DNA from: Hydrolagus colliei
Taxonomy: Eukaryota
Assembly (NCBI GenBank): GCA_035084275.1
Contig: CM068746.1
Coordinates: 29,574,001-29,638,000 of the forward strand
Length of the DNA stretch: 64,000 nucleotides
Reading direction: 5' to 3'
Shown: positions 1-64,000 of the stretch, piece by piece
Layout of the letters: each line of letters starts with the position of its first letter
How positions within the stretch are numbered: the stretch's first letter is position 1
The notes under the pieces: model-generated
Databases searched by the model: none
What the model was told of the DNA's origin: nothing
What the model saw: the letters and a program-made list of their open reading frames with translations, nothing else
Made by a program: the position numbers and the translations under genes

Positions 1-544
1 CTTAAATATACCCCCACAATTTGAAATTCAGCTAGATACAAGCATTGAAGTGCCTTCTTAAGACAATAAACAATTGGTAATGTTTGATATCTTGCCGGTG
101 GGTGACTGTCATTACCTTCACAGATTTGTAATTGCATATGCAATTTTTCTGTAGGAATTCTGTACATCTCAGATCCAGTACGATAACTGCAGTTAACAAT
201 ACATACCAGCAGGTGGAACTGCTGAGAACAGCATCATCAGTAGTCAAGCATTTAAAACTGTGTTATTATCTTGAAGTACCCTCCGTCCACTTGGATGAGT
301 TTGCAGTCATCTGCCATTCTGCAGAGATCATGAGTATATATCTGATCCATGTGCAACTAGTATTCCAATCACCAACCATGGGGAAAAATTAACATTAAAA
401 CATCACCAAGGAATAGAATAGTTCATTCATATTGAGATCAATCTATGCAGATATAGTACAATCTCTTTGCTCTCAGTCTTAAACCTTCTGTGGGTCTAGA
501 CAATTCCAAGCTCCCTGATCTAGGCTGCAAATTGAGCTATTTGT

Positions 545-875
545 TCCTCCCTTCCTCTGTGACCACCCGAACTCCTGATTAATGCTCAAAGCCCTAAGGC
601 ACGGCTTCACATCCCCCGACTCGCCCAACACAACCATTGGCAGGCAGGCCTTCAGCCTTTCTGCCCCAACATACAGTACTCCATCCCACAGTCCGTCCAC
701 CTTGCTCCCTCCCTTGCCTCCTTCAAGAACCATCTCAAAACCCTTCTCTTCAATGTGTCTTTGGTCACCTTCATACTCTCCCTGCTCCCAGATCGGGTCC
801 AAATCCTTGACTGTTCCACGTCTTGAGACGTCCTCCCGTTATGATAGACGCTATACAAATGTAATTTTGTATTAC
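545..875 (+). mobile_element. L2-type LINE 3' end
   Basis: Same 3' region and tail as 7695-8686 (cttgagacgtcctcccgttatgatagacgctatacaaatgtaattttgt). Confidence 0.8.
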
Positions 876-1879
876 ATTCCTAGTCTATTAATTTCCCTGT
901 GTAACAAGACACTAGAAATACAAAATCATCTTTATTAATACTTCTGGTCCATCTTCCCTTGTTCTACTCTATCATATTTCTTCCTTACCCTCTCTGCATC
1001 ATACAGACAACCACCGAACCTTTCATTGTAGACCTCGCCAGCCCCTGAGAGTTCCTACTATTTCTGCTGAAGTGCTATAAGTTTTGGAGAATGTAAAGCA
1101 GTCAATCGGCTATACAAATTCTACACCACCAGAAAACAAAAACCCTGACCTTCAAACCTACCAACGTGTAACAAAAGACCAATCCAGAATCAAGTTAGCA
1201 GTGTCCTTAACTCAGATAAAATTGTTTGATGATTGAAGCACACCATACACAGTTTTTGAATATGCTATCATTACTGGCACTTTGGAAAAGTAAATTAGCT
1301 GCACAACTCTTAGTCATATCTGCAGTCATCCGTGTGCCACTTATATATTGATCACTGAAACATTAGGTGAAGTTCCATGCTCAGTCACACTCAAACGACA
1401 TACAGGACTAAGACACCAATATTTTAAAATAATCTAAATGTTCAGCCCATTGCACATGTTTTGTCATAACATGGTATCATGACATCATTTTTATCCTATC
1501 GTCTGAACTATTTTTCATGTTCCCGAATAGTCAGACCTGCTTTGGCTACACTCCACCTCTATGGCACACATGCATTATGCTAAATTGGAGTATAATTGAG
1601 GCCGACAACATCTCCATCCATCTATCTCCCTTTCAAGTCCCCACTTGAGTCTGATTTGAGAGTATTCCACATTGTCACATACCTCCCATCTCACTCATAA
1701 CCATGACTGTGACAACAATTTATATTTATATAGTGCCTTTCATAATAACACTTGCATTTGTTACTGTGCCTTATCGCGTTTTCAAAACTTTCCCTCGCTC
1801 TGAACTGTAAAGTGAATCGACTGTATATTTTTCGGGCCAAAATATCAGAAGGATATCAAAAAGTACTTTGCACAAGTGA

Positions 1880-2250
1880 CTGGAGCTTGTGGGGTGGAGG
1901 GGAATCTGAGGAAGGGTGAGGAAAGGTAGCTAAAAGCACAAAGAGATATATGCCCCAATGAAGATTTTGAAAACTGTGAGGAAGGGGGCTAGATAGAGGG
2001 AAGTTTGGAGTTTCAGAAGGTGGGGTTCAGGAGGTAGGTTGGTATAAGTCCATAGAGACGTATGGAAATGAGGACAAGAACCCACGGGGGATGGGAAGCC
2101 AACAGAGCAGAACGACAATATGAGAGATAGGCTTGTGGAACCTATTGCAGGAGAGGACATGGCTGCAGAGTTCTGGATGGTCCGCAGCTTGAGTGGGGAG
2201 GAGTTTACAGAATGACGTTGGAGGAAAATCAAGACAAAGACATTCACCGT
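1880..2250 (-). mobile_element. Decayed L2-type LINE fragment
   Basis: Minus-strand translation KLRTIQNSAA, as in other L2 copies. Confidence 0.65.
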
Positions 2251-4933
2251 CTCTTAAATCTGTTTTTTCATAAATCAATGGAAAAGTAGTCATATAATTA
2301 TCGAATACAATGATAAAACCACCATTAAAACAATTTCTGCACAAAAGATGTATAGTGTTGAATGAGCACTGTACAGCTTTAGAATCACAGTGTGCACTAA
2401 TTACAACTTACTCAGTTCACTAATTACAGCCTATTCAAAAGATAGCTCGCTCAGCTTTTCTGTAGAAGAGGAAGAGATCATTTGATTCTTGTACAAAAAA
2501 AGACCTGAATTAAGATGCTTTTACAGGGTTATTTCGGGGTCGCAAGATGCAGTTGTACATTCCTCCTGTGATGGCTGCAATCCCTAAATTTGGTTTATGT
2601 GATCCTGTTGAAAAGAAGACTCCACAATTCTGAAAGCTACTTTTTTTATCATTAAAAAAATGTAATTGTAGAAGATTTAAACATATAGTTTTTTTTTAAA
2701 GTTATTTCAACCGAGATTGCAAATTTATTTGCTTTTAGAAGAAACCCAGGAGATCACAAAATAGTTGCTTATTATCAACAAATACATTTGTCATCTGATA
2801 CAAGATGCAGCAGCAGAAGCCAAATGAATAGACAATATTATTTGTCCCAACATTGACCAAACAACAACACTGAGAAACTATCAAAAATAATTTGACTTGC
2901 AACCCGATTTAAAAAGAATATGCTCATCTCCATTTCTCTGGAAAAGTGACCAAGATATTCATACTCAAAGGATTTACAACAATATTCTTCTCGTCTCTAA
3001 GATACTGCTTTCGGGGATGGGAGTGATGGTGAAATCAGAATCTAGAATCTTATGCTTTTTTCCCCACAGACCTCAAGAGTTTCCATTATATTCAATGGAA
3101 AGAACAATCGTGTGTCGTGTCAGTGCATGAGTCGCAATCAAACTGTCAGTCAGAGGCATCTCCAACCTCAATCTTTTCTCACAGAGGAATCATGAAAGTA
3201 GGCAAGAAGCCTGAAGGAACAAACTGGTTCTTTTTTAAAAAAAAATCTCAGTGTTAAAAAAAGTTACAATGACCTCAATAATTGCTACTCTTTCAAGGTG
3301 TGCAATTTTCATTTCAGGAGTTCTTATCATAAGCATATTTGTAAGATGCAATAAAATAATCTGCACTGTCCCAGTCTGAAATCTTGCAAGTAAACTATCT
3401 ACCGTTTGATTGATTAGTAAATCGTCCTCCTTTATCAATCCAATGATCCGTTTAATCTGATTAAATTGCCCCTCGCATTCAGTTTTATATTCTTAAAACC
3501 AATCTTGATCTGAACCGTATCCAACTGGATTGGCCTTTGGCACACAAAACTTCCTGTTGGAGAACAATAACAAGGAAAGCTGACACTGCTCTGCATCGAC
3601 ACCATAAGCCTCAAAGGATGATATCCAACCATTGTTTTAATTTACACCTACCATCTTGATTTCAGGGAAATCTATTCAACTGCAAATCATTCTATATTTG
3701 CCAACAAGTCTGTCAAGATCCATCAGTCACATTAGTTACATCCGGTAAGCAGAAAAATCCTTCTCTCCCTCCATTCAGAATCTAATGTGACAAATTGTAA
3801 TTAAAATATATCACACTATAGGGCATCAAATAGGGCATCAAAGCACACAAATGATCTGCAGTCAACATTTTAAATCTGCATCATTTACAAATGGCAGTCT
3901 AATTTCATGCAATATGGTGAACTTAAGCAACAAGAAATTCTATATTGACGTGCAGAAATTTAATACTAAAGATATACAAGTCGACAATGTATATAATATT
4001 TTAATATGTAAAATCAACTCTGGAAGAAAGCTCACCACTATTCTACTCAGTATAACAACTCTTCTGAACTCCAGGCCTTTTTTCCCTCCAAACTCTTTGT
4101 ATATTGCATGGCACAGCATTTGGGTGGGAAATGGATAACTCATGCAGAATTGTAATTAAAAAGAGCCACAGTTTTTCACCATAAATCCTAATCCGAAGTC
4201 TCCCCCCATCACACTCCCTCATTGAAACAGATTCTGTGAACAGCACTGAAAAACCAACTGAGGATTGACAAACAATGTTAAAACTAGCCATTTAAAACTT
4301 GGTCCTGAGAAAAGATACTGAACAAACATATGAAGCAAGTTCTAAGGTGAAAGTTTTTCCCTGAACTTCAGAGGATGCATGAACCTAGAGTGCACAAGTG
4401 CTGGATTCTAAATATCCAGTCCCCAAGATAAAATTACATTCACTTCTTCACAGATATATATCTTTTCATCATAGAGCCCAGCTTCACATCCAACTCTTGT
4501 GATTCATACAAGGATGTTAAGTCTGTTTTTGCAGCTGCTGTACAGAAAGATAAGAGTCATTTCAATTATGCACCACAGCCGTGAATGTACCACGATTACT
4601 ATAAAGCACACAGACGTGGCAGCTTTATAGTTGTAGTGAGGTCAGAGATGTTGCGCTTCTTGTGATCTTATTGCAAGGTACAGTACGATAAATTTAGCTT
4701 CATGATGAAGAGGGACACCATATCTGGAAAAACAAAAAAACCATTGATTGAATTAGATACAAGTGAATTGCATTAAAAGCTTTAGGGGTACTCAGGGTAT
4801 GATAAGCATTTAGAAAATGGAATCAGACAAATGGACCATAATAGTCTTCTGATCCTGCAAAAACTGATGTTCCAAATTTGCCAGAATAATGTCACCTCCA
4901 ACTTGAAATCAAAAATTGCACCAGAAATATATA

Positions 4934-5137
4934 CAGTAATAGCCCATTTATCCGGCACCCGATCAACCGTAACTTCGATATAACCGGCATCGCAAAAAAA
5001 AGGTCCACATTCGATTAACTGGAACTTATCCGGAAAAATGCATTGATTTTTTTTTTCGTTCTCGGCCGAATATCCGGCAGACGCTTTAAACGGCATTGGC
5101 CAGGTCCTGAGGGTGCCGGATAAATGGGCTTTTACTG
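4934..5137. mobile_element. Tc1/pogo(Tigger)-type MITE, family B
   Basis: TIRs CAGTAATAGCCCATTTATCCGGCAC / GTGCCGGATAAATGGGCTTTTACTG, TA on both sides. Confidence 0.9.
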
Positions 5138-6774
5138 TACAACACTTGATAAAAGCCTTAAGCACAATGCTTTTTAAATATAATATGCTAGTTGGCTAGA
5201 AAACAGGATCTTAAATATGCCAGATATGTTAGGCACCACTGCAAATTATTCTAGTTTTCATATGTAACGAATACCAACAGATTCAAACAGACTGGTAGAT
5301 TCAATATGCCACCTCTTCGGAGTGAAAGTGTTAGTGAAAGAAAATCATTCTGTTCCAATCACCTCATCAAACTGAAAATTTAAACGTAAAAATACAAAAT
5401 TAAAAGTAAAAATATATTATGCAAACTTACACAAAGATTGCATCTGATATAGCGACTTTCACATGTGGAGGGTGTCCCAAAGCACCACAAAACTTAATGC
5501 AGAATATTGTGTGTATCTGCAGGCAAACATAGCGAATGTTCTCACAAGTTTTTTGGGGGCAATTTCTTACAGATTCCTAAATAAGGAATTCAATAGGGGA
5601 CTTGTCCTGATGACTGGAAGGACATCAAGTACTGCATACAGACCCACAGGAGATTGAGTCACGGTAGATTGAGTCAGACCTGAGTTTCTAAGGGTTATTT
5701 CCATTTTCCTTATTCATGAACTCCTGTTTGAAGTCACCACATATTAGACCCCATTATACAAAGCTTTTTAAAAGTTAAGTTTAATGATATTTTTAAAGAA
5801 ACTTAGGAGTCTGATTTTTTTTTAAAAAAAACAAATGGTATGAATGAAATGAACCCAGCGCATATAAAAAGCCAAATGCAACAATGGAAAATCGCTAAAA
5901 TTGTTTGATGTTTAGAACTTCCCTGAAGTGTGTTGGAAGCATTTCAAGGGCGAAAACACCACTCTGCCAATACATCAAATCATTCAATAATTATGCTCTC
6001 TCAGTATGCATCTTTTAACTTCTTAACACATCAATAATGATAATAATATCCCAGCCTTTGATACAGCGCTTTATCACATCAAGGAGACATTTCAGATACA
6101 TCACAGGATAAACTGTAAATTTGTGTGAACAACAACAACAAAATTACATTTGTATAATGCCTTTCACGTTGGGAGGATGGCCCAAGGCGCTGGGCAAATG
6201 TGTCAGCCCATTTGTGTACAGCAAAGTTCCACGGGGCGAATTCCCAATTTTATTTATGGGATTGTTGGTTAGGACACAAGAAGAAACTTCCTTCTCAGAA
6301 TACTAATAATAACATACCAATAATAATGATCAGTCTTATATTTGCTGTAATATCTATTCATATTCTATTCATATCAAAACATCTCAAAGTTCCTTAATTA
6401 TTCTGTGAAGTGTAGTGACAGTGTACCCGTTGGCTAACTATATTAAGCAGGAGAGGGAGCAGACAGAGGAAAAAGATGAGCAATAGAAGCTCATCTAGCC
6501 TTTGAAGCTCTTTGCAAAGTCCAGAGGACAAGCATTAAGAGGATACCTGCAGTTTAACATGCCTCAGGGCAAAATTAAATCATACAGCTCCTTCAAAACA
6601 TTTCACCACAGATTAGGCAGAATGTCATGATATCCATGAACCAGTTCAGTCAAAAAAAATTAGTTTCTGATACAACAGCAATTTACCATATTCAATTTGT
6701 TGGAAAATGACATTGAATTTCTGGTACTGTTCTTCCCAATAAAGGAGCATACCATAATACAGTATAATACTAAC

Positions 6775-7137
6775 AATAAACCTTGCACTTGATATAGCGT
6801 CTTATCACGTATTCAAGATGTCTCAAAGTGCTTCACAAATATACTGTTAAATGAATTGACTCTATACAGTATTTTGCGGAATGTGGCAGCCAATTGCACA
6901 AAGCAGTGTCCTGCAAACATTCATGGATTGAGTGACCAAATTATTATTATTTTTGGAGGGATTATTATTCCCGGGAAAGCAATCTGCCAATCGACCAACA
7001 ACCAGGTCCCTTCTTACTGCTAAGTAAACAGAGGAGTGTGTTTGGAGTAAGGAAACTTGCCTAAGGCTTTGCTCTGTCCAGGAATCAAACCCATGTCCTA
7101 TCGCTTGTGAGGCGAGCACTACCTCACTACAGGACTC
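6775..7137 (-). mobile_element. tRNA-derived SINE (family A), near full length
   Basis: Minus-strand head with A/B-box-like motifs, body cagccaattgc...cccacaaac, LINE-like tail with (TTA)n; many dispersed copies in the window. Confidence 0.85.
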
Positions 7138-7694
7138 CATGATGGACCCAAGGCCAGTCAAGTAGCTTCAGAAAGACTGTCAGACCATCTCAGACGGAGA
7201 GATGTGATAACAAGCAATATGATGGGAGTCAGGTGGTTAAGGCCCAGGGTCATATGCAAAGTCGGAATCCAATTTAAAACTAGTTGCTTATTCAGTTTTA
7301 GTGAGGGGCAAATAAGCAACTCTGCTCCTTTTTTCCTCTGTCTGCTCCTACGCATGCTTAATATAGAGTCAACAGATACACAGTCACTATACGTTTATAA
7401 AATTGAGGTGCTTTGAGAGGTCTTGATATAATAATGTTTAACTCTACAAAAAGCTAAATTGCCTTTCTAAAGATTGAGACAATGCTTCAGCTTCAAGGGG
7501 AAATTGGGAGTCACTAATGCAAGGCTACACTGCTGATGTTCCAATCCCTTTTGTAAGAACAGCAAGTGAGATACTGTACATAGAATCATAGGGCACAAAA
7601 GGAGGCTATTTGGCCCATCGAGTCAGTGCCGGCTCTTCAAAAAGAGCAATTCAATCCCACTTCCCAGCTCTCTCCCCATAACCGCACAACCAGT

Positions 7695-8686
7695 CGATAT
7701 CGACATATATGCAGATGGCAGCACCTCTACCTTTCCGCTTCCACCCTCGACTCCACGACTACTAGAGTTCTGACTGCATGTCTGTCCGGTATTGAGTCCT
7801 GGACAAGGGTCAACCTCCTCCAACTAAACATCAACAAGACGGAGACCATCCTGATTGGCTCGCGTCAGCGCCTCCACACCTCAGGCATTGGCAACATCAA
7901 CATTCAAGGCTGCTCTCTCCACCTCTTGAAGCCAGTCAGGAATTTCGGCGTCTTGTTCGACCCCGAACTGTCCTTCCCTCCAAACTCCGCGCCAGGACTG
8001 GTACAGCCTTCCATCACCTCCGCAACATTACCAGACTCCGCCACTACCTCACCCACCATGCTGCCGAAACACTCATCCACGCATTCATCACATCTAGGCT
8101 CGACTATGCGTACTCTCTCCTCGTCAGCCTTCCCAGCTCCTCCCTTCACAAGCTGCAGATTTTTCAGAACTCTGCAGCTCGTATATGTACTCTTCTGCAC
8201 TAGGCTCCGCGACCACATCACTCCCACCCTCGCCTATCTCCACTGGCTACCCATCTCCCAAAGGGTCGAATTGAAGATCTTCGTCCTCACTTTCAAGGCC
8301 ATTCATGGACTTGCCTCCGCCTATCTCTCCGACCTGCTGTCTTCCTATCAGCCTGCCCACCCCCTCCGTTCAACGGGCTCTGGCCTGCTCCACGTCCCCC
8401 GCCCAAACCGCCCTACCATCGATGGTCGGCTTTCAGCCTCTTTGCCCCCATTCTGGAACTCCATCCCGCAATCCCTTCGCCTCGCTTCCTCTCTTTTCTC
8501 CTTTAAGGCCGGTCTCAAGACCTTCCTCTTCCGTGCCTTCTGCTCTCCTCCTAACTCTCCCCTCTCCTATTCTCCTTCCCCCTACCCCAACGCCCCCATC
8601 AATCAGGTCCTGACCTAACTGTTCAGCACCTTGGGACGTCCTCCCGACGTGAAAGGCACTCTATAAATTTTATTTTGTTGTTGTTG
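7695..8686 (+). mobile_element. L2-type LINE 3' fragment (end of reverse-transcriptase ORF2, 3' stem-loop, (TTG)n tail)
   Basis: Frameshifted ORF2 motifs (degenerate YADD, LQLNINKTE, RDHITPTLAYLHWLPI, FKAGLKTFLF); tail gggacgtcctcccgacgtgaaaggcact...ttgttgttg. Confidence 0.9.
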
Positions 8687-8709
8687 ATGTTCAACTGAAG
8701 AAAGTTAGC

Positions 8710-9890
8710 TCTCATCCAGGACTTGATGTCTGACAGGCATTCAAAACAGCAGTGGGCCTGGAGTCAAGGGTGGACGTAGAGAGATACAGTTGGGTGAAAT
8801 CCACATTGTCCTCATATCTGATGATGCCAGCAAGAGGGAACATGTAAATGTTGCCAAGAGGAGGGGACCAAGGACGGAGCTTTGAGGAACGCAGCACGAG
8901 ATGGTGTGGGGGCCAAAGGAGAAACCGTTTGTGGAAATGAAGTGGAGGCAGTGTGAGATGTACAAACTGAAGCATGAAAGTTGAGCTGAGAGGAGAGACA
9001 GTGGATGAGGATAGAGTGGTCAACGGTGTCGAAAGCAGTAGAGTGGTTAAGGAGGATGAGGAGGTAGAGGTAACCCTGGTTGCCGATGGACAGAATGTAA
9101 TTTGTCACTTTGATCAGAGCTGTTTCTGTGTTTTGGATGAGCCTCAGGCGAGACAGATTCATAGATGGTGCAGCACAGAAACGTAAATCCAGTCTGGCTG
9201 GTGACTCGACTCCATACAAGTGCTTTCCTAGATCCTACCCCTACAACAACTTACATTTGTATCAAGCATTTCACGTTAGAAGGATGTCTCAAGGTGCTTC
9301 ACTTCAGGGATTTGGACTGGAGCAAGGAGTTGGGATCAGTTGGGTTGGAGGGCAGCGATAGCAGGGTGTCCAAAGGCACAGTCGAAGGAGGGACTTGAGG
9401 TGGGACTTGAAGGAGGCACGAGAGGGAATAAAGTGAGGGGACTGACTGTGGGATGAAATTCCAAAGTGTGGGAGCGGAGAGGGTGAAGGCCCAACCACCG
9501 CTGAGGTGGGCGGGGATGTGGTGCAAGCAAAAGGAGGGGACAGATCAATATGGTGTTAGCAGGTCACAGAGGTAGGAAGGAGCAAGGCTATAGAGGGCTT
9601 TGAAAGCAAGGACAAAGATTTTGAACTATCCTGTGGGGGAATAGGGAATAAGTGGAGCTGTGTGAGGATGGGGATGATAAGGAGCCTGGAGTGGGAAAGA
9701 ACAGAAGCTGTGTTCTGAATGATCTGCTGCTTATGGAAAGAAGAGTTTCGAAAGGTTAACAAGCAGGGAATTGACATAGTCAAACCTGGATGTAATGAAA
9801 GCATATATGAAGGTCTCATTGGCCTGAAGGGAGAGGCAGTGGCCGAGCCAGACAATTTTGTGGAGGTGGGAGAAGGCAGAACGGGTCATT
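8710..9890 (-). mobile_element. Two decayed L2-type LINE fragments
   Basis: Minus-strand TETALIKVTN, AFDTVDH, SVLGPL and TQLY motifs at 8710-9140; a second 3' end with (CAA) tail starts near 9243. Confidence 0.8.
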
Positions 9891-9924
9891 ATTTCAATTT
9901 CATATCTCAGCTTTCTCCCCCATA

Positions 9925-10818
9925 TCCCTCAATTTGAACACAAACCAGAGCTGCCAACCTTCAAGGAAGATTTTCAGGAAGGTTGTAGTAATTTTTCAGG
10001 AAGGTTTGTTACATTTTCAGGAAGGATTTTGTTATTGCCTCTATCACTTAAGTATCAGCCAATAGCTAAGACAGTGCTCGACATTAACAGGCATCCAGGA
10101 CACCTTAATTTTGCGCATCCGCGATTTACATCCGTGGTTTAAATTTTCAAGTTTCACTCCTCCAAACAAGGGACTGCATTCATCTGCGTATTGGTGTGTA
10201 TTCATCCGCTGTGCGGTTCCCGCCTATCCAGCATCTTTACTACCCCACATGGTCTAGCTGCACTCGTGGATCTACAGATACTGTGTGTGTGCAAATAGCT
10301 AGCGAATAGTACTAGGACCCAGTTGCTATGTTGCAATCAACCAGCGACAACGCTTCTCTCTTAGGATTAAGGTAAATACAACGCTTCTCTCAGTAGTATT
10401 TCACTTTCTCTTCTCCATTAAACTGATTTCTTCCATCCTTCCCCTACTGAACATAGGTGGTGCAAGGGGGATTTAGCTTATATGAAATGGCAAAAAATCG
10501 GAAGTTATTTATCTGGGATCGGGAGGGCGGAAGGGCGCATGTAAAACCGGAAAGTTTCCGCAAAAATCAGGAGGGTTGGCAGCTCTGACAAAAACAGAGA
10601 GAGCTGGGAAAACTTAGCAGGTCAGGCAGCATCTATGGAGAAAGGAAAGTGAGTCAATGTTTCGGGTCCACGTCCAGTTCTGATGAATGGTCATGGACCC
10701 GAAATGTTCACTCACTTTCCATTCTCCATGCTGCCTGACCTGATGAGTTTTCCCAGCTCTCTGTTTTTGTTTCAGATTTCCAGCATGTGTAGTATTTTGT
10801 GTTTTTTTCCCTCAATTT
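9925..10818 (+). mobile_element. Penelope-like fold-back element with hammerhead-like core (interrupted by the hAT MITE)
   Basis: About 80-bp inverted arms at 10588-10670 and 10694-10770; CTGATGA...GAAA core at 10680-10704; 11-bp flanking direct repeat tccctcaattt at 9925-9935 and 10808-10818. Confidence 0.7.
9946..10587. mobile_element. hAT-type MITE
   Basis: TIRs CAGAGCTGCCAACC / GGTTGGCAGCTCTG; 8-bp TSD acacaaac / acaaaaac (7 of 8 match). Confidence 0.85.
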
Positions 10819-13676
10819 AAATCTCTCTTAAGCATGCAAAAGTGAAGGAGAGGTGATGAGCTTTGAGCATTGCTTTTCCTGCAGCTCCAGCTTTTCTTAT
10901 TTAGAACATTTCTTAGATAGGTTTTGTTACATTCATGATTCCAACACATCACTTACCTCATGTGTGGATGGAAGCATGTCAGAGCCTTACACTACTGTCT
11001 TCTTCTCAATAAATAACAGCAGATGCAGAAATTTTGGGAGCACTGTGTCTGCATATCAACTGAACTCAATACTTTTCCTTGACATTGGATTCTTCCAATT
11101 CAATATTAGTTTTTAGGACCAGTGGTAGTCAGGTTAAGAGTCCTTCAGAGCTTCAGAACACTGCTTTACATGTATGATGATAGCACAAGCCAGTCACTGC
11201 CAGTATTGTAGCTGGCAGGAAAAGAAGCAGTTGGTGGTGAAGGCAGAGGAAACAAAACCGGTTCACCTGCCAGCAACTATACATGGTTGCTGTTTACAGT
11301 GTTAGGTACGTAGACAATCATCTAAACCTCGGGACAAAAGGTACCGATCAATCTTTTGAATGATTGCGAATTTAAAAATTCAATGAAAGAATTAAAATCC
11401 AATGCAAGGAAAAAACTACCAGCTAATATAAATATAAATCAAAGTATTCAGAAATATCTCAATTGCATTCTTTGATTTTGTGCATTTCTTTTGATATTTT
11501 TCGATACAACATGCAAGACCAATACAAAAACCATGAATAGCAGTCTAATCTTTGGTTTGTGAACCACTTTTTCATTCAAAATGTAGCCAATCCAGTATTT
11601 CAAGTTAACATTGATTCTTTCACATATTAGCTGGTGTAAAGATGTTATGCTTTAAGTGTAAGGAACTACAGAACAGAAAGAATAAATCTGGAAACGTTGC
11701 TGTCCTTTTATGAACTCATTAGAGTACTCTGCTGCTTCCAGACACATCTGGTGCAATTTGCCCTAACAAGAATTTGCAGTGGGAAAATCCCCAAAGGCCA
11801 TCTATTCCCACAAACCGAGCACTGTCCTATTTTCCAGCTGGCGACAAACAGATGCGTCCAAACAGCCTCCTGCGGAGTCAGCCCTGCATATCATCTCTCC
11901 TTCCTGATCATTGAGAAATTTGGGAGACAAATCTCAACAGCTGAATTTAAAATTCCTTACTTCATAAACATTATAAACCGCTAAAGAAAGGAAACAAGAT
12001 GACATCTGCAGACAGATCAAACAGTTCAGCAGCCTGTTAGTAATCTGATTGCATCTATAATGCAACGCCAGTGTTTCTTTAAATAGAAAACAAAATTCTT
12101 GACAGAATTTAAAAATGCATGGTTCAAAAATATTTACAACTATTAAAAATGATACTTTTTTGTTACATACATTTTAGAAATCGCAGTATTGCTTACAAAA
12201 TTTACGCATACTTTCCAACTCAAGACAATTGAAAAAAATATTCCCGCTTTCCTAAAAATCAAGACAATTGCTAACTGGATTTATTTTAAAAGCTATTACT
12301 TCTCCGATGCACAATTCCAGTGTTCAGAAAATAGCTGACATGTTTTCTGGAAGTGACCACTAAACATTTGTATGGTATTGTGTGATCTTGCAAATTTACC
12401 CTCGCCACATTTAATGTCTCCCAACAAAGCACAAAAAATATTCACAATTCATCATGTGAATCATGGGTAGCAACTCAGTTCCTGTAATTAGGCAAATTGT
12501 GTGAATTTATCATTTACAAACCCCATAGGCGGTGCTCACTTGGTTCGACTGAACATCATTCAGTCGCATTGTTTACAGCCTGTTTACAACACAGCAACTT
12601 GAATTCCAATTTAAATCACAAAAGTCACATTAAGGCAAGGAAATTCACTGGTTTTACATTTGCAAAAGCAATTCAGTCAGATGATGAGAGGATTGGATTA
12701 AGCCCATTCCACCTAATTTTCCCAGAAAAAAATGTTCCTGTCTTCTCATTGTAGCACCAAACCATTTCTTAAATTAGTCCTGTGACCCAGCCTCAACCAT
12801 ACTTTGTGGTAAACATTTCCAACTGTTGATAATCCATGGTGTAAAGAATATTTCCTGATGCCTGTTCCAAAACTGCCCTCAACAACCTTTGCCCTAATTT
12901 TGTTGTCTCCACATACCTGAAGTATTGGTCTTTAAGTGTCACATACAGTTTGAGGCTGGATTTCAATTGAGTGTTCAGGAAAGATGGGTACAGTTTAGTT
13001 TGTTTACTTAAACAGAACAAGATCTACAGTATTTCACATCATTTAAGATATCCATAGAATCTCTTAAATTAGACACCCAACTTCTCACCATGTAACCATC
13101 TTCCACTCCAAAAGCACAAAAACATATCAAGTTTCAGCATCTCAATGCACTGTAAACTTTTATACAAAGCTTTCTGTTCCTTTCGTATAACACTACTGCC
13201 GTAACTAATTTGATCCCTTAAGATTCCCTCCACTTCAAGTCAATTGTTGTGCAAACACTTTCAAAATGCAAAACCACAAATAGATTCAGTGATCAAAACA
13301 GCACTTGGAGAAATCTTAACATTGCTCTGAGAAAAAGCAATATAATTTTCAACATTGTATAATATCACAACCACTCTTTAGTTACAATAAGAAGATACAT
13401 GTTTATGCACACAGGAAGTACTGTACTAAGATTAGCACATAACATGAGATTTTTGATCGAATATGCAGAGGGAAATGGCTTCATATTCGATTGAACAAAA
13501 AGTCTCCAATAGATGCACATGTAGGTCATGTTTCCGCTACAATCAACATCTGTTATTAATGCAGTTTTGCAGTCAACTAATTAAATATGCATATGTTCAA
13601 ATTTAAATTATTTTAGGTAAGGGCTGTCATTGCTGAGATTGTTCAACTCAAACTGATGGCAATGTCAAAATATCAA

Positions 13677-14003
13677 CAATAATCCTTGCATTTGATATCG
13701 ATAGCAGCTTATTACACTGAATATAACATTAATTAAATGGACTATATTTTCTGGACCAAAGGTGCTTTGGCTAATTGTGCACAACAGTGTTTCACAAACA
13801 GTCGTCCATTGAGTGACCAAATTCTTATTTTTTTTTAAAAAAAGGATTATTACCACCAGAAAAGCAATTCTCCAATCCCGACTAACAAGTGGGTTCCTAC
13901 GTACTGCTAGGTAAACAGAGGCTTACGGAATAAGGAAACTTTCCCAACATTCTGCGCTGCCTGGGAATCAAACCCAGGTTATCTCACTAATCTACAGGAC
14001 TCC
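13677..14003 (-). mobile_element. tRNA-derived SINE (family A)
   Basis: Colinear with 6775-7137. Confidence 0.85.
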
Positions 14004-16588
14004 ACAATCCACAAGGAAGATAATAACATGCACAATTTTGAAGCTCAGACAACATCTAACCCAAACATCATTTTTGTTTAAAAAAACCTCAAGCAAACAG
14101 AATGTTCCAAAGTTGTCTGGGATTGGATCAAATTGTCATCTAAGTGTCACTAGTTGAGAATTGTTGTAACTTGAAATAAGTCATAAGTCTGATAAATACT
14201 GGATCCACTGACTAAAGTGTTTATTTTAATGTTTTTAATTTTTTTTAATGCTCTGACTGCAAATTCATGCTATGCGAATGATATTTAAAGAATGTTACAC
14301 ACATTTGGAGATGTACCCATTTTATCCATGTTTAAAGGGATTCTAGATAAAATGCCATATGGTTAAATGCTGGTAAAACCATTACACATAAATTGATTCT
14401 CGTTGAGAACTAAACTTGGTGTAAAATTGGTACCACAGTCAACAAAGGGTTAAGTTCCAAAGACACAACCAGGCGATTATGCAAGCTCTTCTTTTCTTTG
14501 AATCAATGTACTGTGATCCCACTTCTTTCTTCTTTCTCTATAAATTTTTCATATATTAATTTCTACAGTAACTTATCAATTCCCTTTTAAATCTGTTTTC
14601 ACTTGTCTTTCAGAGCCACTTGGTGCTATTGCAGATCTTAGAGAAAGTATTTAAAATATTTCCTGTAAATTGTCATGATCAGATCACAAAATGTATACAA
14701 CATGGTTTGATCACTGAAACCAAAAAAAGCGGAAGTAATTCAGCTTGGAATGCAAAATCTTACACTAAAACACTACAAAAGAAGAAAGTTAAAAACCATG
14801 ATCAGATGTATAATTTTTTTCACTTGCTTTTGTTGTACAGCAGAAATTGGAAAAAAAAACTATTTGATTCTATTGAAATATTATTTAAGTTCCTCAAAAT
14901 CCCGAAAAACAATTTTATGACACAATGTGAAACTGAGACCAGCGAACACAACAGAGTCAATGAACAAGCAGTTTTTAAAACTTGTGTTTCTAACATCACA
15001 AAGGGACATCCATTGTTTTGAAATTGTAAGGGAGATGATTGATGGAAATGGCAGTTCAGTCTTCAAATCTGTCCTTGAATTTAGGTCTTGAATCATTCTT
15101 ATCAGTACAGCTGCCTCCTCCAGAACAATGAACTCACCAACAAATTAGTCAATCGACAGTGAGTTTATCTTCCAAAAACATATCCTGGACGAGATTACAA
15201 GGTTTCTACTGAATCATAAAATTAAGGACCTTTGAAATTTGTTCTCTCAACAGTGATTCAAAATTTCAACAATAACTTTAGCTCGAAGCAGAATATCTGT
15301 AAATGGATGTAGATGGCCAGTTTCTTCAAGAGCACTGTGTTCTAACCTAATCCTGTTAACAATGGATTGTTGAAAGCCTAAGTGGCGTTAAAAATATATC
15401 AACTATTTTTCTCTGCCACCATCACTTTGACTGACGGATGAACTGAAGCGAGTACTCTGGCCCTTGGAACAGGCTGGAGGCTGTGAGTGCAATCATGCAA
15501 ACATGGATTTAAAAAAGTCAGAAAGTGTTCACCTGTTGGAAAAATAGATTGGTGAAGAAATAAAGAAACCTATTACCACAAACAAAAACTGCATTAAGTT
15601 AAAGAAATAAACAAAAAGCTAAAAGTAGCAAATGGCAATTTGTGAGATTTCAGGATTTCTGGACAATACAGGACTAAAATCATTTTCCCCCCACTCATAC
15701 CAATGATACTTTATACATCTGAGAAACACAATAAATCTGAAAGTACACTTTATGCCAAAAGGCTTGTTAGCTGTCAACTGCTTTCTTGTCATGTGGCCAA
15801 CCCAAAAAGTGTGAATACAGAGAAAACAGGGTTTTATTTACTGCATGCATTTTGTCATGGAGCAAAGGTTCAATTTCTCAAGCAAAGTAAAAAATCCCTG
15901 ACGGTTTCCTTGTTGCAACATGTCAGCAACAGTGGGGAGCTCCGGCAAATGGAAAATAAAGCACCGTGCAGATTTCCTAAACCACTGTCAATGTATTAAT
16001 TTGCACAAGTGCAGTTGCTTCTGTGCTAAAATAATAATAGTTGCCTTTGATATAGCACCTTTCATGTCAGGAGGACACCTCAAAGAGCTACTGCAAAATC
16101 CATTCACTGTATTTGTGGGTGAACGTGGCAACCAATTTGCACAGAGTAACAGCCTACAAACAGCCATGAAATGAAGGACCAATTTTGATGGGGAAGATTG
16201 GAAAGGAAAGATCACAATAGAGCAGACAAAATAAGCCTTTATTAATTTAAATGTCACTGAATTTGGCCTCAGCAGTGGGCAGTACCAGCACCACTTTTGA
16301 CATATATGCAAAGAAAAAAAAGTCACTCTTCTGAATAATGTCCAAATGCAATTTTTGTATAAGGAAATCTTCTGTGCTTCAACGAGTGTTCATATCTGAT
16401 GAGTTTACTCTAACACAAATGTATGCAACATGGCTGAATGGCTTTTCTCAAACACCGTCAGAACTCTAAATTAATGCACAGCTTGAAGTTGTATGAAAGC
16501 ATTTCTGATATGACAAATCATTCATGCATCCTCAACACAACTGCTTCAGTTTGTCAGCCACAAAATCTTTAATTATTGAGCTCCACAA

Positions 16589-16796
16589 NNNNNNNNNNNN
16601 NNNNNNNNNNNNNNNNNNNNNNNNNNNNNNNNNNNNNNNNNNNNNNNNNNNNNNNNNNNNNNNNNNNNNNNNNNNNNNNNNNNNNNNNNNNNNNNNNNNN
16701 NNNNNNNNNNNNNNNNNNNNNNNNNNNNNNNNNNNNNNNNNNNNNNNNNNNNNNNNNNNNNNNNNNNNNNNNNNNNNNNNNNNNNNNNNNNNNNNN
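16589..16796. other. Assembly gap (run of N)
   Basis: About 208 consecutive N. Confidence 0.99.
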
Positions 16797-16909
16797 TACC
16801 TGAATTAACTTACAGTAACTGGTTATGACATGTTGTGGGAAGAAATATTTATAGAGTTATGCCACTGTAATTGAGTGTGCATGCCTGCCTTTGTTGGTAA
16901 AATACTCAC

Positions 16910-16993
16910 ATGCTGCTTGGAGTGGATCTTGTAGGTCGTCCAGGGTGGCTTTTCGAGGTGGTGATGCTGACCGGTGGCTTTCCTTGGGATGGG
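16910..16993 (-). CDS. Candidate alternative (cassette) exon of YAF2, 84 nt, frame-preserving
   Basis: Acceptor ctcattacttgcaccctttccccattag and donor CAT|gtgagt. In phase 2 after exon 2 it reads (R)PSQGKPPVSITTSKSHPGRPTRSTPSS with no stop. GC-rich island in an AT-rich intron. Confidence 0.55.
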
Positions 16994-18362
16994 CTAATGG
17001 GGAAAGGGTGCAAGTAATGAGACATAAGAAAGTATTTAAATAGCAGTACTATTTTTGCTGCCCAAAACCGACTCGTGTCAGAACTGTGTTGCCACCCATA
17101 AACATGCTAAATTAAACCAAATCTGACTAAGAGCATGACAGAGCTTGTCTGAAAACTGATGTGTTGCAACTTGGCATTTCCTTCCATGGTATGGAGATTC
17201 AATAGACAATACAAAATAAAAATCCTTCATTTGATTTTGCACTATATCACACTGAAATATCTCAAACTGCTTTTTTTTCTGGTAAGTATAATGACTATAT
17301 TTGTAAGCTAAATTGTGTTTATGTTTATCGTCACTTAAATTTTCAAACAAAATTTTAAAGGCAAGTGTTCTGAGTTGCATTGTAGATCATCAATGGTGCT
17401 CTAGAATTATGTTTGTTCAGAGTTTGGCCAATCTGGAGTTTTATCTTTTGGAATAGACAGTAAAATATTGTTTACCATATTCTTTTGCAAAATCATTTTA
17501 AAATGACAAATACAAAAATGAAAGATGTAAATGGCAGTGCAATTAAAAATAAATTAGGTGAATATAATCCAGTAACTGAAATTAACTCAACCTGTTCAAA
17601 AATTGTGCAATTAGATTGGAAAGGTCCCAAGTTCAAGCAAGTTACTCATCTCACTCAGGGCAGATTGATTCTTCTCTGCATTCCTACATTATTTTGTGGT
17701 CAGTTGGGTATCTGAAACCCATCATCATGCCTTCGAGTATTGAAACTAGAGTTCCAATGCATCCCACCTGTACATGGAATTTCCAGGTATGTTTATTGGA
17801 ATGGAATGTGCACTCTCTCTCTGGAGGGATACATCAAGGAGGGCAACAAATAAAAGAGTTCCTGTTTTTTATCTATGCCGTACTTAATAACTTGTTTTAG
17901 AAAGCATGCATCAGGATATTGGGCAAGAACAGGTTTGGCACTTTACTGCCATCTTCACGTTGATCTGTCGCCTTACACCAAAAAATGGTTGGGAAATACA
18001 CCACAAAGAGTGCCAATAGAACTAGAGCCCCTCACGAGTTATCATTGTGAAGAAAGATAGTACACAGAACTTTACTTCAGACTTGGCGCAAAGATTAGGG
18101 GTAGTTGTTGAACCAGGTGCAAAAGAGCCCCCATTTCTGATTCACAAACTTCGCTTCAAAAAAGCTTCTATTCATTTTAGATTTTTTGCGGGGGATGGGA
18201 AGAGAAGAGGGACACACAACATTACTTCTGTTGCAGTGATATAATAACAGTTAAGATACATAACAAAATTGGAAGATGGTATATATTTTTTCATGCATAT
18301 ATAAATGTTGTCAACTGGTCTGCCATCGTCAAGATTTGGTTGGGGATATACTTAGCTCCAAT

Positions 18363-18748
18363 TAGGGTCCGTCGATATGGAAATTTTCCGATAGCGATAT
18401 ATCGGTGGGCTCATTTCGATATATACCGATATATCAATATTTCCGGGGTTTTATATACTGCGCATGCGCGCACATTCGGAGATGCACGCGCATTCCGGTG
18501 TGTGCGCGCATTCCGGGCTCTAGGCCCAGGAGGTTTGCAATGCCGGCGACAAGGTAAATTGAAAAAGTTCACATTATACCGATATAACCCATATATCGAT
18601 ATATCACCAGATATGATAAACCGATATTTGCGATATACCGATTTTTTTTATACTGAATTTTTCGATATACCTATATATTTAAATTTCCAATATCAGCATA
18701 TCAATATGAAAAATGATATCGATATAACCGATATATCGATGGACACTA
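18363..18748. mobile_element. hAT(Ac)-type MITE
   Basis: TIRs TAGGGTCCGTCGATAT / ATATCGATGGACACTA; perfect 8-bp TSD gctccaat; many subterminal CGATAT motifs. Confidence 0.92.
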
Positions 18749-18909
18749 GCTCCAATCATGTAAATATCGCACTTTAAACAACTCGGTGAGAATAAAAATA
18801 TTCTTGAAGTGTAATAGACTTCAAATCTTTAAATGGTAAACTGTTACGTGCTAAAATGTAACACAGTCATGGCAGAACATCTGCATGGGTAACACAAGTC
18901 CAAAACTCT

Positions 18910-19365
18910 GTTGCGCGCATACTATCCCAGTCCTTGCCAGACTTCACTGGCTGCCTATCCCAGGGAGGATCAACTTCAAGATCCTCACCCTTGTCTTCAC
19001 TTGTCCTCCACTCCTCTGCACCCCCCTACCTCTCTGACATCCTCTCTCCCTCAAACCAGCTCCTGTTGCCTTCGCTCCACTGGATCTGGCCTCCTCCATG
19101 TCCCCCGAATCCTCCGCTCCACCCTCGGCGGCCGTGCCTTCAGCCACTATGCCCCGAGGCTCTGGAATTCCCTTCCTGACTCCTTCGTCCTGCCTCCTCT
19201 TTTCTCAGTTTCAGGTCCCAGCTGAAGACCTTTCTCTTTCACCGCGCCATTGGTCACCTTTCTACCCCTGCCCCTGGCTCGGTTCCGGGATCCACTATTG
19301 TGAAGCGCTCTGAGACACCGTCCGGTGTGGAGGGTGCTGTATAAATCGAAGTTGTTGTTGTTGTT
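18910..19365 (+). mobile_element. L2-type LINE 3' end, second subfamily
   Basis: LRSTGSGLLHVPR...GGRAFSHYAPRLWNSLP; distinct tail (gaagcgctctgagacaccgtccggtgtggagggtgctgtataaatcgaagttgttgttg), shared with 55215-55562. Confidence 0.85.
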
Positions 19366-19611
19366 GAGTCTTCTTATGTCTCATTCTTCACCATTATCAA
19401 TAATACACAAATACAGTCCTGTTTTACAAACCTTTTATCTAGTTGTATCTAACTTTTATTAACTGCCAAAATATGAATCAACTTAAAGGACTAGCCATAG
19501 GGGTGGGGAAGAAAGCAGGAGAAAGAATTGTAGCAACTATGTCAAAATGCAGGATGCCAGTTTGTGGTGAGGAACCTGGTTGAGAGTTCTTGACTCAAGC
19601 ACCACCACCAA

Positions 19612-20120
19612 AAACAAAATTACACTTGTATAGCTCCTTTCATGTCAGGAGGACTGTGAGCATCAGAATAAAAAGGTTTCTCAAGACTGAACAGACAACA
19701 TACTGGACCAGCAAGCAGATATATATTGTAAAATGGATCAACTGTGTATTCTGTGGGCAAAATGTGGCAGCCAATTATGCACAGCAGAGTCCCAGTTAAG
19801 CATTCAGACCACTTTATTTTGGAAGGATTATTACAACAACAATAAAATTGCATTTATAGAGCACCCTTCACATCGACAGGACGTCCTAAGGCACATTAAC
19901 CCCGGAAAGTGATCCACCAATTAATTAGCAATCAGGTTCTTAGTGCTAGGTAAACTGAGGTGGTCTGAAACACTGACTGTCCAGCACCTTGGGACATCCT
20001 TCCGACGTGAAAGGCACTATACAAATGTAATTTTGTTGTTGTGGGTAGAGTAAGGAAACTTGCCTAGGTTTTCACCCTACTCAGGAATCAAATCTCTCTC
20101 GCTTGCGAAGCAGGCACACT
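19612..20120 (-). mobile_element. SINE family A copy interrupted by two short L2 tails
   Basis: SINE body broken at about 19830-19895 and 19970-20042 by L2 3' stem-loop/tail pieces in opposite orientations. Confidence 0.7.
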
Positions 20121-22218
20121 ATGATTTGGGATTCTGGTTTCCTCAATTTCCTCCTCTGTGACTCATCGCTGGCCTGAATTTTCGATTTCTTGTCTCTAAA
20201 ATCTATGTGCCCATATCCACCAAGATCTTAGAAGTGAATGCAAGCTCAATTCACTTAAGCACCTATGTAGTTACAAGTACTGTAGTTGGGTGTGGAGTAG
20301 GGGAAGCTCAAGCTTTTAAAAGGTGAAAAAAGTATTTCACCTTATCAAGGTGATAAGTCATCTCAAAGACCAATACTCAACTTAATGCTCACTACTTCTC
20401 CAATTTCCCAAAGTCAAAGCTCATCAACTCCATAATTTAAAAAGCAACAAGTAGCAGATTTCCTTCAAGAAACATTGAAAGATCAAAGGTTTTGGCTTAC
20501 TTGCATAGAAATTTGCGTTATGAATTCTTTAAACTTGCTATATTCCCCTTTTCAGATCACATCCTTTATTTAATGTCTTAAGTTTCTTTAGATCACAGGA
20601 CAGATGTTTAACATTCCAATGCTTAATGTACTGTTTGAAAGTTTGATGTAGTTTGAGAATTCAACAACATCAAATAATACAATTTTTAATAAAAATTCTA
20701 GGAAGTAGATATTTCACACAATTTAACCATTGGAATAAAGTTTTCACTTCTTGGAACAGGCATTCCTAAAGCACTCCTCAGAAGCCACTTCCAAAGCCAG
20801 TAATACAGAATAAATGTAAAAACAATCAGCAAAACATAGTTCAAAAACTACATGGTCAGATGTAAGACAAAAAAATAATTGTTGCATCTGACACTTTTTC
20901 CTCCAAACCCCACTTGGATATTCATTTCAACTCAAGACTAATGGAGGTCAACATGCAATCTACACAGGTAATTTGGCTATTCAATCTTTACTCAAAAGCC
21001 GCATTAAAAAAAAATAGGTTCCTAAGCAAAGCCTTCAGTAAAATAGATTCACCAGTTCTGCATTTTCCAGGTCACTTGAATCACTCGTATGAGAACAAAA
21101 AACAATCATACCCAAAGAGGCTACAGCTCAACTGAATAAACTCAACTAGCCTTCCTGTATCTAAAACCATATTTAGTGAATTCTTGTGCTTACGAAATGG
21201 CTAAGCATGCCCCTGGGATTAAACATTTGGTGATCAGTGTAATCGAAAATAAGATACAAAGCAACATCTTCTGTGTTGCCTTGTGAAATATCACTATGGA
21301 TCTGGGATGGAAACTCCTTTAGCCTCACAAAATCCTGCACCACATAAAAGTTGTGAGGTTTGTCTCACAGCCATGTCAGCTGATAAAGAAATATTGTATA
21401 TAAAATATTTTACAAATTATAATTTGGGGAGATACAAACGATAATTTTTAAGTCAAGTCGCTGACCTTTCAGTTGTGGTATCTGAGCAATCCAGAAGTCT
21501 CAAGATATGAACCTTAAAAATCTAACGCCACCAAAAACAGGAGAAAATAAATTAAAGCTGGATGACATGATATGACAATGTAAAATGGTTACATAAAAAA
21601 TGTAAAGATGTATCAAGCAAGTTGGGCAATTATCTGTAAGCAGATCTCAAAGAACTGCATCAAAATAATGTCAGGCTTAAAAAGAAAATGTACCTACTAT
21701 TAAAAATAATAGTAATGTTTGCACTTGGGAAAGCATCTTTTGCATCAGAACATTGTAAAGCACTTCATAGGATTCACTGTCAAGACTGTATCTGTAGTTC
21801 ATCACGGTAGCTCATTTTGTGCACAACAGTGTCCTACAAATAGCACAAAACTAATGGTCAATTTTATTTGGGGGGAGGGGGGGGGGGGGGGGGGGAAATT
21901 GTTGGCCAGGACACCAGGAAAACTTATTGTGGCCGTTTGTGCCATTGGATCTTTAACATCCACTTGCTGACGTAATTAAGCACTATATCAAATATAAATC
22001 GTATTATATTATGGATGTGCGGCTTGAACATCATTGTGGACCAAGACCACACTGTAAACAACAACAACAAAATTGCATTTGTAGTGCCTTTCATGTCGGG
22101 AGGATGTCCCAATAAATTATTAGGAGCACATTGGCATGAGAAAGATGATGGCAGCAAAGACCAGGGAAGATTACCGTAGGCTTTATGCAATCATTTTATT
22201 GACAGTATCTGTAGCTAG

Positions 22219-22931
22219 CATAGCTGCCAACCTTTTTTTAATAAAAAAAAGTACTCCTGAAAGCTAAAAACAGTATTTTGTAGTAAAAAAAAGTATTTTC
22301 CCCAGAACCTACCGGTACTTAACGAAAACATTACAGCGAGAAAAAATGCCAAGTAAAATGCGACTTCAAAATCCCATGTGGCAAAAATTGCATTAAGAGG
22401 AAGGTCCCTATACTGCGTCTCCGTATATGAAAAAAATCATTCCCAGTAATGCTTTGCACCTAGCGCTAACATTTACAGTGTATTGTATTTGTTGCAGCTT
22501 CTGCTTCACTCTGTTATTGTTTGTTTGAAGGCCCACCTTCACAGATGCAAAACTGAAGGCAGGGAGAAGTTAGAGAGAAAGAGACTGAGACAGAGACAGA
22601 GTGAGATTGTGGCAGCCAGAAACTCAAACAGAGAGGAGAGAGAGAGACACAGAGAGAGTCAGAGAGAGAGAAAGAGAGAGAGCGTGACCGAGACAGACAG
22701 AGAGGGAAAGAGACACGGAAAGAGAGACAGAGAGACAGAGACACACAGAGAGAGAGAGAGAGACACACAGAGAGAGAGAGAGAGACAGAGAGAAGGAGAG
22801 ACAGACAGAGCATGGAATTTCCAAAATTCTGATTTTCCAAAAAACTTATTTTAACAAGAAAAATCGTACTGCCGTATTTACTTCAATTTATCGTACTAAA
22901 TACGGCAAAAACGTACTGGTTGGCAGCTCTG
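22219..22931. mobile_element. hAT-type MITE with internal (GA/GACA)n tract
   Basis: TIRs CATAGCTGCCAACC / GGTTGGCAGCTCTG, the same ends as 9946-10587 but a different interior; agctag on both flanks. Confidence 0.8.
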
Positions 22932-24102
22932 AGCTAGCCATAACTAGCCATTGGGAGAAACTCATTTCTCTTTTCAAGTAGAGCCATGGACTCTTTAACA
23001 TCCCCCTGGATATCCAGATGGGACCACAATTTAAAGTTTTATCCAAAGTTATATTTGTCCTCCTTCCAAGTCTTTCCAACAGATCCTCCCAGTGGACAGG
23101 AGCTTTTTAACCTGTGGGGAAAGGAATGCTTGCTGTGCTAGCAGCTGATCATTTGGTGCAGATACCATCCCCCAAGTTGCTGACGCCAGAAGACCAGCAG
23201 TGCTCCAATAGCCTCTCCAACTGGTTCTATGGACTAGATAGGGCACTTGGTGCCTAAGCTCCTCTCTCCTTGGCCATCTGTGGCTCTGGTCAGATCCACT
23301 GCTGGACAGATCAGCAGACACTTGGCCCACATTCCAGTCAGGCCTCATGTGCAGCTAGACCCCAACGACCATACCTAGCATTTGATGAACTAAATGTGAA
23401 CAGATGGTCATATAACATTAGGAGAAAAGCAAGACAGACTTATGGGTATTGATATGAGTTTTTAAGGGTTTCAAAAAAAGTTACAAAAGCAATGCAGTAT
23501 GTTGTTCCAAAATAGGAATAAAATGTAATTTCCCCAAGTAAAACTGCATGAGTGCAGGGAGATATGCGAATACTTCAAGATAGATTTCATTATTCCAGAC
23601 AAAACACATTAGGCTATGAGAACTGACAATATCAGCTTCACTGATTTATGTTTTTTTACAACACTGATGACCTAAAAGTGGAGCTCAGTGATACAGAATG
23701 AAACACAAGGGTTATGCTTTGCATTTTATTTGAAGGCACCAGCACATTGAAATAACAATTTCAATAGATAGAAAAGGTGAAGAAAATAGAAAGTGCACAC
23801 TTCACTGTCTGAATTTTATTCAGGCACTTCATATTTGGTGTGATGGCTTTAATTTTTTCAGTCTGACACATTCCTATCATCTGCTAAATCTGGACTGATT
23901 TTCAGTTTAAAGCAGGCAGACTTGGGCTTATCATAGACTTGTTACCACTGAAACAACCTTCCATTATTGAAATTAGTAAATCTTTTGCCCAACAAAACAA
24001 TATGTTTGTGCCTTTTCAGTGCACAATTTGAATTCTAAAGCTTATTTGAGAAACAAAACATTTTTCTGTCTACATTTCGGTTTAGGCATCAAAGAAGCTT
24101 TG

Positions 24103-24390
24103 ATAATCCTTGCATTTTTCATGTCTTCTAGTCATCTCAAAACGTTTCACAGAATATACTATAAAGTGAATTGACCGTATATTTGTGTGCAATATACTGC
24201 TATGCACAGCCAATTGCAGACAGCAATGTCTCACAAACAGTCCTAGATTGAAATTACCAATTTACTGTTGCGTTTTATTCTTGATGGATTATTATCAGGC
24301 ATGTGGAGTAAGGAAACTTGCTCAAGGTTTTGCCCTGCCGAGAATCGAACTCAGGTCTTTCGAGTGTTCCAACCACTGAACTCAGGACTC
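24103..24390 (-). mobile_element. tRNA-derived SINE (family A, short variant)
   Basis: Tail, body and head present; lacks the central ccaatcgactaacaac segment. Confidence 0.8.
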
Positions 24391-25399
24391 TTGATGTTTT
24401 GATTATTGATCAATATTTGATCGTAAATGAAGTGCTAAAACTCATCTTGAAGTCTCAATGTGTGATGGGAGTGCAATAATTTTTTATATTGAAAACAAAT
24501 CATGAATCCAAGCACTTAACTCTTCCCATCTTGTAGTACAACAAAGCTTATCAATAATTTTGTATCATTCTGCATAGTAAAGTAAAATAAAACAACATGA
24601 GTTCTAAATAGATAATGCCAGCAATTATGTAAAAACTGGTTGCCTCACTACACCGCTTCTCTACTTGGGGAGTAATGAAGAATGAAAGGGAAGGGGGCAG
24701 TTTTGCATCTGTGAAGGTGGGCCCTCAAACAAACAATAACAGAGTGAGGCAGAAGCTGCAAGAAATACAATACAGTTTATGAAATGAGAGGCAAATGAAG
24801 AATTGCGGCATTGCATAATCAAGCCAATGTTGAAATTCAGATATCTGCCCACCAACCCCCACCCACCCACCCAGTTTATTGTGAAGCAAAATCCAATTAC
24901 ACAGCAGCATAGATTTATGTATGAGGCATAGTTGGCCTTAGGTCAAATGATGTGGATCAGTCATAGCAATCTGACCTCCAGAGTCCAACAAAACAAAGAC
25001 AGAAAAATTCTGCACCTGTGCGCATCTTGCTTTGGGAGCACAACATCCAGCTTTGGTAATGATGCTCCTGAACCACTAGATTTTCTCTTGATATTTTTGA
25101 GATTTCTGGCATCCTCAGCACATTCTCACTTGAAAAGAACTTTCAAGTCATTAGCCAATAATGCAATGTTCCTATATTCAGCTCCAATACCGCCAACTAC
25201 TCCCTCTCCTCACCACCAAAATAAACATAATGGGCAATGTATTTGATACATAAAAAAGTAGTCTGCTTTATTCACTTTATAGCATGGAGGTTTGGATTTT
25301 TTTGTGATACCCAATTAATATAGAATACCAGATCAAACTAAGATACATTTTCACCCACCACACTGTATTATGGATCCAAATGTTCATTTTGTACATTTT

Positions 25400-25780
25400 C
25401 ATTTCACCCACAAAATATACAGTCAATTCACTTTACAATATATTCAGTGAAGTGCTTTGAGACGTCTCGAAGATGAAATAAGGCACTATATTAAATGCAA
25501 GGATTATTGGGCAAGTTTGCTTACGTCTAATAATAATAACCATCAAAATGAAAAACAATAATAATTTGATCACTCAATCCATGACTGTTTGTGGGACACT
25601 GCTGTGTGCAATTGGCTGTGCATTTTGCCCCATATTCTATTCACCAAACAACTAATAACTGGTTTCCTACTTACTGCTAGGTAAACAGAGGAGTGTGGAG
25701 TAAGGAAACTTCCACAACATTTCATCCTGACGGGAATCAAACCTAAGTCTCTTGCTTCTTGCGACTTACAGAATTCCACA
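25400..25780. mobile_element. Cluster of SINE family A pieces in both orientations
   Basis: Plus-strand tail (25400-25508) and body (25510-25630), then minus-strand head (25650-25780). Confidence 0.7.
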
Positions 25781-25799
25781 GTTAAGAGATCAAATACAA

Positions 25800-26145
25800 T
25801 GAGAGAGGTGGGCTATGGTGGAGGTATAGAGGAAGGTAGTTCCAGAGGTTAGGGAAGTAGTGTCTAACCTCTGGCTCAACAACAGAAGGTGGAATGGAGG
25901 CAGTGAAGAGCAGGCCTTTTGTTAGTTAAGCAAATGGGTGAGCAGAGTAATGGTGTACAAATGGATGAAAGTGCTAAGAAATACTTAGGCATGAAGAAGT
26001 TGAGTACTTGAAGATGATCCATTCAGAAATAGAGAGCCAATGGAGCCTGGTGAATATAAGGGTGATAGGTGTGCAGAGTTTGGTGTGGATGTGGTTATGG
26101 GCACAGACCAGCAAGGAGTGCATTTGAGAAATCAAGGTAGCTATC
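25800..26145 (-). mobile_element. Old L2 fragment
   Basis: Minus-strand TPITLIFTRLHWLSISEWIIFK motif. Confidence 0.6.
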
Positions 26146-27685
26146 TTACCTTCAAAAAGCTCTCCATCCTTTAAACTAGAAACACATGATACTAAATGTA
26201 CCTTCCAACCAAAATTAGGCCAATGATGAGATAAACAGAACACATAAAATTAAAACTTTGTAACTGTCATGCTCAACTTTTAACTGTTCCATTAATTCCC
26301 ACTGGACAATTGTTGGACACACTAGGAATTGTGCAGACATTTTGTTGCATAACATGCACTTTGAAATGAAAAGTCTTTCAGTGCATAACATGTTAATGAC
26401 ATTTTAAACAGCGACCAAGGTTGCAAGTAGCTATACAAGTGGGCATCTCATTGTAGAGTTGTTCGATGTCTTGGAAGCAAAATAGACATTTGTGGATTTC
26501 AGGGAAGCAACAAAATAAACAAAATAACAAAAAAAATTAACCTAATTTGAATACATTTTGTAACTTAATGAAGCATCAATAAATGTTGGCTTAACTAGCT
26601 CCAAGATCAAGAAAAAATATAGGGTATTAATCTTATTATCTGGGCAGCCTTGTCTGGCCTTACTGACTAGTGAACTATCCAACTGTTCCATTCAATGGTC
26701 TTTTCTGCAAGTCATCAAATGCTGAAATTCAGACAAATGTTAGAAGCAAATGGCAGTGGGGCGAAATAATGATGCACCTTAATAGATATCAAATACAGTA
26801 AAAACACTGTCCTGATCAACAAAGATAAAATGAGTTTATTTCAACCTTTTGAGTAACATGGAGTGGTAGGACCAAAGCATTACAAGGCTATATTTTACAT
26901 CCATGTGACATTGACTAGTTATAATAAGCAGGGGAGCCTTTGCCCAATGACAAATAGCCATACAAACCCAGAAGACCACAGGTCCAATCACTATCTTGTA
27001 TTAGGACAGTACATTGCCACCAAGTGCAGTTAATCAGTGGAAGGGGGCTAACACAGAGGGACTGAGAGACTCACAATTCCTGTCCATTAAATCTTGCTGT
27101 GACTCACTTTTCCTTTCTCACTTTTTCCTTGCTGCCTGATCTGCTGGTTGTTCCCAGCTATCTGTTTTTTCCTACAGATTTCCAGCATCTGCAGTATTTT
27201 GCATTTTTGTTAAAGTTGGTCATGTTGCTCTTCGCAGATCAAATGTCGTGTGATGGCTGTTTCAGAATCGACACTTGAAGGGTGCAAAGGGAAAGGTACC
27301 CCTCAATACAATGTATTTTCTACAATCCATGTAAATGTATGAAGGTTTCAGCACGTTGGGACGTCCTCACGACATGAAAGGCGCTCTATAAAAGTGATTT
27401 TTGTTGTTGTTGCAAAGCAATCAGTATTTGCTCTACAACTAGAGTTAGAAAAAATTATTGCACCTGATTTTTTTCTCGAATCTTCTGTCCCTTTCCAAAA
27501 ATACACCAATTTCCATCATCAAGGTTGCAAATACCTATACAAGAAATGGCCAATCTTGACTCGAGACAACACCAAGTTTACATAAATTTTAATAAGACCA
27601 CCGCATGGGAGTCTTGAGCAACTGAAGTCATTCATTGTTGCTGGCAACCATAAAAATCAGATTTTGTTATTTTTCAGTTAGTTTA

Positions 27686-28005
27686 TGGCTCAGATGTTAA
27701 ATGTAGCGATTGGACCACACAACTATATAGACAAGAAAGTTGCAACTTCAAATTCCCATTTGTGCAATATGCTCAGCCTAGATGGGGAACAGAAACTGTA
27801 CTCAGCATCCCTGGATTGGAGAAGATAAAACTCAGGCTGGATTCTTACTCATAGTTACTGTCTTTTAGCATGTGCTAGGAGATACATATGCGCGCACCTT
27901 AACGTCGAATAGCCTGTGGTTAATCGTCAACAAGAGTTAAACATGAATAATGATAACTTTTGACGAAACACCAAAGGGAGTCCGTGAAACTGCACCCCAG
28001 TAGAC
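27686..28005 (+). mobile_element. Possible ancient tRNA-headed SINE remnant
   Basis: Begins tggctcag (A-box-like). Segments gtcgaatagcctg, catgaataatg and gaaactgcaccccag resemble an old chondrichthyan SINE from memory only. Confidence 0.3.
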
Positions 28006-29116
28006 ATAAATCAAATGGCTTCAGAAGATATGGATTTGGGAGAAATTTGAACAAAGGAAAACAAATCTATTAAACCCATTTTTAAAAAATTGTACTATGA
28101 CCAAGTTTTAAAGCAAATACGTAAAATGAACTAGAAAATCATATTCAATGCATTCATTGGCTGTTTTTTTTCTGAAGTTGAGTCTTTCTGCACGGTTTAC
28201 CGAAAGTGTCATATCCATAGCACCGGCCTGTTCTGTTGACAGAGATGTAATCAATTTTTATTGCACCCTCAGGCAAGCCACCAAAATCTTAAAAAGTCTA
28301 GACAAAAAAAAGATGCAACCATACGACACAATAAATTTACTGCTGCTTGCTATTGCACTCTCACTGAACAATCGGCTACAACAAATGACCTCCAATGGCA
28401 ACACAAGATAAAGAATACTGCCCTCCCAAGGGTAGCATTTTAATTTCCCCATCTCTTGTAGCAGTTTGCACTTTAAAAAAATCATGGAATAATTTATAAA
28501 TGCAGGGAGTATGTACACAGCATTTACAGATTGCTGAGAATTCTTTTAATGGCTGAACAATTTTGCTGCCTCCCCACCCAGAGTTCCTCATTCCTTTGTT
28601 CTATTCCTCATCTTTGTATTGTCAACCTTCTTTCAATCTATTCTCTCCTTCTTCCTATCCCCCACCGCCTCCACCTAATTCTTGCTCATTTATTTATTCA
28701 TTCGTTTTCAATAGTTCGGGTCAGTTTGCAGTCAGCCCACCAGCTGTTTTTTAAGGTGCTCAATTCAGCGATACAAAATACAGAGTGCTTGGGTGCATGA
28801 CCCTTCAACAAATTCATTGATTCGATACAAGCATTCTCTTATAAATTACCAGTACAGTGCTTGTTTTTTTCTCTCTCCCAAACAAATGGATGACTTGTTA
28901 TAGGAACTAAACCTAAGAAGCTATTGCATGGTTTTAATTCTCTTCTTGCTCCTTATTTAAAGATCCTTTTTCATCCATCTGCTTTCAAATTCCTTTGTTT
29001 GATTATACTTTCCACAGATGTATAGTGGACTCCTGATAACTTGACCCTGGCTTAACTTGTCACAATCATTTAAGTCATCATGTTATCACCATCCCAGCCA
29101 CATTTATGTATTTATA

Positions 29117-29324
29117 CAGTAAAAGCCCATTTATCCGGCATTCTCGGGACCTGGCACTTTAAAGCGCATGCCAGATATTCGGCCGAAAACACATTAAATT
29201 TTTTTAAAAAAAATAATACATTTTGCTGGATAAAATCCGGTTAATCGAATGGAGACCTTTTTTTGATGTGCCGATTATACGGAAGTTATGGTTGATCAGG
29301 TCACGGATGAACAAGCTTTTCCTG
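29117..29324. mobile_element. MITE family B (inverted relative to 4934-5137)
   Basis: TA|CAGTAAAAGCCCATTTATCCGGCA ... GCTTTTCCTG|TA. Confidence 0.88.
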
Positions 29325-29339
29325 TATATAGCTCACCAC

Positions 29340-29628
29340 TTGTGGGCCAGTTATCCTAAGTGGGCGAAACGGGGTAGCCAATTTCGCACAGCAGCGCCTG
29401 ACAAACAGTCGTGGATCAACTGACTAAATTATTATTATTGTGTTTTTTAAAATACAGGATTATTACCCCAGGACAAGCAATCCAACAATCAACTAACAAC
29501 TGGGTTCCTACTTACTGCTTGGTAAACAGAGGCATGTGGAGCAAGGAAACTTACCCAACATTTTGCACTGCCGGGAATAGAACCCAAGTCTCTCACTTGT
29601 GAGGCAAGTGACCACTGAGCTATAGGAC
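29340..29628 (-). mobile_element. tRNA-derived SINE (family A)
   Basis: Body and head colinear with other copies. Confidence 0.85.
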
Positions 29629-31538
29629 TATGAGGCAAGAACTGTATCAGGTTCAATTACAATGTTATCTCATCGCTTTAATCCCTTCCCCCTGCTGCAA
29701 AAGCCAGTTATAAATCATTGTCATTGTCCACCTTACACTTAAGACAAGCTGTCTCGAGCAACTGGGTCCTGTCATTTCGGAGTCATCCGAGTGCAGAAGT
29801 TTGGCAAAATAAATGAATAGGAGCACTTCTAAATGTATCCCTCAAAGGCGAACAGGTTTGGTTGCTCCTTTTCAAGCCATTAAGTCATTTTCAGGGAGCA
29901 AGATCAACTGAATTGAGTTACAGAAATAGGTGTAAAATATACTACCACGTATATCTGTATAGGTGCAGTGAGACTCAAGATTTCACAGAAACTGCAACTC
30001 TGACGCTACTAGAGATAATTGGGACTGTCGGGCTGCTATGTTGCTTTTAAAGATTGGGCTAAATGAACCGTTTATGTAGTATCAGGAGGCAACCATTTAT
30101 GGAACAGAGTTTCTACCTTGAGGACAGAAAGCCAAAAGCACAGATACAACAGAAGGAGAATTTAAGGGAAGAAAATTGCATCTAAAATGCCAAGGTTATT
30201 TAAGAGTTTTAAAGCACCACAACATGTGAACAAGACATAGCTCTAAATTACACCATTTAAGATTTTAAAAAATTCTAGAAATGCATAACAGATCAAAACT
30301 GATCAAGGGTTACATCAAAAAAGCTGATATATTTTCTCTCCTGGATGTTGACAGACAGGCTCAACAAGTCAGCCTCACTGTTCTTCTCAGTGCCCAAAGG
30401 GTTTGAGCAATTTCCCTTCGCTGTAGCAAAACTCCAGGAGTCCAGGTGCAGCCTGAGCAAAGCACAATACAGCTTGAGTTATGACTTCTGTGGATCCGAA
30501 CTCAACAGATTTGGCAAAGTCGTCCAGCATCCTGTTTGGCTTGTTTATTGCTGTCTCGCACTGTTTGGAGAATTAGCAACAAATCAACAGACAGCCAGCC
30601 CTCTTTCAGCTTATCACTTCTTCTGTTCGTAACCAGATATTAACCCAGTTCCTTCTCAACATGACACAAATCATCTCTATTCTAAGTGCTTACTCCTCTA
30701 AGGAGAATAAAATAGGGCAACTGAAGAATCTGATACTGGACAAAGATACATTTCTGTCCTCAGCTCATACTGATATACAGTAATCAATATCTTATCTGCA
30801 GTTTGCATAAGCACCATTTTAGCAGCCAAGTTCCTCCAGATACATTCACTTTGTGAAAAGTCCGTTGTCCATTTTTAGTCAAAAGCTAAATACTAGAACA
30901 AAAAACAATAAAAATAAATTGCAAGTTCAACTACCTAAAAATGAAAAAAACAAGCTAAAAAATAAAGCACATAGTAAAAATTTTAAGTACTTGCCATCTG
31001 GCATTTTCATGTCAAAGCAGCTGACAGTGAGGAAGTAGGATGAGTTGACACAGCATAGCATTAGCGGGTTGTCATTTTGTCTCTGGAATGTGTTTTTAAA
31101 GCTAGCACAGATTGAAGCAATGAAAATCATCCCTGGCGGCCGCAAAAGGCTCCAACTCAAACTAGCCTGGACAGCCTCGACCAAGCTACTTGTCTGAGCA
31201 GGTCCACTGAGTAATTCTCCCACAATTCAATATGAACTGAAAACATCGGAGGCCGGGAGGACAGCTGGTGTGTGAAATCTGGAATTCACAAGTACAATAG
31301 AGGATGCTATTTTAAGGTTGAAGCAGAGAATGATGTGAGAGCTAATTTGGGTTTGGGGATTATTGATGTGGACTGTGACTGACCAAGTTGAAAAATGGAG
31401 AAACAGTATTTGTTCCCTTGGTAGGTAATACAGCTAAATGAACCTGCTGCATTGATCCTTGGAACAATGACAGAGGATGATAGCTCTACAGTTTAACACC
31501 ATTTTGTTTTTACAAAACAGTCAAAAATTGCAACAGGT

Positions 31539-32175
31539 AACAACAACAACAAAATTACATTTATTTGAGAGCCTTTCACATCAGGGGTGATGTCCCAAGG
31601 CACTGAACAGTCAGGACCGGACTCGAACAAGGGAGAGGGGCAGGGTAGGGGGGAGGGGCGGGAGAGAGTTCAGAGGGCAGCAGAAGGCACGGTTGAACAG
31701 TAGGTGCTTGAGACCAGGCTTGAAGGAGGTGAGGAGGCAGCATGGCGAAGGGATCGTGGGATGGAGTTCCAGAGTGTGGGGGCAGTGAGGCTGAAAGCCC
31801 GTCTGCCGATGGTAGGGCGGGTCGGGCGGGGGACATGGAGCAGGCCGGAGCCCGCTGATTGGAGTGGGCGGTGAGGTTCATAGGGGGCAAGGCCATGAAT
31901 GGTCTTGAAGGTGAGGACGAGGATCTTGAATTCGATCCTCGGGGGATGGGGAACCAATAGAGCCAGAGAGAGTGAGAGTGATGTGGTTGCAGTGCTTGGT
32001 ACGGGTGAGAATATGAGCTGCAGAGTTCTGGATGATCTGCAGCTTGTGAAGGGAAGAACCAGGAAGGCCGATGAGGAGGGAATTTCCGTAGTCGTGCCTT
32101 GACGTGATGAATGAATGGACGAGGGGTTTGGGAGCCTGAGGGGTAAGGCAGTGGCAGACTCTGGCGATGTTGCGA
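31539..32175 (-). mobile_element. L2-type LINE 3' fragment
   Basis: HKLQIIQNSAA, RIEFKILVLTFKTIHGLAP and RRAFSLTAPTLWNSIP motifs; (CAA)n tail at 31539-31552. Confidence 0.9.
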
Positions 32176-32244
32176 TGCAACACAAAATATCAACCAGTAA
32201 AAGTTCACAAGACAATCAATAAGAAATTTTAATTTTACAATTAC

Positions 32245-32585
32245 TTCAAAGCCCTCCCTCCATACCTCTGTGGCCTGCAAAGCCCATATCACCTGCCCAC
32301 TCCCTCTGCTCAGCAGCCTGCTTCACGTCCAACCGCCCTACAATCAGCGGTTGGACTTTCCATTCAGCACCCCATTCTGTTTGCCTTGCTCCCTCCCTTG
32401 TCTCCTTCTAGGCACGTCTCAAGACCATTCTCTTTCATCACGCCTTCGGCAACTTCCTACTCTCCCTATCCTCAACGCTCACTGATTCCCACTCCCAACC
32501 ACTCGGGTCTAAATCCCTGACTGTGCAGTGGCTTGGGACATCCTCCCGACATGAAAGGCGTTATACAAATGTAATTTTGTATTGT
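32245..32585 (+). mobile_element. L2-type LINE 3' end
   Basis: Same 3' tail motif (cttgggacatcctcccgacatgaaaggcgttatacaaatgtaattttgt). Confidence 0.8.
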
Positions 32586-33691
32586 ATGATCGAGCATCTA
32601 TGACAAATCTAAGGGCTGAAGGATTAAATAATTCTTGCTCCTTCACTTTAACTTACATTGCATATTTCATTTTCAAGTTTGTGGTGAACATAAAATAGAA
32701 ATGTTTTAAAAATTAATCCAACCTAGGGTTGGGAGATTTATCTGAAGCAACAGAACATTCAAATTATGATTTTCCAACTAAATCTGTGAATCAAGCGTAT
32801 TATTCAAATGGATTCCATTAAATTGGCAACCAAAGAGCCTTTGTCATAGAGAAGTAATTAAAATAATTGTGCAGATTACATTTGCTCAAGTGTTCGGATC
32901 ACAAGGAAAGGATAGATTCTGATTAAGCCTCAGAAGGAGATAAAAATTGTTCAGTTACATGAGATTCTTAGTGCTTACCTTACATTATATTACACTTTCA
33001 GGAGAGATGCTTCAATGAATACAGCAAAAAAAACTTAACACTCAGGTAATTCTTGGGCATTCAACACATCTGTTGATTTGATTTTCATATTTATTAATTG
33101 AATTCAATCTTTAATGATCAAACTACAATTTTAATAAAGTGTGGCATTTTCTTGGCTGTGATGCAACACAAATAGCAATTATACTGTCATCTTATACTTC
33201 GGTTTCTGACCTAGGGTCATTCATACAAAGAAAAAAATAAGCGCATCAATCTACATAATTAATTTCAACAATTCAAGCATACAACTTTGCCAATCAATTT
33301 TTTTGCAGAACAAGTCTAACATTTTAGTATAATTTTTACATTAGATGCATAATTCTAAGATTACGTTCAATTGCTAATGGAGAAATAGTCAAATGAGCCT
33401 TATTGTGGGGCTACTGTAAAATAAAAATTAATAGTTGTATGGAGATAATTCGGGAAATGTGGCAAATTATTAGCAAGATTTGTTCATTTCTTCATAAATA
33501 CCGGTAATTGTGTTCACTGAAAAATATCAGTATTGACGGTTTACACAAAAATATTGGGGAGGAATACATAGAATTATGACACAGAAATGGGCCAAATTTC
33601 CCAAATAGTCTGTATCACTGTTCATACCACACATAAAATTCCACTTCTTTCTTCCTCATGGATGAATTTGAGTATCCTCTTAAATGCAATG

Positions 33692-33862
33692 GAATCCTGT
33701 AGCTTAGTTGTTAGAGAACTTGCCTAGCAAACAAGAAGACCTGGGTTTGATTTCCAGGCAGCACAAAACATTGGGCACGTTTCCTTACTCCACACGGCAC
33801 AGTTTATCTAGCATTATTTAGGAACTCAGTTGTTAGTCGATTGGCGAATCACTTTTCTTGGC
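33692..33862 (+). mobile_element. SINE family A head (plus strand)
   Basis: gaatcctgtagcttagttgttagag...gacctgggtttgatttcc: decayed A and B boxes. Confidence 0.75.
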
Positions 33863-34644
33863 AGCATTGCATCTAGCTACCATACTCATGCCCCCGGAAG
33901 ATTATGAAAGTAATCATGGAATTATGCTTGTAATTAAGAATTATACTAAAAGGTATAATTTAAGTTTTGGACTCGGCAACAAATGAAAACAGCTGACTGA
34001 CATCTACCTAATCAAATCCGTTCATAATCTTAAACATCCCTAATAGGTCCTCTCTCAATCGTCTCCATGAGAGAAAAAAAAAGCAAAATATTTAGAGCTA
34101 AAGGATTTTAACAATTTTTTTTCGCCCAGAGCCACTGTTGTTGAAGGCTGTCTCTTTAATCTTTTCATATACTATGCCTGCCACTAGGTTCCAACATTTC
34201 GAGTAAAAATCATACAACAGATGCAGCACAATTTAACCTATTTACAGACAATGATAATCAGAAAACTGGTAATCATTTGCTAAACACAAGTGATATCTTA
34301 AATTTTAGATGAAGCAGCTCCCTGATGATTCAATGAATTTCCCAATGAATACATAGCTGTTGGAAAAAGGATGACAGGATTGATCCCCACTTTGCAACAA
34401 TGTATTACTTTACATCATTCTGAGAGAATCAGACAAATTTGACTTCAATGTTTCAAATTTCTGAGGGAGAAAGAACACAAATCACTCATGGTTCTCACTC
34501 TATGGCTATCCAATGATATCTCTGGATGGACATCAATTGGGGCAGAATCTACCTCTGTTATATCTCTATTGCTGAATTGATGCTAACCCACCATCAAGAC
34601 TCACATATGAATGATTGTGGGAATGTGACTCAGGTAAAGGGCAA

Positions 34645-35400
34645 TGTGGTAAAGTCAGTCAGGAACCTAGGTATCCTGCTCGATCCTCAATGGTCTTTCC
34701 TCCCCTACATCCAAGCCATGACCCACTCTGCTATCTGTCATTCCGTAATATTGCCTAAATCTACCACTATCTCACCCCTCATGCACTGAAACTCATTCAT
34801 GCCTTTAACACATCCCGGCTTGACTATGCCAATACCCTCCCTTACCAATTCCTCCCTCCATAGGCTGCAGATAAACTAGAACACTGTGACCTGTGTCCTC
34901 TACCACTCCAAATTTCTTGACCCCCATCTCCCTCATCCTCGCCTGACTCCCTTGGCTCCCCAGCACCCAGAGGATTCAATGCAAGATCCTGGTCCTCACA
35001 TTCAAAGCCCTCCATGGCTTCGCCCCACCTTACCTCTGCGATCTCCTAACCACCCCCTACCAACCTGCCCGCCCCCTCCGCTCAGCAGGCTCCGGCCTGC
35101 TCCACGTCCCCCAACCCACCTACCCCACCATTGGCGGGAAAGCCTTCAGCCACTCTGCCCCCAACTTCTGGAACTCCATCACACAGTCCCTCCGCCTCGC
35201 CTCCTCCCTAGACTCCTTGAAGTCCCGCCTCAAGACCCTCCTCTTCGATGGTCCCATCGGTCACCCCAAACTCCCCCCTTTCCCTCCACCATCACTGAAC
35301 CCGATCCCAGCTCGGGTCTGAAACAATGACTTTCCAGCAAGTGGGACATTCTCCTGATGTCAAAGGCGCTATACAAGCATAATTTTGCTCTTGTTGTTGT
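34645..35400 (+). mobile_element. L2-type LINE 3' fragment
   Basis: VRNLGILLDP motif, homologous 3' region, tail ending ttgttgtt. Confidence 0.85.
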
Positions 35401-36196
35401 TTGAATCCCAAGAAGTAAAAAATTTATATCCCAGAAGAGTGGCAACCGGAATGCAGGAATATGACACAAAAACAAAACATTTTAAATGCTAAACATTTAA
35501 ACGATTATTTTGAGAAGGCTCCCAATTGCCTTAAGGCTATCACATCCACATTGATATAGGCTAGTTCTTACAGAATCAGAAAATACATGCACCTTTGCTT
35601 ACAAAAATTCTGACAGGTTCAAAGTATAAAAGTAATTCAGATTTCCTGATTTTCTGGTTTTGCAACACAAAAAGTAAAGTGCAAAAAAAAAGTCTTGTCG
35701 CTTTACAGCAAAATTCTAATCCCGTCCATTGTGTGCAATACTATAAATATTCATTGCATTTCCTCTCAAATCAATTGAAGATCAGCAGGTGAGATGGACA
35801 TCATTTGTGGTCCAGAGTAAGCTGCAACACTGCAGCCCTTGCAAACTTGCACAGGGAATTAATGAAAGTGGAACCACTTAAAATAGGAGACAGATCAAGT
35901 TTTTGTTCAATTGGTGTGAAGTCAGAGAGGACAAGTTGGGTCAAACATATCTGCTGAGACATACCTCAGGCATCCTGACTGTTTTATTGTCCTGCCATAA
36001 CACGGTCTGCAGCAAAGAAATAAGAGTAGAAAGAAAAAACAGGCAATATATCAAAAGTTAAATGAGGAAGAAAAGCATAAACAGATGGGGGGGGCGGGGG
36101 GGACGGACATATAGAAATGTAGTGCAAAACAATGAGAACAAAACATCAGTAGAACTCATTAGTGGTGTTGAGCTCCTGAAGATGACTTGTCTAATA

Positions 36197-36931
36197 AGGT
36201 AGAAGCCCGTTTATCCGTGACTCGATGCACCGGCACTTCCATATAACCGGTAGGCCAAAAAAAAATCCCCATTCGATAAACTGGAACTTATCCGGAACAA
36301 TAGCAGTGGAGCATTTGTAAATGCATACATAATAACATAATAACAGAATATTGCATTGGCACTCACCATCAAAACTAATCTCCTGCGCCCCCCGCCCCCG
36401 CTGGTAGATGCTGTGCTTGAAGCCATGCTGCTGCGGTTGAGGTTTACATTCCAACGACCCCTCCCAAAATGGAGCACGCCAAGCGGGCAAAAAAAACGGA
36501 GCGCGTATGACTTCATAGTCATACTAGCGGCAATCCGATAACGCTAGCCAATAACCCACATTGTCGTGCAGGTGCAGTATTTTGGTTTGCCGCTAGTAGT
36601 CTAGGGCTTCGGCTTGTAGCTAGTAAAGTCGCTCGACTTTAAAATTGCGCTGCCGCTTCTTTCACCCGCCTGACGTTCCCCCATTCAAAAAAGAATCGCT
36701 GGACTGCGAACCCCAATCAGTAAAGGTGAGAAGCACAAGACAGCAGCCCCAACAATAAGCATCAACACAATATTCTGCCACTATCTGCTATTACCGTGTA
36801 TATGGTATGTGTTAAAAGAACTTTAATTTTTTTGTAATGGGTTTTCGGCTGTGGGCCGCCCGAATATCCGGCAGGCGCTTTAACCGGCACTGGCCAGGTC
36901 CCGTGGATGCTGGATAAGCGGGCTTCTACTG
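36197..36931. mobile_element. MITE family B, long internal variant
   Basis: Same TIR family (GTAGAAGCCCGTTTATCCG ... GGATAAGCGGGCTTCTACTG|TA) with about 500 bp of CpG-rich interior. Confidence 0.85.
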
Positions 36932-38113
36932 TATATCACAATAGTAGGTGTGGTGCTCTTGTTTGTTCAGTTCCTGAGCCAGGAAGGTCCACAGTATTCC
37001 AGGGCATTACTGGTGAGGGCAATACCCAGCCCATTCGCAGGAATTGGAAGGGCAGACCAATCACTGGAGGCAGGGACTCTTCCCACTCAGCTACTGTTAA
37101 CCCTGCAAGCAAAAGCCCTAATGGGTAGGGTGGTCCTAGCTTTACAAGCAGCGGGAAGCTTGCCAGACAGTGCTCTCAATGGCAATAGATGTGGTTTTAG
37201 CTGATTATAACTCCAGATGTACCCCCAATGCACACTCTGCGAACACCTAGCCTTTACTCTTCCCACCCTGTGGCTAATCTTCAGAAAGTATTTTTTTTTA
37301 AAAAGCAATGATATCCTGTTTATACTGCAACCTAACTGTAAATAAAATGCATGGTCCCTTTTAATATAATATGACGATCATGATTGCTCATCTTTCAACT
37401 CACTAAAATTTTTTTAAAAAGCAACACATGATTTTCTGATCCTCTTGTACTACCATTCCACATTTGGGGTCATAATAGTAGAGTATATATTCATAATGGT
37501 AGAATAGTGCACAATTTAATCTAAGAAACTGTTGTAAAGCACAATTAAGCTCTAGTTACCATTCGTTACTATTCCAATCATCCAATGTGTATATTGGATC
37601 AGCAAGGCAACAACAGAACAAAGTCTTACTGTTTAGCAAGAGATGCAAGAATGCAATACTTGAAAATAAAAGATAAGATTTTTTTAAATGGTTGTTACAA
37701 ACAATAGTACAACATAACAGTAAAATTATGCTCCCCTCACTCTCCCATCCCATTCAACACCAAGACAAAATATTGAAATAGATGTGGTTCTCATTTGTAC
37801 AGACAAAATGTCATTCAGGTTTAGAATTCTTGCGAGGCTGCTTAGCCATCAACAAGCCAAATGTATTCAGTAACCTGTAATTGAAGTAAAAAGCACTTAT
37901 ACAGCAGACAAATCCGCACTAATCTGCAAAGCGATCATAAAAAATAAACCAAACCAAGCCTCCCCAGTACAATTTCTCCATGTGGTTTGGGGAATTATAT
38001 CAATCTTGCTGTTGAACCCCAAGTAGACAAAACTGGCAGTTTGTGCAGCTGATTATGGCCATTCCAATACAATATTACATTTTTACAATAGGAGATAATG
38101 TCCAATGAATATG

Positions 38114-38557
38114 CAGTAAAAGCCCCCTTATCCGGCACCCACGGGACCTGGCCAATGCCAGTTAAAGCGCCTGCCGGATATTCAGGCGGCCTGCAGCCAA
38201 ACACCCACAACAAAAAATTTTCAGTTCTTTTGACACACACCAGACTAAATAATAACAGATAATAACAGAATATTGTATTAGTACTTATTGTTAAAACTAC
38301 TCTCTTGCGCTTCTCACCTTTACTGATTGACGTTTACAGTCGAGCGATTCTTTTTTAAATGGAGGATGCCAAGTACTTAACAATAAGTACTAATACAATA
38401 TTCTGTTATTATGTTATTATTTATGCATTCACAAATGCTCCACTGCTATTGTTCCAGATAAATTTCAGTTTATCGAATGGGGACTTTTTTTGGGGGGAGT
38501 GCCAGTTTAATATGTAAGTGCCTCTTCATCAAGTCATGGATAAACAGGCTTCTTCTG
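38114..38557. mobile_element. MITE family B, internally deleted inverted relative of 36197-36931
   Basis: CAGTAAAAGCCCCCTTATCCGGCAC ... GGATAAACAGGCTTCTTCTG|TA; shares interior segments with 36197-36931 in reverse orientation. Confidence 0.85.
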
Positions 38558-40750
38558 TAGTTCCATTTCCTTCTTCAGAAAGGGAATCATCGGGGGCAGA
38601 TGGGGGTGGGAGAGGAAAGAACCCAGGCTGCTCCTGGACACTGAGATGGTATGCGACCAGCAAAGACCTACGAATATCTTACCACACTGCCTATGGGGGG
38701 AGGGAAAAGTAAAAAATAAAGAATTTTAAAATGCCGAAACAGAAATGTGAGGTGCTTAAGAAACAACATTCTAAATGCTTCAACAGTTATCCTTTGGAAT
38801 ACAAATAGCGGGGTTGCTGCCTTGCTGCAACCGTTATTTTTGATCAGCAATTTGTTTTTGTCCCTCCTTGGTGATACACTTCCTGGAATTACATACATCC
38901 AGAAATTTATTTTGCTTGCTTTTGGTGAAAAATGGGGAGAAAAAGTTGCGTTGGTGGCAACCACATGAATTTGTACCCTCATGGTGAATAGTACAAATGG
39001 CGTAGGGATGCACTTGCACACATTTGCTTTAGTGATCGAATGTATTGCCCAGGCTGTTCATCAACTGTTAGCTGGAACTTTACAACTTAAGACTTAGATC
39101 CAAGTTGTAAATCTTAGATCTACAAGTATTCTCTTTTTTTTAAATTGAAGTACGTGCAGCTGTATCTTCGCAATAAATTCTGTGAATGCTCCGAGATGTT
39201 CTCCTGACATGAAAGGCACAGTATAGGAAGCAAGAGTAATTATTATTTTAATGCATCTCTTCCAACCTTTGCACGCCAAGTCTGAGTAATTCTTTCTCCC
39301 ATCAAAGATAAATTGGGCAGGTCATTTATGTTGTCAGTTTATTGTCTTTTTCCTTTCTCTCTGCCTAGTGCATTTAGAATCTGCCTCAAAGATGCCCAAA
39401 CATGCCACCGCTGATATTAATGTAGTATTTTCATTTAAACTGTTTAGGAACAGTTTAATTTTCAATTTCAATATTTTCACAAAATTGTGTTCAGAGAAAA
39501 GCATATTAAATTTACATCGATCACACAAAATTCTAGTTTGAAGCAATGTAAAATTTGCCTACAATTTGACTCAACAATATAACTTCAAACTCACAAAACT
39601 CTCCAGTTAAATCTTCCAACATTCCCCTTTCCCACAAAAACTATTCCCTTTGGTCTGTAAGTGAGATTCAGCTCAAGGATATGCTGAATCAGACTTTTCC
39701 ATTACAGACTCATCCCAATTACAAACTCAAATGAGACTGCACAAACCCATTTCACTGAACGCTCCATTAGTATGCAGAGAGATTTCCATTTCAGTACCCA
39801 CTTGATTTAACACCTTTAGCTTCAGAAACAAAATGACAAATGATAGAGTGAAATGAGCGAACACAAATCCCTGCCAAAAAATTTAAACTCAGTTTGCCAC
39901 CTACTCTCTGATCGTTCATTCTCCATTTGACTATTATTACTTCCTTCTCCTGTCACACTGTCTGTGATGAAGTGCTATACCAAATGGTTATAACTTGCAG
40001 CAATGAAGCCAAATGTTACCATAAAAATCTCACACTTCAATGATAATTACAATGCTTTTTTTTCCAGACAAGACAATCACACCAAAGATTAAGCACAATT
40101 CAAACCATCTCCTCCTCCTCCGCCATAATGATTCAGTTGATAAAGACACTGCTCAATGCTCTCCTCTCTGGATTCACTCAACCTTGCAGTTTGGTTAGCT
40201 TGCCATCAAAATGCCTAAAAGTATCTAAAGCAGACAATTCCATATATACATGCCACCTGAGAAGGAAATCTCCCTTCATCTGAAATGGAGTGCATGCATA
40301 TCCCATAGGGGGATACAGTTTACCTTTATGTACTGGGTTACTGTTAGAGCTTAACCAGCTAAAACAACAGATGCCTCCACAACTGTGGAACAAGGTTCTC
40401 ACTATTTGACCAAGTAGAAGGATGAACTCAACTCCGATATTCCATCAACTTCGAGCCAGCTCAACCCTAGGTAAACCACACTCTCACATCGTCATCCCAC
40501 CCGCACTACAAAATTGAAAACATCCAGCATTTCTCATGCACAAATGCTGATCTTCCTCAAGTCAAATAAAATACCAAAACATAAATTCTCTGAAATTAAC
40601 CAAAACATAAAGTGGCATTCTATTGTCCAATTCAAACCATACTGTCCTAATAAAGGCTATGCTAAAATTGTCCAAAGGTGCAAGAAAAAACCCATTAATT
40701 TCTTGTCACGTTGTCTAGTTGTTGGTGCACTTTTCGCGCGGATGGTAATA

Positions 40751-41756
40751 CAGGTATCCTACCCCAACAACGGCTTCGTCAACCACGAAACTCATGCATT
40801 CAGTTTGCTAAATGCGACAACCCTTGCAAACCGCAATGCGTTTTGTGCATCTGTGATTTAAATCCGCCGGTTTAAATCTTTAAGTTTCACTCTTCCAAAC
40901 AAGGGACCGCATTCATCCGCGTATTGGTGTGTATTCCTCCGCGTTTCCCGCCTATCAGCATCTTTACTACTCTACGTGGTCTAGCTAAACTCATGGATCC
41001 ACTTACTCCCCCTATACTTGTAACATGAATTTACTGTCACTTCTCCGCAGCCTAGCTAGTAAGTTTCGGAGCATTGGCTGCCAGGTTCTGCATCCTCTCT
41101 CTCTGTGTGTAAGTGTATCTCTCTCTGACTCACCTTCTCTCTATTTCTCTTTTCTTACTCCTTCTCTTCTCTCCCCCCCACCCCCCCCTCCTCTCTCTCA
41201 CCTTCTCTCTCTGACTCACCTTCTCTTCCCCCCCACCCCCCTTCTCTCTCACCTTTTCTCTATTTCACCTTTTCTTCCCCCACACCCTCTCTCTGTGTCT
41301 GTCTGTATCGGTCAAACACCCTACTCAGCCCACCGTGTCACACATCACACCTTCTCCATTGATTTTTCTCTCTCTCTGTAGATCAGTCAGACAGCCCCCA
41401 CCAGCCTTCCGTGTCACACACACACCCCCCCCACACCCCCGCCCTCTCTCTGTGTAAGTCAGTCAGACAGCCTCTCGGATTGTTGTAGATCCTGGCAGCC
41501 AATGTGCCCAAACTTACTCCCCCTATCTCCATGTATGTTATAACTGTGTTTTTTTTGTGTTTAGTTTTACTAAACGCGAACTTATTTCCCCTATCCCCAT
41601 GTTTCGCATAGGGCCCTGCATTTTCTAATCGTGAAAAAGTGAATGTACTCTCCCTATCCCCATGTTTCCCATAGGGCCCTGTATTTTCCAACCGCGATTT
41701 TACTAACTACGGAGGTTTAAGGAATGTATCCCCCTGCGGTTGGGGAGGGATACCTG
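40751..41756. mobile_element. Tc1/pogo-type MITE with CT-rich interior
   Basis: TA|CAGGTATCCTACCCCAAC ... GTTGGGGAGGGATACCTG|TA. Confidence 0.85.
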
Positions 41757-42465
41757 TATATAAATTCCCTCTCATATTTTGTCCCCTGAACTTTGCTTAA
41801 CCCTGATATTTCTGAGGTTGCGCTACCCAATTGCATCCACCAACTTGTGCCAGATTCCAGTTTGACAAGTGTCCCATTGCAGTCAAAAGCAAGAGGCTTT
41901 TGTATTCAGGCACATCTGAGACCAAAACATTCACTCATGGTTGACTACTGATTGGAATTGAGCACAAATAGCATGTCAAGTGGTAAGGAAACTGGTGAGG
42001 CCACCTGCTGCTAGAAGCTCAAAACAGAGGCACAATTCTATGGAAGCATTTATCCAGCTTGTCCTTCAGGATGGAGAAGGTGAGTGGTTTAATTTTATAC
42101 TGACTACTGCATTCGTGACACTCGTTATTCCCCAAGTCGTTGGAAGACCTCAATTGAAAGGTTGCGAGTACACTTCGGCAAACTTTCCAATGATCCACAA
42201 TTGATGCTCTCTATGCAAACTGAGACAAATGCAAAAATCGTACAGAATTTACAGAGGCAGCCTCTCATCAAATCTCAATAAAATGTTCTTGAAGTTATCT
42301 ACACGACACCTTATCCACAGAGAAGCCATTACTACTGTACATACATTTGAAAAATTTTAATGTTTAACTTTATCAGAAAGAAGCATTAAGGTTCACTATG
42401 AAATAAGAGTAAGACATGCCCCTTAATGCATAATTATCTGACGTGTGACATTTTACTCAAGTTAG

Positions 42466-43262
42466 ATAATAATAATCCTTGCATTTGATATTGCGCTTTT
42501 CACGTCTTCTTAGACTTCTCAAAGCACATCACAAAATACAACAACAACAAAATAACACTTATAGAGCGCCTTTCACGTCGGGAGGACGTTGCAAGGTGCT
42601 GAATAGTCAGACTGGACCCAAGCGAGGAAGAGGGGCCGGATGGAGAGGTAGTGGCGAGAGAGAGTTGGGAGGGGGGAGTGGGGGAGAGAGTTGGGAGGGC
42701 AGCAGAAGCCACGATCGAAGAGGAGGATCTTGTGACTGGCCTTGAAGGAGGCAAGGGACAAAGTGAGGCGAAGGGACTGTGGAATGGAGTTCCAGAGTGT
42801 GGAGGAAGAGAGGCTGAAAGCCCACCCGTTAACGGTAGGGCGGGTTGGGCAGGGGACATGGAGGAGACTGGAGCCCACTGAACGGAAGGGGTGGGCAGGT
42901 TCATAGGGATAGAGCAGGTCAGAGAGATAGGAGGGGGGAAAGGCCGTGAATGGCCTTTCAAAGTGAGGATGAGGATCTTGAATTCGAGCCTTGAAAGTGA
43001 AAACAAGGATCTTGAATTCAAATATACTGTAAAGTGAATTGACTGTATATTTGTGGGCGAAACATGGCAGCCAATCGTGCACTGACTGCAGTGTCCCACA
43101 AACAGTTGTGGATTGAGTGACCAAATTATTACAGTATTTTTTGAGGGATTACTTTCAGACATATGGAGTAAGGAAACTTGCCCAAGCTTTTGCCCTGCCT
43201 TGAATCAAACCCAGGTCTCCCGCATGCAAAACGACTGCTCTAACCACTGAGCTACAGGAATC
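42466..43262 (-). mobile_element. SINE family A, split by an L2 insertion
   Basis: Tail at 42466-42539, body and head at 43021-43262. Confidence 0.85.
42540..43020 (-). mobile_element. L2-type LINE 3' fragment inserted inside a SINE
   Basis: (CAA)n tail at 42540; EFKILILT and WAFSLSSSTLWNSIP motifs; flanked on both sides by colinear SINE sequence. Confidence 0.85.
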
Positions 43263-43659
43263 AGATAGTGTTCATAATTAAAATCTTCAAAATTAAAACA
43301 AAATTTCAAGATACTTCAGGTACAGGATTTCTTTCCCATTTATTTGTTTGCATATTGTGTTTGATTCAAAAAGTTTCCCATATACTGTATATATAGATAC
43401 TGTATATATAGAGAGAGCAGAAATTGACTAAATTGGGTTTGAACACAAGCATCATGTATGGTTTTTAACTTTATTCAGATATAAACTGTCTTATATTTTT
43501 ACAACATTTTGTAAACAAGAACAAAAAAATTCTGCTTAGGTCTCATTTTGTGGATAGTGCATCAGCAGCAACAATTTTATGGCATTTGCAGCTGCAAATT
43601 ACCATCATTAACAAAGCAATTGGCAAACCTTTAAGCAAATTCAAAACCAAAAAGAATAA

Positions 43660-45090
43660 ACAACAGCAATTTATACAGTACTTCCAAAATGCCTTTCATG
43701 TTGGTTGAACATCCCAAAGTATTTCACAAAGACTGAGAGGGAGGGAGCCCAAGATTGGAGGAAGAAAGGAGGGAGGTTGGCCAAAAGTGCAGGTAAAGAA
43801 TGGTGTTCGGGTGGGATTTGGAAGCCAAGTAGGAAAAGGCAAGGTGGAGAGTGGAAGCAGAAGACACAATGCAGAATGAGAGTCAAGGTGAGAGTAATTG
43901 CAGATCACAAAGTTAGGATTTTACAATGTCAGGAAAGCCCCTGAAGGGGGGCTTTGAAGACGAGAATATGAAAACGCGAACTTTAAAACATATCTGCTGG
44001 GAGTGGAGGAGGGAGTTCAAGAGCCAGAGTAGGCCTACAAGGATGATGTGATAGGCTTGTAAAGCTAAATACTCAAGATGGTTTGGAGTTAGCTAGGGGA
44101 TGACAGTTGTGGATACCCATTAAAGAAATGTACAAGTTCTGCCCTCTTCTGGGTTCACTCTTAACCTATCCCAATAATTGCTTTGACTCTTTAAAATGTT
44201 TCTCCTGACCTCTTTGCATTTTCATGTACAGCATTCCTCAGAGCTCTATCTTCGTTCTCTCGTATTTAATACTGTGTCTGCATGCTCTCGCTTGGCAATG
44301 TCACCTGTAGGCATTGGGTTAATTTTCCATGTATGCAGATGACAGCCAATTCTAACCCTCTGCCTCTATGCTTGATTAAAGGGCCACTGTGTTTCTGACT
44401 GATTGTCGGAATGACATAACGTGTTGCATTAGATCTAATTTTCTTAATCTACACTGTCCTTTAAATCTCATATTGGTGCTACGACTCGCTCAGTTTTGCC
44501 CCACTTCTGCAAAATTGCCCACTTCCATCACTATCTCTTCCCTTGATTTCCCCAAGACAAATCAACACATTCAGCACATCTAGGCTACATTATGCCAACT
44601 CTCTGCTCAATGGACTACAAGATGTAGACAATCCAGAAATCTGCAAGTATCTTTTCTCACACTAAGCTGTACAGGACAATCATCTCCATTCCTGACAGCT
44701 CCATTAGCACCCATCCTCCAGCGGGTTGGATTCAAGATCTTCATCCTAACTTTTAAATCCCTCTAATGGTCTTGTCCCATCCCCGCCTCTGCAATCTACT
44801 CAAACCCAATCAACCTGGCCTCTCCCTCCAAGCAGTGGACAGTCTGCTTCACATCCCTCACCTCAGCATCCGCAGTCAGTCTTTCAGCATATCTTTCCCC
44901 ATTCTCTAGAACTCCATCTGCCCCTTCCCTCACTTCTTTCAAGATCTGCCTCAAAACTTTCCTCTTTAATTGTATTTTTGGCCACCTCCTCACCACTCCC
45001 CACCACCCATAACTCAGGTTCAAACGTTGACACTGTCCACCACCTTAGGACATCCTTCCAAAGTGAAAGGTTTACATCAGTGTCAATTTG
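43660..45090. mobile_element. Cluster of old L2/CR1 fragments in both orientations
   Basis: Minus-strand L2 tail at 43660-44100; plus-strand L2 with tatgcagatgac (YADD) near 44332 and tail near 45040-45090. Confidence 0.65.
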
Positions 45091-47379
45091 TCTTGTATCG
45101 TGTTGAATAGCTTCCAAACCTGACAAGAGTTCGACATACAGTATACACATGACCTATGCATGGGAACGTCCCTGTGTCTGAAATGGAAATCACATTCTCT
45201 CCCAAGAGGAACACAATCTGCTTACCCATTTCCAGAGAGTATTTGGCATAGTTTAGCAAGAGACAATTCTTGGAGACCCCAGTATGTGTTTCAACTTTAG
45301 AAAGCTTGTGAGCATTGTCTAACAAAATCTCTGCTCTTTATGTCTGCTCTGCCCCCCAAACTGTGCTCACACACCGAGCTAGCGGGTTCTTCATCGGTAG
45401 TTCCAAGCAGTCCTGCGGACCTGCCTAGCTCAAGAACCAAAACCACTACAAAGCGGTTGTCTCAATTTAGACTTTCAAGCACATTAACTTAAGAGTCAGC
45501 TCAGTTCCAGAGAAGACTCAACATATCTCCCAGCCCCAAGGTGGAGATTGCTGCAGTTCCAAAGGAGAGGATGCCAGCTCTTTGGCTAAAATCTGTTATC
45601 TGTATGTATTTGGTATCTGCAATATCTAACATATAGAGATTGAGGGAAAAAAACATTACTGGTAGCAGGGAACATGCTCTCAATTTGACACAACATCCTA
45701 ACAGTAACCAGTCTGCAGTTGATTACAATGGCCTGAAACAAATTATACTTGTAGTTTGTGTTACAGGCTGGTTCTGACTGTACAGTTCAAAATTTCACAA
45801 CCAAATGGGTGGACAAATAAATCAAATGTGTATTTGACACAAAATTTTACAACTCTGGATATCTGTATGGTAGACAATGCTGTTTGCAAAAGAGGCATGA
45901 ATGAAAGAAAGTCATGTGAAAATTTGTAAGCCTAAAATGAGCTGATTTTTTTTTCCATCAGAAAATCGTTAGGGATTGCTCCTCTTTATTAAAAAAACAC
46001 AGCAAAACATTGCTTGCTCCTCTTTTGTAGATAGATTTTTTTAAACCATTGATATTTTTTTTCCCATATCCATAAGAACATTTTAAAAGCAAGGACTGAA
46101 GAAAGTCTGCTTATATGGCATTTGATGCATTACTAAACAATAAAGAGTTTCAACAATCTAGGCAGACATCAGTGATCTTGTGCAGGATGTCTTGGCACAG
46201 AACCATTAAATGAAGAATTCATAATATCTATCTAACAAAATGCTTCACCTAAGAAACAATCATAAAACACCACATTGAAAAATTAAGGGAAGATTTTTCC
46301 TATCCTCCAAAACAACATCAATTAAGATATCTGCAAAAGAATAAATGCCTTTAACGAAAACTTATCAACCACATACTGTACAAAGAACACAAATATCAAC
46401 ACAACATTTCTATTGTACAGAATTTTATTATGCAGATCATCTCATTCTTCGATTATATTGTTAATTTTGGTTGTGTGCCTTTTAATTCAACAGCAAAATT
46501 ACATTTCTATAACGCCTTTCACCTCGGGAGGACGTCCCAAGGTGCTAGTAATGAGAATGTTCTGCTGTTTTTAAAATAAGTGGAGCATCCTTCCTGATTC
46601 ATATTCCCTTCTTTATTGAGATTAACCCACAAATTTTAACAGCTGATTATATTTCATTGTATTGTTGTTTAAGCAACAACTTACATTTATATAGTGCCCT
46701 TCACACGGTGCATTGTCTTGGAGCGCTTAAAGTACATTGTTGACATAGATTTACTGCTGACCTTGCCTATATCTAATTATATTTTGTAAAGTGCTTTTAG
46801 ACTCTTTTGTTAGATAGTCGAGAAGCGCAAATTTCTATAAATAAACAATGAACAAAATACGGTAAGACTCACTGATAATAAATACAATCTTTCAAGATTG
46901 AATTTGAAGTTGTACATTTCTTTAGAAAAACACTACTGTATAGGAGTCCGATTAGCTTCAATATCTGTACAATAGAATGCCCAAGGAGGGGCATTATATT
47001 GTGTCAGCCAATTATAGGGGGAACTGGAGAGCTTTATGGTTAAAACAAAATGAATTTAAGGGCACAAAACTAAACTGTTGCATTTCATTTACTTGTATTC
47101 CTTTTTACTTTACCATGAACAACCCAGAATGGTAATTTCAAGTCCTGTATGTTCTGACGTTTTTATGTTTGACCACCTCCAATTGGCTCTTGAAGTATTT
47201 AAAACTCACACGAGTCATACATTTTTTGCACTATGTGGCTAGCAGCAAAATAACACTCGAGTCATATCCTTTAATTTACAGTACAATACATATGTGAGTA
47301 AATATTTGTTTTACAGCAGAAGAAATGGAACAAATCAAAAGGAAGAATCTGTTTAACTTGTTCCACCATTTAATTTGAT

Positions 47380-47870
47380 TGGTCCTCAACTTTCTCCAAC
47401 TCGACATTGACAAAAAACTGAGGCTACTGTGGATGTCTTCTGTCAATGCCTCGTCATCTCGGAAACTGACCATGTTGCTCCCCCAAACTCTTGGAGAGTA
47501 TGAAAAACTTTTGTGTTTTATTCAACTCTGAACTCTACTTAAAATCTTCATCCTGGCAAAGGCCAAAGCCAGTTTCTTCCATCTACACATTTCCGGCCTC
47601 CAGCACAACTGGATGCCCAACCCTTGTCCAATTTCTTTGTCAACTTCAGATTTGACTACAACAAAGCTGTACTTGGCTGCCTCCTGAGCTCCAGATCCCC
47701 ACAGCTCTGCAATCTCATCTTCACACACAGCTTCACTGGCTCCCTATCCCTAGCAGATCAACCAAGATCCCAACCTTTAAATAACTCTATGGCCTTGCTC
47801 AACTGATCTCTGTGATATCCAACAACCCCAATGCCTGGCCCTAACAACTGAAGTTACATCCTTTAATAAC
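47380..47870 (+). mobile_element. Highly decayed L2 fragment
   Basis: ctccaactcgacattgacaaaaaactgaggc (LQL.IDKTE-like) and agatttgactacaacaaagc (RLDYCN-like) segments. Confidence 0.55.
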
Positions 47871-49103
47871 CTCACGCTCCATTTATAAAATTATTTTTCT
47901 ATACAGTACTGTACTTCCTGATGTTATTTACAAGTGTGCACTGATGCCAGGCATTGAAAAGAAGCAAAATTAAAATACAGTGAGCTTAATGACATGATCG
48001 CTGAAGCATCCCAGCCTAATGATTGAGTCTCTGATGCAAATTTGGCTTTCTTTGTTTGTGAGTCTCTCTCCCTCTTCTCCCACCTACCCCCACCCCCCTC
48101 ACTTACTCCCACCCCTCTCACCTACCCACCACCCCCCTACCCACTCATCCACACCTCAAGTTCAAACAAAATAACATTAATTGTAATTTCTGACCAATAT
48201 CAACATGAAGTCCAATAATACTTTATGTATGTATAATCCCAGGAAAAAATAATTCAAAAAACAGTCCATCCCAAAGTGTTATTTTGACAATGGGTCCCAA
48301 GTGATTTAGTTTGGTGGAGGGTTGAAGGAAACCATGATACATTTTGAATATTCAGCACTATTACGATTTTAACAAAAAACAAGTAAATGTGACATGCTCC
48401 TTTGTTTTATCTTATTGCAGCTTCAACTGATATAATTATGTGATAATGTTGCCCCGCTTCAGGTATGCTTTCTGTTTAAGCCACAGTAAGTCACAGCTCG
48501 CTCACCTGCCCACCCTCCAAGTGAAGGGATTGTTGTTTGAAGGCAGTAGCTCAGGTAGAAAATAGGAAATAAGATCATGACGTAAAAAGGAATCAATTCA
48601 ATGCATACAGACATTTACTAAAATGACTAGTCTGTTCGTGATCCTACATAAAAATTAACTTCAATTAGTATATTTTCTGGGAGCCCTTGAAATAATTACT
48701 ATATAATAATAATAATGTCCATTTTGAGCAGTTTGAGACTGTAACATCTTTTGAAATGCAACCTATTCATGACACTGTATTGTGGTTGGGTCAAATGACT
48801 TCCTTACCAGTGTCAAACATCAATAACCCCTACCGTCAATATCATAAAAAAGCCAAGTAAATATTACAAAACCAGTTTGGTTCAGAGACTTGTCTCCCTG
48901 GTTAGCTGGTTTTGAATCTGCAAAAATAAAAATGCAGATCAAATATCTGAAAGGGCGAATGGGATTTTTCAACACTATGAATAAAAACTGCACTGTAGAA
49001 AAAAAACTCCAAAATTTCCCTCTTTATAAACCATAGCCCTCAACACTAATTCACATGATGCAAAATGAAATGCAATATATTGAGAGGAAGTGCAAAGACT
49101 CAC

Positions 49104-49229
49104 CGTGTTGATGTGCCCTTCCTGACATCACACATACTGCATTTGAAAGCCTCTGCGCTGTTCCTGAATGTGCAAACACTACAGTCCCAGTATCCTTCGT
49201 CTGGTGAAGGCTTCGGCTGCCTTTTGGGT
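49104..49229 (-). CDS. YAF2: YAF2 coding exon 2, RanBP2-type zinc finger
   Basis: aaacag|A CCC AAA...ACA CG|gtgag; 126 nt; translates [43 protein letters not shown] (W-x-C-x2-C-x3-N-x6-C-x2-C). Phase is consistent with exon 1. Confidence 0.97.
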
Positions 49230-49551
49230 CTGTTTTTGGACAACAAAAGGATTTTTTTTCATTTTCTTTTTTGGGAGAAAACCCCCCCCACCGCCTGATC
49301 ACATAGAGGAGAGTGTGTGTGTGGGGGGGGGGGGGGGGGGGGGCTGGGGTCCTTTATTTTTTTTGTAGCATCTATTGAATGTTTACTCAATAGTAAGGAG
49401 GGGGAGGGAGGAGGAGGGGGGGGGGGGGTTATTTTTTATTTAAAAGAGAAGCTTCTTTCGGTTTATGACCCCCCCCACTCCCCCCTCTCTCTCTCTCCTC
49501 TCCCCCTCCTCCCCCCCCACCGCCCCCTCTCTCCTCCTTCCATCTCAGATT

Positions 49552-49586
<35 letters not shown>

Positions 49587-49738
49587 GTAATGTAACGAGC
49601 CCGGCCGCCATGGTTGCTACATTGTATGAAGCTTCCAACACTGCCTGCCTTTGCTCCAGCCCCTACACTCGGAAATTGCACAATTAAAACCTTGAAAGAG
49701 ACGCGTTTTTTTCGCCTGGAGGTTTGAAAGCACTCTAC

Positions 49739-49764
49739 CTGGTCGGGCTCTTCTTGTCTCCCAT
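49739..49764 (-). CDS. YAF2: YAF2 coding exon 1 (MGDKKSPT + AG of split Arg codon)
   Basis: Reverse complement reads ATG GGA GAC AAG AAG AGC CCG ACC AG|gtagag, matching the known YAF2 N-terminus MGDKKSPTR. 26 coding nt, GT donor at 49737-49738. Confidence 0.96.
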
Positions 49765-49960
49765 AGCGGTAAGTCCCTTTTTTTATTATAAAATATCTTA
49801 TTATTAGGATTAAAATCACAAACCCGTCCGAATGGTTCAGGGCTCCTCTGCTAGCGCCTGGATCCCAGCTGTCCGGTGACTCACGTCACGTGGCCAATCG
49901 GGGCCAACCAGCGCCGCCCTCGCGGCTGTGAACCCCCAGCACAAGGCGCTGAGCAGCCGA
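49765..49960 (-). promoter_or_regulatory. YAF2 5'UTR and CpG-rich core promoter with overlapping AP-1/CRE-like/E-box/CCAAT motifs
   Basis: TGACTCA 49877-49883, ACGTCA and CACGTG 49883-49892, CCAAT 49894-49898, all about 115-135 nt upstream of the ATG. CpG-rich. Confidence 0.75.
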
Positions 49961-50720
49961 CACATGGGGGGGGGGGGGGGGAGATTGGGTGGGGAGAGAC
50001 ATGGGCGGGGAGAGACATGGGCGGGGGTGGGGAGAGACATGGGCGGGGGGGGGGGGGGGGGAGACTGGGGGAGGGAGAGAGACATGGGCGGGGAGAGACA
50101 TGGGCGGGGGGGGGAGAGGGAGAGAGACATGGGCGGGGGGGGGAGAGGGAGAGAGACATGGGCGGGGGGGGGGGGGGAGAGAGACATGGGCGGGGGGGGG
50201 GAGAGAGACATGGGCGGGGGGGGGGGGAGAGAGACATGGGCGGGGGGGGGGGGAGAGAGACATGGGCGGGGGGGGGGGAGAGAGACATGGGCGGTGGGGG
50301 GGGGGAGAGAGACATGGGCGGGGGGGGGGGGGGGAGAGAGACATGGGCGGGGGGGGAGGGAGAGAGACATGGGCGGGGGGGGAGGGAGAGAGACATGGGC
50401 GGGGGGGAGGGAGAGAGACATGGGCGGGGGGGGAGACATGGGCGGGGGGGGGAAGGGGAGACTGGGGGGGAGAGACTGGGTGGGAGGAGGGGAGGAGACA
50501 TTGGGGGTAGAGACTGGGGGAGACATGGGGAGAGACTGGGGGAGGAATGGGGGGAAGAGACATGGTGGGGAGAGAGAGACATTGAGGGGGAGAAACATTG
50601 GGGGGAGACATTGGGGAGGAGAGACTGGGTGGGGGGGAATGAGGCACGGGGCAGGTTTGGTGGGGGAAGATACATGGGAATCGGGGGGGGGGGGGGGGCA
50701 GTGAGTCATGGGGGGGAATC
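49960..50720. repeat. G-rich minisatellite (GAGAGACATGGGCG(G)n)
   Basis: About 18 tandem copies of acatgggcg followed by G-runs, decaying rightwards. Confidence 0.95.
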
Positions 50721-52259
50721 AGGGGGGGCAGTGAGTCATGTGAATCTGGGAGAGAGAGAAAGAGGTGGGAAAGAGAGGGGAGAAATATGGAGGGAAGGGG
50801 GCAGTGGGGACCTGAGGTGGAAAGAGTAATGGGGGGAGGAGAGACTTGGGGAGTGAGATATGGAGGGGGCGAGGGGCGAGAACAGGGGGGGGTGGGAGAG
50901 AAACATATGGTTTAGAGAGATGGGGTGGGCGAGACATGGGGAGGTATGGGGGTTGTGGGAGGAGACGAGTGGATGAGAAGAGAGACATGGGGGACAGAGA
51001 GGGAGGAGAAGATCAGGGTGAGAGAGGAGAGGGGGCAAAGACTCCCTATGCATTTGCTCCTGGTGGGGGCAACTGCATTGGGGGGGGGGGGGAATGAGAC
51101 GTCGAATGCACGGGGAGAGGAAGTATATTCATGGTGGGAAGGGAGTGATGCGTGGGGTGGGGGGAGAGGAGGGGGTAAAGTTGGAGCAAATGATCCCCAT
51201 GTGTTTGCCCCTTGTTATGGGGAGGCATAAGAGAGGAGTGGGCAAACAACAAAATTACATTTATAGAACGCCTTTCACATCAGGAGGACTTCCCAAGGTG
51301 TTGACATGGCAAAGGCATGGTTTGGAGGGGGGGGGCAGAGGGCACAAAGACAGGGAGTAAACACTCTTCCCCCATGTGTTTGCCCCCCTTCCTCTCAGTG
51401 TAGGAGCAGAGGCCACACACTGGGAAGGGAGCAAAGGGGACGAATGTATGCGGGAAGAGAGAGGGGGGGGGGGGGGGGGGGGGTTTAGGCAGGCACTGTG
51501 CAGTGTAGATGTGGCTGACATTTGGGTGGGAAGAGGCAGAGAGTTGGGGGGAGTCAGTCACTGCAGTGGAGATGTGGCGAACGCATGGCGACAGGAAGAC
51601 ATTGTTCGCGGAGTGGACGTGGTTGACGTCGGAAAGGGCGGAAGCAGGAGAGACGAGAGGACGATTACCCAGAGGGGACGGGCAGACACATGGGACTGAG
51701 AGAGAGAGAGAGACTGGGAGGTGTTTGAATGGAGGAGCTGCAGAAGCAACTACCGCCAGCGTTGGGAGGATATTGCACAGGAGGCGGGGAGATTGTTTTG
51801 CATTCAATGGACGCGTTGCCTCTTCCGCCACCAATCTCAGACACACACACAGGGAGAGAAAAGGGAAACCGACTCCAGGATGAGGAGTTGCGCGGTTTCA
51901 GCGTTTGAATTGAATTGCTCGCTCATTTTCCTGCTTTACTCTCCCCCCCCCCCCACCCCCCACCACTACCCTCTCAGTGCATCATCAAGTCAGTCAAGGC
52001 AACGGCCGCTGATGGTAACCAATAGTGATACAGTAATGAATTGGGCCGGCGGTCACCTCGCTGAATTGAAGCGTTGAGGAAATGCAATGAATCGCACGTT
52101 GTTTGTTCCGGAATCCAACATAATCCAACATCTGGATAAAATAAATGACAATTTGCAAATCCATTTTTTTCCCAATGCAAATAGCAGTTGAAACGCTCTG
52201 AGACGCTGGGAGGGCGCGATATAAACCCGACTTGTTGTTACACTGCACTGGGGATGGAA

Positions 52260-52553
52260 GTAATAATAATAATAATCCTTGCATTTGATATCGCGCTTTT
52301 CACGTCTTCTGGCCGTCTCGAAGCGCTTCACAGAACACGCTGTAATGTGAATTGACTATATATTTATGAGTGCAGCCAATTGTCCACAGCAGGTTTCCAC
52401 AAACACCGGTGGATTGAAATGACCGATTTTTTTTTCTTTGGGGATTATCAGGTGTGTGGAGTGAGGAAAACTTGCCTACGGTTTTGCACTGCCGGGAATG
52501 GAACCCAGGTCTCTTGCTTGCAAGGCAAGTGCTCTAACCAGAACTACAGGACT
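52260..52553 (-). mobile_element. tRNA-derived SINE (family A, CpG-retaining)
   Basis: (TAA)n tail on the plus strand, body and head present. Confidence 0.85.
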
Positions 52554-55214
52554 TCGTTCAGAAGAAATTAACTTCTTGTTTTGTTCAGGTGGATATTTTC
52601 AGCTCCCGTGTTTTTCAAAGCTGTTAGGATGTTTCTGGAATGTTCTGGCCACAAATCTCCTGATTTTTTAAAAGAAAATTACTTCATAACTATATTGCAA
52701 AACATTGCTGTGTGCACATTACCTACCACATTCTCTGTAAAATAGTCACTACATTTTTCATAAACTTGTGTGAACTGAGTTTCAATGTGATAAGGTGCTT
52801 AGATGATAAGACCTTTCTCTTTGACCGTGCCTACAATGACACCTCCTCCACCCCCATTCTCCTGGAAGAGGGGTGCTATATAAATGCAAGTTGTTGTTGC
52901 TAAAATCAAACATTACAAAGAAGTCACAACAAAGAAATGTCACCCAGCTCAACCAGTCCATGCAACGTTTATAATCCACACAAATCCTCACCCATTCCTT
53001 CCTTCTTCCCATATCCTTTACTCCCATCTCCCTGCTGTGAAGGTTCAGCTTCCTCTTGAACACATCTATAAAGTGCTCCGAGACACTACCCCTCATGAAG
53101 GGCGCGATATTGTATTTTATATTATCTGATTCAACCGAGCAAGGATTCACCCAAGACTGGTCTCAAGTCACAAAATTCTTCCAAAACATAATGTGCTTTC
53201 CTCCCTTTATTATTCTCCCACACAAGTTTTTCGCACCTCAGGAAATGCTCTCCTGGAGTCTGGAAGCTATTGTTGGTGAGTTTGCCTATTCAGGTAATCA
53301 CAACCAGCATCAACATGCACAAGCTAATAATAATAGAATAATATCAATCAATATTATATTTATTTATATTTCACGACAAGAGGACGTCCCAAGGCGCTGA
53401 ACAGTTAGGTAGGGAACAGAGTGTGGGGGGAGGGGTGTCCGGGTTAGGGGTAATGAGAGTAGGAAAATTGTATATTTGTGGGCAAAACTTGGTAGCCAAA
53501 TTGCGCACAACAGTGTCCCACAAACAGTCACGGAAGTGAGGCCAGGGGAGAAAGGTGGAAAAGAGGGTAAGGTGAGTGGGAGGGAAAGGTGAGGGGGGGT
53601 GTTAAAATCAGGTAGGTAGGGGGAAAAGGGGGGGAAGGGAAGGAGGGAAGAAGAAGGGTGGGAAATATGGAGGAGGCACAGGAATAATCAGAAGCAGAAA
53701 CCATGTATTTATCTGCGAGTCATTGTGGGTCTCACACCACCATACAATCTCAGTAGACACTGAAAATTAGACCTGTAAAACTCAAAATGCATTTACTCAA
53801 GTTATATAAAAAAATTGTAAAGTCGATTTTTTTCTCCCTTAAAGTACCACTGATGTGTGGACTCAAATAATTCACTTGCAACTTGAATGAAAATAAGACA
53901 TGGGTAAAGTAATAAATGTGAAATTTCTAGTTTGGGTTTTCCTGTTGTGCAAACACAAATATCGGCCTATTCATCCCACCTCATACCCTTGCTGCCATTC
54001 TATCAGGTCACAATACTTGTACTTTGTATCAATTAATCATTGCTTGTATCAATTCCACTTAAGTGTGACTGGCTTCGTTTGTGAAAAATACATAGTATAC
54101 AGTACTGGTGAAAAAAATAATTTGAGTTTCATGAACAAAAAGTATAAATTGTTGAGTAATAATCCTAGGAGATACACTGAAACACAGAACATGAAATCCT
54201 GTAAAATGCCACTATTGTGAGGAAGTGTTCAGGATGAAAGCTAATTGTTTCTACCTATCAGAAATCAGCTTCTTTATGAAAACTGGATATAGGATCAGAA
54301 AGCAAACTGTTGGAAAGAATGCACAAAGCTGCAGGTTAATAAGCTATTAGGGAGAGTCAGCAGGTGGGTGGCAGCTGCAAGAACAAATTGAAATCCCAGT
54401 ATTAATTTGATACATTTTATAAATATACAGATAAGCTGGCATTGCTCAAATTTCCAATATAAAACAGCTTTTTTCAATATCCTTCTTCTGTAATGCCATT
54501 TTACACAGGAATAAACATTACAAACTGCATATAGTGACACCACTTTATGGATGAACTACATTGTATTAATTCATTCAATAAATCAATTTAGAAGATTGAG
54601 ATAAAGGATGATGAAGTAATCGCATTTATTGTCTTCAAATATTGCATTTCTGTCTCCACTGTTTCCTACGTCTTTGCCATTTTAAATAGCTTTCCAATAA
54701 TTAAAGCATATTTCTCTCTTTTCTAATCACTTCACATTGGTTTTGAAACATCAAATATTGTCTGCAGCAGTTGCCAGTTTGAAGGATAGATGGATGGATT
54801 AAAGCAAAAATAACTCATCACAAGAAATTGATGGACAAACAAAGTGCTTGTTGTTAATCCTCCTGTGATAACATTCGGGATATTTCACACTAAATTGAGA
54901 AATTAATTGAAAAACATAGTATAAACACAGAAGTCACTGGGAATATGCAGCATCATCCATGGAGAAAGGAAAATTAGTTAACGTTTCAGGACTGGAGAAT
55001 GTTGGAAGGGAGCAGATTTTTAAGGATAAGCAAAGAAGGGGGCTGGAAAGAATGATTGAAAGAAACATTTTTAAATGGAGGATAGATGATGAATTTAGAG
55101 CTGTTCATGGTGGCAATGGCAATTGGGGGATTGTAGGACGAATAGATGCATCTAACAACCAGAGGATGTGTTGATAGTTATAGAAGGGGGCGGGGGCAAA
55201 GCTGAGAGGTGTGT

Positions 55215-55562
55215 GCTCTGCACCCCACTACCTCTCTGACCTCTCTTCACAACAGTACCCGTTGCCTTCTTTCCACCAGGTCTGGCCTCCTCCTTGTTCC
55301 CCGAATCCTCCGCTCCACCATCAGCGGCTGTGCCGAGTCACTACGTCCCGAGGCTCTGGAACTCTCTTCCTCACTCCCTTTCCCTCACCCCTCCTTTCCT
55401 ATTTTCAGGTCTCGGCTAAAGACCTTTCTTTTCGACCGCGCTTTCGGTCACCTTCTTCCCTCTTCCCCCTGGCTCGGCCCCGGGATCCGCTATTGGGAAG
55501 AGCTCTGAGACGCCGTTCGGCACGGAGGGCACTATATAAATCCAAGTTGTTGTTGTTGTTGC
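55215..55562 (+). mobile_element. L2-type LINE 3' end, second subfamily
   Basis: Clear similarity to 19015-19365, including the (TTG)n tail. Confidence 0.85.
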
Positions 55563-55639
55563 TGTGGTTAGGGTCTGAAGGAAGTGGGTGAAATCAATGT
55601 TGAGGCCAGAGGGTAAGGTGCCCGAGAGGTGGATGAATA

Positions 55640-56062
55640 CATAGTTGCATTTGATATAGCACAAATCCTGTTGTCATGGTACATGGACATGGTAAAGAGC
55701 TGCCTGGGATAGATTGTAAAGTGTCGTGACTGCATCTTTTGATTACAAATTTCAACATCCAATTTGTTCACAGCAATATCCCACAAACAACCATGCAGTG
55801 AATGACCAATTTTCTTCTGGGGAAGAAATGTCTTTTTGTCCTTTTTTTTTGGAATAGTGCCATGGGAATTTTAACATCCACTTAAACAGGCAGATGGGAC
55901 CTCAATTTTCCATATGAACAGCACCTCTAAAAATGTACACTCTCCCCAGCACTCTATTAAGAGTGTCAGCCTCGACTTGGAGGCTCAAAATCCCAACTTG
56001 GGACTTGAACCTATCACCTTCTGACTCAAAGGCAAGTTGTTGTGCCCAAACTCAAACTGAGA
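55640..56062 (-). mobile_element. Deu-domain SINE (SacSINE1/AmnSINE1-like)
   Basis: tagtgccatgggaattttaacatccac...ggcagatgggacctc...gagtgtcagcct...gggacttgaacc...ccttctgactca resembles the reverse complement of the DeuSINE central domain and tRNA head as I recall it. Fragments also at about 21935-21965 and 22980-23050. Confidence 0.7.
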
Positions 56063-56194
56063 GAATTGATAGGAACATTGCCGTTTGGAAAAATTGACCG
56101 CCATGTCTTTGTCTGCCCTGGTCGAGAGCAGAGTGGCCACCAAATTCTACAGAAAATGAAAAAGGTTGAAGTAGATTTCCTAGATATAGTAGTA

Positions 56195-56525
56195 CAGTAA
56201 AAGCCTATTTATCCGGCACGCTCCAGAGGATCGACTAATGGACTGTGCCGGATAATTGGATGGCAAGTTACCGAAAATCCAACACAGAAAATTAACTTAT
56301 TTTAAAACATACCATATTAATACACTAAATAGTAAACCGAATATTGTATGGCTACTTACCAATAAAGATTCCAATACACTTGGTAAAAACCTCCAAGTTC
56401 GTAAGTTTAATAAGTGCGCAATGCGAGCATAGTGAGCATACTCGCAATTGCTGGAATGGGGAATTGCCCCGGGAGGGGGTCGAGCAATCCGGTTGATCGG
56501 GTCACGGATAAACAGGCTTTTAGTG
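56195..56525. mobile_element. MITE family B variant
   Basis: TA|CAGTAAAAGCCTATTTATCCGGCAC ... GGATAAACAGGCTTTTAGTG|TA. Confidence 0.88.
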
Positions 56526-57379
56526 TATTTATAAAGTAAAGATTGAGAAGAACATTTTTCTCTTGCCAGGAGGCAACTGAGCCACCTCAGGCAAAACCAC
56601 CAATAAAGAGGTTGATGAAAAGTTAGGTACCATTTCATAATTTGCCTCTCCTGTGAGATTACAATTTTCACAATGACACAATTCAAAGACTGGAGATACA
56701 CTCAGTGTTATCAGGTGATAGTAAACCAGTCAGTTCTTCTAGGAAACCACAATTGTTCTTCTGGGGTTAACCAGAAGTTTGGTATACATGAACAAGCTCA
56801 GTGATGTGCTTGTCCAAGGTGAGGAAACAAGCTTCATGACAAAATAAAGAAGCTTTCAACCATGTTTAAAACTTACTCTTGAGACAAAATGTTTGGCCAT
56901 CAGATTTTGGCCAGCTCATTACATGTGGACACAGAATCTGTTTATTCAACCATCTTTATTGACACAGACTTCACACTCAATCCCTTTTTTCTATTCTGAA
57001 GAAAAATAACTTGTGGGTGTTGATATCAGCGGTTGAAGTTGATGCCTACCTTCTTCCCACATTTGAATAACCTGTCATCACTCATTGCCTAAGGTCAAGC
57101 ATTAAGAAACGTGAGAGTGGCCCAGAGTTGCAGGTGGTTGTGAAACTACGTTTGGAGTTATTGCATTTGGATGGAGAGAAAGTGAGAGGTTGGAAACCAT
57201 TTTCCATTTTTTGTGTTCATTGAATTGATATTTGCTCAATTTCAAGCTCCTACAAGGACTTGGATTGTATTTCTGATTTTCAGACATGTATAATGTGGGT
57301 CAACAATATTTCAAGTCAAAAACTCAAACTTTCAAATGTGTGCAATTACTACGAACAAACACCTTTTTTTTTCCAGAAG

Positions 57380-57533
57380 AGTAAATGGATAAAGGGATTA
57401 AGGGACGGATAAGGGGATAAAGCGGGTGGGTGGAGTTAGATTAGAGGATCAGCCATGATCTTATTGAATGGCAGGGCAGGCTCGAGGGGCCGAATGTCCT
57501 ACTCCTGCTCCTAATTTTTATGTTCTTATGATC
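57380..57533 (+). mobile_element. CR1-type LINE 3' end
   Basis: gatcagccatgatcttattgaatggcagggcaggctcgaggggccgaatgtcctactcctgctcct...ttatgttcttatg, typical of a CR1 3'UTR with short tandem tail. Related minus-strand remnants at about 7580-7690, 12790-13090 and 52910-53070. Confidence 0.75.
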
Positions 57534-57621
57534 TTTGACTTCAAGGGCTTAATGACTTAAGGTCATTAAACAAAGTTATTAAATTAATATTATATTTCAC
57601 AAGGTACTTCAGTGGAACCAC

Positions 57622-58048
57622 ATAATAATACTTGAATTTGATATAGCGCTTTTCCTGTCTTCTAGACGTCGCAAAGCGCTTCACAGAATATACTGTACAG
57701 TGAACAGACTGTATATTTGTGAGTGAAATGCGGCAACCAATTGCGTACACCAATGTCCCACAAACAGTCGTGAATTGAATCAGCGCCTTGAGACGTCCTC
57801 CCAACATGAAAGGCGCTATAGAAATTTAATTTTGTTGTTGATGAACGACCAAATTATTATTTTTTGGGAAGGATTGTCATCCCCGGAAATGCAATCTGCC
57901 AATCAACTAACAACTGGGTTCCTACTTACTGCTTTTTAAACAGAGGTGTGTGGAGTAAGGAAACTTGCCCAAAATATCACCCTGCTGGGAATCTAACCCA
58001 GGTCTCTTGCTTATGAAGCGAGTGCTCAAACCACTGAGCTATAGGAAC
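57622..58048 (-). mobile_element. SINE family A with a 60-bp L2 tail inserted
   Basis: Full SINE; plus-strand L2 tail at 57781-57841. Confidence 0.85.
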
Positions 58049-58110
58049 CCACATTAGTTGCATAATTTATATGCTACTGATGTGCTAGTAGCATGCAAAT
58101 TATTTCATTA

Positions 58111-58145
58111 TTTATTTTATCAGAAGTCACACTTTACATTTTAAT
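58111..58145 (-). terminator. Probable ZCRB1 polyadenylation signals
   Basis: ATTAAA (58140-58145) and AATAAA (58111-58116) on the minus strand, about 530-560 nt after the stop codon. Confidence 0.5.
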
Positions 58146-58674
58146 TAAATTGTGTAAACATTTTCAAGAAGAGAATTCTAAGGTAATGAAAACAAGCATC
58201 TCGTTTTCTAAATGGATGTGCACATGACTTATGCATCTATGACTTGTGACAATTAGGTTTTCGTTAACCAATTAAGTAACATGAATGACACATTTAGTCT
58301 GTTGAATCAGCAAAATTTCCATCATATAAAGAATCAAGTTTCTTGCTCTGTGTGATCCACAGTCCTCTCTCTTATCCAAAGCTGTGTGTATATGGTGTGT
58401 GTGTGCTGGGGAGGGGGGGGGGGGGGTTGGGGGCAGGGCAGAGGGAGACGGCACAGTCTAGTCATAGAAGAGCCTTATACAGCAAGGCTAGTTTTATGAA
58501 GAAATGCACTTCCAATATGCACAAGTAGAAACAAACGCATCCAATTTGTTGTAAATATTATTCGTCCTCCATAGGAGCCTCGAGGCTGTAACCTAAATAA
58601 ACCTAACCTGCTTTTCTGGTAATCAGATCTCCAGGTTGGATTCCTTTTCCGAGCAATGCTACAGATCCCAATCT

Positions 58675-58815
58675 CTAGTCACTCAGCTCTTCTTCATCAC
58701 TGAAATAGGCACTCTTCTTTATCCGGGGGCGCCTTGATAGGCCGGATGCTGATGATTCCCCAGTGTCCTCAGCTGTCTGTTTACGTCTAACTTCCTCCTC
58801 CTCAATCTTTGCTTG
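58675..58815 (-). CDS. ZCRB1: ZCRB1 last coding exon
   Basis: ttaatcag|CAA GCA AAG...AGT GAC TAG; [46 protein letters not shown]. The C-terminus matches the known ...[10 protein letters not shown] end. Confidence 0.96.
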
Positions 58816-59764
58816 CTGATTAAAACAAGAAGCAAACTAAAATCATTTTCTGGATATTATGATATTGTACGTAATATTATCAAATTCAGAAATGTCTTAT
58901 CAAATCTTCTGAGGTGTCTCAAAGCACTTCACAATATTTTCTGTTAAGTGTAATCACTGTATTTTTGCAGGGAAAACCAGCAGCTAATTTACACACAGCA
59001 ATGTCCCAAATCCATGAAGTGAATGACTAATATTATCTAGGGGATTGATGGCTAGGACATAACTTAACATAAAGGTAATCTTAAATTGGTTTGATTGATC
59101 ACACCTTTGATTTTATAATATAGCAGCCAATCACTGCGTTTTGCATTCAAAATACAGTTTATTCTGTGAAGCATTTTGAGATGTCTCGAAGACGTGATAA
59201 GGCTCTATATAACAATTCTTGCGTTTGACGTTTTTCACGTCTTCCAGACATCTCAAAGCGCTTCACAGAATATACCGTAAAGTGAATTGACACATATATA
59301 TATGTGTGCGTGGGTGAAATGCAGCAGCTAATTGCGCACAGCAGTGTCCCACAAACTGTCATGGATTGAAATGACCAATTTATAATTGTTTTTTTCTATA
59401 TCAGATGCAAGGATTGTTGTTATTATTTATAAGTACAGTACAATATTATGCCTGACATTAAAATTGCACAGGAAATGAACAATATAAGGAATGATATAAG
59501 GTATTGTACAATTTTACTTTATTTAAAATTAAATTTCTTAGTTAGTTAGGAACCAAACCCTTTATCTGCTTATTTTCATAACAATCACATGACACCACAA
59601 AAGATGAACTGCAGTACTGCCAAAACCACAGTAAAGTCAAGCAAAAGAAGCAATAGACCTGCATTTGACTTGAGTTACAGTTGATCTCAGTATATAGATA
59701 AGGTATTATATCAAAAGGTGGTTAACATCCCCATCATATTTCCCAAGTATTTTGTAAATGTACA

Positions 59765-60642
59765 CAGGTAGACCCCGCTTACCGGACACCCGGTTAACGA
59801 AACTTCACTATAACGAGGGTTTCTATTTGTACCACTTCTCCGCTTAACAAAGGCTGCTTTCGCTATAACGAATGTTTACACACACTTTAAACCTCGCGGG
59901 CTTTTCGTGCGCAGCTTTTCATGTGCAGCTTCTCTCTGATTGCCCAGCAACACACACACAGTCTTTAGCGTGCCTCAGTTAAGCAGTGCAGCCCCTCCCA
60001 TATGGGAGGAGCTTAAGCGGCAGGATGCTTTGTGGCTTCAATAATAGTAAGTCAAGATATGGGGGGGTGGTGAAGATAGAGAGTGGAGGGGATAGATAGA
60101 TGGGGGGGGTTGTTGGGAGGGAGGGGAAGGGGGGTTGTTGGGAGGGAGGGGAAGGGGGATAGAGGGGAGGGGGAAAAGAGAGGAGAGGGGGATAGAGAGA
60201 TAGAGAGGAGGGCGGGATAGAGAGGGAGGGGGGGAATAGAGAGGGAGGGGAGGGGGATAGAGATAGAGAGGGGAGGGGGGGTAGAGAGAAAGGGAGGAAG
60301 GGTGGGTAGAGAGAAAGAGAGGTGGGGGAAGAAGAAAGAAGCGCATCCCGAGTCAGGAAATCTGTGAAGACCTGGCCTAGAGCAGATAGGATTGGCGTTT
60401 TTATTCCTATAATTTTTGTCACATTCCGGATTCCGGAACTCCGGACTTTTGGCTGATCAACCTGAACACCGAAAATGTTAGCGCTAGGAACCGCTAGGAA
60501 CTAAACAGATTTTAGTGGGGAGGCTCGGGTCGGGGCGGCGTTTTGGCTATTGCCAAATATAGTTAAACTCTCGCTTAACAAAATTTTTGCTTAACAAAGG
60601 ATTTTAAAGTCCCTAACGCCTTTGTTAAGCGGGATCTACCTG
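59765..60642. mobile_element. Tigger-like MITE with GA-rich interior (last ZCRB1 intron)
   Basis: CAGGTAGACCCCGCTTA ... TAAGCGGGATCTACCTG|TA; repeated subterminal cgcttaac/ctataacg motifs. Confidence 0.85.
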
Positions 60643-60839
60643 TACTCAAGCAAGACTATAAAGTAGCAACCAATCAATTAAGTATTCTGAGCCATCAATC
60701 AAACATTGTAATGCCAAATAGTGAGAGTTGCAATATTTGTTTCAAAGCTACATCAAAATATTCTACAGAAACCAAGATAAAGAGAAATTATAGATTAGTT
60801 ACCTGTGTTTTTTACTGCATTATTATTGCGGCTACAGTA

Positions 60840-61194
60840 CAGTAAAAGCCCGTTTATCCGGCACCCAATCAACCGGAATGCTCAACTCCCTCCCGGGCAA
60901 TTCCCCATTCTAGCAATCGCGAGTATGCTCACTTTGAGCATGCGCATTAAGAACTTGGAGGTTTTTAACCGCTCGGTAAAAAAATGCTTTTTACCGATCT
61001 TTTTACCAAGTGTGCTGAAATCTTTATTGGTAAGTAGCCATACAATATTCTGTTACTATTTAGTATATTATTAATATAGTATGTTTTAAAATAAGTTAAT
61101 TTTTTGTGTTGGATTTTCAGCAACTTGCCGCCCGTTTATCCGGCATAGTCAATTAGTCGACCCCCGAGCGTGCCGGATAAACGGACTTTTACTG
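60840..61194. mobile_element. MITE family B variant (inverted relative to 56195-56525)
   Basis: TA|CAGTAAAAGCCCGTTTATCCGGCAC ... GTGCCGGATAAACGGACTTTTACTG|TA. Confidence 0.9.
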
Positions 61195-61215
61195 TATTTT
61201 ATTGAAATTGTGTAC

Positions 61216-61294
61216 CTGGAAAGCAATAGCTTGGCTCAGGCTATCGAGGGCAGGGTCTTCTCCTTCATCTTCACTTTCCTCTTCCTCGTCTTCA
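61216..61294 (-). CDS. ZCRB1: ZCRB1 exon (acidic segment)
   Basis: ttttcag|T GAA GAC...TTC CAG|gtacac; 79 nt; EDEEEESEDEGEDPALDSLSQAIAFQ. Confidence 0.95.
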
Positions 61295-61380
61295 CTGAAA
61301 ATACATAAGCGTTGTTTCAGAACATTGATCAAAATGAAAACCTGATCTGAGAACATCTGTTCAAATTATGATGTACAAAC

Positions 61381-61490
61381 ATTTCCTCTGGTTCGGTGGT
61401 TTTCTTCTTTTTCTTTTTCTCTTTCTTTTTTGGAGGTTCTCGTTCTCCAAGCATGTTTTTTGGGCAAGCATAACTCAAGTGTCCAGAATC
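61381..61490 (-). CDS. ZCRB1: ZCRB1 exon (CCHC knuckle end, Lys-rich segment)
   Basis: caatag|GAT TCT GGA CAC...GAA AT|gtttgt; 110 nt; [36 protein letters not shown]. Donor chosen to match the phase-2 acceptor of the next exon. Confidence 0.93.
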
Positions 61491-61706
61491 CTATTGGCAA
61501 AAATAAAACACCTTCATTAAAACTAAAAAGCAAGGAAACCTGTCTTTGTAATATTTCGAAGACTTAGGATTCATTCATATAACTGAATGTTAATGTTAAA
61601 TTGAGAGAGCATAAATTGTGTTTTAATAAATATCATGATATTGAATTACAGTAGCGACAGATACATCTTTTATTGCTCTGCATATAATGTATGCTTAAAT
61701 TAGGTA

Positions 61707-62901
61707 CCGTATATCTCCGCGTATAAGGCGCACTTTGTTTCAGGTCGGAAGATCTCGAAAGTGGGGGGTGCGCCCTATACGCAGATACAAGCAATTTTGA
61801 GCCTCGGAGATACAGTAAACAGGAGGGGCGGCCGGCGCGCTGTCAGCCGGGGTTTGGTCAGTGTCCGGCGGGGGTTGGGAGGAGCGGGTGACGGGGCTTC
61901 GGCCTCGGCCGCCCGGGCAGCGGCAGCAGCAGCGGACTCCAGTGCTGTGCTTACCTTCTGCCGAACCCAGTCTGCCTCCCTCACTCCCTGCCGCTCTCCC
62001 TCCCTCCCTCCCTCCCTCCCTGCCTGCGTGCCTGCCTGCCTCTCTCCCTCCCAGGCTGCCGACCTGCCTCTCTCCCTCTCTCTCTCCCAGGCTGCCTCTC
62101 TCCCTCTCTCTCCCGGGGTGCCGACCTGCCTCTTTCCCTCTCTCTCTCCCAGGCTGCCAGCCTGCCAGCCTGCCTCTCTCCCTCTCTCCCTCCCAGGCTG
62201 CCTCTCTCCCTCTCTCTCTCCCGGGCTGCCGACCTGCCTCTCTCCCTCTCTCTCTCCCGGGCTGCCGACCTGCCTCTCTCCCTCTCTCTCTCTCCCACGC
62301 TGCTGGCCTGCCTCTCTCCCTCTCTCTCTCCCAGGCTGCCTCTCTCCCTCTCTCTCCCGGGGTGCCGACCTGCCTCTTTCCCTCTCTCTCTCCCAGGCTG
62401 CCAGCCTGCCAGCCTGCCTCTCTCCCTCTCTCCCTCCCAGGCTGCCTCTCTCCCTCTCTCTCTCCCGGGCTGCCGACCTGCCTCTCTCCCTCTCTCTCTC
62501 CCGGGCTGCCGACCTGCCTCTCTCCCTCTCTCTCTCTCCCACGCTGCTGGCCTGCCTCTCTCCCTCTCTCTCCCGGGCTGCCGGCCTGCCGCTCTCCGTC
62601 TCTCTCTCCCGGGCTGCCGCTCTTCCTCTCTCTCTCCCGGGCTGCCGACCTGCCGCTCTCCCTCCCTCCCTCCCTCCCTCCCGGGCTGCCGGCCTGCCGC
62701 TCTCCCTCTCTCTCTCCCGGGCTGCCGACCTGCCGCTCTCCCTCCCTGCCTGCGTGCCTGCCTCTCTCCCTACCTACCTGTCTCTCCTCCCTTCTGCCGG
62801 CAATATCATTGAGAATGCTTCCGTTTTTTTTCACCAAGAAAAGGTCAAAAACGGGGGGTGCGCCTTATACGCGGGTGCGCCTTATACGCGGAGATATACG
62901 G
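61707..62901. mobile_element. Young Tc2/pogo-type non-autonomous DNA transposon in a ZCRB1 intron
   Basis: Perfect 27-bp TIRs CCGTATATCTCCGCGTATAAGGCGCAC, TA on both sides, CpGs intact; interior is a GC-rich segment plus a complex minisatellite. Confidence 0.92.
61975..62790. repeat. Complex minisatellite (about 30-35-bp units, with a higher-order duplication)
   Basis: Repeats of gggctgccgacctgcctctctccctctctctctccc; a block of about 240 bp recurs (about 62085-62325 and 62330-62570). Confidence 0.9.
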
Positions 62902-63484
62902 TATATCTGACATATCTTCACTTAAAAAGCATTGAGGAAATATTAGCTAGATTCTCAATTATGGATCCAGCACAGTTAAAAGACATTTTAAATTAGGACC
63001 CATTGGCCTGCATTTATAAGACATTACTATATGTCCAATTTTAGTTACTGTACCACTGATGTACACCACCATGGAACTTCTGGATAATTGTACATCCAAA
63101 AAAGATAAATAATAATTCTGCATCTCATCCATGGTTCTGATCATTAAGACTGTTAACAGGTAATACTAGATAATAACAACAACAAAATTACACTTGTATA
63201 ATGCCGTAACAGTTGGGATAGGGCAATTTTTGATGCTTAAGTTTTTTTTAAGAAAGTATAGACTTTCTGCCATCAGTAGAGAAGTGTAGATTTACAAAAG
63301 CCTAAATTGTATTGAATTGTGGAATGACGATTTAACAATTGATATTTTAAAAATAAAATTCAACATAAAATACCGCATGAGATAACATAATCTTATAAAA
63401 AGTGTTATTTGCACTTGGGGCAAATTATTGAGTTTTCTGTGCACAGTTAATAGCTGTTTTACAAATGAATGATTTGGTACTCAC

Positions 63485-63592
63485 TCCACATTCATAACAT
63501 CTGGATTTGTCAGTGTAATTCTTTCTTCTGATAAACTCAGAAGCTCTTCCATTGTCAACTGCAATGCTTGCCTTCACCATTCTGCCAAACAG
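63485..63592 (-). CDS. ZCRB1: ZCRB1 exon (end of RRM, start of CCHC knuckle)
   Basis: aatgcag|CTG TTT...TGT GGA|gtgagt; 108 nt; [36 protein letters not shown]. Confidence 0.96.
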
Positions 63593-63713
63593 CTGCATTT
63601 AAATTGAAACACATTAGGTGGCAATGTTGGTTAATATATTCAAAGGATCCCAAATTGTTATCTGGTTGCAAAACCTGATGAAATTAGAATGCAGATTTTT
63701 TTTCTAAACCCAC

Positions 63714-63825
63714 TTGCTTGTTGTGAAGTGCTCTTGTGCAGTTGTATGCTGATTCTCTGTCCAGAAAAAGTACAAATGCCACACCTTTACTTTTCCTAGA
63801 TTCCTTGTCCCTCAGCACCGTTACT
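63714..63825 (-). CDS. ZCRB1: ZCRB1 internal exon (RRM)
   Basis: tttgcag|A GTA ACG...AAG CAA|gtgggt; 112 nt; [37 protein letters not shown], containing the RNP1 motif KGVAFVLF. Matches ZCRB1. Confidence 0.96.
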
Positions 63826-64000
63826 CTGCAAACAAAACACATGATATCAGCAAGTATGAGACACTCTTTAAGGCAATTTAAAAGCAGTCTTCCCAAAAAG
63901 CTTCAAAACTAGTTTATTAACCATGTTGTTTGAAACAAAAAAATTAATTATGGAGTTACAAAACCTCATGATAGTGCATCACATCAGTAAACTAACATAT

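Follow-up and report, generated by a model that had tools for sequence, protein, structure and literature searches.

A fold-back insertion with a damaged minimal hammerhead motif in a YAF2 intron of Hydrolagus colliei, probably the fossil 3′ end of a Penelope-like element

In the 64-kb stretch of Hydrolagus colliei DNA analysed here (the window), an inverted repeat that carries a minimal hammerhead motif is read as the fossil extreme 3′ end, i.e., the pseudo-LTR (pLTR) and tail, of an endonuclease-containing (EN+) Penelope-like element (PLE), with a probability of about 0.85. The whole fold-back, arms and tail together, is one insertion event that was later cut by a MITE. Its true ends are at 9936 and 10807, beyond the coordinates first given for it (10588..10800) in an earlier note on this DNA. 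The features on which the analysis draws are as follows.

9925..9935, no strand: left copy of the target-site duplication, 11 bp, the longest exact word common to both flanks
9936..9945, minus: tip of the left arm, severed by the MITE, which prolongs the match to the right arm
9946..10587, no strand: MITE of 642 bp, a later insertion in the left arm, with a 14-bp perfect terminal inverted repeat
10588..10670, minus: left arm, an inverted, 5′-truncated, tail-less element end (arm alignment)
10671..10693, plus: loop and inversion junction, 23 nt
10676..10712, plus: minimal type I hammerhead motif without helix III (descriptor scans, with the consensus from the supplement of PMC4209133, Figs S3 and S7)
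10694..10773, plus: portion of the right arm paired with the left arm (fold and arm alignment)
10774..10807, plus: 3′ tail of 34 nt, on the right arm only and also in the copy at 27100
10808..10818, no strand: right copy of the target-site duplication, an exact match to 9925-9935
27100..27209, plus: second insertion of the family, 3′ part and tail (81% over 86 nt, E 4e-18 within the window)
54950..54996, minus: third, more diverged insertion (the 54990 copy), in which the 5′ half of the core (10/11 to 10673-10683) directly abuts the 3′ half
49764; 49103-49231; 35970-36008; 16909-16995, minus: YAF2 exons, the last three found by tblastn with 14 named cartilaginous-fish YAF2 proteins

The earlier note had described inverted arms of about 80 bp around a 23-nt loop, and exactly such arms (10588-10670 and 10694-10773) enclose the loop at 10671-10693. 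Aligned with one another, they match at 73 of 87 columns, the others being 6 substitutions and 8 columns with gaps, and the hairpin that they form has a folding energy of −133 kcal/mol (z −15.9), with none of 200 shuffles as stable. Because an exact 11-bp word stands at both outer ends, the fold-back is a single insertion that was interrupted later; a shared word of at least 11 bases was found in 37 of 19,822 random pairs of 30-mers set 880 bp apart. In the region common to all copies, the arms differ at 4 of 63 aligned bases, as against 17-25% between them and the other two insertions, which indicates that the arms arose together. Of the hammerhead, the left arm has just the 3′ half (C11.1, GAAA, C15.2, A16.2, U17 and G1.1). 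We considered whether the arms are unequal simply because the MITE cut the left one; however, the duplication lies just 10 nt past the MITE, so the tail was one-sided from the outset. We also rejected the reading of the fold-back as a MITE in its own right, given its unequal arms, its 11-bp duplication and the dispersed one-armed copies.

The interrupting MITE has an 8-bp duplication, the left copy of which (9938-9945) is 7/8 identical to 10588-10595, and which leads us to presume that the MITE is hAT-like. Its internal part matches 40841-41002 at 84.5%, and similar termini occur at 22219 and 22931. As a separate observation, the arm/tail boundary of the element (10765-10776, and 27165-27192 in the second copy) has a pyrimidine run followed by CAG, which is 3′ splice site-like, although this is a resemblance only. 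PLEs carry introns near the pLTR.

Three structural traits of EN+ PLEs are found at the locus: an inverted, 5′-truncated copy adjoining the 5′ end (the left arm, i.e., 9936-10670 minus the MITE), a tail in the range of 30-40 nt at a single end (34 nt) and a short, exact target-site duplication (11 bp). The duplication and the one-sided tail had both been overlooked, and they make the link to PLEs, already drawn in the earlier note, stronger than first argued. Direct tandem pLTRs around an ORF are not seen, and in the vicinity of the copies the end is never directly repeated; truncated PLE copies are generally without them, so the PLE origin stands. Head-to-head arms, a one-sided tail of 30-40 nt and a duplication constitute the general architecture of PLE insertions as outlined in PMC8557442, and tails of this length are described in PMC8557442, PMC3846280 and PMC11167929. 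PLEs have been reported in cartilaginous fishes. Judged by its insertion structure, the family most likely belongs to the PLEs. A similar repeat may be common in shark genomes, where it would follow a GIY-YIG ORF.

A coding sequence was sought among 383 stop-free frames of at least 55 aa, of which 58 low-complexity frames were dropped and 325 scanned with Pfam. No PLE reverse transcriptase (RT) or GIY-YIG domain was found in these 325 frames, and the sole match above the curated cutoff was an RRM exon; this negative is a weak one, since the same scan also missed obvious LINE fragments and responds poorly to decayed ORFs. At the fold-back, an RT/GIY-YIG ORF is not expected, because the copy is truncated to about 140 nt. 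The proposal of a non-autonomous family was overstated: the 5′ ends of the copies differ and two share the 3′ end, for which 5′-truncated copies of an autonomous PLE would be the simpler account.

The hammerhead motif quoted in the earlier note is present as stated at 10676-10712. Its 5′ strand of helix I (10676-10679) is followed by CTGATGA (10680-10686), an extra A (10687), helix II (10688-10700), GAAA (10701-10704), positions 15.2, 16.2, 16.1 and 17 (10705-10708) and the 3′ strand of helix I (10709-10712). The CUGANGA box, the extra base and the GAAANNUH box thus stand in type I order (10680-10687 and 10701-10708), and the CUGAUGA-A and GAAA-N-N-U-U boxes are undamaged in this right-arm copy. 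The damage is at positions 10.1 (10688), 15.2 (10705) and 1.1 (10709). In helix II, four pairs form and the closing pair G10.1-C11.1 does not, with a U at 10.1 facing C. C11.1 is present in both arms, and G10.1 in none of the window's copies; we infer G10.1 for the family from the published consensus. In helix I, three outer pairs form and the closing pair U2.1-C1.1 does not, where 3-7 contiguous bp are required; the G1.1 of the left arm would restore this closing pair.

Comparison of the copies sorts the family-level features from those of the fold-back copy. At 15.2/16.2 the right arm reads U/G, the left arm C/A and the 54990 copy C/G, i.e., the right arm retains G16.2, the left arm C15.2 and the 54990 copy both, and the two arms are complementary at this palindrome. 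In the two arms, CpG decay has struck the palindrome on opposite strands. The idea that a palindromic stretch replaces stem III is supported for the family, with C15.2-G16.2 intact in the 54990 copy, and not for the fold-back copy; the GUU cleavage triplet is likewise supported at the family level. An ancestral helix I of AGUU/AACU, in contrast, had been read from a single copy and was overstated, as positions 1.1 and 2.1 vary among the copies: at 1.1, the left arm and the 27100 copy have G, the 54990 copy A and the right arm C, and at 2.1 the right arm has U and the 54990 copy C. Closing pairs of C-G, U-G and U-A would be about equally parsimonious, and no compensatory changes are demonstrable with four partial copies.

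With the closing pairs of both helix II and helix I broken, the fold-back copy is disabled, as the earlier note had supposed; its attribution to CpG decay does not fit, since only the change at 15.2 is a CpG transition, whereas the descriptor-breaking lesions at 10.1 and 1.1 are not. In the isolated motif, the pairing probability is 0.05 for helix II and 0.001 for helix I, and inside the fold-back it falls to 0.000, including that of helix II, in agreement with the suggestion that the hairpin sequesters the core. When the motif was repaired with G10.1 and the left-arm base at 1.1, the pairing probabilities were 0.88 for helix II and 0.71 for helix I, and the strict descriptor was passed. Based on the two broken closing pairs, the burial in the hairpin and the antisense orientation in the YAF2 intron, the fold-back ribozyme is very probably dead.

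A descriptor fitted to the fold-back copy matched this site alone in the window and matched in 3 of 1500 dinucleotide-shuffled windows. The published RNAmotif descriptor gave no match in the 64-kb window with zero mispairs (8 of 1500 shuffles match), and with one mispair allowed per helix it found only 10680 (59 of 1500 shuffles match). A descriptor demanding a perfect outer helix II pair missed the locus, which revealed the lesion at 10.1. The motif by itself is therefore moderately significant, at 0.2-4% per window, and only suggestive, so that the PLE case rests on the surrounding anatomy. The proposed check against Rfam, with E values of up to 5-10 admitted, returned no hammerhead family for the whole window or for two sub-stretches, and the Rfam miRNA matches at the hairpin, far below gathering scores, reflect the hairpin only. 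A 47-codon open frame spans the motif on the right arm and needs a 4-nt deletion specific to that arm; two word-index protein searches found no homologue of it, and there were no matches in the HMMER library. Stray host DNA was also sought in bacterial and archaeal genomes by two exact-pattern scans, which gave no loci. These searches for outside relatives were expected to be empty, the collections being protein-only or prokaryotic.

A third relative had been claimed at about 27100-27210; there is indeed a similar copy at 27100-27209, but it has no catalytic core. Its similarity begins near position 17/1.1, at most about 4 nt from where cleavage is predicted, and its target-site duplication is a 5-bp candidate only. 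The related 12-mer reported at 54976-54987 (minus) is present. Matches of at least 10/11 to the 11-mer 10673-10683 occur at just 2 of 127,978 window positions, the query itself included. The 54990 copy apparently lost helix II via a deletion of about 19 nt between two similar words of 4-5 nt; alternatively, an ungapped alignment with a decayed helix II strand may apply. In the roughly 230 nt upstream of this core, inspection by eye in three frames found no recognisable endonuclease end, and the pyrimidine-rich part upstream matches nothing else in the window convincingly. There is no intact hammerhead core anywhere in the 64-kb window.

The copies might instead belong to a distinct non-autonomous element with fixed ends that is mobilised in trans, either a non-LTR retrozyme or a SINE-like PLE derivative. 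Every copy found is indeed short and non-coding, and non-LTR retrozymes derived from PLE pLTRs are described in vertebrates, including the sole chondrichthyan sampled (10.64898/2026.07.22.740005). However, there are no tandem units, the 5′ ends of the three insertions are all different, the tail and the inverted arm are ordinary products of PLE integration (PMC8557442, PMC3846280), and most minimal hammerheads in genomes are ascribed to truncated PLEs (PMC4209133); we regard this origin as quite unlikely. It is very unlikely that the hammerhead-like string arose by chance, whether in a MITE-like fold-back or in a LINE or SINE 3′ end that had been inverted by twin priming. LINE twin priming also gives an inversion and a duplication, the fold-back copy fits the motif only with two mispairs, the lax descriptor matches 59 of 1500 shuffles and Rfam reports no hammerhead. 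Against this, LINE twin-priming arms are mostly adjacent segments, whereas the arms of the fold-back duplicate the same segment; where the ribozyme needs them, the palindrome and the helix I pair are restored in other copies; unequal arms and an 11-bp duplication are not those of a MITE; and there is no poly(A) or microsatellite end.

Another possibility concerns the present role of the locus rather than its origin, namely that the 78-bp hairpin was co-opted in YAF2 pre-mRNA as an editing substrate, splicing modulator or small-RNA precursor. The hairpin lies in a YAF2 intron, the transcribed strand also folds (−126 kcal/mol, 78 bp) and alternative YAF2 exons are nearby, but the mismatches and indels of the arms look neutral, with no compensation, and the Rfam miRNA matches are far under gathering scores; co-option is very unlikely.

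On the PLE reading, the element-encoded endonuclease would nick an AT-rich target, and reverse transcription would begin at the 3′ end of the element and halt about 10 nt past the hammerhead, yielding the right arm, with the inverted arm made in the same event. Either a second cDNA would be primed by the opposite nick at an inner start site lying 34 nt inside the end and would be joined to the first at a 5-nt microhomology, or the cDNA would snap back on the same 5-nt palindrome and copy itself. The junction sits within the ribozyme's own sequence. A 5-nt word present twice (10666-10670 and 10672-10676) is complementary to 10694-10698, and this doubled word is the complement of the helix II loop and 3′ strand. 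Second-strand priming is favoured by the final five bases in the left duplication, which agree with the complement of the tail's first 5 at 4 of 5 positions, the remaining one being a G-T wobble, and by the Anolis PLE, for which reverse transcription starts at two sites bounding the tail and AT-rich targets are nicked on both strands (PMC11167929). Snap-back is favoured by the self-priming at junction palindromes that has been proposed for rotifer Penelopes (PMC3846280). We place the two routes at about even odds.

The parent motif may have acted as a slow dimer ribozyme, with palindromic pairing of 15.1-16.1 instead of helix III and a cut after GUU. By analogy with published minimal hammerheads, which cleave slowly and only as multimers (PMC4209133), dimer cleavage is the most likely mode in the parent element. 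For the Anolis hammerhead, the element's protein is needed for cleavage, and cleavage is dispensable in vitro (PMC11167929); among Xenopus retrozyme dimers, one of nine was cleaved (10.64898/2026.07.22.740005). In the fold-back copy, the closing pairs of both helices would have decayed since then, leaving it inert. The start of the 27100 copy near the predicted cleavage site and the junction inside the ribozyme would be consistent with fossils that record ribozyme-cut RNA as the in vivo template; this is an unlikely reading, which draws on one copy (27100) whose boundary is fixed only to about 4 nt. If it is true, and if 5′ ends pile up at the cleavage site genome-wide, PLE hammerheads would set insertion length in vivo.

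The closest published counterparts are the minimal hammerheads that metazoan PLEs carry in their pseudo-LTRs (Cervera and de la Pena 2014, PMC4209133), and the hammerhead consensus comprises CUGANGAH, an extra base before helix II and GAAAN-N-UH (supplement). With these the motif shares the type I order without helix III, the CUGANGAH box and extra base, U16.1-H17, a 4-bp helix I and, in the family, the C15.2-G16.2 palindrome, as well as the occurrence of dispersed single and opposite-strand copies; unlike them, the fold-back copy lacks the G10.1-C11.1 pair and the closing pair of helix I. The species in Fig. S3 and Table S1 of that study include no named cartilaginous fish.

The insertion structure is that of Adineta Pen2/Pen2a, in which an inverted pLTR, a duplication of 9-10 bp, a 31-bp tail on one arm and a junction palindrome are described (PMC3846280), and of Fig. 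2 in PMC8557442: both share with our locus head-to-head arms, a tail on one arm, a duplication of about 10 bp and a junction palindrome. In contrast to Pen2/Pen2a, the fold-back has about 140 nt and no ORF; its clade may be Penelope/Poseidon or Neptune. The Anolis Poseidon element PAc resembles it in the hammerhead near the 3′ end, the tail, for which two RT start sites can account, and the AT-rich target (PMC11167929). As described there, the ORF start of PAc overlaps the ribozyme and cleavage needs the protein, whereas the 47-codon frame of the fold-back has no homologue found. Non-LTR retrozymes (10.64898/2026.07.22.740005) are, like the fold-back, short, non-coding and PLE-related, with a type I hammerhead, and are reported in a chondrichthyan. 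However, they are defined by tandem units, each with a complete hammerhead, whereas the fold-back was inserted once, in inverted form, and its only motif is damaged. Two or more tandem complete hammerheads were not found here: the 64 kb contain one motif, and none that passes the strict descriptor.

The locus is most likely an ordinary dead PLE fragment with a damaged hammerhead of the sort already known from PLEs. As a single dead copy it carries little weight, since minimal hammerheads are already abundant in PLE fragments, by the thousand in those of fish, coelacanth and frog genomes (PMC4209133). No description of the family was found in the shark/Callorhinchus Penelope or hammerhead literature; Repbase and Dfam may well list it, and the supplementary tables of 10.64898/2026.07.22.740005, on chondrichthyan retrozymes, may already include it. 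It adds a family from a cartilaginous fish, of which the literature found gives no description. In addition, the fold-back is a compact, datable record of one PLE integration, with its duplication, tail-less inverted arm and tailed direct arm. Tallied genome-wide, records of this kind could tell two-site priming apart from self-priming and could test whether ribozyme cleavage shapes 5′ ends.

The host gene is YAF2. The exon at 16909-16995 is the last in the window, the C-terminal exons lying outside, and the fold-back is in the next intron, where its hammerhead runs antisense to the pre-mRNA. Being intronic and on the opposite strand, the full motif is carried by YAF2 pre-mRNA only in antisense. 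For the zinc-finger exon, 16 of 120 listed proteins are 98% identical, and the 15 named ones, all from cartilaginous fishes, differ by one residue; the 16909 exon encodes 28 residues identical to the Callorhinchus milii protein. The YAF2 exons in the window include two small ones known from cartilaginous-fish isoforms. Upstream of YAF2 on the same strand is ZCRB1 (63713-63824 and from 63589 downward, minus; best PDB match ZCRB1, E 1e-14), and a further ZCRB1 exon is presumed near 58700 (minus) from a single short motif.

Several other repeats were observed in the window. The tRNA-like heads of a multi-copy SINE-like repeat are at 52484-52553, 57981-58045, 33700-33757 and 43194-43258, the best two scoring 45 and 43 bits against Rfam tRNA (repeat families D13, D15 and D17-D19). 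LINE 3′ fragments ending in (TTG)n, which we take to be L2/CR1-like, occur at 7584-8686, 31540-32320, 34720-35390, 42540-43200 and elsewhere; the 344-codon open frame in the fragment 7584-8618 has no Pfam match. Long inverted repeats at 36255-36936 and 38109-38494, 1.2-2 kb apart and with a nested 49-bp inverted repeat at 38246-38423, are probably a non-autonomous DNA transposon. G-rich and pyrimidine-rich minisatellites are found at 49960-50750 and 61970-62800, the first of them just upstream of YAF2 exon 1.

Follow-up and report, generated by a model that had tools for sequence, protein, structure and literature searches.

A closely related described system is RYBP within variant PRC1 (PDB 8pp6, 9dby), in which the zinc finger, the loop, the helix and the RING1B-binding motif are shared with YAF2; the structures found with the loop in context are of RYBP only, and none is of YAF2. 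According to the accessible sections of a cryo-EM study (PMC11257959), RYBP residues 47-58 run as a loop over the acidic patch of H2A, in which R47, R53 and R56 are central; R53 is well resolved, while R47 and R56 are less so, the density for R56 being weak. The same sections report that the R47A/R53A/R56A mutant binds ubiquitinated nucleosomes several-fold more weakly and that its H2A ubiquitination is severely cut, including on arrays. In the available part of a preprint (bioRxiv 10.64898/2026.02.20.706939), the helix spanning RYBP residues 57-70 touches ubiquitin and its deletion lowers activity modestly, and mutations at residues 51-53 impair activity. YAF2 is described, in the portions seen of two further papers, as also stimulating PCGF1-RING1B (PMC5065315), and as competing with RYBP and rising in mouse neural differentiation (PMC10630410). 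According to the part available of a single-molecule study (PMC12094234), PRC1.1 does not reside significantly longer on chromatin that is ubiquitinated.

The window analysed here, i.e., the whole 64-kb stretch of Hydrolagus colliei DNA, contains the 5' portion of YAF2 on its minus strand. An original prediction, made from the letters alone, had proposed a hidden, frame-preserving cassette exon between exons 2 and 3 of this gene, which is referred to below as exon 2b. The features on which the analysis rests are as follows.

49739..49764, minus strand: YAF2 exon 1, coding part, from the start codon to a phase-2 donor at 49738
49104..49229, minus strand: YAF2 exon 2, 126 nt, encoding the zinc finger (RanBP2/NZF) and the N-terminal half of the acidic-patch loop
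35965..36006, minus strand: cassette exon 2a, 42 nt, phase 2-2, 14 residues added, from the splice scan
16994..17021, minus strand: acceptor region of exon 2b, with a branch-point-like CTCAT, a pyrimidine tract and TAG, read from the sequence (branch point itself putative)
16910..16993, minus strand: cassette exon 2b, 84 nt, phase 2-2, 28 residues added
16904..16909, minus strand: donor GTGAGT of exon 2b, from the sequence, the splice scan and the contigs of organism A
16880..16884, minus strand: GCATG core beginning 25 nt past exon 2b, putative role
16800..17267, minus strand: intron flank and exon block alignable to DNA of organism A, from contig comparison

Exon 2 ends in phase 2, within the codon of R51, and its peptide matches PF00641 and is 93-98% identical to YAF2 proteins, thus placing a zinc finger of the YAF2/RYBP family in the window. 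Exon 3 lies outside the 64-kb window, as does the RING1B-binding motif (PF17219), which is present in the Callorhinchus milii isoforms whose insert is identical to exon 2b.

Several other segments of the locus were recorded. Between exons 1 and 2, the minus-strand segment 49632-49600 matches an alternative start of several shark isoforms and has GC, not GT, where a donor would be expected. Just inside intron 2, three strong acceptors and one strong donor (48992-48808, minus strand) define segments of 185, 139 and 110 nt, all of them frame-shifting, and form a possible poison exon. The minus-strand segment 15332-15279, 1.6 kb beyond exon 2b, aligns with the N-terminal stretch of isoform X5 of YAF2 in C. 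milii at 17 of 19 residues with one gap; no clear donor was seen for it in the window, and it is perhaps an internal first exon of a YAF2 form that would do without the zinc finger. A 208-N assembly gap occupies 16589-16796, starting 113 nt beyond the exon 2b donor. Roughly 21% of the sequence recurs elsewhere in the window, and decayed copies at 7584-9885, 18862-19225, 31576-32322, 34880-35329 and 42500-43204 resemble the ends of LINE reverse transcriptases.

The sequence of exon 2b agrees with the original prediction: the 84-nt segment 16993-16910 is preceded by CTCAT (17021-17017), a pyrimidine tract and TAG, is followed by GTGAGT, has a GC content of 57% and is stop-free in all three minus-strand frames. 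The predicted number of 28 added residues holds as well, whereas their boundaries shift, since the insert starts at a Pro and ends at a Met whose codon is formed at the exon 3 junction, and the Arg that had been placed at its head is common to all isoforms. A stretch of 49,103 nt of intron was scanned with approximate splice-site matrices for acceptor-donor pairs 30-250 nt apart. Eight pairs score at least as well as exon 2b, and two of these eight are in frame without a stop, namely exon 2b itself and 36006-35965; the antisense control yields none among ten. Both in-frame candidates later matched annotated exons, and a chance pseudo-exon was rejected. A match to a repeat family, which had been named as evidence that would speak against the exon, was not seen in the within-window comparison, in which the segment has neither a second copy in the 64 kb nor a tandem array, and a repeat-derived pseudo-exon was likewise set aside. 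No Rfam match was found within 14000-19000, and exon 2b with its flanks folds as RNA no better than shuffled sequences (z 0.85).

Use of the two splice sites is observed in a related organism, referred to as organism A. Ten small RNA-like runs, all from organism A and with their RNA status guessed, contain three of four sampled words, and three contigs were obtained from one of the three such runs examined, X7; the other two, X1 and X3, yielded none despite containing the words, which can result from filtering and counts neither way. The first covers 16909-16994 and continues into sequence whose translation is the beginning of exon 3; the second covers 16965-16995 and continues into letters that match exon 2a at 27 of 28 positions when compared by eye; the third is unspliced upstream intron. 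The contigs of X7 depart from the window exactly at the AG and GT of exon 2b, while a DNA run of organism A (X12) reads on through both sites. The joining of exon 2b to exon 3 that the proposed junction check called for is thus present in the related organism's run, as is a joining to exon 2a; a direct exon 2-2b junction is not among the X7 contigs, nor is the exon 2-3 junction of the skipped form, which is known from annotation. The main contig starts one base before exon 2b and stops 30 bases into exon 3. Because assembly logic with 31-letter words expects such ends where paths meet, we infer that further paths join at both of them, i.e., direct entry from exon 2 at the one and, at exon 3, either the skipped form or intron left unspliced. 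Word depth in X7, a weak measure, is 21 for the exon contig and 2.5 for the contig of unspliced intron. As regards the conservation of the splice sites, organism A has no listed difference over 16994-17021, and X12 spans both sites; across the alignable block, seven differences fall in 16800-16993 and 30 in 16968-17267 (approximately 90-94% alike).

Public gene models had already made the existence of exon 2b known, so that the word "hidden" does not apply: NCBI models of YAF2 isoforms contain the exon in 17 species. A search with the exon 2 peptide returned 882 proteins, of which the best 120 were examined for the stretch that separates the finger from exon 3; the exon 2b peptide occurs in 19 of these 120 matches, all chondrichthyan, and at 24-27 of 27 identical residues in 53 of 318 proteins compared. 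The isoforms among the matches listed come from 17 named species (one chimaera, 12 sharks, three skates and one sawfish), for 11 of which the annotation has a form with the exon and one that skips it. In C. milii, isoform X2 (XP_042191055.1, 210 residues; also in UniRef as V9LA14) carries the exon 2b peptide with 27/27 identity, X4 (XP_042191058.1, 182 residues) carries neither cassette, and X1 (XP_042191054.1, 224 residues) carries both, each identical to the H. colliei peptide of the window. The 13/13 identity of the exon 2a peptide with the X1 insert makes exon 2a, which a long pyrimidine tract precedes and which the original prediction lacked, a second YAF2 cassette, and the two cassettes in combination allow insert lengths of 0, 14, 28 or 42 residues. 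The YAF2 models of C. milii, sharks, skates and sawfish have the same exons and junctions as the window, and exon 2 of C. milii differs from that of the window by one residue (98% identity), although both inserts are identical. These are automated gene models to which no function is attached. With the annotated isoforms and the junction contigs, the proposal of a YAF2 exon that lies between exons 2 and 3, preserves the frame and is alternatively spliced is borne out, and that exon 2b is a real exon of the gene is virtually certain.

An exon 2b isoform is not listed for five of 22 named chondrichthyans (Narcine, Hypanus, Hemitrygon, Mobula and Rhincodon), which could reflect loss or thin RNA sampling. 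Isoform X1 has no insert in Hypanus, Hemitrygon and Mobula, whereas in Narcine it has exon 2a alone (P0131, P0133, P0171), a pattern in which stepwise cassette loss in some rays is possible. In two sharks (P0059, P0126), exon 2b is followed by an additional in-frame segment in which six consecutive residues are shared, which suggests a third YAF2 cassette in these animals; no match to this segment was seen in the part of the window search listed. The homologue searches used regions of the longer isoforms, the 27-residue peptide being too short as a direct query, and gave 26 of 27 and 26 of 175 candidates, chondrichthyan without exception; since they depend on shared five-residue words, an orthologue that has diverged could escape them. 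A search free of this requirement gave 539 family representatives, of which the best 150 were examined, 139 of them new: among these 139, no similarity to exon 2b exceeds chance (best shuffle p 0.06), and the one match to exon 2a is a skate protein. Outside cartilaginous fishes, these searches gave no match to the exon 2b peptide, and the open-licence literature searched yielded no paper on these YAF2 exons.

Cassette exons that RBFOX proteins activate in neural or muscle tissue lie between conserved intron flanks, with a GCATG core downstream, and the usual RBFOX hexamer has a leading T before that core. Exon 2b resembles them in its conserved intron flanks and its downstream core, and differs from them in that the core is single and preceded by G. 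The position claimed for the motif, about 25 nt downstream, is correct, and the core is unchanged at 16884 in organism A, where the flank is approximately 94% alike overall; the 49 kb of intron contain 42 such cores, which amounts to a chance of about 1 in 12 per 100 nt. The suggestion of neural or muscle control by RBFOX, resting on a motif that lacks its leading T, found no support.

The value of this locus lies not in the existence of the exon, which is no discovery, but in its position inside the loop by which, in recent structures, variant PRC1 is anchored on ubiquitinated nucleosomes, a loop on which it and exon 2a may act. YAF2 residues 1-52 align to residues 3-54 of human RYBP, with the first residue of exon 3 at the equivalent of RYBP K54, so that the insertion point corresponds to RYBP R53|K54 (YAF2 R51|K52). 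By this alignment, the cassette junction falls inside the acidic-patch-binding loop (RYBP 47-58) rather than in a neutral linker, a point absent from the original prediction. Among 84 family representatives with the first half of the junction-spanning motif, 56 have the motif uninterrupted, amphioxus included. Upon inclusion, R45 and R51 are kept, the position of the R56 equivalent (YAF2 R54) becomes Gln or Tyr, and the helix corresponding to RYBP 57-70 is displaced, while the RING1B-binding motif is untouched.

By analogy with RYBP, we propose, at a probability of roughly 0.5, that inclusion of exon 2b weakens the docking of variant PRC1 by YAF2 on H2A-ubiquitinated nucleosomes. R45 and R51 would stay beside the zinc finger, R54 and the helix would move 14, 28 or 42 residues away, and this displacement would lower affinity and reduce the read-write spreading of H2A ubiquitin. 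With its RING1B-binding motif intact, the long form would remain able to join PRC1, where it would compete with RYBP as a weaker reader of ubiquitinated H2A; the residues inserted by exons 2a and 2b, placed in a stretch likely to grip nucleosomes, may in this way tune gene silencing. Against weakened docking, the best-resolved contact, the R53 equivalent, is kept on inclusion, and the weak R56 density and the modest effect of helix deletion in RYBP would, on the same analogy, also count against it. Both inserts start with P-x-x-G-[R/K], which places a basic residue two positions after the lost arginine, and this residue may compensate for it. The single-molecule result, as far as that source was available (PMC12094234), likewise counts against weakened docking on ubiquitinated chromatin. 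An AlphaFold2 model of the 224-residue isoform has a mean pLDDT of 46, with even the finger unfolded, and is uninformative between mechanisms.

The insert could instead act through length, as a longer flexible link between the finger and the RING1B-binding motif that would give reach to distant nucleosomes and make YAF2 RYBP-like. The predicted lengthening is present: the spacing from R51 to that motif is 51 residues without an insert and 65, 79 or 93 in the other three isoforms, the last close to the 92 of sheep RYBP and the 90 of amphioxus, and 37 insert-free representatives comprise 16 at 40-58, 18 at 90-109 and three longer. Such reach is required by the read-write model, according to the sections seen of PMC11257959. 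This match was, however, noticed post hoc, the form with 28 extra residues (79) belongs to neither spacing group, and the extra length of RYBP sits after the helix, not inside the loop; we regard an action mainly as a tether as unlikely. Nor does a pure spacer need the conservation found: between C. milii and eight elasmobranch isoforms, the exon 2b peptide is 94% identical, compared with 73% for exon 2a and 87-100% for the constitutive parts, and it exceeds the constitutive K/E linker.

The same conservation, near-invariant in chimaera, sharks and skates, would suit a new docking or phosphorylation module that serves a lineage-specific partner or kinase control and affects nucleosome binding little, as would a composition of 11 Ser/Thr, six Pro and four Lys/Arg without an acidic residue among 28. 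We consider this slightly less likely still, since no Pfam family covers the insert and its sole Thr-Pro site is Asn-Pro in most species; we know of no binding partner of the insert. Splicing signals within the exon could also explain part of its conservation, and the isoform might be a minor, near-neutral splice form with a functionless peptide, kept by RNA-level signals or by slow evolution in cartilaginous fishes, where the entire YAF2 protein is highly conserved. The many unrelated inserts annotated at the same junction in other vertebrates, and the five of 22 chondrichthyans for which no exon 2b isoform is listed, fit such a form. The preservation of the frame and of 24-27 of 27 residues in 17 species, an identity above that of the K/E linker, the UniRef entry for C. 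milii X2 and, as a weak measure, the X7 depth contrast speak against it and render it decidedly improbable. Weakened docking remains our preferred reading. A broader version of it, in which the two cassettes, ancient in cartilaginous fishes, form a graded splicing dial on the Polycomb read-write loop, with both together restoring RYBP-like spacing and mammals having evolved an exon of their own, is tentative and somewhat doubtful; if true, splicing at R51|K52 would be a recurrent control over the spreading of H2A ubiquitin.

Among known systems, a parallel is seen in mammals, where R51 and K52 are likewise separated in 204-residue YAF2 isoforms (P0073, P0121) by a 24-residue in-frame insert, which also removes the R56 equivalent, like the chondrichthyan inserts, and raises the same question. 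It differs from exons 2a and 2b in length and has no detectable similarity to either: in peptide-level comparisons with five placental sequences, shuffle p values range from 0.05 to 0.96 for exon 2b and from 0.14 to 0.92 for exon 2a. The mammalian insert is likely an independent exon, and the link that had been drawn to mammalian isoforms at this junction does not extend to their sequence. Seventeen same-junction inserts from mammals, reptiles, birds and sturgeon look unrelated to both cassettes, the two at p 0.04 for exon 2b being expected from the number of tests. Homology of exon 2b to the mammalian insert or to the 139 further representatives was rejected on these shuffle comparisons. RYBP retains an unbroken loop and has its extra length downstream, after the helix, unlike cassette-bearing YAF2. 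Natural isoforms that differ only at this loop allow a test of whether splicing tunes Polycomb feedback, and the difference between RYBP and YAF2, insofar as it acts through tether length, is testable with the same isoforms.
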